In this document: positions 1-64,000 of the stretch, in pieces
Numbering within the stretch: the stretch's first letter is position 1
How the letters are laid out: the number at the start of each line of letters is the position of its first letter
DNA from: Octopus vulgaris
Lineage: Eukaryota
NCBI GenBank assembly: GCA_951406725.2
Contig: OX597826.1
Coordinates: 37,200,001-37,264,000, forward strand
DNA length: 64,000 nt
Direction of reading: 5' to 3'
Translations under genes and position numbers: made by a program
Notes under the pieces: generated by a model
Told to the model about the DNA's origin: nothing
Database searches by the model: none
The model's input: the letters and a program-made list of their open reading frames with translations, nothing else

Positions 1-2559
1 TCATAATGCCTACTCAAGTGTTTACGAAATTTGGTGTGCTGACTTAATGCAATACAGAAGCAGTATATCTGTTTAAGTAGTTTAGAAGTTATAGAGTTTT
101 TAATTTGTTACCACTTAGGCCTTACTTTAAGAAATATCAGCTTCCTCTCCTTTGTATTTCTGTTACGCTAAAGACTGACTATATTACCTGTTTTTCAAAA
201 TATTAGGCTTACCTAACTAGAGTATCTAAAATAATGTCTCATAAGAGAAGTGCTTGTGTAACGCAAAGAAACAATAACATCTTGACGACGAATCTCGTGC
301 AATTCCAAGACTCACCTAGGAAAAAAAGATCTGTTCCTCTAGAAGAGCAGGATACCAATGAAACTTCAAATTACCGGGTGCTACCTGTTCCTTACAGGTA
401 CCATCAAAGGAAAGAAAAAAAAACAAAGAAAAAGTCGAAAGAAGCACCTTTTTCATGGCAAAAGAAATTAAATTTCCCATATTTATCAATTCAAAATGTA
501 CATGCAAAAGTAGAAAAAGTGCTGAACATCTACGATAAATGCGTAAAACGAGGATAATACGATTCGCTGAAAGGAACTTTTGACATCACAAAGCAAAGCG
601 GTGAATGGTTGTGCAGTGAGGATATATTATCTTCAAATTGAAATCAAGGAGTAGGTTGGGTTCAGACTGGAAAAGCAGTCAGTTTCAAAACTATTCATCT
701 GTCCAAAAAAAGAAAAGTGCCCTTAATGCCAACTTCAACCAGAGCAACTCCAGAGTCATCATCAATTTCTGAAGCAAAGACTGAAAGTAAATATCAAGAG
801 TCCGAAGAATCAGATGAAGAATCCATACAAGCAAGGAGAGGAAGTATAGCAAAACTGGAGCTGCAGTGAAGTTAATATCTTCTAATATCTTCTAAGCTAT
901 CAACCCAAAAAGCGGCAATAGTTTGTCGACTATTATTTCAAGATGGAATCAATGTCCAGGACCCTTCCGAGTCTGGTATTTACAAATAGGTTATCTAAGA
1001 AGCTGTTAAACTAAAAATGGAAATGAAGAAAACACTACATTTATAAAACTGGTCATTACATTTCGATTGCAAACGTTTTGATGACCAAGAATACCAAGTA
1101 TACCAAGTGCTAGTTTTAAAGAATGAACAGTGAAAAGTTAATTTAGATGCACTTCAGTTGCAAAACGGAAAAGCGGATACTGTTTTGAATAGAATAACAG
1201 CTGTTTTAGATGACTACAATTTATGGAACTGTGTAAAAATGATTGTCGCTGATACAACGAGTGTGAACACTGGGAAAAGAAATGACATTGACATTCAATT
1301 GCAAAAACTGCTTGCTCAAAAGTGTTTATTGGTTATCGGCATCACATCCTTGATAGAGTTCTTCGTGTTGGAATGGATAACGAATTTGGAGAAAAATGTC
1401 ATCTCCCAATATTGAATATATATTCATCCCATAGCTTCTAAGTAATTACGAGAAACTCCTGGCTAATTTCAACAATGGTGAAGGAAAGATTACTGAGTCA
1501 GCAGGAATCCGAGATGACATGAAATTTCTATTTCATTTGACCAGAGTTTTTCGTTTCGTTGAAGAATCCGGCAAATTTCCTACACTAAAGTTTGAAAAAA
1601 ATTACCCAATTTAAGTAACGCAAGACAGAATTCTCAAGCAGTACTAGGTATTTTGGCATTTATTCTTCTACCAGTGAAAAGAGTTTTGCTTCTCAATGCT
1701 TGTTGATTTATCTCTTGCAACTGGGCAGATTTTTGGTTTACTGACCAAAAGTTCGATGCACATGATTATCGGAAGTTATGTAGTAGCCTGCAAGTTCATA
1801 AAAAAGCATTTGAACTCTGTAAAAAACAAACTTTGGGGGTTGAGAATCATCAAAACTGGAAATTCCCAGAAGAAATCAGAGTGCAGAACGAGCAATCAAG
1901 TGCCTTCAAGATCTTTATGATGTTTGTAAAAAGAAGGAGAAACTTCAGCTTCACATTTATTTTATCCAGCAAAACATTAATTCTTTGTTATATTTAAAAA
2001 GTTGCTCTACATTCAGTACCCTTTTCCTTATACAGTTATTTAAAAATTAGAATTAAACCTATAAAGTTAAACATATGTATTGCTTTTAATTCTGTATGTT
2101 ATCGAATGTCTGAAAATAGCCTAGTTTTAGAACCTTTACAAAGAGCAATTTCAGTTCAGTAATCTTCAAAATGTATAAATACACTTTCATTCCACATCTC
2201 TCTTGGGTTTATAAGGATTTAAGCAGCAGAAATCCTGAAGTGTGAATCTTAGTGTCACCTAGGTATTATTAATTAAAATGCCTATAACTCCAAAGCTTCT
2301 TCAACTAGAAAGCTAAAATTTCAGATATACTATTTCTGCATTGCGCCGAGTCTGCACACCAAGTTTGGTAAAAACTTGAGCAGGCGTTATGAACCCCGCA
2401 TTTGCATGATTTGGGTCAAGAGTAGTGATCGATTTCTTAACTTGGAGGTGACGTTTTTTAACAAAGAAAGCAAAATAAATGTAAGTTTCCTGGCTTTCAT
2501 AAAGTTATTCATTGATTTACCGTATAGGTTATTAGGTTGTGAAAACGTCATAACCCTAA
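1..2559 (+). mobile_element. Decayed hAT-superfamily (hATm-like) DNA transposon; left end lies upstream of the window
   Basis: Bases 1-~120 are an imperfect inverted repeat of ~2256-2392 (revcomp of 1-71 cagatatactgcttctgtattgcattaagtcagcacaccaaatttcg... vs 2322 cagatatactatttctgcattgcgccgagtctgcacaccaagtttgg...). A transposase relic lies between the arms. The right end at accctaa (2553-2559) is inferred from hATm-type TAGGG termini. Confidence 0.8.
234..1980 (+). pseudogene. Disrupted DDE transposase of the hATm-like element (many stops and frameshifts)
   Basis: Motifs read across frames: WSLHFDCKR (~1050-1076, first D), VADTTSVNTGKRN (~1245-1283, second D), GYRHHILDRVLR (~1332-1367, degenerate CxxH), PRRNQSAERAIK (~1866-1900, catalytic E). 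Confidence 0.8.
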
Positions 2560-2777
2560 TGACCATATCATCAGGGAAAACAATCATTATTTCAGCCAGA
2601 TGATCTAATCTATAATCTAATCTATTTAAACAGCTTATGGATTCTCTATAACATGTTAGTCAAGAATCTCATTAATACGTATTTATGAACAAACATGTTT
2701 CATTGTAAGAATCTTTTTGCTTCTGTCTTTCTTTGCTAAACGTGGACATTCCAGTGTAGCTATAATGTACAGAAGTG

Positions 2778-3100
2778 AGGGCGCGTGGCTTAGTGGTTAG
2801 GGCATTCGGCTCATGATCGTAAGGTTGTGAGTTCGATTCCCGGCGACGCGTTGTGTCCTTGAGCAAGACACTTTATTTCACGTTGCTCCAGTCCACTCAG
2901 CTGGCAAAAATGAGTTGTACTTGTATTTCAAAGGGTCAGACTTGTCACTCTCTGTGTCACGCTGATTATCCCCGAGAACTATGTTAAGGGTACACGTGTC
3001 TGTGGAATGCTCAGCCATTTGCACGTTAATTTCACGAGCAAGCTGTTCCGTTGATCGTATCAGCTGGGACCCTCGTCGTCGTAACCGGCGGAGTCTTTTT
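2778..3100 (+). mobile_element. tRNA-derived SINE, family B (Deu/Nin-like central domain), full length
   Basis: A box tggcttagtgg, B box gttcgattccc, then tgtgtccttgagcaagacactttatttcacgttgctccagtccactcagctg. TSD aatgtacagaa at 2764-2774 and 3102-3112. Other copies at ~47.7 kb and ~56.1 kb. Confidence 0.9.
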
Positions 3101-3635
3101 AAATGTACAGAAATGCGGAAATATCAATCCGCATTTATCTTGCTTTGGCCATAGAAGCCAAAGCATGATGCTTAGTGTTTTAATCTGAATTTACATGTGA
3201 AGTTGAATATTGTAGCGTGAATTACTGGTACTAATTTCGACTAATTAGGGGGAAAGACGCTTCAACACAATGCCAATGGTATCCCATCATTGAACATGAA
3301 ACTTTCTATCTATCTTTATGGTCATCATCAATTAATTTGAACTTAAATATACCTGGAAGAAAGCTAAAGCACATATGCAGTTGTATGTGCTTGTATATAT
3401 ATATGTGTGCACGTGCGTGTGTGTGCGCAGGCACGCGGGCGTGTATTAAATCATCCCTTTACTTCTAATAGGAACATTTCTCAGTTAAAGTGAGCCTAAT
3501 TAAAAAGCAAAAGGCTGAAAAGTATCTCTTTCATACATAAGTTGTAATTGCTATGAGAACAACCGTCAACCATATTTATTTATATATGTGTATTTGATTT
3601 TGTATGTGTGTGTGCGCGCGCATGCGTGTGACATA

Positions 3636-3678
<43 letters not shown>

Positions 3679-5092
3679 TTATATATATATAACATTTCCC
3701 GGAGTATCCGACCGGAAATTAATAATGTCTTGAAAATTCCTACATCTCGGATAGGAAATTGAATTATATTACATAATCTTTTGAAGATAAGATTCTACGA
3801 AAATAAAGAAAAATATCCTCACCGTTTCTAAAACAAGGGCTTCACTCAAAACGCTATATATCTTCTCTTCCTCACGGCAAACTAATTAATTCTATTTCGT
3901 GAAATTCCAGAAAATATTATTTGCCAATTCAGAACATATCTTGTGTCTGGAGAATGTAGAGATTCTTCAAAATGAAATGTATTGCGCCTAATTTATCCAA
4001 ATAAATGGAAATTATAACTCGTAATTAATGTACCCAGGTACATATAGATGTGTATATGAATTTGTAGATGCGTCGCTATATTAATGTAATACCAATGAGT
4101 GGTTTTATGTTTCGCTCGAGGGATTTCTTAAAGATATTTCAAAAGAATTTTCTTTATATGAGAATACAATGAACTGGGTAATTAAGTATAAATTGTGAAA
4201 TGGTGGAATTAAAAGTAAAACATTAGCTTCGTAATAAGTGACAAGAAGTATATATATTCGATTGATATCCCTAATACATGACTGGTACTCATACGTGGAA
4301 AGAATTTTGTAATTCAAAACATAAAAGTTTTAATAGCGGTGTTATTAAAGTATTTCCTGGGAGGAGTGAAACTATGAATTTTTTTTTCTTTTAGAATTTT
4401 ACGAAATTGATGGAAAATTGTTTGCTTTTTGGTAACAGCCCGAAATGACATTGAACATCTAGCGATTAGGGCCATGAGTGACATCCGTGAAAGATTTATA
4501 TGAGGAGAGGTGAGTTTTCGTTTTCTTTTTGAAAAATGAGAGAGAAAAAAAAATGAAGAGGAACATTTTCAGATGGTGTGATTGCTAGAAAGCAGGGAAG
4601 AAAAAGTGTATTTAGGTATGTATCTGAGATGAGTTTTAGTTTCTAAAGTAAATGCTGCAAAAATATTTTAGATTGTATGTGGCAAATAGCAGTGAGGAGT
4701 TAATATTAAATTATAAATCTGTTTTGTGTTTACTGAAAATATAATAATGGTGTAAATGTAAAGAAGTTGTACATTTATCAATAACTTAAGCAGATATCTT
4801 TTACATAGATTGAAAATGGATATGAGCTCATGTAAATATGATTATAATACAAACATGCAAAATGGAAAAGACGTGAGCAGCTGGTATATTTATGTTCCAT
4901 ATTAATCATAGAACTATGAATTTGTCCAGTGCTTTAGTACTTGTACTGCTGTGCGTTAGATTTGGTCCCACTATTTAACACTTGATATCCATTAGTACGG
5001 TGCGTGGTACTTTTAGTAAATAATATCAATGTTTTGCCTCCCTGTAAAATGTTTATAATCAACTCAGCATTCACTGACTGCTCTGAAATAGT

Positions 5093-5310
5093 TCTTTCTA
5101 CTATAGGCATTAGGCCTGAAATTTTTGCGGGGAGGGTGTCAGTGAATTAGTTCGACCCCAATACGCAACTGGTACTTAATTTATCGACCCTGAAAGGATG
5201 AAAGGCAAAGTCGACTCAGGCGGAATTTGAACTCAGAACGTAGCAACTGGCGAAATACCGCTAAGAATTGCGTCTACCATGCTAGCGATTCCGCCAGCTC
5301 GCCGCCTTAG
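5093..5310 (-). mobile_element. tRNA-derived SINE, family A, full length
   Basis: Minus strand reads aaggcggcgagctggcggaatcgctagc...gttctgagttcaaattccgcc...gtcgactttgcctttcatcc. Perfect 14-bp TSD tgctctgaaatagt at 5079-5092 and 5311-5324. Confidence 0.92.
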
Positions 5311-6106
5311 TGCTCTGAAATAGTGATAACTCAACACACACTCAAGCAACACACATTTATTTAGTTTATATTTCAATATCTATTCCTAGAAATATGTTGT
5401 ACCAGTTGACATTGTTGTCATGAAGAATAACGTTCTTGCCAAATAATTCACATTAATTATTTGTAAAGCAACAGTAAAATACGACGTTTTTACTTCCATT
5501 TCAACTGTTGCAGTTTGAATGTCTTTGGTTGCACCTGCTTATTTCCTAGTTACACTTTGTTCTTGCAATCAAAATAGCAACTAAGATCAGCTGGAAAGAG
5601 TTCATATGACAAATAACAACAAATATTTGAAATACAAAATTTGAATTAAAGAATTTACATGAGTGTGTTAAATATGAAGTTAAGAAATAAAAAAAGTGAA
5701 ATTTAAAAATTATTTTTTATTTTGAAGTTACATGTTATACACACCAAGAGAAAACATTTCAGAGCCACTAGTTAAAGAAATGAGCTTAAGAAAGAAATTT
5801 CTTTACTTCCTGGGTTTTATTGAAGGGACAATTCAAATGGTCGTTTATAGATGAGACCGTTGAGATTGATAACATTACTGTTCTTCGGTTCTTGTAAAGA
5901 AATGCCTATTGGAAATATATATGTAAAGAAAGAACACCAGAGGGGGGACAATTCGGGATCTAAGGACTGGCTGAGTGATAATGCAAACCTTGCATTTGGA
6001 TATATCAGGGATGATGTATATATACGTAATGATAAACACTGAATACACACATATGCATATATTATCATACAAAGACGTAAGTGTATTTATGTAAATGTAT
6101 ATACAT

Positions 6107-6137
<31 letters not shown>

Positions 6138-8939
6138 CCCAATTACGCACACACATACACACACGTTTATATATATATGGAGGGGCGGGGTAATGAAAAT
6201 CAACAATATCCTGTAAATTTATGACATTATGTTCAGGAACAATTTACAGTATACACGATGAAGTTTAATGGAAAGCGGCATTGAAATGGTAAAAGTAATT
6301 TTAATAATGTCTTCAAAACGTGATGTTTGCTTAAGAAATCCTGATTATATAGTGACGCCAATCAGTGATTGATACACACACGAGGAGTTAATGAACAAGT
6401 CAGAATACAATATATACCCACACAAAATGAAAGCATAGCTAAATATGCTAAATCGGTATTTGGTCAGTTCATAACATCGAACTAAAAACCAAAAATAAGA
6501 TAATATGCATGTATGAATAATACAGCTTCTCTAGAAATATACCATGGTTATAATAACGTCAACTAAGTGCTAATATATATTATTCTCTTGCAAAGTGAAT
6601 TAGCAAGTCCAAGGAAGAAAGCTAATAATAACGATATTTTGTACACAACACTCAATAACGCATATAGACTATATTCGGCAAGTAAATAAGGATGTTACTG
6701 AATTTAGCTGCGAAAAACCTATAAAATATCGACAGTAGGACCGCAAAATTATCTTGTACAGCATAAAGAAAAAGCAATGAAAATAACATGAAAATATGAA
6801 TACAGCAAATTTTTTTCTCTGCATTCATGGAAGTTAACTCCTACTAAATAGAAAATGAGGTTACATATAGACGTAGGCAAGACGTATAACAGAAACGACT
6901 GGAAAATAAAAGTGCTGAAAATGGCGTCGCAAAGCATCATACTGACATGACAATGCCTAAGAATTGAATCGCAAAGCATCCAATTGAACTTTCTTACAGT
7001 TTCACCATTCCATTTTTTATTGACGGTGAGAGGATAATGGGTTTAGATAAACTGGATTAGATTAAAATTCGGGCCAGAGGAAGTCACTACAATTAGAGGG
7101 AAGTGTTCTCTTCGTAGACCTAACGACTCTGTCAATTGTTGCCTAAATATGGATAGAAAATATTAATAATATAAATAAGAGTACCTACTGCTGTTAGGCA
7201 AAATTTACATCACGAGTTATCACAGGTTTCCTAATCATGAAAATAAATATTAGCACTTATTTATTATAATTTTATAAGAATTATTTATACAAAAATACTA
7301 TTAGACTAATCTCATTTTACATCATGCTAATCTCATTTATTATCTACAGTAATCTGAAGAGAAAGATATGATTCTAGTTATTTTCGGCTGGGAAATATCA
7401 CTTATCATCCTTTGCCGCAGATCTTAGAGGAAAATTTGAGTTTTTTTACATACAACTTTACATTTAGAACTGAACGTGAATCACTTTATTATCTTTAAAG
7501 AATCGTGTTGTGTATCATGGATAATCCATTTTATTAATTAAATAAACAAATATTTTAAATATTATTATCTTCGAAGAAACAAAGTAAATATGGAAATTAT
7601 AAAGGAGTCAGATTTTACCAACCAAATACTGAGAGTGTCAAACATCATAAATGAAACTACAAAACAAGTAACCAAGCAGACGATTAAAAAAAGTTCGCAT
7701 AATAATTCTTTTAAAAATTTAAGAAAGATAAAATTATTCATTGAAAACTTTTATTTGTTCAGTCATTTCTAATTATTCCGAGGAAATAATTTCAAACAGT
7801 AAATTCTCATCAATGAAATTGTACATCAATATCATATTCATAATATGCTTTTTCTCTTCATCTCCACCCAATAACCTAGAGGCTAAAAGATTTACACATG
7901 TTATCTCCCAGTGTAAGAACTAAATTTCTCTCTCATACTCTCTGCTGTTTTCCCACCTCATCTTATTTCTCCCCGCTCTAACACTCCTCTACTTAAAAGA
8001 GGCTTACGATCGGTTATCAATTAAAGAGAACAAACAGATAAACTAAGTGTTTTAGTTACAATTCATATTTGACCTTTCTGTGAATGTGACTTACATTATC
8101 TTCACTACCGACTCATTGCCTTAAATTTTCTCCCATTCAAGAACACTCCAAGGATAACTGTGTAAATAACTCTTCGATGCTTAAAACCCTGAGGAGAATT
8201 TGCTAATGATGGCTATAATCAGCAATCTAAATATTTGACTTTTGCTGTTACAGTTATAATTGTTTGCTAAGTAGTCAAGCAATAATCTGTGTTTACAGAG
8301 TAATTTCAGCAACCATGTTTGTTATAATCTGTAGCAGATGTAACTGTTTACTTTCACTTTACATTCTAAATAGCTGATGTTCGTCTCTTTCCTTTTTCTT
8401 TTTTTATTCTCTATTACATTGTATGCTTCATGCATTATGCTGGTATGGCATAAAGAGGCTTACAAACGAGGACATTTATAGTGATACTGAAAGAAAATCC
8501 TTTCTAACTCCATTTCTGGAAACTTGAAATGGCATGAGAACGTGTTTGATTCCCTTCTGAATAACAAAATAAGTTAAGCAATAAAAGAAAGCAGAAAGCA
8601 AAATGTCACTTATATTCTAAATCAGATGTATAAGTGATATACAGGGATATGAGAAATGTACATCATTAGTTTTTTTATGCCTTAGATATCATTGACTCGG
8701 GAACAGGGTGAACAGGAGGTGAAAGCGCACCCACTAGAACTATTTTGGGGAAATGAAAATTCTTTGAACATCGCCATGAAAACATTCAGTATCAAAACGA
8801 ACGAGTGTAGAGCATTTTTGGACATATTTCGGGCATTACATTTCAATTATTGGATCCATCACATTTGAATGATGTAAAATATAATAAATATAAATATAAT
8901 ACACAACTAGTAAATTTTATTGTTCTTATATTTGTCTTT

Positions 8940-9145
8940 AGGTGGCGGGCTGGCTGAAAGGTTATCAGACCTGATAAAAGATCAGCGAAATGTCTCTGAC
9001 ATTATGTTCTGGGTTCAAATTCCGCCGAGTTTCACTTTGCTTAACACTCATTCGGATTTAGTAAAATGAATACCAGTTGAGCAGTAGGGTCGATATAATC
9101 CCTCCCTACAAATTGCTGCCATTGCGCCAAAATAAGGAAGAATTA
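8940..9145 (+). mobile_element. SINE family A, diverged copy
   Basis: ggtggcgggctggc...gttctgggttcaaattccgccgag...taccagttgagcagtagggtcgat aligns with the 5093 and 17931 copies. Confidence 0.8.
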
Positions 9146-9411
9146 TTAAACAAGTGTCTGTGTTTATTAAGATTGAAAACATCGGTCTTGTTTCTATAAG
9201 AATTTGGAATAGCGATTGCATCCCCACCAAGCAAATTTCGTTTGCGCACATATGTTTCCAGTGGATGATTTATATTACTCTTTTCGTTGTAGACACAAAC
9301 TTGTATCCAACTATCACAATTGATTTCATTGTATACATTGTTGTTGGTACATTATTACGATAACTAGACTGTAATATTTGTAGGTAAAACATGGGCGCCT
9401 GTAAATATATA

Positions 9412-9606
9412 TGATTGATCGCCAACCTCAAAAGATTTTTAATTCTCTCTATGTTTATTTCATCGTGTTCCTTTGTGATGAAGTGCGTAGGCTCATAACG
9501 TAAAAGACTTTCTCACCTTCCCGAGTATCAAACTAATGCACCTGTTTGTTGTCTATTTACTTGTCTTCGTCTTTTGTTTGTTTTTTTTTTTTGTAAATTT
9601 CAACTA
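9412..9606 (+). mobile_element. Short Penelope-like pseudo-LTR/tail unit ending in (TA)n, with a degenerate hammerhead motif
   Basis: tgaagtgcgtaggctcataacgtaaaagactt...ttgtcttcgtc...taaatttcaactatata matches the reverse complement of 18398-18597. Both copies abut TA repeats. Confidence 0.65.
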
Positions 9607-9684
9607 TATATATATATATATATATATAAGGAGCATAATAGCTGGTTCTAAAAGCCTCTAAACGAGATATAAGTAGCAACAAAG

Positions 9685-10140
9685 TAGATGGTAACGTGTT
9701 TCTGCCATTATGAAATGGCTGGTCTATAAGGAATTATGCTTTTACATTTTAACCCCCGGAAAACGTCTTTTCGAACTGGCTAACGACACACAAACTGTGT
9801 CCTATATATTGTGAGTAAGGGTGCGAATTACTCCCCACCAGCTTGGCAAGACCAGTAGACCATGGTTTCTGAGTATTTATCCTTCATCGATAATGGACAC
9901 CTGTCTGCTAGAGATGGCAGTCACTCACCCATACACACAATATGTAAACAGAGAAGTGGCGGACAGCTGCTGATTTCGTAACGAAGAAAATAGCTAATGA
10001 TTCGCTCCGTTACAGTATATCGGACACAAGTTGTGTGTCATTAACCAGCAGGAAAATACGTTTGCCTGGGTTAAAATGTAGTAGCATAGTCCTTTATAGA
10101 ACAGCCATGTTATAGTAACAAAATGACGTTATCCTGCTAT
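9685..10140. mobile_element. Foldback/MITE-like element with ~130-bp imperfect inverted arms (9685-9812 / 10012-10140)
   Basis: atggctggtctataaggaattatgcttttacattttaaccccc...gacacacaaactgtgtcctatatattgt vs revcomp atggctgttctataaaggactatgctactacattttaacccagg...gacacacaacttgtgtccgatatactgt. Confidence 0.75.
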
Positions 10141-11019
10141 GTATGTGTGTTTGCTTGCAAGTGTGTGTGAGAGCTTAGAAGCTACGATTAACAAACTTGA
10201 AAGTGTTTGCTAACATTGTTCCTTCTCCGAGGAAGTACGGTAGGTAACTCTGCTTACATAGCTTAATAGTCTTCATCAGCAAAATGTGTTTGTGTGTTTG
10301 TGCATGTGGGTGTATGAGGACGTGTGTGTGTGTGTGTAGATGTTTGACCGAGTGAGAAGAGCAACGTGCTAAAAGTTAAAGTCTATGTTTGGTTGCTGCT
10401 TAGAACCAAGACGCCAAGCTGAACTTCGAATTTCATTCTCTCGAGAATGATAAAAAATATCACTTCTGAAGGATGAATTGACGAAAATGTTACAGGGACA
10501 GATGATAATTCTTTCAGTATTCCTTGTGCATGTTAATGTTCTGAGAGCGATGCGAGCAATAAAGCTGCCGCAATAAAACTAAATCATCCGAAGTCGGCTC
10601 CTTTTTCCTTGGATCATACTTGCTTGTGTGGACAGGGTAGATTCGCATACATGGACGACAGCGAATCGTCCATAAGATCTCGCTCGGGCCTTCATCTACG
10701 CACGTGCACTTGAATGGTCAAACATTGAATGATGAATGCGTTTCAAACTATAAACCATTCCACCTTTTGTTCATTCGATCTTCTCTCTCATTGATTTTTA
10801 AAAAAGATGACCCGAGGGAAACTTAGCTTCTATTTATAACAACTTCAATGCGGTGCCGTAACTCATCTATATATATATACATATATATATATATTTACTT
10901 GTGTCATATATTTAATTAAAAATGGTTTATTTTAAACATTTAGCTTCATGTGTATTTGTAGAAGTGTGTGGGTTTCATAACTTTCTAGCTTTTCAACTTG
11001 TGTGCTGCGAACTCTTCAC

Positions 11020-11132
11020 CCTCTCTCTATCTCTCTTTCTTTCTCTCTCTCTCCCGCTCTTTCCCTCTCTCTCTCTCTCTTCCTGCTCTCTCTCTCACTT
11101 TCACACCCCTTTTCTCGTTTGAGTTTTTTCTT

Positions 11133-11168
<36 letters not shown>

Positions 11169-11170
11169 TC
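11020..11170. repeat. (CT)n / polypyrimidine tract
   Basis: Direct reading. Confidence 0.9.
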
Positions 11171-11605
11171 TCCGTTGTAAATCCCATTTTTGCAGTTTTG
11201 TTTTTATAATTTCACTAAATTACAATACATTTCATTTCTTCAAACTTCTTCATTATTCTTTTTTCTCTCTGCATTTCTTGTTTTAATTTATTAGCGTTGT
11301 TTTATTTTGGCTTTGTTTTTTTTTTTTCTTTTCGGTTAGGGATTATAACGTTTCAGTGCAATTTCAAACATTTTTTTTCTAAAATCAAAAAATATAACAC
11401 AAAAGCACGTGCGCTATTCTGTATGCCTGCTTGCACGCGTGTGTATGCGTGTGTTTGCGTGCATGGGAGAATATGCGCATGTGTGGAGGTGCGAAAGTTC
11501 CCTTTTCGTTTTTGCTTCAATTTGTTGAAATCCTTTTTCTATTTTTTAATATTCCTGCCAAATTAGTCACTCTTTGTGTATATGTCGCTTTAAAAAATGG
11601 CATGT

Positions 11606-11614
11606 TACTACTAT

Positions 11615-11674
<60 letters not shown>

Positions 11675-11690
11675 TTCCATTACTGCTGCT
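11606..11690. repeat. (CTA)n microsatellite
   Basis: Direct reading. Confidence 0.95.
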
Positions 11691-12435
11691 AAACTTTAAA
11701 TATTTTATTTGCTGCAAAATGTGGCGAACTGCTCGGTTTCTTTGTGTCTTGGTTAAAAAGTTGTGCAGTATTTGTTCTGCACACCTGCGATCCGATTTCG
11801 AATCCTACAGATGTTGACTGTTCTTTTCATAACTCCACGGTCGATAAACAAAATACAAATACACGACGTTGGATTGGCAGGAATTGTCAGAGTAACCGAT
11901 GACGTGTCCATCAGCATCAGTCATTTTTTTCTACATTCTGAGGTCAAATTCCACGTTACATTAAACCTTTAAGCTCTAAAATATCCAGCTAAATGGCCCC
12001 TGGCAACAGTTACAGTCAAATTTATTGCTAAATAAAAGCTTATCGAATGTAAGAACATTCTATAAAAAAAAAACTTTGGAAGCACCGACTGCGTTGGTAT
12101 TTTACAAGCAAGAAAGCTTAAGCCATTAGGTCTAGCTTAGTAGTTTAGACCACTCCTTCAGTATATGTGGGCGATTACACACGTAGTCTCCTACTGGCAG
12201 CTTTTTTCCGTCTTCTAAGGGTAAATGCCCAATGTTTCTCGGTTATACTGCGCTTGAAATTTACGTTTTTTTTGGTGTATGTGTGTGTATTAACTTTGTC
12301 GACCGCTCATAGCCACTGTGTTTTGTTTGTTCGCCGTATCACTGCGCCACTGCTGTGGGAACTATTTATTTTATCACTGAAAATCACAGACAGATGTCAC
12401 AACTTCCTCCAATTCCATTCAGGAGCGATGCACAC

Positions 12436-12437
<2 letters not shown>

Positions 12438-12496
<59 letters not shown>

Positions 12497-12545
12497 TGTA
12501 TGTATATATAGAGAGAGAGAGTGTGAGAGAGAGAGATAGAGAAAG
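12438..12545. repeat. (GATA)n followed by (GA)n
   Basis: Direct reading. Confidence 0.95.
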
Positions 12546-12559
12546 ATAACACACTGATA

Positions 12560-12850
12560 TAGATGTGGGTTTAAGAAGTACACATGTCTAGCATGTGTCT
12601 AGCATGTGGATTCGAGTACAGGCTGGATGCGCAGTGCATTGGGCAAATGCTTTCTACTAGAGACACTGGCCGACCAATGTTCTCATGGTGGATTTTGTAG
12701 AAAAAAATCTATGTGTGTGTGTGTATACATATGAACATGTGGGTGTGTGTATATATATATATATATATATGATTGTATGTGTGCTTTTTTTGTCCTTTCC
12801 AGTCACCCGCTTGCCAACCGGCGAGGTGAGGTTGTAGATTACAGTCCCGA
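12560..12850 (+). mobile_element. SINE family C, highly diverged copy
   Basis: ttgggcaaatgctttctactagagacactggccgaccaatgttctcatggtggattttgtag resembles the core of the 13427 copy. Confidence 0.6.
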
Positions 12851-13426
12851 ATTTGTACGTTTCATAATATCGTGAAAAGTCATAACAAATTACTTGGACT
12901 CGACATTTTCTTGCTAAACAGAAAACTGAAGGTATTTCTTAAAATATTACGGAAATATTTCCAACAGAAACCATAGGTTCAGGCATCTATGAAAGTAAAA
13001 CAAACACAATGTCTCGCGGAAATAACATTATATATGAAAATATGGTATTAACTTTGATTAAAAGAACCATTATTACTTATTCAAACATGGCGACGATAGT
13101 ATTATAAAACTGAGAAGTAAAATCGAAAATGAATTTCTTTTGACATTCTAAACATCTCTAAGCTGTATCTATTATCGTGGTATATTTAACATTATAATAA
13201 ACTGAATATAAATGAAAATTTTCTTATCGTAAATTGATTTAAGAAAAAAGAAACCAACAAAGATGAATAAATTGAAAATAGTTTATTCTGTGAAATGGTA
13301 AATGATCTCGGTCTGTGATTTACTGGTTAAATGTTAAAACAGTTCCACACTTAATTTACTATCCTTTAACATTCGTCAAAATATCTGCTAAGATTCCTTC
13401 AACAAAAATACATAATATTATCTTTA

Positions 13427-13797
13427 AGGCGCAGGAGTGGCTGTGTGGTAAGTAGCTTGCTAACCAACCACACGGTTGCGGGTTCAGTCCCACTGCGTTG
13501 CATCTTGGGCAAGTGTCTTCTGCTATAGCCCCGGGCCGACCAATGCCTTGTGAGTGGATTTGGTAGACGGAAACTGAAAGAAGCCTGTCGTATATATGTA
13601 TATATGTGAATATGTGTGTGTGTTTGTGTGTCTGTGTTTGTCCCCCTAGCATTGCTTGACAACCGATGCTGGTGTGTTTACGTCCCCGTCACTTCGGCAA
13701 AAAGAGACCGATAGAATAAGTACTAAAAGGTGGTGCTCCAGCATGGCCGCAGTCAAATGACTGAAACAAGTAAAAGAGTAAAAAGAGTAAAAGAGTA
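13427..13797 (+). mobile_element. tRNA-derived SINE, family C (octopus OR-like), near full length
   Basis: A box tggctgtgtgg, B box ggttcagtccc, core ttgggcaagtgtcttctgctatagcc...gccttgtgagtggatttggtagacggaaactgaaagaagcc, internal TA/TG repeat, and 3' tail ggtggtgctccagcatggccgcagtcaaatgactgaaacaag(taaaagag)n. Confidence 0.9.
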
Positions 13798-16032
13798 ATC
13801 GTCTTTTGTCTTACTTGTTGCTGTTGTTTATTGTCTGCTGTTGTTTTTGCCCCCAGGTCAGCCCTGACCGCTCATACGTGTGCTCAAATGTTTGCTAACC
13901 GATAACCATCCCATCTTTTATAATATCTAACGCTTTTTTTATTTTAATTTTTTTATTTTTAATAATACAGTAAACGATTTAATATATCGCTGCTATTTCT
14001 AGCAGGCTGATCCGAACGCAGACGCTGGCTCATTGACTCTTCAAGCATCAACAGATTCTCTAGCACAGGAGATAATATTTCAGTAAGTTTTCGTTAGAGA
14101 TTAGTCATTAGTTACGGTACAGAGCTTCATAGTACCATGAACGATTAGAAACTTTCAGTCGCATTATATAATGACTTTATCATAGATACTTGCCTTAGCA
14201 TATATTTATCTTTTCTTACAGACAACACCATTATATTATAACCTATAACTTCCGGATGTCTGACAGCCAGCATTAAACATCAAGTGGCTATCGATAATTA
14301 TCAGAAATACTAAATTTCAGTGGTATGATGATCAAATAATACAACTACATTGAGCGAGAGAAATGATAAATAAACACTCCATTGGGCTAGACAATATGTC
14401 CGCATGAGACTGTTGATCTTTCACATCTAATGTGAACTGAACTGAGAATGAGTACAAGACAATAATACAGGACTGCATTAGCTATAAAGACTATATAAAA
14501 GTGACTTGATATAAATTAGTTTCTGGCTGTAATATTGATATTGTGAAGTACGTCTCTCAGCATTATCCACAGTTTTATCTAGGTGTTTGGACTATATATA
14601 TATAAAACATGGGAGACAACCTGATTGATTCTGATGGGTTGAGAAGCTGATTTATTTACTTGGCTTATCATTTGAGCTCCTTAATATTCATGTGACCATT
14701 GTACATTGACAACGAAAATCGTTCACGAAAGGAAATAACTATAGTGTTTAAGGAACTTCTGCCTTCGTACCCCGGTGCTCTCGTGCAACGATAACAATTT
14801 ATAAATGTTGTTGGAACATAATATACAGATATTATAAAATACCGTGTGAAGCCATACCTGATCGACTTAGCATTTTTCCAGTCTACATTGACTCAATTGC
14901 CAGAACTAACTTAGAAGAGTGAAATCAAACGTTGTCAATTAAGGCACATACTTAGTTGAAACCTACTCAAAATAGATCTAAATTAGAAGAGACTTGTAGG
15001 AAATACTTCAGGTACGGTTAGCTAGGTCATTTCTGAAACAAAGGTGGAATAACTCACGGTTCCACAATTGAAGAAATATTCGAAGTATCAAACATAAAGT
15101 TGCTATGCTAATTACTCATTCTCTTACTAAGGTATTGCTGTCTCTTCTAACAAGCAAACACCGCTCAATCCAATTCTTACATTTACGCTATTACCATGTT
15201 CTCACTCCATTTCATTTTTTCATCATATCACAGCTGTACATGATTGCATGTCCTCGTGGATTGTAGATGGTAGTGTTGAATGGTGGCCAATGTTCACACG
15301 CAGCATACAAAGCATGCCGTGTTAGTCTAATACCTTAAGGAATCGGTCATGCTATGTAGTGGATCTAACTAGTCATTGAGGTAGTAATGATGGCAAAGTA
15401 TTGACCTGCTGGACTTGGGGGTGGGGGTAATTAAGGAGGGACAACATCTGGCACCAAGGAGGAGATTATACTAAATTTTAAAATCTGACAGAACAGAAAT
15501 AGTGGTTTGTCTGTCTATGAAATTTTTTAGTTATGGCAAAACTAGCTCTGCAGAAACTAGAAGAAACATTGGTGGGAAAGTTCCGCAGAGGTGGCAGGTT
15601 CATCCACCACCATGTTCATCGATGCCAAATCGTCGATTCCCATCTCCACTTTTAAGACGGCAACCTCCTTTATTCCAGCTTCTCCAGGGAGGCCCCAAAA
15701 CAAGACATCGACACTGATTTTGTTTTCTTCGGTTGACTATGAATTAAAGATGTGAAGTCATTTGATATGACACCAACGTTCTATGACGTCATTCATGCGT
15801 TTTCCACATAAAATGTCCATAAGGAGAATTCCTCTCCCAAAAGAATATCCACAGCGAAGGTATTTCTACGCTTGAGGCTACACAAACGGATTAAATATAT
15901 ATGTATACATCTATATTTCAATCAATACTGATTAATGTGTTTCTAGTTAACTAATTAATCTCAGCTTACTCTAGGTGGCTAAAATTAAAATGCTACAGAC
16001 AGTAATTGTAGAAAGAAAAAGAAGAAGAAGAA

Positions 16033-16036
16033 GTAA

Positions 16037-16106
<70 letters not shown>
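16033..16106. repeat. (AGT)n microsatellite
   Basis: Direct reading. Confidence 0.95.
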
Positions 16107-16107
<1 letters not shown>

Positions 16108-17186
16108 AATATATTCCGCTCGCAAACACCAGAAATTATGTAGATGTAAGGAGGGAATTGATTGTAAATTATTCAGACCATTAACTATTCAGATGAAGTG
16201 AATTGAAATAGGAAAAGAGAGAGGATACAAGCGCTGCCTCTCCGGAGCTTCCCCACTTTCTTTGAAATTCTAGTTTCTAATTACATGAAGTGAAATATTT
16301 TTAAATAACAAACTTCAATTACTTAAATATTAAATATAAATATTATATATCTATCATCTACTCACCTAATGAGATATCTAATTAGACATCTATTTCGCTC
16401 ATCTAATCGAACACGCATTGATAAATAGCCTCACCACCAGCTGTTCTCTTCACATTTATCACAATCACCCCAGCTATTATTGCTACCATCACTTTTCAGC
16501 ACAACTACCACAACCACTTAATCCGTTACTCCCTTAAGACCTCAATTACACCAATAATACAAGCAATTTTTCTCATCAAATTGGTCAAGGATACTACACC
16601 GGTCACCTCACTAAAATTAACACCACCGTTGCCATTAACACACAAGAATCGTCACACTATGCCTCCCCCCGTCACTGTACTACAACCACTACTGACAACA
16701 ACAACAACAAATGAAAACCATTACTAGCATCACAATGATTTAATATTGAAATGTTTAAGAGAGTAATTATAAACGTAGCTTTGGCTTCCACTCTCCCATT
16801 GAATCCAAACAGCTCCAATAGAAGATACAAGAGGCGTACGTTGCTAAGTAACTACAAAAAAAAATACAAAAGCACAACCACCACCAAAAACAGGATTGGC
16901 AGCGTCAAAAACAATCATAATAATGGAAGCAGGAACAACATCAATAGTAACAACAACAGCAGGACAACGGCCACATCAGTCAACATAACAAGAACATGAA
17001 AGCAATTAGAGTACACTCTATATGATGCTTAATAGAGTGTCACAAATAAATATTTCATTCTATCCATGTATTAAATCTCTCATCTCGTATTAAGTATCCA
17101 TTACCAACGCTTCGTGCACAACATAGTTTCTCTTTATTTCACCGAATCAAGAAAAGGGGAACATAATCATATATGGGTATGTACCT

Positions 17187-17250
17187 GTATGTATGTATGT
17201 ATGTATGTATGTATGTATGTATGTATGTATGTATGTATGTATGTATGTAT
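17187..17250. repeat. (TATG)n microsatellite
   Basis: Direct reading. Confidence 0.95.
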
Positions 17251-17930
17251 GTTTGTATGAATGTATCTATGTATCTATCCGTGTGTGCGCGTGTTTACAT
17301 ATATATATATTCAATATTTAGATATACATATATAGCCATATGTATATCCCGTATAAATACATTGATATTTTCGTAGATACTTGTTCGTTTTCTTGTACAA
17401 TACACAACCATGCTGAACTCATCAGTCTTATGACATTTGCGTGGGTGTGTGTGTGGAGAGAAGCTTAGTACAAATAATGTTCAGAATATATTTGTTAATT
17501 TTCTGCAGGCTTTCCCTTGTGCTTTCAATATATTAATCATTCATGCAGGAATTCTGGATCTCAAAAAGATTTCTAGCACCTTCATTAAATGACGGGAATG
17601 CTTTGTGCATACCCCAGGATGTGGGTATACCACTCGATAATGTCAAGACAACTCTGACGAAAATTTAAGGAATTATACTTCATTGTCCAGTAATTACTGA
17701 TCTGAAATTAACTTAGTATCCAGTTTGTTTCAATGTTTTCAAGTTTTTGAGTAGTGACATTGTAACATTGAAAGCAACTACATATTTTGCGTCAACAACA
17801 CATACGAGATATAATACACATGTACAAACTTGTTACCATTTCAAACATGGCTGATGCCTCGCAGCATCTGCCATACTGTAGCTGAGGATGAGGTATCCAA
17901 TCCGAAAGGTATGCATCCCACAATATTGTT

Positions 17931-18159
17931 AGGTGAGCTGGCAGAAACGTTAGCACGCCGGGCGAAATGCTTAGCGGTATTTCGTCTGCCGTTACGTTCT
18001 GAGTTCAAATTCCGCCGAGGTCGACTTTGCCTTTCATCCTTGCGGGGTCGATTAAATAAGTACCAATTACGCACTGGGGTCGATAGAATCGACTTAATCT
18101 GTTTGTCTGTCATTGTTTGTTCCCTCTGTGTTCAGCCCCTTATGGGCAATAAAGAAATA
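17931..18159 (+). mobile_element. SINE family A, young copy with an alternative 3' tail
   Basis: gagctggcagaaacgttagcacgccgggcgaaatgcttagcggtatttcg...gagttcaaattccgccgaggtcgactttgcc. TSD aatattgttagg at 17922-17933 and 18160-18171. Confidence 0.92.
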
Positions 18160-18397
18160 AATATTGTTAGGGCCCGGTGTGACCAAACTCGGTGTAATTA
18201 CATCAAGTTGTCTTCAGCGAGAAATTTTCTCTTACAAAATACAGCGAATGGATTTCTTGTGGATTCCAACATTCTTCAATCGTACTCGAAGTGGTAACAA
18301 GTTTGTATTTACGCACATCACTGCTTAACGGTGTCTGTCCTCAAAATATTTGGGTGATGTGGATGAAGATGTGCATGAGTGCGAATGTATATAGAAA

Positions 18398-18597
18398 TAT
18401 ATAGTTGAAATTTATAAGGAAAACAACAGACGAAGACAAGTATATGAATAACAAACAAGTGTATTAGATTGAGGATCGGGAAAAATGAAAAGTCTTTAAC
18501 AATTCGAGCCTACGCTCTTCAACAGAAAAGAATAAGGAAAATATAAACGGAGAGAGAGTGAAAGAAACCTGTAGATTTCAGTGGTTCTCTCTGAAAC
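18398..18597 (-). mobile_element. Short Penelope-like pseudo-LTR/tail unit (same family as 9412-9606)
   Basis: Minus strand ctgttgaagagcgtaggctcgaattgttaaagac...taaatttcaactatata; flanked by TA/CA repeats. Confidence 0.65.
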
Positions 18598-18617
18598 ACA
18601 TACACGCACACACACAC

Positions 18618-18623
<6 letters not shown>

Positions 18624-18682
<59 letters not shown>
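18624..18682. repeat. (TA)n microsatellite
   Basis: Direct reading. Confidence 0.95.
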
Positions 18683-18686
<4 letters not shown>

Positions 18687-20001
18687 AATACATAAATACA
18701 CACACACACATTTACATATAAAATTTTATAAACGACCCCGGGCGCAAGAAATTTTGTAAATGTAATGAAGTTCATAGACTTACAACTCTTTCTCCTGTAA
18801 CGTCTACTGCAGTCGTATTTGAGTGATTATGTGTGTGTGTGTATGTCTGTTTGTCTGTCTGTGTATGTAAACATGAGACTTAAGTATATTCCAGCAGACG
18901 CGATCTTGCCATAACTGGGCTGCTCCTGGTATTTTAATACTAATGTTGCCTATACTTTTTGTAAAAGTGTTCTTCAACGTGCCTGTGTATGTGTACGTGT
19001 GTTTATGAGTATGTAATTCTTAACTTCCCGATTGATATTTGATAACACCAGGCTTGAATATTTGCCAGCACTACCGTATGTTTATCAAAATAAATGGACT
19101 ATTTTAAAGCCATTTTATTATTTTTTTCTACATTGCGCCATATGCATTTCAAAACAAAATCGTATGTAAACATTTACTGATTAGTGCGTCTAACTGGACA
19201 TCATCAGTTTGAAGTGTAATCTAATACACATCAAACTATGTAAAATAAAGTACTTAGAATATTTTAAACAAAAATTAATGCTGACATACTAAAAGAACAA
19301 TATTGCAGAGAACATTATGCAACTTATATCTAAACATAATAGTTTTGAAATTACAAAATCATAAAATCACATCGAAATATATACTGTAAATAGATAACTA
19401 ATGTATTTGTGTAATTTGATCACATTATCTTGGCTATTTTTCTTGGAAATAATCTCAACAAAGAATCCTTTGAGATTTAGTTATGATAATGCAAGATGCG
19501 TTAATGGTAATCCTGTTTCTTCGTCTAAAATTCAATCAATGATGCATTTCTAAGTTATATTCTTTTAAATAATGTATTCCACTTATTGTTTTATAATAAT
19601 GTCTTTCTTTCCCTATCGTTTCATTTTATTGATTTCAAAGAAAACGGGAGTTATGCTATCGAAACATGTCCTGCTCGTGGCAATGATGATAACGATAATG
19701 ACAATGGTGATGATGATAGTGAGGATGGTGGTGGTGATGGTGGTGCCGATGACGACGACGGCGATGGCTATGGCGACGACAATGATGATGATAATGCTAA
19801 TGCAGCTGACAAGAACAGTCCTTTAAACTAGAATAACTACAGTAAGAATAACAAAAGTACGATCAAGATACAACATATTGCGGAAGATAAATACATGGAT
19901 AAGGAGGAGAATCTCTATCAATATTGCATCGCACACATTCATGCACAACAACAACAACACGAGCAAAGATATTAGATGCAGTTATTTACACGGACAGGCA
20001 A

Positions 20002-20016
20002 TTATATATATACATA

Positions 20017-20083
<67 letters not shown>

Positions 20084-20084
20084 G

Positions 20085-20115
<31 letters not shown>

Positions 20116-20292
20116 GTGTGTGTGTGTGTATACACACACATATATATGTATATACATACATACACACACAAACACACACACACACACAATATATATATAT
20201 ATATATATATATACACATTATATATATATATGTGTGTGTGCGTGCGTGTGTGTTTGTGTATATGCATACCTACATGCAATCATACTTCCATG

Positions 20293-20362
<70 letters not shown>

Positions 20363-20372
20363 CAAGTATATA
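20002..20372. repeat. Compound (TA)n/(TG)n/(CA)n microsatellite block
   Basis: Direct reading. Confidence 0.95.
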
Positions 20373-20972
20373 TCGTCGTAGTCACTCACGCACCCTGAAT
20401 CGCATACTCTAGTAAGCACAACCTTTTGCGAAATGAATTTTCCATTTGTTTTCTAACTTATAAAGTAAATATATGAAGTAGTTTATTCAAATGGAATATA
20501 ATTTAACTGTCTAATTAATTAATCTATAGTATAATTAAGAGCTGGTTGTTGCGATCTAAGAAACCACATTGCATGTAAGGATATACAGTTGATCATGTTT
20601 CGAAACATCCCTGTAGCAAATTTCTAATGATGTTCCCAATATCTCTAGAAGCAATTTCTTCTGGTATTTTTTACGCTATTTCCTCCCGATTATTTAGTGT
20701 TGTTCATCCTCCAGCCTTCATTTATCATCTTCTTCTACAGCATCTTAATCCTTTTCAAAAAACATGTAGAAATGACCATTGGGAGGCAGATTAATTAAAC
20801 CCCCTCATAAAATCCTTTTGAGCAAAGACAAAATTTATTTTTAGCATTTTTTAAAAATATTATTTGTGATATTTTTTTATACAATGCAAAATGTCGGCTA
20901 GAAAACCCAACCTTTAAATATAAAGACGACAGCTGTGCAGAAAACGCAAATTCCAACAATAATGTAATAATA

Positions 20973-21188
20973 TTTCCTACTGTAGGCACAAGGCCTCAAA
21001 TGTGTGGGGCGAGGACGAAGTCGATTATATCGACCCCTGTATTTCACTAGTATTTAATTTATTGACTCCGAGAGGATGAAAGGAAAAAATTGAACAGACG
21101 ACGGAATTTGAACTCAGAACCCGAAGACAGATGAGTACCGCCAATTATTTTGGCCAGCGAACTAACGATTTTCTAGCTCAACGCCTTA
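20973..21188 (-). mobile_element. SINE family A copy
   Basis: Plus strand ggaatttgaactcagaac, ggatgaaagg and atcgacccc match the 5093 copy, including the gtaggcacaaggcct tail. Confidence 0.85.
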
Positions 21189-21245
21189 ATAACAATAATG
21201 ATGATGATGATGATGATGATCAGACTAATAATAATAATAATTACT

Positions 21246-21385
<140 letters not shown>

Positions 21386-21879
21386 ATGGAAATTAAAAAA
21401 GAATTTCGGAAAAGCATTTTTAGCAAAATAATATTGTTTCAGTCATTTTTTAATAAAATTTAATGTAATTTTGACAACTTGTTTAACAACAACGACAACA
21501 ACGCGAATAAAAACAGCATCACACAAATTGTGCACACAGCTTTGTAAATGAATGTCACGTCCAATTCGGAAATGTTAGATCAAAACAAATTTCTTCACTG
21601 GCCAAACGCTTGCACAGATTTTCTCCGACCATAAAATGGTTGTTGGCAATAGCAACATACTCCAGAGGTTTGTGATGATTCTATGGAAATATGAGTAATT
21701 GCTGGTGAGGAGATGACAAAGAACAATATATATAGTGTCAGCTGGAATTACAAGTCCTTAAGTAGCCTCAAAACTACAGACGTACTCCGAAGATCTGTAA
21801 CGTTGTGTAATTAGAAATGGGAGGAATGATACTAGCAAACTATAGTAGGAAGATTATTTATTACATTATAGCAGCAAAA

Positions 21880-22445
21880 TTTGTTTCTGATCCTCATAGG
21901 TTTCATAAAATAAAGTACCCATATTGGGGTCGATGCTATAGATTAAACCTTCACTCAAAAATAGGTGTTCCTGTGCCAAAATCTGAAACCATGAAGGGCA
22001 GCAAGCTGATATAATCATTCGCGCATCCGATGAAATGCCTAACGATATTTCGCCCGGCTCTAATGTGGTGAGCAGGCCGAATCATTACCGCGCTGAACAA
22101 AATTTCTTACGACATTACGTTTTGAGTTCAAATGCCACCGTGGTCGACATTGTCTTTCATCTTTTCGAGGCCGATAAAGTTAAGCACCTCTCCCAAACTT
22201 TCTGACTTTGTGCAAACATTTGAAACTAATATTAACTAAGAGAAAGGTGGCGAGAACCGTTGTTACGAAGGGCAAGGTGCTTAGCGACTTTCCGTCCATC
22301 TTTACGGTCTTAGTTCAATTTTTACCGAGCCCGATTCGGCTTTTTATCATTTCTGGTTCGATGATGTGAGAACCAGTGGAGTAGTAGGGTCGCCATACAC
22401 ACCCACCACTGAACTTGCAGGCCTTAAACCAAAATCCGAATCCAG
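21880..22445 (+). mobile_element. Cluster of 3-4 diverged head-to-tail SINE family A fragments
   Basis: Repeated landmarks: aagtacccatattggggtcgat (~21912), gagttcaaatgccaccgtggtcgacattgtctttcatc (~22124), aggtggcgag...gcttagcgac...tagttcaatt (~22245-22320). Confidence 0.7.
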
Positions 22446-23174
22446 TATTTACAAAGAGTAACAGCATTAAAGCATCACATAACTAAAAGTTTATAGCATT
22501 TAGTTTCGTGTGTTTTAATCCTGGGCTTATAATCTAACTAAAGTTTCATAATAAAGATACTAGTCGCATTCTGGAGTTGTTATATTACACCCGACAGTCT
22601 CACGTGATAGTTGGTCTACTCTTTATAACTATATTACATTTAAAAGTATTTTCTCCTCGTATTCTTTATAATGATAGTTATCATTGTCATAATCATAATC
22701 GCCATCATCAGAATCATTCCTCCATCGCCGTCACTATCAGTAGCACCATTATTTTCACGTCCTCACCAGTGTCATCATCATCATAATCATTGTCGCTCAA
22801 CAAGAAATCATAAATTTAGTTGTTGTTATTGTTTTTGCTGTTGCTATAATATATTCTTGTATATGCTGTGTCATCGAATTCAGTTTTACATGCCTCGGGT
22901 GTATAACGTAAGCTATAACTTCTCATACTAGTGGTTTGTTTTATGCATGAGTTTGTCTATGTGGCTGTGTTATTATCATACCGAGAACATATCATTATTG
23001 TACCCTTGGGAAATTTTCCAGTATCATGAGAATTTATCACCTTGTTCAGTAATCATGCGATATCGTATAACTATATCAGACGAGATCGTAGACAATGAGT
23101 TAAATATGAAACGTGGTTATTGTTAGTATGCTCTTATGTATTTGACGCTTTCTGTTAATCATATCCAGGCCACC

Positions 23175-23175
<1 letters not shown>

Positions 23176-23265
<90 letters not shown>
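23176..23265. repeat. (TTA)n-(CTA)n compound microsatellite
   Basis: Direct reading. Confidence 0.95.
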
Positions 23266-23270
<5 letters not shown>

Positions 23271-23566
23271 AGACGTGTTTCAAATGTTCAGTTGCGATGC
23301 TTCTGAACATTACTTTGCTTATTTCTAAATTTAAAATATAGAAAAACATACATGGTTCTAAAAAGGTCAACTTTATATTTCTTTTGGCCGGGAAATTTTT
23401 TAATAGAATCATTATTATATATTAACAATTATCATCATCATAACTAACATTTTAAATATTATTAGTATTTTTTATATTATAAGTCGTAATAACTGTTTCC
23501 ATATTCCATGAGAATGTTTTTACCAGTTTGGAGAAAATCAGTTGCGAACTTCATAAATTTTTGCAG

Positions 23567-23625
<59 letters not shown>

Positions 23626-25428
23626 GCATACACACGTATATGTGTGTGTATATATATACATATATATATAGACACAGACATACAAACACACATATACATA
23701 GATAGATACATACATACATAGACACATGGGGATGAGCAATTGTTACTAACCTGATGCTTTATATCTCCTCTCAGTTTTATATAATGCTGTTGCACAAACA
23801 CAATCTTGTAAATCGTATGTTTCTACCAGAGGGCTTTGGTGACACTCATATTAAATCCGTAGTAACAATAATTGATTCAGATTTGGGTTATAACCAGTAA
23901 CTCTGAGGAAATAAAATTATTTGTTAACATCTTTTATATCGACCCTGAATTAATATATAGCTAAGTTGTATTGAGCACTATTTGATCTCAGCATACAAAG
24001 AATGAGAGCCAATACTGCAAATCACTTTTACGACTTTCGAATCAATCTTGCAGATGGCAGTTTCGCAAAACTGTTAACACGTTGTCAGTCCAAAGTCTGC
24101 AGAGATAAACTTTGTCTTTCATTTTATCGATAACATAAAGTATTAGTGATATAGTATGGTCGTTGTATTCCCTCCCGTCACAATTTCCGGTCTGACGCCT
24201 AAGCTAGAACCTATATATTATTACTAAAATTAGTATTTTCGTATATATTTTTGTTGAGCATGTTGTTTATTCATATTGACATAAAAGGATTGAATAACTA
24301 TTATATTACGCTGTTTAAATCATCAACTTTATATCCCATATTTCGCTATCCAAATTCTGAGGATTTTTTTTTTCTCGTAATTCTTGTAATTCTTCGTACT
24401 AATCTTTAATTCTGAAGAAATATATGTCACTGAACCTTGCCCTGTTAGTCAGTATTTCATTTTCTCTTATGCTTCAATCGAAATATCAACGTGGTTCACA
24501 ACGATTTTCGCCTATTACAATAATTTCTCTAAAATGCCATTAAATATCTTAATTAAAAAAAGATGGTGAGGGTACCCATATGAATCTTTATTGTAGACCT
24601 TAAAGGCTGTGTAAATAAAGGTGATTGTATAGTGTGGTTGGGCATCCGTAGCAGTGTAAAATGTGTTCTTTACTGGTATCATTAATATTTAATAGGTAAG
24701 AAAGAATGGCAACAATCGAATATTTTGTAACATGCTAGAAAAGCATTGGTGGTAAAGGTAAGGCCAAATCTGTTAATTTAATGCCGCATAGAAAATATAA
24801 TTTAAATTCATGCTATGAATGACATAATAATATGATGTAGACGAATCTATAGTACATAAAAAATAAAAACGAAAATGGATAAAGTGGCGGTTGGGCAGAT
24901 GGAGAGGACAAAGTGGTGAGATTCATACTACCAATGCAATGATGGAACTTAAAACCTCATTTCAAAATTATTGGAGGACGGAATATATAAGATTAGAACA
25001 TCTGAAACTGTGCTTTGATTTTACGAATTTTCATGTTTTATATACTTAATTCAATTTTAGTTTGTTATATTATTCATTTATAGTTTATTATTTAATCTGC
25101 CATTTCACATAGTTCTTTTTCTTGTCCATCTGTATACCATTCTGCATAACGTTCTGTATACCATTTACCGGAAATTTCAATCAATTCAATGAATCTTTAC
25201 AAAGCAGTAAACTAGAAACTTCACAAGAACAAGGAAATATGTCATGGCAGATGAAACTCAAATACAGACGACATACAGACGTCGAAATATGAATTTCAAA
25301 CATATTTGATTCTAATTTCTCAATGCTCACACAGAGACACCCACACATATCTATGTGTCTATGTGTGTATATACACTAATAAAATTAGATGTATGTATGT
25401 GTATATTCAAATATATGTTTGTTAGGTG

Positions 25429-25462
<34 letters not shown>

Positions 25463-25845
25463 AGTTTTCAATTCTTTTCTATTTTCTTACAAGTCGATAC
25501 TTATTTATCTTTTCATGGAAGACTCCCAAATATCTTTGATTCTTTGGATTATTTTCAAGATATTTCGTACTTTTTTTTTTGTTTTTCAATTATATGTTTT
25601 ACTGTTTCTCTTTCTACATCATATTCACTTTTTTTTTTAGCTATTTACGTGCGGAAGTAAAAGATTATCAAGCAAGTCAGTTAGAAACTACACATTTATA
25701 ACTTTTTTTTTTACTCTAGTATTGTTTACTCGTTGCGTTTTGAAATTTTAGTTTCTTCTCTCCTCATTGCCTTCTTCATTTCTTCGAAAACGCAAATGCT
25801 ACAACTACAACTGCTACTAATGCTGCGGCTATATCTACTACTACA

Positions 25846-25873
25846 AGTAGTAGTAGTAGTAATAGTAGTAGTA

Positions 25874-25950
<77 letters not shown>

Positions 25951-25987
25951 GGCGGTGGTGGTGGTGGTGGTGGTGGTGGTGATGGTG

Positions 25988-26020
<33 letters not shown>
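25846..26020. repeat. (AGT)n-(GGT)n-(AGT)n compound microsatellite
   Basis: Direct reading. Confidence 0.95.
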
Positions 26021-26021
<1 letters not shown>

Positions 26022-26870
26022 ATTTCAGGCTTTTTTCCACGTATAATTCATTTTGTTTGTGCTTAATTCCTGTCTTTGTGAAAAGGTAAAATAAATCAAA
26101 AATACACATTATATCTAGTTAATCTAGTTTCGAAAGCATGTCACTAGTTTCTGTAAACGACTCAATAAAATTACAGAATCCTCTGCCACCACCCACATTG
26201 CTTTTAACACTCGCCAATTCTTTAAAGAACGAGATAAAGAAAACTAAGAAGAAAGTAGTTTTTGTTTCAAAAAAGACAAACAAGATATCTCAAACAAAAA
26301 CAATGAACAAAAATAAATTTTTGAATTCATCAAAAGTTCTCTGTATTTCATTTCACAGAAAGAGAATCCTTGCAATTCTTGGATAATTTCCTTTCTGTAA
26401 CTCGTCAGGTAGAAGATTCTTCTAAAGCGATATTTCTTTGTTTGTAATATTGTTCCAGATATTCAATTTATTCAGGTCACAACACTCTTTTATAGCAAGC
26501 CGTATGTAACACATTGAAATTATATAGTATTTCATCGTTATTAATATTCTTTATATTTTTAATCATGCAGTCAAAATGATTAGGGAGAGGACAGAAATTT
26601 GTACAATATTTTGTTTGTAACATATGTGATAAAAATTAAATCTACGCCTCCTGTAGCATTGATGGTAAGCACTAATTAACTACTAAGGAGTCTTAATTGA
26701 ATATATCAACTCCTAAAGGATTATATCCTCATAGTTATGTGTATCGCATGTAGATGGATTAATTTAGGTTATATCAATGTGTGTGAAGGGGGAATTGAAA
26801 GTACGAGTTGTACAAAGGACTAAGACTATTTATTCTGAAGTGCAAATATTATATGATAAACAGTTCAATA

Positions 26871-26912
<42 letters not shown>

Positions 26913-28442
26913 TCGTCATTGTCTGATGTCCAGTCTGTTATCCACACGCATGCACACATACACACGCATATATGTATATAGATGTATGTATAAACGCGAT
27001 AGTGGCAAACAGCAAGAATGTAAATGGAGCATTAATTGATTTGTCATCACCTGTTAATTTGTTTGTTTGATGGAATTTTGGTCCTTTGTAAGGATTGTGC
27101 TTAGTTATTCAATTGATAAGGGGTATTTTTCTTGCTATACATTATACATCATGTATTGAGTATTTTTTTAAATTCTGTAATTCATATTATACGAGATGTA
27201 AATTATGGTCGGGTGTTACGGCGTATTCATGCTAAGGGGGCTTCGTTTTCTTTATTTGTTTATATATACAGATTGGTCGTGGTTTATATTATGGTTTATA
27301 TATATTTGGTGGAGAATTATCTATAGTTTATTTGTAAATTAACCATGCAAGCATTTGTATCATGGGAGCAAAACTTCTGGAAATGATTCATTGAACACTT
27401 TGGTTTAATGAAAGACACAAATGAAGGACTCAATATTTTTTGTTAAATGATACAGATAAGGAGTAGACAAAGGTCAGCGCATATACGAAGGACGAAGCAG
27501 CAGGTACAATGTCCGTATTACGGAGAAATTAAATATTAAAATTTCAACTCCGAACATTTTGAACATTAGATTAGAGATATTCTCTCCTTGCTTACGAAGA
27601 GAGAATTTTAACCTGGATGACCCACTTATCCAGGCAGGAAAGTTATAGGTATACGATAATAGTGATAATAATGATAATGAGCTCCAACAAAACCTGTGAT
27701 AAAGAGAAATGATGATGATGATAACGACGACGATAAACATTCTTTACTCAATTTCGGGAGATCGTGATTGAATTGAAAGCCATGTATACATATAACACGC
27801 ATACATAGCATCACCCGATTTGTAAAATATATTTACATGGAATTACAATTTCATGAAATTATGTTTCAAACATTGAAAATCCCATAAAGTATACTCTTGC
27901 ACATGCAATAAACAAAACTGCAGGTGTGTAATGCATGATGCATATATGTAAATAAATTCGTATGGTACAATTTCAACTGAACGCGTGCATGTGTCAATAT
28001 ATTCGTATAGTGTAATTTTAAGCTTCAGTGGGAACAAAAATTCACGTACATTTTACCAACACTTGAAAAAATGATGAGAGCTATGACTAGGATATAATAG
28101 GTCTCTACATAAGTTACCCTAACTTTTTGAAAATAATAACCGGTTCTTATACCATTACAAAAACGACTTGAGAGACATGGAAAGCATAAAGTGTGACGTC
28201 CGTTGTTTTAAAAAGGACATAAACAGCATTTCTTTTTAAAATTAATGCTGTGTGCTTCATTCACATCATGGACTAAAATTGTATTTGATGAGACGTAAAG
28301 TAACACAAACCGGTTAGTAAAAGCGATCTTACTTTTGGTGTAAAACCGCTTTACTGGAAAATCTGTACTAATGGTTTTCCAGCAAAAATTTTAGTAAAAT
28401 GATTTCAACCACATCCACTCTCCCCCTCTCTCTCTCTCTCTG

Positions 28443-28584
<142 letters not shown>

Positions 28585-28992
28585 GTGTATGTGTGTTTTT
28601 TGCAAAAACATATATTTGTAGAAAACCAGCAACTAATATTGCGTCTGTGAAACTTTTTTTATATGAAATCATTTTTATGTGCAAACATAATTTGCATTTT
28701 CAATTTCATTTGCATACATGTCTACACACCACATACGCATATTCATACACACGCACACAAACATTTCCGTACATATGTACATTCACACACACTCATCCCG
28801 CACACACGCACACACTCACACACACACGTATACAGGTATACCTCCTATGTTAAAAAGTAAAAGACGTTTGATTCAAATATAGACTTAACGCATTTTCAAC
28901 CATTTCAACTGATCGTCATGCACAGACAAACACACTCTAACACATACAGACACAAGTACGAATAAATATGTGTGCGAGTATATGCATATATG

Positions 28993-29047
<55 letters not shown>

Positions 29048-29748
29048 TTATATATGCTTACATTAAGTATTTTATTTTACGATACATTTACACAGCCTAT
29101 CTTAAAACAAGTGGCTAGCATTCTAAACTCTCATTAATTTACCTACCATGTTTGTTTACCGAAATGCTGGCGAGTTCTTTGATGTAATTTGCTTTTATAA
29201 GCCACCTTCTTCTATCTATATGGATATCTATATAGGAATAAACACCCCACTCCACAAAAAGTACATTTCAGAAAATAAAATCGCTTCACTTATCCAGTGT
29301 AACACGAAGAAATAAAATACATTTCCGTCAATATATAGCCTACTAGAAAAAATGGCAGATATGTAGGACAGATTTAGACGCTAAGTTTAGTAGTTGCGTC
29401 CTCGGATACTGAAATATGTATTGTCTATATTATAATTGTTAGCTCGGTTTTCTATCAGTAATAAAATATCTTAATTCAATTAGTCATTTTTTCATCTAAT
29501 TACGGTTTTTATTTCATAATTATGTTTACCTATTGTATTCACAAATAAATAATTAACTATCTACTTTCCTTGATGGTTTTATTTATTTATCTCTCATACA
29601 AATATCTATCTTTCACGTTATACGTATATATGTATGTATATATGTATATATACATATATATATGGGGGGCCGTGCCTGTGTGTGTATCTATGTATGTACG
29701 TATGCATAAGTTTGTATACTATATATAATACAGAAATACAGATATAAA

Positions 29749-29802
<54 letters not shown>

Positions 29803-30040
29803 ATCACATAAATATACATGTATATACATATGTGTGTGTGTGTGCGCGTGTATACATGTATCGTTGCATTTCGTTTTGTTATTCATTGCATTCATTTATA
29901 ATTTTCATTTCCTAACGTATTCAATAATTAGAATCAATAAAATTATGACGATAACAATATCAGAACTGTTCTATATTTCTCATCATATTGTTAAAGAATC
30001 CTCGTATGGACGTTTGTCGAGAAAACATGACATTCTTCTG

Positions 30041-30076
<36 letters not shown>

Positions 30077-31759
30077 GTTTGTTATTTTTCACTTATTTCC
30101 ATGTTTGGAAATGTTCATCGTAAAGGATGCTAAATATGCAAATTTTGCTAAAATTTGTTATTTTCATTATTAAGCTCTGTATGTTTTATAACATGTTCTG
30201 CAGAATTTTATTTCGATAATTCTTTTTCTTTACTTAGAAATTACAGTTTCTTCTAAATGAAAGAATACAGAATCTGTGGTAGGAAGGCGAGGAAATAATA
30301 ACGAAAAAATACGATCTTTTGTTTGCTTTTAACTTAAGTGTTATATTAGACATGAAAAAATGCGTGAGCGAATTTATATATATATATATGAATTGATGTA
30401 TATATATAAATTTATACACACACACACACACACACACGTACATATGTGTATGTATATATATTTGTATATAGATATGCATGGTGGCATATATGCATGCACA
30501 CTTATGTGTAGGTATATATGAAAATGTCCATGTATATGTGTGCAGGGTCATGTTGTGCAACGTGATAGGAAGTGAGAGATTGACTGGGGGGACAAACATA
30601 CTTGAAAAGACAAGACAGAAATCATTGTTTGTGAAGGAAATGATATTGCCTATCCTACCGAACGTTTCCATGAATTCCATTTCAGAAGTTTCTACTTGAA
30701 CAGTTTGGCATAAAAACGCCCACATATATTACAACTGAACATGGATTAAGATTTTGAACTAAATTTATATAAGTGTCGCGCCAGTATTCTATATGGCCAA
30801 ATGTATATTTCTCTTTTTGACCCCGAAATTCCATACACTGTCACTGATATGTAAGCTGCAGCGCAGCAACCTTCATTAAAACACAGATCTGTTAAATGGA
30901 AAACATGAAATAGAAAAGAAAACATGAAACAGAAGACATGACACTATAAACATAGAACTGTGTCTTTTTATCCTCCGTTTGGCTAAATGAAATTAAACGA
31001 GAAAAAATGCATTGGTTTAAATCAATGATTTTAAACCATAAGAGAAAACCTGGCAGTAGAATATATAAAATAGAACACAAGTGGCAACATTGATACAAAC
31101 CATGATGAGCCACGAATAAAGCCCTTCTCTGCTTAGACAACCTACTAGACACAGCAGTCAAATACCCAGATGATAGTGACATTTTTACCTTCAATGACTG
31201 GCTCAGTAAGCAGCAGTGCTGATATAAGCAATGGGATCACATGCGGTCGTATTGTGTAGGGAATACAATCGCGCGCAGTCCCATTCTTAATGAATTATTA
31301 CAAGCCATAAGTACATGCAGTAACAATAGAACATAGTGGATTGACAACAAGTCTTCTGTTTCAGATATAAACATTATTTATTTTACAATCGTGTTGATGT
31401 TGGGAGTTTGTAAACGTTAGCACGTATGTGCGCATGCAACACTTGTTTGTGTCTGTGTGTTTGTGTGTGTGTCAGAGCAATCAGGGGAATGTGGTTGACA
31501 TAGAAAAGTACCTGATTGTGGAGGCGGCGAAGATAGTAGGCTTTCTGTGTTGAGTGTACATTAGCGTCGTAGCTAGTTGAGCAGGAACAATCGTATATCA
31601 TTTGGTTGAGCAGCGCTGTCTCTGAAGCCAGTTCTTACAAGAACTAAAACTAAAGACAGGTAATTGATTTACTGTTTATGAGGTACACGAAGTGTAAGAG
31701 TTCAATATCAAGATGTTGTGTCTCGGAGAGCTGAGATTAGTTGAATCACTTGTTGGGTT

Positions 31760-32141
31760 TTTCTTTCTCTTGATATGGATATTCTTTCAGATATATTTAC
31801 TGTAGCCGTTTTCCCGTGGTGAGATTTTCACCTAACCGCTTGAGTTGAATCTGTAGATATCTTGTGTACAAGTTAAATCTTCGTAGATAGAGACGATGTT
31901 GGCGATGACGTCGTGTCTGTCGCTTGGTTTTTGCAGGGTCTTCATTATATGTTCTGCTTGCTTATTTTTCTCTTGATATAGATATTCTGCAACTGTGTTT
32001 CCGTGGTGAGATTTTCACACTAACAGTATGAGTTGAATCTGTAGCTATCTTATGTACAAGCTAAATCTTCGTAGGTAGAGACGATGTTGGCGATGCCGTT
32101 ATGTCTGGTTTCTATAGCGTCTTCATATTATGTTTTGCTTG
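31760..32141. repeat. Imperfect tandem duplication, two ~190-bp units
   Basis: ttctcttgatat.gatattct...ccgtggtgagattttcac...tgagttgaatctgtag.tatctt.tgtacaag.taaatcttcgtag.tagagacgatgttggcgatg occurs at ~31765 and again at ~31967. Confidence 0.9.
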
Positions 32142-32534
32142 GTGGTCGCCTGTCTTTCGGACTGGAACATGGTTGAGTATGCTCTGTGTGGATAGAGGTT
32201 TAGTCCTCACAAGGACTAGAAACCAAAGACGAAAGGTGTCTGAAAACACTCCATTATATATCGTTTGGGGTGGCTCAAACGAACTTCAGAAATGGAATCT
32301 TACCAAAGGCCGCGATTGGTTGGCTTGGAACAATGGCACGAAATATGTAGAGACAAACCGCGTCACATGTCAACCAGTGGCGCGAACTATGTAGAAACCA
32401 CTCGTGTCACATGTCAACCAATCAGGTTAGTGTTTACAACAACGTTAAACTAACCAAAGATGTTTGTAATCTCAAACGAGATCATTCTTAATACTTCTCT
32501 CAAACAGTGAAGATAGCAATGAAGAAAACAATAT

Positions 32535-33513
32535 TGCTACACTAATTTTGTAGTGTTTAGATATTTTCAAGTGTCAATATTGTCCTGCTGTATTGTGGCG
32601 ATTTTTTTTTTTTTTTTGTATTCATCAGAACCGGACATCCCGAGAGACGAGATGGTCTATTATTTCATCAAATGTGTCGCAGAATCTGCATTTAAGGTCA
32701 GAGCAGCTTTGAAGAACGTAGTTTTTTTTTTCGGAGCAATCTTTTTTTCTTGTACCACCAATATGAAACCTTCAATCTCTGCTTTCAGTAATGAACTTCT
32801 CAGCCACTCCATCAGTATTTCGACTTCAAATTATATACTGTCCCCGCAGAGGCTTCTGGCTCCACCGATCCCCAATTTGTTTCTGCCTGTTCGTTTTTGC
32901 AGTCTGCTTGATCCATTTTGTTCGTTTTGTGGCAGTGGTTTCAGGTTCTACAAATATTTCAGGACTTATGACAAGTTCCCTTGCGATTTGGCAAGCTTCT
33001 TTGACAAGAGAGTTTGACTTTTTGCTGGAATGCAACGTGTACTGTCAACATTGTTCTTGTCTTTGTATCTATTTTCATCACTTCTCTCTTTTGCTATGCT
33101 ATTTTATAACTCCAGCTCCATACCAAAGTGATCCTATCGCCCACGTATTAACCACTTGTATTTTATCCCATCCCGTCCAATTTTGAGCGCAACACCAACC
33201 TCAGTCTTTAGAAATATTCCATCCTCACCTGCTCATTCATTTCCTTCTCCATTATCTCGTTGAGATTTAGTACACCAATGTATCTGTAACCTCCCATTTT
33301 AATTTAATTAATCAATTCTCTATTAGGTAATTCTGTCCGTGCTAGGGACTGTACCTTGTCTCTTTTCAGATAGATTATTCCACAATTCTGAGTCGGAATT
33401 CCATTCTAATATCAGCACGTTTTCGCCAAGGAACTCAGTCGTACTTCATCCTTGCCATACAGTTTCAAATCAACCACGAATAGGTGGTGGTTGATTATTT
33501 CGGATTTTCCCTT
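32535..33513 (-). mobile_element. R4/Dong-clade non-LTR retrotransposon fragment: RT C-terminal half through the CCHC zinc knuckle, internally deleted
   Basis: Minus-strand translation across stops and shifts: INHHLFVVDLKLYGKDE...GYRYIGVL...RLRLVLRSK...VNTWAIGSLWYGAGVIK...IDTKTRTML / WSQKPLRGQY / LKCRFCDTFDEIIDHLVS-GCPVL...RHN. Confidence 0.85.
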
Positions 33514-33837
33514 TAGACTATCGCAAAGTTTATGATATGATTCCCCATTCGTAGATCATCGAGGGCTTAGATCTGTTTAAAATTGCGAGGAATGTAACGT
33601 GTTTCCTTAACAGAAATATAGTGGAGTGGAAAACTGAACTGACATACTACAGAAAAAACTTGAGCAACCTGGGTGTCAGAAGAGGGGTTTTCCAAGGTGA
33701 TAGCTCATCTCCGTTGCTTTTTCTTCTCTGCATAATACTCCTGACCTTGGTACTTAAGAAAATGAACCTTGGATACCAACTGAAGTGAAAATCACAAACA
33801 ATCAACGACCTCTTTTTCAATGATGATTTGAAATTAT
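33514..33837 (+). mobile_element. R4/Dong-clade reverse transcriptase fragment (domains ~3-5), inverted relative to its neighbour
   Basis: DYRKVYDMIPHS*IIEGL...VRRGVFQGDSSSPLLFLLCIILLTLVLKKMNLGYQL...INDLFFNDDLKL. Confidence 0.88.
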
Positions 33838-34095
33838 TATATTATTGGTTCTCTTTATCACAGGTTTTGTTGCAGCTCCCGGAGTTTTGCATGCATCGCG
33901 GGATTTCTACTTGCGGCCTACGGTATCATGCTATCCGTTCTTATCAGCTTTCTAATATTTTCCTGATTATTCTTACCGTGCCAAGGAGTCAGACCGTTTG
34001 TTACAATTCTATAGAGCACTCTATTCCAATTTCCTCTATATTCCCCTTGATGCCTTTTGATACTGTCCCAAATCCTCGCAATCTCAAATTTAAGG
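33838..34095 (-). mobile_element. 5'-truncated 3' end of an R4/Dong LINE with (TAA)n tail
   Basis: Minus strand ...FGTVSKGIKGNIEEIGIECSIEL..LLGTVRIIRKILES*, then a short 3' UTR ending in aataataataat at ~33833-33846. Confidence 0.75.
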
Positions 34096-34651
34096 GTATT
34101 GAATTTGTTTTTCAACTCTTCACCATCTTAAAATTTGAAAAGATCCATAACTACTACTACAACCACTACCACCACCACAACTACTACTACTACTACCACT
34201 CCTCTGAATATTGATAATAATATGAATGTGAATATTACCGTTGTGGTAGTAGTGGTGTCTTAATCAGAAGTAATTAACTGAAGGTAATTTATTTATTTAC
34301 TTATTTTCTCTCCGTTCTTAAATTACCTTTTCAGAAAACATTGTAGCACTTTTATTTTATTTTATTTTTTCTTAATTTTGTTTTTCCAATTAAGTGTCAA
34401 CTTCAATAGCTTACGTTAGATAATCATATTAATAAGAAAAGATACCGGCAACGTCTACTAATATTTCTGGGTTTTTGTTTTTTTTATATTTTCGTTACTG
34501 GTATTCAAGTTTATATTTATTTTATTTTATTTGTTTATCATAAACAATAAAATATTATATTGAAGAAAAGAAATTACACAATCGAAGTTTACCGAAGAGA
34601 GAGAGAGAGAATAAAGGGAGAGGGAGGGAGAGAAGGAGAAAGGTATAAAAA

Positions 34652-34850
34652 TTTACAAGGGAAAATATATCAACCAAACTTACGTGTGGGAATTGGGATT
34701 TTAACAAAAGTAGAGACGCCTACGACAAAAGAGCTATGAACACAGGGGACAGTGATAGAGAGAGAGAGAGGGGGGAACAGAGGGAGAGAGAGAGAAAAAA
34801 AGGAATCTATGATTTACTAATATGTTTGTAACTTATGAATTTATCTACTT
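34652..34850. mobile_element. Solo copy of the Penelope-associated terminal repeat seen at 35282-35480
   Basis: tacaagggaaaatatatcaaccaaacttacgtgtgggaattgggattttaacaaaagtagagacgcctacgacaaaagagctatgaa is near-identical to the sequence from 35282. Confidence 0.8.
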
Positions 34851-35188
34851 TTATCATTAAACCTTAGAAAATGAATAAGAGAATAACTTTGAAATTTGAT
34901 ATTCATCCGAATGTCTTTGCTTTCGACGTCATTTTAATCTATTATTACCATTATTAGAAATGATTAGCAATTACTCTTACTACTACCACTAGCAGTATTA
35001 TTTACACTATTATGACTACTCTCACGAACAACATTACAACCTATATCATAAGCCCCATAAACATCAACGTTATTATTTTCATTATCATCATTTTCAACGC
35101 TTTCATCACTGCCATTTATCACACCATTGTTATCGCTATTGGGACCTCCTCAGTTATATTCATCATTATCATCACCATTATGAATGCA

Positions 35189-35189
<1 letters not shown>

Positions 35190-35244
<55 letters not shown>

Positions 35245-35280
35245 TACTACTACTACTACTACTGCTACTATTATTATTAT
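35190..35280. repeat. (TTA)n/(CTA)n microsatellite
   Basis: Direct reading. Confidence 0.95.
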
Positions 35281-35281
35281 G

Positions 35282-36019
35282 TACAAGAGAAAATATAGCA
35301 ACCAAACTTACGTGTGGGAATTGGGATTTTACAAAAGTAGAAATGCCCACGACAAAAGAGCTATGAATACAGAGGACAGTGAGTGAGAGAGGGGCAGAGG
35401 GAGAGAGAGGGAGAGGGAGAGAGAGGAAGAGGGAGATGGAGAGAAAGAAAGAAAACTATGGCTTACTAATATGGTGGTAACTTTTGTTAACGTCCCATTT
35501 CCCACACGTAATACCAACACGCCGAACACATAGAAAACACAGCAACACATGCTTCCTTAAAATACCCCATTTTAGCGAGAGGATAAATACATCCATCCGA
35601 AGAGCCATAAGAAGAGACATACGACTAACCCACTCCGTCCCCTCTCTGAGAGGACACCTCACTAAGAAACGAACAGGAGACAACAATCAATGTACACTAA
35701 CAGTCACATCCGTAACACAGATTTATGCCAACGGGTAAATGTTGTGTATAAAATACAATGTAACAAATGCAACAAGTTCTATGTGGGTAGCACAACAAGT
35801 CCATTACACGTCCGCGTGAAAGAACATCTGAACACGAGAGCTTCCTCCTTCAGAAAACATCGAGACAGATGCCGGAACACCGACAAAAGCATAGCAGTAA
35901 CAAATTTGGCCAATGAAAGAAATTTGGGTGATTTAAGAATTAAGGAAGCTATACTCATACTCAAACTAGGGCCCCAAATTAACAACAGGCTGGAGGTTGG
36001 TAATCATTATATTATTTAG
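35282..36019 (+). mobile_element. Penelope-like element, 5'-truncated, with upstream inverted terminal-repeat segment
   Basis: GIY-YIG ORF remnant at 35512-36019, preceded by a segment whose 35308-35339 is the inverted repeat of 35480-35511. Abuts (TTA)n. Confidence 0.85.
35512..36019 (+). pseudogene. Penelope linker + GIY-YIG endonuclease domain (frameshifted)
   Basis: CFLKIPHFSERINTSIRRAIR... then CQRVNVVYKIQCNKCNKFYVGSTTSPLHVRVKEH...FRKH...LRIKEAILILKLGPQIN. This is the VVY..C..C...YVG.T...R..EH...E...N pattern. Confidence 0.9.
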
Positions 36020-37306
36020 CTACAAGTGGATGCGTATAGGTTCATTTTTGATAATATGCTCATCTTTAGTTTATAACATAAGAAAGAAGAGTAGAGAATA
36101 AGCTGTTAAAAAATTTACATTCATTTATAAAAATCAAATGTTTTCTCTATCAAATTTCTTATAATATTTTTCCTGTTATTTATTATATTAGGTTTCCTTA
36201 TCATACTATTTAATCGTGCAAATTATTTTTAGTTCTTTCTTGTTTCTTTGTACCTTTTCTGTTCTACATATATATTCTTGTTGCGTTAGATATAAATTCA
36301 GACAGAAATTGTAGTTACAATTAGAAACATGGCGAAATTGCAATATTAGCTTTATTTTTCAGCTGCAGCATATACTAAACTCACAAGATTCTATAACATT
36401 GTAAGAGCGGGCTGTGAAATCTTGCCAGGATAAAGCCCGTGGTAAATAGATAGATATTACTTTTATTAAGGGTATTCCATGATGGTTATGACTACCTGTC
36501 TAGTAATCCAGCACTGTAAAGAGAAAAAAAATTTGAAAAATTTTCTTTCGGTTTCTCGATGCCAGAATGATAGATGATGCCGGGAGAAATAATTCAAAAC
36601 TACAAAACCAACGATAAAAGAAAGAGCAGCAGCATCAAAAGCTATAAGCAAGAAACTGGAACACATGAAACAAAGGGAGAAGTAGAGTTAAGAGAAATAT
36701 ATTAGAGAACGCTTTGGTTCATGAATTTCATATCAGAGTTCAGATGTGCAGAAACAGTTGGCACGACAATGACAAAAAAGAAAAAAAGAATAAGAAAAAG
36801 ACATTTGTCTGCACTTCCACGTCAGAGAAAAGAAACCAAAGTAACAGTCAGCAATGTTGTTTAAGCAGGAATCATACTAACCTGGAAAATATGTTGGTAA
36901 AGAAATAAACAGTTTCATTAAAATAAACCCAGATTTTGTAAATTTCTTTTCCACGAGAAACGCAAAGGAAGAACATTTACTAGAATACAGAAAGGTTTTA
37001 ACGATTCAGGAGTCCGTTTAGTTGTAAACGCGGGCGACATGATGTTTATGTAAAGCACTTGGATTTATAAAGTAAATATCTGTAAAGTACTGACGCTTAT
37101 TATGGTCGCTGGACTATGTACCTGTATAATATCACCTTCATATTAATCCGACGGTTGTGAACTTTGGAACATGATCAAAAATATTAACAGAAGGAAACAG
37201 ACTTATGAAGGGCCATAAACTTATGCAGCAAAATAGAAATATTAACTTCTTTCACGTGAATACGTGGACTTTTATGCGTCTTGTTAGTTAGTAGTAGTAG
37301 TAGTAG

Positions 37307-37616
37307 TATTGAGTGAGAGAGCAGTGCATGCCATCAAAGTGACACTGGTAAAATATACGAAGCCTATTATACCATCATGACTACCCGTCTGATAAGGGTA
37401 CACCAAATACATGCATCACAACCATATGTGCGTGACGTGGTTTACTCATATCAAGATAAACAGCTCATGAACTTGCACATGGGTCCCAGTTAGAATTTTC
37501 TTCAGGTTGAATAGCCCATCTTTTATACCAAGACAAAACAATGTACATGATAACACTTCCAATGAGTTAAGATAAGAAGCCATGAGAGCCACTGTCTGGT
37601 ACAGAACCGGGGCATT
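37307..37616 (-). mobile_element. Non-coding TAA-tailed retroelement, internally deleted copy of the 63090 element
   Basis: Reverse complement aligns to 63090-63170 and 63410-63610 (gtgtcactttgatggcatgcac.g.tctctcactcaata). Flanked by (TAG)n and (TTA)n. Confidence 0.85.
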
Positions 37617-37629
37617 TATTATTTTTGCT

Positions 37630-37926
<297 letters not shown>

Positions 37927-38209
37927 GTTTTAATTCTTTCGTAACACAGTGTAGCTAAAAATACACCGGAGTCTTTAGTCATCTGTCAAGTCACAACAAG
38001 GACCTCAGATAGATAATACTTTCCATAAGATGTGCGCTGTGCCCAAATGAGGCTGCTTTTTGCAATACATCAATCTTGCATGGGATTTCCAGTTGCCTTA
38101 AGGAGTCTTGAGGTTTCAAAAGAATTGAGCCCAACGTTCCGATCACCACTGGTATCGCTTTTACATTACACTCTCGCATTCCATACAGTCTCGCCATTTC
38201 CATTGTTAA

Positions 38210-38210
<1 letters not shown>
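37927..38210 (-). mobile_element. 5'-truncated R4/Dong LINE 3' end inserted in (TAA)n
   Basis: LTMEMARLYGMRECNVKAIPVVIGTLGSIL...LEIPCKIDVLQKAA (restriction-like endonuclease C-terminus). TTA arrays on both sides. Confidence 0.85.
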
Positions 38211-38239
<29 letters not shown>

Positions 38240-38241
<2 letters not shown>

Positions 38242-38315
38242 TATGTTTGACTTTTGCTTTATATTTGTACAAGTTGGCTCCAAGTCTCACCCAGAGACCT
38301 CAAGAGACAACAGGG
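38240..38315 (-). mobile_element. Probable short Dong-type 3' UTR remnant adjoining (TTA)n
   Basis: Minus strand gtctcttgaggtctctgggtgagacttggagccaacttgtacaaatataaagcaaaagtcaaacatagaataataat. Architecture resembles the neighbouring Dong tails. Confidence 0.45.
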
Positions 38316-38420
38316 TTGGAAGTTCATGTTGTTGTTTTGCCTAGTGTGCCATATATTTGGGGGGTGGGGATGTTGTACTAATGAATGTCTAAAAAAAAAA
38401 GGTTTTTTTTATTATTATTA

Positions 38421-38496
<76 letters not shown>

Positions 38497-40179
38497 AGTA
38501 TTATTAATTTGTTCCCCAGTTGCAGACTTACTTCCTAAAAGCAGTGAAAGAGTGTAGAGTATGATTAAACGTTTTCATTGTTGATATATAAGGAAGCCAT
38601 TGCAATAGAGCTGTGTCAATTGCCTTAACTAACTGATTACGACACTGTGCAGCAGTAAATAAACTCTAGTCAAGGAACAACTTGAAAAGAATATATTTAA
38701 ATAAATAATAAAAAAAAGCCAATCCTTACTGAAAATATTCGATGCGATACTAAGCAATTTCTTTTGAGTTGATATTTTTTGTTCATTCATTATATTTTTA
38801 TTTCGAAACCTGTGAAAAGTCAGGTGCAAAATGTGACTAAACAATATAATGTAGAGAGGCTTTGTGAAACTCTATCGCTATCTCTAAAAGCTAAGTTAAA
38901 TTATTGATTTTAAAGTGGTAAATGCTACCATTCTACTGTCAGGTGAAATTACTGAGGAACTTACTTTATCAGTTCCGATTAATGAAATTACAATACCAGT
39001 AATTATACTGTTCCACACACTTTACAATTCTATGTTTTACACATCAATGTCGTTGCAGTTGTTGCTTATATTTATGTTTATTTATTCATATATAATTCTT
39101 CACTGTACCTATCTACAGAAAATTCCTATGCAAAAATTTACTTAACTTGGCAAGATAATGGTAACAGTTTTCTAAACAACAAAAACCTCCTGACAAAAGT
39201 TTCTGCTTTCTCCTTCTCTTTCATCACACGCGTGTGTATACATGTACATATAAAACTCATCAAGTTATATTCATATAAACATGCCTATATACATATACAC
39301 ACACGCTCGCGGACGCACTCGCACAGACACACATTCACAGACAGGTACACATGCACCCAAATATATTCGTGACAGAGACGACAGTCAGAAAGAGAGAAAG
39401 ATAATACATAAATAAATAAATAAGTAGATAAGTAGATAGACAGATACATACATACATAATCACATGCATAGAGAGAAATATATACGTGTCCACACACACA
39501 CACACATATACATACACATGAATTTACACATACACGTAACACCGGTGTATAGATATTATGCATATGTAAAATCATGCACTCAGACAGTGATCTAAAGAGG
39601 AGTGATAGATCATGAACACTTTTTAAAGTATAGTGCATTGTTAGACTTATATTCAGACTTACGCTTGAACTAGGTTCCTCTTCTCGTATTCACCCACTTG
39701 TCTTCGTAGTATGCCACGGGAACCTCTGGCTAGAATATCCACTACTGGAAATTCTTTTAAACTACCAAGCGTCTTCTATCAACCTGCCTTCAAAACATAG
39801 TAAAACACATTTAACAGAAATAGAAGCGTAGAACTTATTTTCTTTATCCCAATTCTGTTGCTGTGTCGTTTACAATTCATTACTACTTAACTGGAGCCGA
39901 TCTGTGAATAAGTGTTCCAACCGTGACCATTTCAAGTCATTCTGTGCAATGGATCCTTCTTTACTTATGATCACACAGTGTGTGTTGAGAGAATATTTAA
40001 CTGTTATTTCTAGCTAGTGGCACAATTGATATTGAATGGTAGCCACTAGTTTAAACTTATTGTCTGTGAAAAGAATACATTGGTATTCAGTCGAAACGTG
40101 GAATAAATGAACAGCAACAAGTCTGTTATACAAATTAGACACTTTTGTTAGTTGGGTGTAGTATTCTTCAACGATAACA

Positions 40180-40790
40180 ATCGTGTGATCATTTGAAGTT
40201 ACTGTAAGGCAACAACTTTCCATCACTCATTAACAACACATCAACAATGTTTCATTATTTTTTATGTTAAAGCTGTGACAATCAGCTTTTATAGCCTCTG
40301 GAGTCTGCCGTCTCTTATGAGTTCATCCGGAATCCATTTACTCTGTGCACCTTTCCCATTTGACACAATACAGATGGATGGTTTAATTGCTCACATTAAA
40401 TCTTTCAGAGAGCTTTTGGCACATTTAGCTTCAATGCATTTTGATGTTTCAATGCCAGCCTTAAGTTCATTATCATCAACGATGGCTAAGCATCGTCCAC
40501 AGGGTGTATCATTAAATGTTTCATCACCTGATAAAAATTTATCAGTCATTAATGACCAAAGAATCCAATCACTTTATTCTAGCCAAAATGCTAATCGCTA
40601 TATCTTGCGGCTTGCTGCTGTTCCATTGAAACCTAATCTATACACTTAGAATAAACATGTTCTGACAATGAAAATTGATATGGCTATTTCATTTCAAACA
40701 AAGTCTGACTGCTTCATTGAACAATATATCACATTTTCAAACTATTAAATGATTCGGTGCAATTTTCTTCTTTTGAACTATCTCGACGAA
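40180..40790 (-). mobile_element. Highly decayed mariner transposon, 5' half
   Basis: Minus strand: YRLGFNGTAASRKI...KFLSGDETFNDTPCGR..IVDDNELKAGIE...SKWIPDEL...MSDGKLLPYSNFK. These match WVPHEL and TGDEKW.YDN relics. Confidence 0.7.
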
Positions 40791-41844
40791 TAACCATCAA
40801 TGTAATTCTTTACACATTCTTGTTCGGAGAATCCCAAAATGCAAATTCCAGTTTTAGATGTGTAAAAATATTTTTTTCATTCTGATGCCAACATCGTAAA
40901 TACAGCGTAAGGTAGAAAAACGACCGATATATTACACGGCAATTGGTACGGCGCTCCTACGTTTAAGCACGTATTAATGACGTCCCCCCGTTGCTATTGG
41001 TTTAGCGTTTGTTTATCAAGTAGCATCTTATTTTAACCCCGTGCTTTGCAGCTGGAGCGTTTATCACTAATGGCGAATCTGGTAGGCTTTCTTGTCACAC
41101 CCTATCTAATTTTTTTCTAGCTATCTGCAAGATAATATACCACGTATGCTATTGTTCATTAAAGGTACCACATGATATTATAGTTATTCAATTTATTTAG
41201 ACGTATGACATATCAAATAAATCACGTTACTCTCAGTCTCTGCTTTGAGACAATCGACTTCTTCCGACATCATTGTGATAGTAGTCAGTAAGTGTTAACG
41301 ACAATTAAGCGAACACTTTCATTTTGCATGCAACATAGTGACTACAGACAATGCCGATGGTGATGGTGGTGGTAATCAAAATATAGAAACAAAATTGAAT
41401 ATATAATGTAGTGGCCGACCGTCTATCGTTGACAAAATCAAGGAAAGTTGAAAGTACGTGATTTGATGGTCTCAGTGCTGGAGGAAGCGGGCATTTATCT
41501 CCCATTAACGATATAAACAAGAATGCATTTTGCAACACAAGCCAGTATGACAGATTCGATCACGTTATCTAGAATACTTCAGCTTGTTTTAAAAGAACAT
41601 CTATGTAAGTGTGGATAAGTATTACCTCTCGGCATTAATAATTATTTTGTCGCTAATAAATAAAGTATGATACTCCCTCTCGTGCTTGTCGAACATGTCC
41701 ACTCTTATTTTAGCTTACTTGTGTCATGAGGCTTGACTTTGCAATGGTTAATATTTCTTCGATAGTGTCGAGGATATTTGCTTCAAGAGATCCAGTACAG
41801 ACGTGAGTATTCCATAAATGGGAATCTATTTTGAAGTAATTGCG

Positions 41845-41975
41845 TTTACGGGAACACTTAGATGCAGACGAGTGTCTGAGATTATGATATCTTTCATAAA
41901 TCTTACTTATTATAAAGATTGTGCTTCTTGGTACATCTAAAATCCGAATAACTTGTGACGCAAGAAGGGCAAAAG
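41845..41975 (-). pseudogene. Possible Tc1-like transposase N-terminal HTH relic
   Basis: ASQVIRILDVPRSTIFIISKIYERYHNLRHSSASKCSRK resembles the Tc1 pattern I...L.V.RSTV..I.K.Y...G......RSGRPRK. Confidence 0.4.
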
Positions 41976-42484
41976 TATTCTGAAAGTCGATGAAATTCGG
42001 TAGTACCGTCATGCTGACTTTCCAAGTTTACCTGTATATTCTTTAGAGGCGTTTCGTTACCAAGCATTTTCAGTAAAAGACAAATATATAAATAATGTTC
42101 AACTCTATGGAATGACAAGAGGCCTGTGTTGTATGGAATATTACTCCGTGTAACAAATGGGTATTATTAGAAAATGTCAGCGGAATAAAATCATATTTAA
42201 TATTAATTTAAAAGAAATCAAGAGACAAAGACAAATGGCTTGTTCCAGAAGTAAACTCAGGAATGAATGTGTCTAATAAAGGAAGTAATCAACGAAATGA
42301 TCCCAGGAAATGCTTCTACTTGTTCCTGTTTGCAGAAAGTAAACTGATTTTTCGAGTAAAGTGACCATTATTTATTAACACATATCGATTAAACTGTATC
42401 AATAAATATCCGATAACACATTAAACTGAATGGTATGGCTTATTTTAGTTACCTAACTCTCTTCTCTCCTTCTAACGTCACCAC

Positions 42485-42518
<34 letters not shown>

Positions 42519-44061
42519 GCTCTCTCCCCCTCTCTCTTTCTCTCGCTGTCTTTTTGTCTTCTTTTCTCTTTGCAATCCACTGAAAAGAAAATAACCGCAC
42601 ATAGTTCTATTATAAACTCATCCAAATCTCAAATTTTTAGAAATATATTTACAAATTTATTATTATTAAAGTCATTATAGTTCCATGTGATACATTGATA
42701 AATGAACTCAATGAATGCAGGTTCGATACATTTTGAACGAAAATCACAGTGGCCCACCTCGTAAACCGCTCCATATTATATAGTCATCAATGTCTACAAT
42801 TCCAGTATGAAATTTAATGTCACTAATCACTAAACACTTACAAGGCATTACCTTTTAGGCATGGAGAAAATGCTAATTAATTCTTTCCCAGTAAATCAAT
42901 TCTTTCTATAAGAAATAATTCTTTCTATTGATGCGATAAATATTGCTGAAAGTGTGGAGAAATTAAAAAGAACTAATACATATTATAGACAATATTTCGG
43001 GATTCAGAAAAAAGACCTTCGCAATCTTTGACAAATTTTCTATCCTGTTTCTGGACTTACTCAATTTCACCAGATTTCATTTATGAACTTTCTGTCTTAA
43101 ATACACAAAATATCGACTCTGATATTTTGAAAGAATTGTCTGGTCAACATTTCCCGGATCTATTTTCTGACAGGATCGCCTAATCCAATTCGATCCCACA
43201 CAGATTTTGAAACACCAGCTGATTAACATATGGCGCTTGCATACCTAGACATCACTTTTTTCCTTTTCCATTCTTTTGTTAAGATAGCCATCGAGCTGGT
43301 TATATCGATGCTTAAAATTTCAACAAACTCTAGTACTGCCAATGCGCTTTACATTCTATTTTTAAAAAGACTAATACTTTGATATTTACCAAACATCTGG
43401 ATGCAAATCATGAAGGTCCTCACATCCGTATGTTTTAGCTTATTTTGTATATCTTGTCAGAAAAGCATCCGAGTAAACAATTTTTTGAAAGACTAGAAAC
43501 ATTTAATTTAAACATTTAATATATTTCAACTCTTTTGATATGAAGCATGCATAAAATTCTATTTTCGTTAGTTTTCGTTATTTTTTAATTCCTGGGTTTT
43601 CAAACGTCAGCTAGAAGTTTCAGCGTATTAAAGTTTGTAGACAACTCTACTGTAAAGAATGATTAACTAGCCAAATATATTTCTAGTATCAGTAGCAGAT
43701 AACGTTTGAATTTAAATGACGCCTGTGTAAATTCTGGCGCACACACATAATAACCTACCTATGCACATATAGCATAGTTGTATAATCGTTATTTTAAAAT
43801 AGTTTTATTCAATTCACATTTAGCTATACATGCATATAGAGATATTTAACTTTACAGATGTGTGCTACTGCACATATCTATTCATCTATATGCCTGTGAA
43901 TGTGTGGGTGAGTGTGTAAAACACTATTTACAAATATATATGTATATAAATGTACGAGAATATATGTACATATATGCGTGTGTGTATATATATATATATA
44001 GGGAGAGGTAGAGTGTACATATACTTGTACACACACACATATATATGTATGTGTACATATA

Positions 44062-44114
<53 letters not shown>

Positions 44115-46534
44115 TTATATATATATATAGGGAGAGGGAGATACACATACTTGTACACATTCAGTCACACACACAGACGTGTACATTTGTGTGTATATAA
44201 ATATACATATTTCTGAATGGATATATGTCTAATAAAATCGTCTTATTGTAATAATCAACGCCATCTTGAGCAGTGTAGCATAGACACTTGTAATGTGATA
44301 TCAATTTCTGTTTCTGGAAGGAATCTTCGATTCACATATAATTAGCATTTACTAAAATTGCTATTTGGGAAAAGTTTCAGTGAAATGAAAATGGAATGAC
44401 ATGTGGAAAATACGTTGCGGAAATAAGCTTATCTTAGCTCTCCAAAATATGAAAAAACTGGTAGCAATCTCTCTCTCTCTCTCTCTATCACACCCTCTCT
44501 ATGTCTTTCTATCTCTCTCTCACTCTCTCTCCTGTCTGAATGTGTGTGCGTGTGTCTGTATGTGTATGTACGTTTTTATGCTAACTCATTCACTTTAAAA
44601 TATATTTGCACTCTAAGGACTGAAGTGCTCAAATCCATTTGTATTGCAAATAGCAGTCTCTCTCACACACATATACACACACACTCACACGCACACATAC
44701 GAACACTCAAACACATACACACAGTCACAGACATACACACACATATGTACATGTAGACACATTACATAGTCTTCGAGACACCGCAGTAATCTTAACCGGT
44801 ACTAATATTGGATGCGTAAACATATAGTAAGTCACGCACCAAAGACAAACATTCTACCTCCATCTCAGATTTTTCATCCAGTGGCGACCTTCCACTCATC
44901 GTTTGGGCAATTTTTAATCAAAAAGTTCTCTTCGCTTCCTATCACATATAGAAAAAATTATTTGTCTTACCTATACCAGTCAATGTTTTAAATGAACAGT
45001 CACTTTTTACCCTCACCTGTGATCTAACGTTTATATAGCATATCTTCATATACCAATTTGATCACACTCGAAGTGTTAGACTTCACCCTGCTCTGTTAAA
45101 GCACATTGAATAGTGATCATTCATCACCTTGGAGGTTAACGTGCCATATTCTTATTTCATTCGAGCTATTTTTATATAAACAGAAATCCTATTCCGATGA
45201 CAAATTTATTTATCTGTCTATATATCGACGTTTCTCTGCATCAATCTAGATATATATATATAAATACTTTTATCCGGCAATTTGTCAGTCTCTATATTTA
45301 TATATCTGCCAATCTGATCATCTATCCGTGATTATTTTCAGGCCTTATCGTGAAAGATATGTTCAAGCCTTAATATACTATAAACACTTGCTCATAGCTA
45401 ACTCATCATCTCTTAATAATTTCTCTTTCTACCAAATATCGAACATATAATTTAAACATTATACCTTTTCAGTTATTTCCATCATATTTCTTGCACTCGG
45501 TTTCCTGACATCTGGTTTATACACTTGGAAGATATGAGCAATCCATACATATCGCTCATAGCATGCATTTATGTGTGTGTATGTGCGTGTGTGTGTATGT
45601 GTTTGTGTGCGTGTGTATCTATGCGGATACGTGTGTATGTGTATTGTGTATGCGTTGACGTAGAGCGTTTCTGTTTTAAAGACTGGAGCAATGTAAAAGG
45701 AAGTATGTTGCCCAAATGCACAACGCACCATTCAGACCAGGATTTGAATCCATATAGGAAAGATCTTTAAGTCAATGCCCGAACAATTATGCCACGGGTA
45801 TTCATAGTGTTAGCAATATTACATTAGAGTTTGTATGGAAGTCGCAATAGTATGTAAGTCAAACTTAAAGAATCTTGTTTAATAGGGGAATTAAATCGAA
45901 AGAAAATTGCTGCAGCACTGACTGCATTAAGGGGCCCGATAGAATAATTCCTTTATCATGAAAAAATGTATATGCTTTTAGCATGTATCCTAAAGTAAGG
46001 TATCCAGTAGGCTTAAGCCTAACCAACTACTAGACCAAGGTCAATGCGAAAGAACTGATTCACCTCTAACCTATACCCACGAGTTGTCTTGAATCACTCA
46101 TTACATTCATTGTACACTTGAAACAAATTACGGTAGAACGTAATGCCATGATTTTAATTTTGAGTTTTATGAGAGTTGAGATATGGGAAATATACAAGAT
46201 TCAGTCTGGTGCCTAAGGTACATTCATCGTATAATTTTATCCATGGCGAGTTCAAATGGAAATTTTGTACAATATCTACCTTGTATTTGTACATAAAAGT
46301 CTAAAGTATAATAGTTTATTTTGCAGGCCTCTGGTACACATCGCCTTCAAGAGGATCAATGGCATAGATATGAATACACGTCGCTAATTGCGCATAAACA
46401 TAGGCATACGAGGTACGTTTGCATTGTGTTCTGTAGAAGAGTCAATTTTAGTCGATGATGATCATCATCATTATCATTATCATCATGAAAATGACAAAAA
46501 CGACGACCAACACCGGGCAACGGTGTAGTTCATA

Positions 46535-46597
46535 ATGACAGCAAAGATGAAGATGATGATGATAATGTTAACGACAATGACAAGAAAGTTGATGATG

Positions 46598-46634
<37 letters not shown>

Positions 46635-46768
46635 CAACGACGACAACAATGATGATGATGGCGGCGACGACGACGACAACTATGATAATAACGGCGACGA
46701 TAATAACGACGTCGATGATGGTGGTGGTGGTGATGGTTGTGGTGGTGGTGGTGACGACGACAATGATA

Positions 46769-46806
<38 letters not shown>

Positions 46807-46850
46807 AGCGGCGACAACGGCGACGACATCAACGAGGATGTTGGTGTAAG
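46535..46850. repeat. Degenerate (GAT/GAC/GGT)n trinucleotide block
   Basis: Direct reading. Confidence 0.9.
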
Positions 46851-47181
46851 TGTTGGAAGTGTTCACATTGAGATTTATGGTTACTTTGATTAGGTTGACA
46901 TCGTTTTCTTCCGTGAATTATTTTGTTTCTGATATATCTATTCTCTTATATTTCTAGATCTTTGCCTCCTCACTTGTGAAAACTGCTTTAATGAAATGAT
47001 AAATGACCCTACATGTAACGCTTCACTTACACACTTACATACATATATACATGCATTATATATACATATATACATACATAAATATATATACATATATATT
47101 CATAAATGTGTATATATATATATATCATGAACATATATATATATATATGAGTATATATATACACACACACACACACACACT

Positions 47182-47236
<55 letters not shown>

Positions 47237-47249
47237 TCATACGCTATAC

Positions 47250-47270
47250 ATAGATAGATAGATAGATAGT

Positions 47271-47340
<70 letters not shown>

Positions 47341-47341
47341 T

Positions 47342-47422
<81 letters not shown>

Positions 47423-47430
47423 ATAGATAT
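47250..47430. repeat. (GATA)n microsatellite
   Basis: Direct reading. Confidence 0.95.
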
Positions 47431-47683
47431 TTCAGACAAATGATTGCTATGAATATTTCGGAAAAAGTATTCATAAGAAAAATTATATATTTTTGCTGTT
47501 CTGTAACTGCCTTGATCGATGACATAGGAAGGCATAAATAATGGATGGCAATCCCGACGCTAATATTTGTCAAGTTTAAAATCTTGTTCTGTTTTGCCTT
47601 TGTTTTTTTATGCAAAGAACTGAATTTGGCAATTTTACATTTCAGCATATTGTTCAAAACATTTAATGGTATATGTATATTTG

Positions 47684-47808
47684 AAGGCGCGTGGCTTAGT
47701 GGTTAAGGAAATCGGCTCACAAGCATGCGTTAATGCTCTTGTATTTGAATACTATGCAGTAAGACTCTTTATTTCACGTTGCTCCAGTCAACGCTGTGCC
47801 ACGCTGAA
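47684..47808 (+). mobile_element. SINE family B fragment
   Basis: ggcgcgtggcttagtggttaagg..atcggctca...tttatttcacgttgctccagtc matches the 2778 copy. Confidence 0.75.
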
Positions 47809-47938
47809 AAAGTCTCAATGACTGAAATTGGTACTGAAATGATTTTTTTAGCATTTTCTACCTTGACTTTTTTCCATATATATATGCTGTTGTGTCCAGA
47901 GAGAATCATTTCCTTTTATGCCTTATAATGTAACACAC

Positions 47939-48052
47939 TCACCGTTACAACTTCCACTTATTTCATATTTTCATTTTTATTTTCCTAAAGAATCTTGCAA
48001 ACAAAATCCTAAAACGAAATATATATATATATATGCACATAGACAGAGACAC

Positions 48053-48115
<63 letters not shown>

Positions 48116-48445
48116 TCTTTGTTACGTCCCTTTTTGTGTTACATTTTTCTTGCTCGTTTTACACGCCTCTACGAGGTTATTTTATTTTAATTCTCTCGTA
48201 GGAAGGCCTAACATGGCCATACGTGTTCTGTCGCTGCCTTCGAAACACGTGTCTGCTAGCGACAGCTGATGAAGGGGATTTTTCCTTGTGCAGCATGTCT
48301 GTACTTCGTTTTTCTGCTGCACATAATTGTTTTTCCCGTTTTCGTTTCGTTTGTTCCACGTCTCTGTCCTTCTGTTGTAACAATCACCGTTACAACTTCC
48401 ACTTATTTCATATTTTCATTTTTATTTTCCTAAAGAATCTTGCAA
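47939..48445 (+). mobile_element. Penelope-like unit with a 62-bp perfect direct repeat and hammerhead motifs
   Basis: 47939-48000 is identical to 48384-48445. Internal ccttcGAAACacgtGTC...agcgacagCTGATGAagggg. Embedded among (TA)n/(TG)n. Confidence 0.6.
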
Positions 48446-48539
48446 TCCTGTACGTATATATATATTTATATATGCATGTATATATACATGTAGATGTCGG
48501 TACGTACATATATGTTTGTATGTATGCATATATTTTATT

Positions 48540-48596
<57 letters not shown>

Positions 48597-49552
48597 TATA
48601 TAAACATGTATGTGTTTGTGTGTATGTGCATAGATTTATTAACTTATAATTTTCTTCATATACATATGCATACATACATTCATCTATGAATATGTCGGAA
48701 TACATTCAACCAACACACCAACTCAAGCAAAGAAAACTCTAAACTCAAAATTATCATACATACATACATACATACGTACATACATACATACATACATACA
48801 TATGTTTGTACAATTATAAACCACCTATTCGTGTCACTACTTTGGATCTTTAAATAACAAACCATGAACTTTGGGTCACTTTTATCTATTTCTTCTTACT
48901 TGAAATTCAAAGCATACTCTGGCCAGCCAGTAAAAGTCCTTCCAGCATTACGGTTGACCAGCCAGATATTGATGCCAACTATCCGTTAAACAACAACCTG
49001 CACTTTTCAGAAATACAGGAATCATTGATCAAAATTTTCTTTGATACAATATCCCCTAAAACAAAGGTGTTAATTGCAAAAGATTCTTTGATCGTATGAT
49101 CGCTTTTTCAGTATTCAGGGTTCATATCCGATAAAAAGATAAGTTAAACATTTGCTCCCTCATTGCCACTCATATACTCCCGTTCGCTTTCAATTACTGT
49201 GCAATCAATATTATTGACCGGGATCCACTATATCTGTACGAACTGACACCTGAAACTGGTCACTTGGTGAACTTTATATCATATTTACAGAAGATCGTAT
49301 TTTTTTTTACCAAAATTATTTGTAGGAATTCTATTCGTATCCTTAACTGCTAATAGCTGAAATCTTGCAAACTGGATCTGACTGCGCATTGGTGTAAACT
49401 AGAATCACAATATGGAACTATAGCTACAAGAAATGAAATATGCATATAGATATATGTGTGTGTCTGTGTGTCATTATGTCTGTGTATGTGCGTACGTGTG
49501 TGCATGTATACAGAGATGAACATTTGCATGCATGTATGTATATATATATTAA

Positions 49553-50850
49553 TACGAGGGGCGTTCAATAAGTAATGCCCCTGACCCACTTCCTATAGCA
49601 GTAGAGCAACGAAACTTGGCACAGTTATTAGTCTTTTTCTACATAGGAACCACCCAGAGTTACGCATTTCTACCATCGTTTGATGCAGCTCTGGAGACCG
49701 TTTTTGTAGAAGACCCCAGCTTGGTCCTCCAACGTGAACGTGACTTCAGAAATCAAGGCTGCATCATCTGGGAAACGCTTTCCTTTCAAAAACAACTTCA
49801 TGACTGGGAAGAGGTGAAAATCAGAGGGTGCAATGTCAGGAAAGTAGGGGGATGGGGGAGGAGTTCATAGCCATACACCTGTGCTTCTGATCTGGCGACA
49901 AGCGAGTTGTGGACCGGAGCGTTGTCCTGCAGGAGGAGGATGCCTTTGCTGATCTTGCCCCGCCTCTTGATTTTGATAACTTCTCTTAATTTTCTCAAAA
50001 GTGAAGCATAATAGGCTCCTGTAATTGTGGTACCCTTTGCCAGGAAATCTGTCATCACTACTCCGTCCTGGTCCCAGAAGACTGTGAGCATGACCTTAGG
50101 GTGCAGCGGAGGGCTGCACCCTTGCCTTCTTTGGAGAGGGTGAGTCACGGTGCTTCCACTGCATTGACTGGGCTTTGGTCTCTGGATCATCGTGATGGAC
50201 CCAGGTTTCATCCTGTGTAATAGGTCTTTTGAAAAATTTTGACTCATCTTCTTGGCACATCTCCAAATTCATCCTCGAGCACTCGACGCGTTCTTGCTTC
50301 TGGAAAGGCGTGAGCAACCTGGGAATCCATCTGGCAGACACCTTTTGCATATGCAAATGGTCATGAATGATAGTTTCCACAGACACTGTACTAATCTTGA
50401 CCTCATGGGCTATTTGGTGAATAATTATGCGTCGATCTTCCAAAATGGCAGCCTCAACTTGACGGACAGATGCCTCATCAATGGCAGAAGGGGCGACCAG
50501 ATCTGGGAGCTGTTTCCACAGAGTTCGGACCATGTTTGAATTCACGATCCCAGCGTTTTACAAGGTCATATGATGGGGCATCATCACCATAAGTTACTTT
50601 CATTTCATCAAAAGTCTTCCATGGTGTGCATCCTTTCAAATACAAAAACCGGATCACTGCTCGACACTCAACAGGCTCCATTTCACACTTGACTCATTTC
50701 AAACACCTGTAAATCAGAAACCACAATTAGTTCAGAGCTGTAATTTTTTACTTACTCTATAGAGATATAAATGATTGCACATGCAAAGTTTCAGCTAGAT
50801 CGAACAACTTCAAGTGGATCAGAGGCATTACTTATTGAACGTCCCTCGTA
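49553..50850 (-). mobile_element. Mariner (DD34D) DNA transposon, full length (~1.3 kb), inactive
   Basis: 39-bp TIRs at 49553-49591 (tacgaggggcgttcaataagtaatgcccctgacccactt) and 50812-50850, 3 mismatches, TA at both ends. Confidence 0.97.
49628..50681 (-). pseudogene. Mariner transposase pseudogene (three frameshifts and a premature stop)
   Basis: MEPVECRAVIRFL...RSGRP / ARWIPRLL...TQDETWVHH / KVMLTVFWD...LLQDNAPVH...HPP / YFPDIAPSDFHLF...RW*KCVTLGGSYVEKD*. After repairing the frameshift there are 34 residues between the 2nd and 3rd D. Confidence 0.95.
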
Positions 50851-50887
50851 CATCTGTTTGTATAACACCTGCCTACGTCTTTTGTTT

Positions 50888-50904
50888 TTTTCGTAAACTC
50901 TCCC

Positions 50905-50976
<72 letters not shown>

Positions 50977-51010
50977 TATACATACATACATACATACATA
51001 CATACATACA

Positions 51011-51043
<33 letters not shown>

Positions 51044-51050
51044 GTGTGTG
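50888..51050. repeat. (TA)n-(CATA)n microsatellite
   Basis: Direct reading. Confidence 0.95.
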
Positions 51051-51958
51051 TGGTATCCGCTGAACTACCATCTGTCTCAGTTATCTCGTACATATACTTT
51101 AAAACATGTCTAGTTATAATTATCCTCATAGTCTTAACTAAAATAAATGTCTTGTTCTCCAAACATTCTGCTTGCTAACTGCATGCACGAATTCACTTAA
51201 TGCCAACACTTCCGTATTCATGTTAACAGAATGCTACCGGTCTTAAGTTTATTACTCTAGTGCATTTGAGACAGAGTACGTTTTATCTGTCATTTATTCT
51301 CACAATGCTCTGCATTGTATATTTATCGGAGCGTGCCTATTAAACTTGCTGGGGCAAGAGTTCATCCAGTTTATCGGAATTACAACGATATAACTCTGGA
51401 AAGTCTCTGGACACTACTTCCGCTTTTAATATTCCAAACGTAAATAACCTCTCGTTAAATCATTTTCACTTTTGTTCTCTGATCAGTGATCATTTGTTTG
51501 ATGTTCTACAAATAGCCAGTTCTGCAAACCAGTGGTAGTATACTCTTAAGAAATGCGACGAACTTAATCTCATAGTGTTGGTTTTAGAAATATCTTTGAT
51601 TATGACATGGTACATCAAAATAAGTTGTCTATGCGCACCACATGTCCCTGCAACTGTCAAACGAGTTCCCTCTATTTCTCTTGAATATTTTCAAATATGA
51701 CTAATGTAAGATTATCTCTCTCCCACTCTTCTATATTTATATTACCGGCCGTTTTCTATTAATTTAATCCACACCACATTACTATGAGGCTAATACCAAC
51801 CGCCATTAATCTAATATGGACACAGGGGCACAGAAAATTTCCTGCAAACAGAATATTCTAATTTCATGTCATTAAATGATACCGATACACACATACATAT
51901 ATATATTTATATGTGTATATATGTATACATATATATGTGTGTGAGTGTGTGTGTGTGC

Positions 51959-52008
<50 letters not shown>

Positions 52009-52397
52009 ATGTATATATATATATATATGTGAATGCAAATTAATTCTTTGTTGCCATAAAGTGATCGGTATTGTGGTTTTATTTTTTTTTATTTGCTGTG
52101 GTTTCATTTCATTACAATTTGTGTAAAGTTTTTGTTACAAATTTGAATAATTGTTCAATAGAAGAAATGTACGTATAATGGAGAAATATATTCTGTATGA
52201 ATTCCTCCAGTATTTACTTGGATTTCTGATTCTTGTAATGTACAGACTCTGACACAATCGATTAAATTAACCAACTTTCCTGATATCTAAAGCAATATGA
52301 ATGACCTGAAATCTCAGACGTCAACCGACACATCTTCATTCATAAACTCTCTTCAAGACGACATTTCTAACATCAGATAAAGTATTGAGTATGTGTG

Positions 52398-52435
<38 letters not shown>

Positions 52436-54622
52436 GTCAAATTAGTATGTCTCATTCCTTAATTTGTTTGTTCAATTTATTTCAGAAATTAATAGAAACT
52501 ATAAACGTTGGTAGATTTGTTTGAGACGATTTTGTAGACGCCATCTTATCAAGAGATACTTAAAGGAGAAACGAAATAATAATTGTCTTACTCTGTGCAG
52601 CAGTGTGATAGGAGAGAGAGGGAGAGTTAGTGGAGTAGGGGAGTATGTTATTTGAGGATGATGTGCATGTTACTTCCAGCAGATCAACTGATCATTTTAG
52701 AGCTTTCGTAAACTCTACTATTCACTGTTCTATTTTATTTTATTTCAAGTTATTGTACCACGACATGATGGGATAGAACGCAGTCATATGGATCGTGTAT
52801 TCGATCAACAGTCAAGGAATTTTCACAAATAGTGTAGAAGTATATTTACATATGAATGTATGTTTGTATGAATGCACAGACAGATAATTATATCTGTAGG
52901 TGTGTACATATACTGCACAACTTAAATTGCTACCTTCACTCTTCTAATATACATTACCGTGAAGAATGACACGACAAAGGCTTTGGCTGTTGTTAAACAT
53001 GCGAATTAAGAATGTAAGCAGAGAGATTATAACATATCAACAGGCTCATAACGCCGTCACAGTTGTGATTTATAGCTACTATAATTGGGTTAGCGTAAGA
53101 CTTGCTTCATAAATGTAATCTGCATATTAAATACCACCCTTACATTTATGTTGGCCATGTAAATAATACATGTAATATTAGCTTAGTCACTTCTGACAGC
53201 CTCTATTATAATAAACGAATAGTCACATATATCATGCAGCAATTTGAAACAATTCATATGATCGTTAAGGATTCCTGTTAGCACAGATGTTTTCCAAAAT
53301 TAAGGAACATTGTGTGTTAAATAGTCCTCCATCAAGTAATCTATTAGCGAAGGGAATGAAGGTTGACCTTTCGTAGACTAATCCGACAGAAAAGGGTAAA
53401 CGAAAGAGAGAGTATATGGGAGTGTATTGTGTTTAAATATTTTGAAAAATTCTGTTTTATTTTAGTGTTTTCATGCTAAATGTTCTTTATTAAACATTTA
53501 TATGTATGTGTTGGACATGTTTTCAAATTTCAGTCTTTCCATTATTTTTGGCCATGTTATTTTGCCAATAACAAGCTTTCTCTCTCTCTTTCTCTTTCTT
53601 TCTCTCTCTCTTTCTCTCTTTCTCTACCAAGAATATTCAGTCAGAATATAAGCGTAACGTCTGATGTTAAGTAGGAAGAGAGACGCGAACAGTGTAATAT
53701 ACTTTCCCAAGCTATATAGCAGCAAGCATCAAGCCTGTAGCTAAGAACGAATTGATTTAATAACACAAAATAAAACCTCGTAATGATAACGCCGGCAGAC
53801 AGATTTTCAAATCATTTAGCGTGATTTGCAGTTTTACTCTCGCTTTTTATCACTCTCATACTTATTCATAACTTTTCTCTATCCTATATTCTTAATCCCC
53901 TTTCTCTCTTTCTCCCTTTCTCTCTCCCTCACGTTCTCTTCCTGTTAGCTTGTGTCTTTATCTCTCATTAGCCCTACATCATTTAATCCTTTCCTTCAAT
54001 ATTTATCTTACTATTTTATTTCCTATTTCGTATTATATATTCCTACATCCCCCCTCCTTGTCTCTCCGTCTCGTCTTTCCTCCTAACAGAAGTCGAACAT
54101 GTGTATTGATGTATTAGGTTTGTATTGATGGATTGACAGTTTATTCTTTGGAATAGAACTGTACATTTGAGTGATGCGCTGGAGTGGAAATATACTAAGA
54201 AGTATTCAAATAAGGAAGAATAAGGATAAATAAGCTACTGCGATTCTGAACGAAGTTCTTAGCGATCGTAACTGTATCCTGCAAGCAATCTTAAGTTGTC
54301 TTACTATATATGATACCAATCTATTTAATAATGAATTCTATCAGAGATACAAAGTTAAAAACTTGACGGAGGATGTGTTATTCGATTAAACAAACTCCAC
54401 GACGTAACTGGTATTATACTTTGTAGATGTATGAAGACTGAACAAGAACTTTGGCTCCACGGGATTTGATCTAAGAACTGCACGGTATACATCTAATGCT
54501 CAAGCATTCTACCACTGTTTCAAGTGTTAATGGTGATTCCTAACATAGAAGCTATCCCCTTATTTCGAAGAAGGATTCAGATTGACCGCTGAAATTCGCT
54601 GATGTTTATTTTACTGCAACCG

Positions 54623-54623
54623 A

Positions 54624-54706
<83 letters not shown>

Positions 54707-54742
54707 CAACAACAACAATAACAGCAACAACAGCAACAACAA
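54623..54742. repeat. (TAA)n-(CAA)n microsatellite
   Basis: Direct reading. Confidence 0.95.
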
Positions 54743-55433
54743 GTTTAAAATCTATGTTTTAAAAACTTAGAACACGATGTGATGCAACTGAATTAAGCCC
54801 GAAACTTTACTGATTCTGTTGATCTTCTGTTACTGTGGGGTCACCGTTAAGAAAATATGTTATATAGAGAATGATCCATTGGATTTTTACATTGAGACTT
54901 ACACGAAATTTCATCTACAGAAATATTCATTCAAAGGCAGTTGTATTACAATAATCTCCGTTTTGTCACTTCACAAGCTCTCGTTTCAACTTGTTTGACT
55001 TTATCCTTATTCAGAGAGAAAGAGAGAGGTTGTGCACCTTTTAGCCGAAGCAGTTTCATTTCAAGCATTTGGGTATTGGAAGTCAATGTGTTGACAGTCG
55101 AAATAAGAGATAGAATAGTTATACATCTATGCACATTATTGCCCGCAGCTGTAAGTTAAAAGGGATAAACACACAAGTGTATTTACCATTACAAAAGTTA
55201 CACAGTTTAGCCACGAGAAGCGCTGCCAATATCTATGGACTTGAAACGCTTTAACATTTCTTTCGAAAGAGGCAGGTCAAACCATTCAAACACATTAGGA
55301 TTATTTTATTGATTACCAATGAATATATTGATTAAGAATATTCCACAATAGCTGCACTCTACTATGTGATGACTTAAAAGTATTAGTAACGTGTACATGC
55401 ACACAGACACACACGCACCTATTATTATTATTC

Positions 55434-55475
<42 letters not shown>

Positions 55476-55986
55476 GTTGCGAGAGGGACGTTTTATCATA
55501 CAAGAACAGATAAAAATGAATCGTTTAAGGATACTGGAGTTGGTCTGTATGAAGTTGGTATATCGATGTAAAGAAAGTCTGTCGGTGTTTCTGACAATGT
55601 TATTCTTGAAAGACTACAATAATTTGACAAGCTACACCAAATATCACCCTTTCTCTGCGAAAACTAAAATCGAGACGATGCCAACTTTCACTCATAAAGG
55701 CATAAGAATGCAAGTATTGTTAACTTTTAAAAGACTCTTACATATATGTCTGTTAATCTTTAAAAACTTTCTCTTGTCTTTGATGTAGCGGTACAATTAA
55801 TGATGGCTAGAACTTAGGCCTACCATGTTGTTTTTAATCTTTATCACTCTATGGTGAATATATATTCTGTATGCTTCCACAAACAGACACACATTCATTT
55901 ACATGTTTATCTAAATATATTTCTCTCTCGTTCTCTCTCTCTCTCTCTGTCTCCCTCTGTCTCCCTATATATATATATATGTATAT

Positions 55987-56064
<78 letters not shown>

Positions 56065-56069
<5 letters not shown>

Positions 56070-56316
56070 CGGCTCGCGATCGTGGGGGCGTGAGTTCAAT
56101 TCTTTATTTCACGTCGCACCAGTCTGCTCAGCTAGGAAAAATGAGTAGTACTTGTATTTCAAGGAGCAGGCCTAGTCACACTGACTATCTCTGAGTAGTA
56201 TTTGAAAGGGTACACGCGTCTGTGCAGTGCTCAGCCGCGTGGACGTTAATCTCACGAGGGAAGTGTTCCGTTGATCGGATCAATTGGAACCCTCGACGTC
56301 GTAAGCGATGGCGTGC
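56065..56316 (+). mobile_element. SINE family B, diverged copy
   Basis: attcggctcgcgatcgt...ctcagctaggaaaaatgagtagtacttgtatttcaa...gggtacacgcgtctgtg...tgttccgttgatcggatca...accctcgacgtcgtaa matches the 2778 copy. Confidence 0.88.
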
Positions 56317-56336
56317 TATATATATATATATAAATA

Positions 56337-56423
<87 letters not shown>

Positions 56424-56978
56424 ATATATGTATATTCAAGAGCGAATATTCATAAAGATATTATTGTTATTATCTTCAGTGGTAAGTATAAATAATTGGT
56501 AACAATAATATTGGTAGCAGTAAGCATTAAATAGCTTTAGACAGCTATACAATTAACATTTATATTCATAATAAGGGCACACGAAGCGCCTACCTGCTAG
56601 AAACAATTCAGAACGAATTGGCGCAAAACAATTAAGAACGCCAACAGACTCCAACGTGACGAGTTGAATTTTTCACTCGGTAAGACGTGCTGAGGAGAGC
56701 ATTTTGCTAAACATCGAAATCATTATACAGGTATATCTTGATGCCAAACGATATAGCATGAATTTTTCAGTGTCTTTGGTGGTTAAAATGAGGGTTTTAA
56801 CTCTACTTTCTAGCAGGTATTCACACAAACATATACACATAGACACACTCAAACATGCACACACACAAATACACACACGTACAAACACAAACATGAACAC
56901 AAACACATGAATACGCAGAATACATACATACAAATGTACATACATGCATATATATATATATATATGTGTGTGTATATA

Positions 56979-57560
56979 TATAATCAAAAAAGGGTAATAA
57001 CATAGATTACTACCAGTGGCCCAGCACAAAAGACGAATTAGTCATTAGACAAAATATTATTCATATAGAAAAATATTATTCATATAGAAATATAATTAAG
57101 GGGTCCCAAATAAGGATTACAAGTGCTAGGGACACAAAAAGGGATAAATTCATCGAGAGTGAAAATCAAAAACATTTACCTTTAACGATATATCCCGGAC
57201 TGATCAGTTTCTAACTCTTTCTAGCAAAACAGACAGAATATGTTTGCTAAGGCCGATTTCATCAGCGAGACGCCTTTGTTAAATCGAGATGCACAGAGAG
57301 TTAGACCATGTGTTGATCTAAACAATTTGTAAATCTTAACTTTTCAAACCTCTGCGCAGACGCAAAATCTACCCGGTGATATAGGGCATGCCGGGAAAAA
57401 AAATTACGAACAAATCTATCAAGTAATATGTGAATATAATTAAAAAGGGTAATAACATAGATTACTACCAGTGACCCAGCACAAAAGACGAATTAGTCAT
57501 TAGACAAAATATTATTCATATAGAAAAATATTGGCATCGTTATTTGGAAGCCCTTAATTA
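56979..57560 (-). mobile_element. Penelope-like non-autonomous unit with ~100-bp direct repeats, 21-bp inverted repeats and a hammerhead ribozyme, inserted in (TA)n
   Basis: 56979-57077 is approximately repeated at 57435-57532. taattaaggggtcccaaataa (57093-57113) is inverted at 57540-57560. HHR core on the minus strand. Confidence 0.7.
57190..57272 (-). ncRNA. Type I hammerhead ribozyme candidate
   Basis: Minus strand tctcg-CTGATGA-aatcggccttagcaaac...tttgctagaaagagtta-GAAAC-tgatca-GTC-cggga. Stem I tctcg/cggga, stem II inner helix tagcaaa/tttgcta, palindromic stem III actgatcagt, GUC triplet. Confidence 0.7.
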
Positions 57561-58000
57561 TATGTATATATATATATATATATACACACATATATATATA
57601 TGCATACACATACATGCATACACAGATACATACATGCATACATAGATACATACATATGTGTATACCCATGCACACTAACGCACACACATGCGTACAAACT
57701 AACAAACAAAAAGAACGCAGCTCTGATAACGGACAGAGTCAACGACTATTTAAAAGTTTGCACAACGCAGCGATAGTTTTATAAAAAATAAATAAGTAAA
57801 TGAATGGAAATCGAACCGGTGAGTGTGTTAAATAAGATGGCACTAAAAGAGAATGACTCTCTACAGACACAATAATATATATACATATATATATATGTGT
57901 GTGTGTGTGTGCGCGCGCGTCTGTGTTTATAAACATATACATATACATAATCATATATATATATAACATATATAACATATATATATACTCACACATGCAC

Positions 58001-58037
<37 letters not shown>

Positions 58038-58536
58038 TATATATATAAGTATATATATAATATATAATATATAATATATAATATATATATATATTCATAT
58101 GCATATGCATCTCTTTTCTCTTTTTCTTTTCTTTCTCATTCTCTAATTTTCTTTTCCTTCTTCCTGTCTTTCTTTCTCCGTTTCTCCAAAAATCAAACCT
58201 CACAAAGTGAAAGGTCATTTGGCATCAACCACGTGGTACACAAAGACCATCTTAAGGTGCATGATTTCTTGTACTTCCGTCTCTTTGTCTTCCTCTCTAT
58301 CCCCCACTCCTCCCTTCATTCCACTTTTCTCTTTCTCCGCCTCTAAACAAAACAAAACCTCATCCTCTTTTGGATTTATATATCAGGCGGACGATTTTCT
58401 GTGCATTATATCTGAAGTGTTCGATTGAACTGATGAAAGCGCTAATAAAAAATTATCCAAAATTCTGACTTGCTCCTTCTTCTTAATATACAATATTGAT
58501 ACACAACTTCAAACATTCTATACACAGTTAGGTACA

Positions 58537-58595
<59 letters not shown>

Positions 58596-58598
<3 letters not shown>

Positions 58599-58706
58599 GT
58601 TCTTGACTGAAGACTGAGGGTTTCGAATGTCCTGTCCGTGTTTATTGTATCGTCTTCTAAGAGTTATACGTTCTTGTCCATGTTGTATTTTTCTACATAC
58701 CTTAAT
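58596..58706 (+). mobile_element. Short Penelope-like tail with degenerate hammerhead core between (TA)n arrays
   Basis: gaCTGAAGActgagggtttCGAAtgtcc followed by a T-rich tail and TA repeats. Confidence 0.45.
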
Positions 58707-59599
58707 ATATATATATATATGCTTTAACAGGAACAGATTATTTGTTTTCACTTAAGAAAAATGCATTACTCTGATGTAAATATTACATAAACACATGCAT
58801 AATATTCTTACTATATAAATAGTATAGCGTTCACTGTTTAAAATATGAATACATAGTCTAAGAGACCCGAGAACTCTAGGCACGCCATCTATTTAATTTC
58901 TGTAGCAATTTTTCTTCTCTTTCCATTGTAACTAAGATAATTGGGTCAAGTAACCCACAAGGACAACAATGTTCATAGATGAATTATTAACACTATTCAA
59001 GTCAATCCACTATAACGAAGAATGATTCTGAATGAATAACACTAAAGCAGAATATAATAAGTGTATATGAATGAAATGAGGACTAATGGTAACACGGTAT
59101 AACATTCGGTTGGAGAGCAACAGGTAATCTACAAATAAAACTATTAAGACATAGATATTATATTCCAAATTTTCCAGACAACATTGTAAAGTTGAATTCA
59201 TACTAGAGGCAGAGCTAAGCGTCAATTATTTTCAGACGTCATTTGTAAATAGGCAAACAGTGGAGACCAAGTATGCCTGTATAAATATACGTATATTTGA
59301 GAATGTAGTTTTAGATGCACATCTGATTTAAATGTATATATTTACAGAAGAATCTTGAGAATCATCGGAAAACATAAGTGTATTCCAAATATATTATGTC
59401 CTATTTATTTTCTATAACAGGGAAGAAGAGATGTAAATATCTAGTTGCATATTTTACTGATTTGTTCGGTTGTGTTGCGGCGTTTAGCGAAATTAATAGG
59501 CGCAGCACATCATTGGTGTCTGTATGTGAGCGTGGATTCCACAAAATCAGCCGAAATATTCTGGGCTTAATTTTTATAGGAATTAAATATTATTATAGA

Positions 59600-59870
59600 G
59601 ATGATGATGATAGTGATGATGATGATTATGATGATGATGATGATAATGATAATGATGATGATGATGATGATGATGATGATGGTGATGATCATGATCATGA
59701 TCATGATGATGGTGATGATCATGATGATGATGGTGATGATCATGATCATGATGATCATCACCATCATCATGATCATGCTCATGATGATATTTACAGAAAT
59801 AATGATGATGATTTGGATGATGAAGATGATGCTCATTAAGGCGATGATGATGACAATGATGAAGGCGATG
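59600..59870. repeat. Degenerate (GAT)/(GATCAT)n block
   Basis: Direct reading. Confidence 0.9.
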
Positions 59871-61845
59871 ACAATAGCGTCCTATGATTGTTGTTGCTGT
59901 TGTTACAGTGGACGTTAAAATTATTCTGGATGATGAAAAGTCAAATGAAGGAGATAAGATACAAGCATGTTGAGAAAGAGACAAGAAGAGATCCCCCATG
60001 ATAGATGCAACATTTATAGCACCAACAACTGCCGTAAAATTAATGGCAACAACAGCTTTAAGAAGTAAAGGAAATTGCAACAACAATAACTGCGACGCCA
60101 AAAGAATTAACATTTAAATAAGACCGCAAATAGTACAAACAGTTACAACTACAATATTGTGAACTGCAGACGTAATAACAAGAACAATAATAAAATAAGA
60201 GCTATCGTTGCCAAATTCTTTCTCAGCAATTATTGTTTGGGAATATCCTATTAACATTGGCGTATATTACTGAAGGAATCTCTAGCGATGAAAATATTAA
60301 ATGTTTCTCAATGGTCGATTAAATTATATTTTAAAATTCTAGAAAGTTAGAAACTTTCATATATTCTTTCTTTTTATATGTACATTCTATGCATTCGAGG
60401 AAAAAATATATTATTCATAATGAGTAAAAAATTTGCCATTTCACTTGTCTTAATATTTCTGTTTAAATATCTTGTGCAAGTTCTATTTTATTCTATATTT
60501 TCCAAGTGATTATAAATATGTGATCACTGTATTCATCGATACGATTGAACTGAAATACATTAAGACAATTCTGGCACGTATTGGATAGAGTTATAGATTT
60601 TTCTACTAATTTTAATCTTGAAAACGGGACAGGGTTAAAATGGGGTTAAAATGGATCATTTAATGCCGTGAACCTATGAACCAAACATTATGATTTGAAT
60701 ACATTTCTTTAAATCTACGTGAGAATTTTAATTTATTTGTAAGGAAAAATAACACTGACAAACATACAGAGAAACACACGCATAATCAAACACATGAAAC
60801 TATGCACATACATACACCGACATAATATCATATGCAAATGAACAGATACAAACATACAAAAACATACACAAGCTATCAATCAACAACAGACCCATGTAGG
60901 TGTATAGACATGAATTCATAAATGAACATATATGAACATAAGCATGCAAATCCCACAAGATACATATAGAGACACATATAAAATCATTCACAGCTCTGAA
61001 GGTGGTCAGTTCCAAATCATAAACACGTTGGTTCGATTCCTGTCCTGTGCTGTGAAACGCACCCAGCCTTTGAACAAGCTACTTCATTTAATGTTCCTTG
61101 ATTCTATTCAACAATATTAAGTGGTAGCAGAGTCTTCGTGAAGGCCTCTATAACCTTCTTTTGGCACTCACTACCATGGTTCGATCAGTTTAAATTAGAC
61201 ACTCGTCTAAAATACTAAGTGATCACTAAACTAAACTAAACTAAACTCGCTCGCAAGTGGTCGTTGACCATTTTATTATAACGCACTGTAAAACCCTGGC
61301 TGGAGGATTCTAGAACTGAAATGACAATGCCGATACTGGGCTTTCATATCGGATGAAATCCCAACACAGGAAGACAAACTGCAAGCACTCATTGCACTGA
61401 GAACTTTGGGGCAGAAAACTGAATTCCATAAACGTCAGTTCATTCTATCATAAGGAAAATGCACCAAATGCTTTAGAAACGATAATCCGGTACAGGAATT
61501 ATCATATAGGAGCTTTTTCTGTGCTACGAGTGGTGCGGGGATAAATTCTGCTCTGTGACACATTCATTTATATTTTATTTATCTCAGACATTAGACTGCA
61601 GCCATGCTGGAATACCACTTTTATGGGGTTTTAGTTGAGCAATTCGACACCCGCCTCCATCGTGCTTGGTTTTAAGTTTGTTACTTCTGTTGAACCAACA
61701 ATAGTTGCGAAATGGAAGTAGTGGGTCAAACAGAGACGAAAACGTCACACACACACACACAAACACACACACACGGATAAATAGGTACTCATGTAGGTAG
61801 GTAGGTAGATAGGTAGGTAGGTAGGTAGATAAATAGATAGATAGT

Positions 61846-61930
<85 letters not shown>

Positions 61931-62047
61931 GGTTTTTATCGCCTGAAAATTCCCTCACAAGGTATTGGTTGACCTGGGGCAAGTGGGAGCTACTTGCCGA
62001 AGGTGGTACACAATGGATTGAGACCGAAATTACGTAGCCGTAAAGCT

Positions 62048-62245
62048 TAAATCCTCAAATCCTTAAAAATGTTTTAACCCGAAGGCCGCGGCCATGCTGG
62101 GGCACCACCGCTGACCTCTTTCTTTATGCTTACAGCACGTAGGTTTCCTAAGCGGTCACCCATCTAAGTACTAACTAGGCTCGATGTTGCTTAACTTCGG
62201 TGATCGGACGAGAACCGATGCTTTCAACGTGATATGGCCGTAAGC
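62048..62245 (-). mobile_element. 5S rRNA-headed retroposed element (candidate SINE3 or 5S-SINE chimera)
   Basis: Full 5S head followed by ataaagaaagaggtcagc-ggtggtgccccagcatggccgcggccttcgggttaaaaca and a short aggattt repeat tail. The tail is homologous to SINE C (13729-13768). Confidence 0.8.
62128..62245 (-). rRNA. 5S rRNA-derived sequence (118 nt; probably not a functional gene copy)
   Basis: Minus strand gcttacggccatatcacgttgaaagcatcggttctcgtccgatcaccgaagttaagcaac...gttagtacttagatgggtgaccgcttaggaaacctacgtgctgtaagc. Terminal helix gcttacggc/gctgtaagc and A/C boxes recognisable; no T-run terminator immediately downstream; single copy. Confidence 0.92.
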
Positions 62246-62989
62246 TTCTTGATAATACTGTCAAGTCTTCGCCTTGCATTAAAAATCCCTCCATATACTA
62301 TTTTTTAACGAAACAATTCTCTTCTTATACGTATTTAGTGCTTAGTTTATTCATATTAGTTAATCCTATTCTTACCAAAAGCCACTTCGATATTTAAAAA
62401 CAAAGTTATCAAATATTAACAAATCAAGCTGAACAGGTCATTTTTGTCATTCAAATATAGAATGTTGAGAAAAGTACGAGTAATAAATGAAATTAGGTAT
62501 TTGTTGGGGGGGTTTTCTGTGATAAACAATATAAATAGAATAGGCAGAATATATTTACATTCTAAATATTTTTCTCACAGCTTGACTTTCTAATATCTAA
62601 ATATCTATCTGATTTAAATAATCGCTGCAGACTTTATATTTTCAGGCAAAAATTGATAATAATGATCGAAGAATATAAAATGAAACCAACCAATAAACGG
62701 TATTGAATTATGGAATGTAAAATAAATAGAAATTTGACAAAATAGACAAAGGTGATTCGTAAACAAATATGTATTTATTGAACGTTATTGACCAAGTTAA
62801 ACAATATTGCAAGTGTTTATTTTGAAATATAGACTTAAAAAGACTCATGAAGTACAAAGTATAATTTGTGTATGTGTGCGCACGTGTGTGTGTATGTATG
62901 TGTGTGTATGTGTGTGTGTATGTGTTTAAAATAGAGAAAATAACGCTTCATTAGATGTAGTAGAGTTTATATATTCTTTGGACCAGTTT

Positions 62990-63075
62990 ACTTCCCAACA
63001 CATTCGTTCCTGATTCAGTTTCAATGTTTGGTACCTTGGGCAAGTGTCTTGTGCTATAGTGCCGAGCCGACAAAC
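62990..63075 (+). mobile_element. SINE family C fragment truncated by the following insertion
   Basis: accttgggcaagtgtcttgtgctatagtgccgagccgac core. Confidence 0.65.
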
Positions 63076-63089
63076 TTGCCGACAATAAA

Positions 63090-63630
63090 AAGTGTCCTGA
63101 TGCAGTACCAGACATGGCTTCTGAAGTGTTATCATGTACATTGTTTTGTCTTGGTATAAAAGATAGGCTACAGCAAATATTCTGCTCAATACCATAGATT
63201 TACTTGTCAGTTGTTTAACTTTAACCAGCTGAACATGTCCTTCAGTGGCTGACGATATGTACATCTCTGATCATGAGCAGAGATAGTGGGGGAGCATCAT
63301 AGCCGTGTGCTGAACGGAATCCTTGGAGGTTTGCATAAATCACCTTAGGAAACATGGGTGGTTCTTTCAACACCCTTAAACAACCTTTATTCAGGGAACT
63401 TTTGAGCGGGATGGGCTACTCAAGCAGAAGAAAATTCTAGCTGGGCCCCACCTGCGCTGTTAATATTGATATGAGATTATGTTGTGCACATATGGTTGTG
63501 ATGCATGTGCCTAGTGTACCCTTGTCAGACGGGTAGTCATCATGGGTATACTGGGCTTCGTATATTTTACCCCAGTGTCACTTTGATGGCATGCACCGTT
63601 CTCTCACTCAATAACAATAACAATAATAAT
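63090..63630 (+). mobile_element. Non-coding ~520-bp TAA-tailed retroelement (putative Dong-dependent non-autonomous family)
   Basis: Homologous to the 37307-37616 copy at both ends. Ends ctctcactcaataacaataacaataataat. Confidence 0.8.
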
Positions 63631-63666
63631 GATTATTACAAAGTAGCATAGCACTGACTTTAATTC

Positions 63667-63669
<3 letters not shown>

Positions 63670-63735
<66 letters not shown>
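63670..63735. repeat. (TA)n microsatellite
   Basis: Direct reading. Confidence 0.95.
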
Positions 63736-63736
<1 letters not shown>

Positions 63737-64000
63737 CTTCGAATAGTCCTACACATGATTCTACTGCATCATTTAGTAACGGTTGAATAACCTATTTTGA
63801 ATACCTAACACTAAGCAAACCGATAAACGTTTAGAGAAATCCCTTACTAATTGCCAATATATATAGATAGATAGACAGACAGACAGACACATAGATAGAA
63901 AAACATGACCACATTCCAAAGAATGAAGAGAGTAAACGAAAGAAAGAAACAAAAGTTGTTCTCTTTTATATTCTTCCAAGGAGGTTCATCCAATCAGTTG

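Follow-up and report, generated by a model that had tools for sequence, protein, structure and literature searches.

5S rRNA copies joined to LINE 3' ends at a fixed LINE-side breakpoint in the Octopus vulgaris genome

The window, which is the whole stretch of 64,000 nucleotides that we analysed (contig OX597826.1, positions 37,200,001 to 37,264,000), contains on its minus strand a composite insertion in which a 5S rRNA copy is joined, through a short linker, to the 3' end of a LINE that we call LINE-A. Read 5' to 3' along that strand, and followed by a comparison copy from the plus strand, the features are:

62248..62275, minus: 5' piece of an old SINE C head, host of the insertion (aligns weakly and locally with the SINE at 13425; uninterrupted in the empty site)
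62242..62247, minus: upstream copy of the target site duplication, overlapping the first 4 nt of the 5S (microhomology)
62127..62245, minus: head, a full-length 5S rRNA copy (Rfam RF00001, 100 bits)
62114..62126, minus: 13-nt A/G-rich linker, seen in the window copy only
62049..62113, minus: last 65 nt of the autonomous LINE-A (65/66 identity to a copy at locus L061)
62089..62110, minus: hairpin 1, which hardly varies between the LINE families and SINE C
62075..62088, minus: hairpin 2, with a UUCG loop in the window copy (stem and loop differ between families)
62049..62069, minus: T5 run, then two AGGATTT terminal repeats (LINE-A copies end likewise)
62043..62048, minus: downstream copy of the target site duplication, AAGCTT
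61947..62042, minus: 3' piece of the old SINE C head, host of the insertion (alignment to SINE C and empty site)
13428..13797, plus: SINE C comparison copy, which has only the hairpin core in common with the chimera tail

The original prediction had described a complete minus-strand 5S copy of 118 nt that runs, without an oligo-T stretch, into a tail aligning with that of SINE C, the unit being nested in a SINE C head with AAGCTT on both sides. The Rfam search confirmed that the 5S copy is complete, at a length of 119 nt, and it differs from an array 5S gene (L029) by 3 substitutions. As predicted, there is no oligo-T behind it: the A/G-rich linker stands there instead and the tail begins at 62113. 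Compared with 19 array trailers, this linker gives a best match of 2 nt, and it likely stems from an oligo(A)-type extension of the 5S RNA that was captured, from untemplated bases, or from both. The nesting also proved real, since the two flanks align to successive parts of the head of the SINE C copy at 13425-13561. The two AAGCTT copies lie 199 nt apart, and an empty site was found in a contig of run X15, which jumps from 62042 to 62242 with 6 letters that fit either side; since it lacks the whole block, we conclude that this was a single insertion with a 6-bp duplication. Having 17 differences from the window in ~250 flank bases, the X15 contig likely represents another population or species. 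As for the tail, its alignment with SINE C holds over a 22-nt core (21/22), but the tail as a whole is the 3' end of an autonomous LINE with its own terminal repeat (65/66), which replaces SINE C as its source and bears out the idea of a LINE-type 3' stem-loop. A decayed 3' part of the host SINE C lies at 61575-61660 on the minus strand, with an old hairpin-tail copy at 61616. A repeat search of the window returned microsatellites only, and ARAGORN found no tRNA in it.

The tail starts at the C of CAGCGG, 7 nt before GGTGC and 11 nt past the ORF2 stop, and LINE-A copies accordingly show the end of an ORF upstream, with a stop 11 nt before the tail start. A full-length relative (P0001) carries RVT_1 and Exo_endo_phos_2 domains and shows 65% identity over half the query; Pfam matched nothing in the C-terminal piece of the LINE-A ORF. 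The one named protein relative comes from Argonauta, and from its C-terminal motifs we tentatively assign the partner LINE to the CR1 group. In each of the 8 stretches examined for a full-length LINE-A copy, the LINE extended over ~1.1 kb at most. LINE-A terminal repeats are short and are not poly(A).

Both hairpins are common to LINE-B, to other related LINE families and to SINE C, the first being near-invariant and the second varied in stem and loop. Across 17 aligned tails, 92.8% of cells in the two-hairpin structure are paired, compared with 23-47% in slid controls, and 3 of the 13 hairpin pairs are changed on both sides, so that the structure is retained despite base changes, as had been proposed. 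RNAalifold alone predicted hairpin 1 only, and single-sequence folding z-scores were weak (-0.33, -1.76 and -2.76). Several LINE families have a conserved TGTAGC motif 8-13 nt ahead of GGTGC (for example at L061:7938-7943, with other loci at L221-L240); these families were partly found by searching with TGTAGC, the motif falls in differing reading frames and SINE C does not have it. A LINE partner of SINE C was searched for and not found. SINE C-type tail-only chimeras do exist, and the likeness of SINE C to the LINEs begins at the same point as the chimera breakpoint. The window SINE C copy (at 13700-13735) and a second copy (L330) have a common internal deletion of ~40 nt, ending near the same pre-hairpin site.

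We then considered whether such copies form a family or arose as independent events, in a genome of 2.8 Gb on 227 contigs. Among 40 scored matches to the window element, at least 26 were dispersed copies on many contigs with the same 5S head and LINE-A tail (86-92% identity to the window copy), and an exact gap-pattern search gave at least 85 5S+tail matches over several tail types. At least 47 matches join U6 to the same tails, 5 of them being tandem duplicates: here one U6+tail chimera is repeated five times, ~20 kb apart, in a tandem segmental duplication (L210-L214; G000:C1:132.45-132.53 Mb). Exact LINE-tail matches (1542 for LINE-A and 2325 for LINE-B) far outnumber the chimeras (1542 vs 26). 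Whole SINEs also carry 5S copies, joined at the SINE's first bases (14 matches for one SINE).

While the LINE side of the junction is fixed, the 5S side differs from copy to copy. Linker strings were distinct at 62 of 62 separate 5S+tail loci; once cut at the breakpoint, they remained distinct in 24/25 LINE-A entries (one of the 25, L079, being a regex false hit) and in 27/28 LINE-B chimeras, with one identical pair per family. Many linkers reproduce nested stretches of 5S array gene trailers, matching over up to 14/14 nt (L019), others are A-rich, and 16/62 contain T4. The window copy has probably left no descendants, as no daughter bearing its linker was found. Of the tails labelled A, 9/27 follow the 5S variant T112A, as do 9/24 of those labelled B, these labels being wrong by eye at three loci (L295, L136 and L284); the partners of its 21 exact copies include LINE-A and LINE-B tails, whole SINEs and other repeats. 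This variant (A61G, T73C, T112A; L301-L321) has its own trailer and is seen among exact matches as 21 dispersed chimeras only, none of the 21 being in an array; its source gene may be lost or unassembled, and the chimeras possibly record a past 5S type. A 5S rDNA array at L069-L071 (G000:C4:35.21-35.30 Mb) consists of ~507-bp tandem units and inverted units with varied trailers, and position 102 is C in most array 5S genes and A in most retro-chimeras. That the tail might simply be 5S spacer was ruled out, as array genes have oligo-T trailers and a common upstream region.

Two class definitions, as given in the corresponding sections of SINEBase (PMC3531059) and PMC4494074, helped to place these copies. 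On the side of SINE3, the head is 5S-derived (at least 60% identity over at least 60 nt) and the repeats are short, dispersed and non-tandem; against a copy threshold of at least 100, we count at least 26 copies with the window's tail and at least 85 over all tails, and a common origin from a SINE master, visible as a shared junction and diagnostic changes, is missing. On the side of chimeric retrocopies, a small RNA immediately precedes a LINE 3' end and points the same way, one duplication surrounds the unit, LINE 3' ends far outnumber chimeras and junctions arise independently; the one feature that differs is the LINE part, which is variably truncated in U6/L1 and starts here at a fixed breakpoint. 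By these definitions, sequence comparison identifies the 5S/U6+LINE-tail copies as dozens of independent retro-chimeras of the U6/L1 kind and not as a SINE3 family, and the window locus is an ordinary member of this known class. The original prediction had offered both a SINE3 family and a one-off template-switch chimera: the first reading fails, while the second had the right class and underestimated the number of events, the fusions being separate and counted in dozens.

The fixed position of the LINE-side junction is the first of two results that call for an explanation. In all 23 typical 5S+LINE-A chimeras, two others having been set aside (one false hit and one older tail variant), the LINE part begins at CAG, with its C 7 nt before GGTGC. 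The window copy itself was the query that retrieved many of the LINE-A chimeras, a choice that favours copies with this junction; in the gap-pattern search, the 12 such LINE-A entries, read by eye, show it too. In 5S+LINE-B chimeras, the junction lies at RAA, in the same column, in 19/28 cases and at AA, within one base, in 26/28. The distance from stop codon to junction is 11 nt in LINE-A and ~23 nt in LINE-B; since it differs, the hairpin and not the stop codon appears to set the junction, three bases ahead of the conserved stem. A ribosome footprint at the stop codon was ruled out as the cause on the same ground.

Dispersed 5S copies gave a similar picture when taken from their 3' ends. Among the first 50 of 357 such matches, sorted partly by eye, 18 were joined to bare tails (2 of them SINE C-type), 22 to SINE 5' ends, 1 to a LINE body and 4 to another element, 5 being left without assignment, so that, of the 19 copies on a bare tail or in a LINE body, 18 have their junction at the hairpin (p = 8e-4 against 0.6). 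Most dispersed 5S copies in this set (L251-L300) are thus chimeras on some retroelement (45/50 assigned), and none of them is a 5S directly followed by poly(A) and flank. The sole in-body chimera of the 50, L267, has its 5S joined within a long LINE copy at a point preceding the endonuclease domain; an endonuclease-like start can be read by eye at this locus. Another locus, L125 (5S at 1533-1651), is a triple chimera U6+5S+tail made by two successive joins, in which U6 meets 5S at base 1.

The second result is the abundance of tails of ~60 nt without any head. Of the first 70 LINE-A matches among 1542, 31 stop no more than 20 nt from the search pattern (16 of them at 15-17 nt), none ends at 21-105 nt, and 39 continue into ORF2; ~10 of these 39 end in the next 600 nt, a rate that predicts less than one end per 20 nt. 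For LINE-B, 18 of the first 30 matches among 2325 end within 16 nt, whereas SINE C, with the same hairpins, gave a bare tail in 1 of the first 30 of its 49,635 matches. Bare tails thus make up about half of the sampled LINE insertions, the samples being first matches on first contigs and not random ones, with exact patterns that favour young copies. Given the 1/30 of SINE C, the stop would be a property of the LINE mRNA and not of the hairpins alone. Bare LINE-A tails have ragged ends, 2-20 nt before the pattern, and loose contig ends, among the best supported ones, cluster at the breakpoint in three runs with separate organism codes (X15, X16 and X20). Rfam detected no other RNA heads at 16 bare LINE-B tail loci, in a search that also missed the degraded U6 of L125. 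At L197, a bare LINE-B tail stands behind ~170 nt of GC-richer sequence without Rfam match, a possible unknown RNA head.

To account for both results, we favour an explanation in which the reverse transcriptase copies a short, precisely ended LINE RNA and then likely jumps to the 3' end of a 5S transcript, in many independent fusions; we give this explanation as a whole a probability of roughly 70%. The LINE mRNA would be reduced to a 3' RNA of ~65 nt, on which ORF2p would prime through the terminal repeat, AAG being common to repeat and target at the window locus. On reaching the 5' end of the short RNA, the enzyme would either integrate, leaving a bare tail, or jump to an abundant Pol III RNA, the acceptors being U6 or 5S with a U-rich or A-rich 3' extension, and the 5' end of the 5S would then join the target through the 4-nt microhomology. 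End-to-end jumping by the reverse transcriptase has reportedly been described for R2. Other junctions fall at true RNA 5' ends, namely SINE starts and, in L125, 5S base 1, which is why the hairpin site is likely an RNA 5' end as well. Since bare tails are ragged, some loss at integration has to be assumed.

How the short RNA would arise is less certain. The most likely route would be 5'-to-3' decay that halts three bases short of an ORF2p-bound hairpin, Xrn1 needing a three-base overhang, and such a stop would explain why Pol II LINE mRNA stops there and Pol III SINE RNA does not. Within the short-RNA model, we hold this decay stop slightly more probable than an even chance, and a site-specific cut slightly less so; a cut tied to the upstream TGTAGC explains the breakpoint about as well. 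The 87 Rfam matches obtained at E<=5 for 4 loci, including three LINE-A 3' ends, contained no ribozyme family, and HDV-like and hammerhead layouts at the LINE 3' end were tried by eye without their cores being found. Among the pieces listed for three runs guessed to be RNA, none bridges the 5S-tail junction, which is uninformative either way.

A short RNA would be superfluous if the reverse transcriptase stalled on intact LINE mRNA just past hairpin 1, for instance at a protein on TGTAGC, and then integrated or switched to 5S or U6. Such a stall would yield bare tails and chimeras without any special RNA, and TGTAGC is indeed kept in several LINE families and missing from SINE C. We nevertheless consider it unlikely: the rarity of bare SINE C tails shows that hairpins alone do not stop the enzyme, the junction tracks the distance to the hairpin and not TGTAGC, whose spacing varies, and other jumps occur at true RNA 5' ends (the 22/50 at SINE starts, and L125). 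Somewhat less probable still would be a ligation of RNAs before reverse transcription, in which a ribozyme or nuclease cut leaves a tail RNA with a 5'-OH that RtcB joins to U6 or 5S. It would fit a LINE side precise to a single base, and human U6/L1 provides a precedent, RtcB joining U6>p to 5'-OH L1 RNA in the experiments described in part of PMC6789731; yet according to the same part a 5'-triphosphate strongly reduced ligation, and many junctions here lie at SINE and 5S 5' ends. The 5S heads moreover end in variable U- or A-rich extensions, and the Rfam search found no ribozyme family on the three LINE-A 3' ends. SINE and 5S 5' ends are Pol III ends and carry a triphosphate.

A true SINE3 family, with one or a few 5S-headed masters transcribed by Pol III and retrotransposed by LINE-A, is largely refuted and in our view very improbable, even though at least 26 dispersed copies share head and tail, the 5S heads are near-intact and the stem-loop tail is LINE-derived. 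Its copies would have a shared linker, and there is none; head variants and tails assort freely, and U6 and SINEs provide parallels. In addition, T4 in 16/62 linkers and the T5 before the LINE-A repeats would end a Pol III transcript, yet the repeats are present in the copies. As T5 lies before the repeats, such a transcript would likely stop short of them, which also disfavours a self-transcribed mini-SINE. Least credible of all would be two events, in which a 5S retrocopy was added to the 5' end of a bare LINE tail that had inserted earlier, or a recombination at the DNA level: bare tails are common, but the empty site lacks the whole 199-nt block and shows a single duplication, and 85 pattern matches repeat this orientation and position.

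Returning to the jump from a short LINE RNA, its products resemble several known systems. In mammals, U6/L1 and 5S/L1 chimeric retrocopies are known, whose L1 part is 'variably 5'-truncated' in the sections of PMC11838501 and PMC6789731 that describe them; the octopus copies resemble these in that a full small Pol III RNA precedes a LINE 3' end with matching orientation, that a single target site duplication encloses the unit and that each arose independently, whereas their LINE side starts at the same position to within about one base and consists of a minimal module of ~65 nt. Their partner, unlike in mammals, is not of the L1 type and ends in short repeats instead of poly(A). Platypus and lizard have U6/L2, U6/Mon-1, U6/RTE and U6/AnolisSINE2 chimeras (PMC4476161, section on these chimeras), where the LINE is likewise stringent and has a 3' structure, the duplications are short, LINEs as well as SINEs serve as partners, and 'a short L2 sequence' is described; their U6 is mostly 5'-truncated, and that section mentions neither 5S nor a fixed breakpoint or an excess of bare tails. 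SINE3 elements are the 5S-headed SINEs of zebrafish, bats and lepidopterans (passages of PMC10886601 and PMC3531059), with which our copies have in common a 5S head and a LINE-derived tail, but not a master, a shared body or diagnostic changes; they are also low in copy number and have a terminator before the repeats. Crocodilian SINEU-2 elements, too, have gained a small RNA at the 5' end repeatedly and independently; SINEU differs in having master copies and in lacking a LINE with the same 3' end, whereas such a LINE is abundant here, which the relevant section of PMC4494074 treats as a sign of independent chimeras. As to an RNA that resists decay, small two-hairpin Xrn1 blocks of the Coremin type exist in plant viruses (PMC10321173, in the part concerned); the likeness lies in a small two-hairpin motif and a 3' RNA with a defined 5' end and is a mechanistic analogy only, with no sequence likeness shown, two hairpins that here follow each other without a spacer, and a resistance that is putative in our case.

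The novelty lies in the fixed breakpoint and in how large a share of the insertions are bare tails, small RNA/LINE chimeras themselves being already known. A literature search yielded nothing on cephalopod 5S/U6 chimeras or on a fixed LINE-side breakpoint, and Dfam and Repbase were outside its scope, so that a catalogue entry is possible; no cephalopod SINE3 is mentioned in the parts of PMC4758252 and PMC10886601 that cover such elements.

Rare template switches that leave no surviving intermediates are the usual explanation for how SINEs acquire LINE tails. In this genome, more than 100 such intermediates (at least 85 with 5S and at least 47 with U6) have survived with one common breakpoint, which makes the tail-gain step countable and testable and raises the questions of what cuts the LINE RNA there and why tRNA heads founded a family and 5S heads failed. 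In a joint and still tentative reading, for which the chances look rather less than even, cephalopod LINE mRNA may give rise to a discrete subgenomic RNA of ~65 nt, through an Xrn-resistant or self-cleaving 3' element, that would feed about half of the insertions and supply an exactly cut SINE tail for repeated 5S, U6 and tRNA-type heads, SINE C then being a success of this route. For annotation, the copies carry a warning, as their consensus would mimic a SINE3 family though no master copy seems to exist.

Some features of the target sites can be added. Target site duplications at other copies are short, reaching at least 6 nt in 6/18 compared with 3.0 expected from shuffled flanks. Full 5S heads often have ATATG just before base 1 (L002, L009, L011, L013, L022, L025, L127 and L132), possibly as untemplated bases or as part of a TA-repeat target, and many insertions sit in (TA)n tracts.
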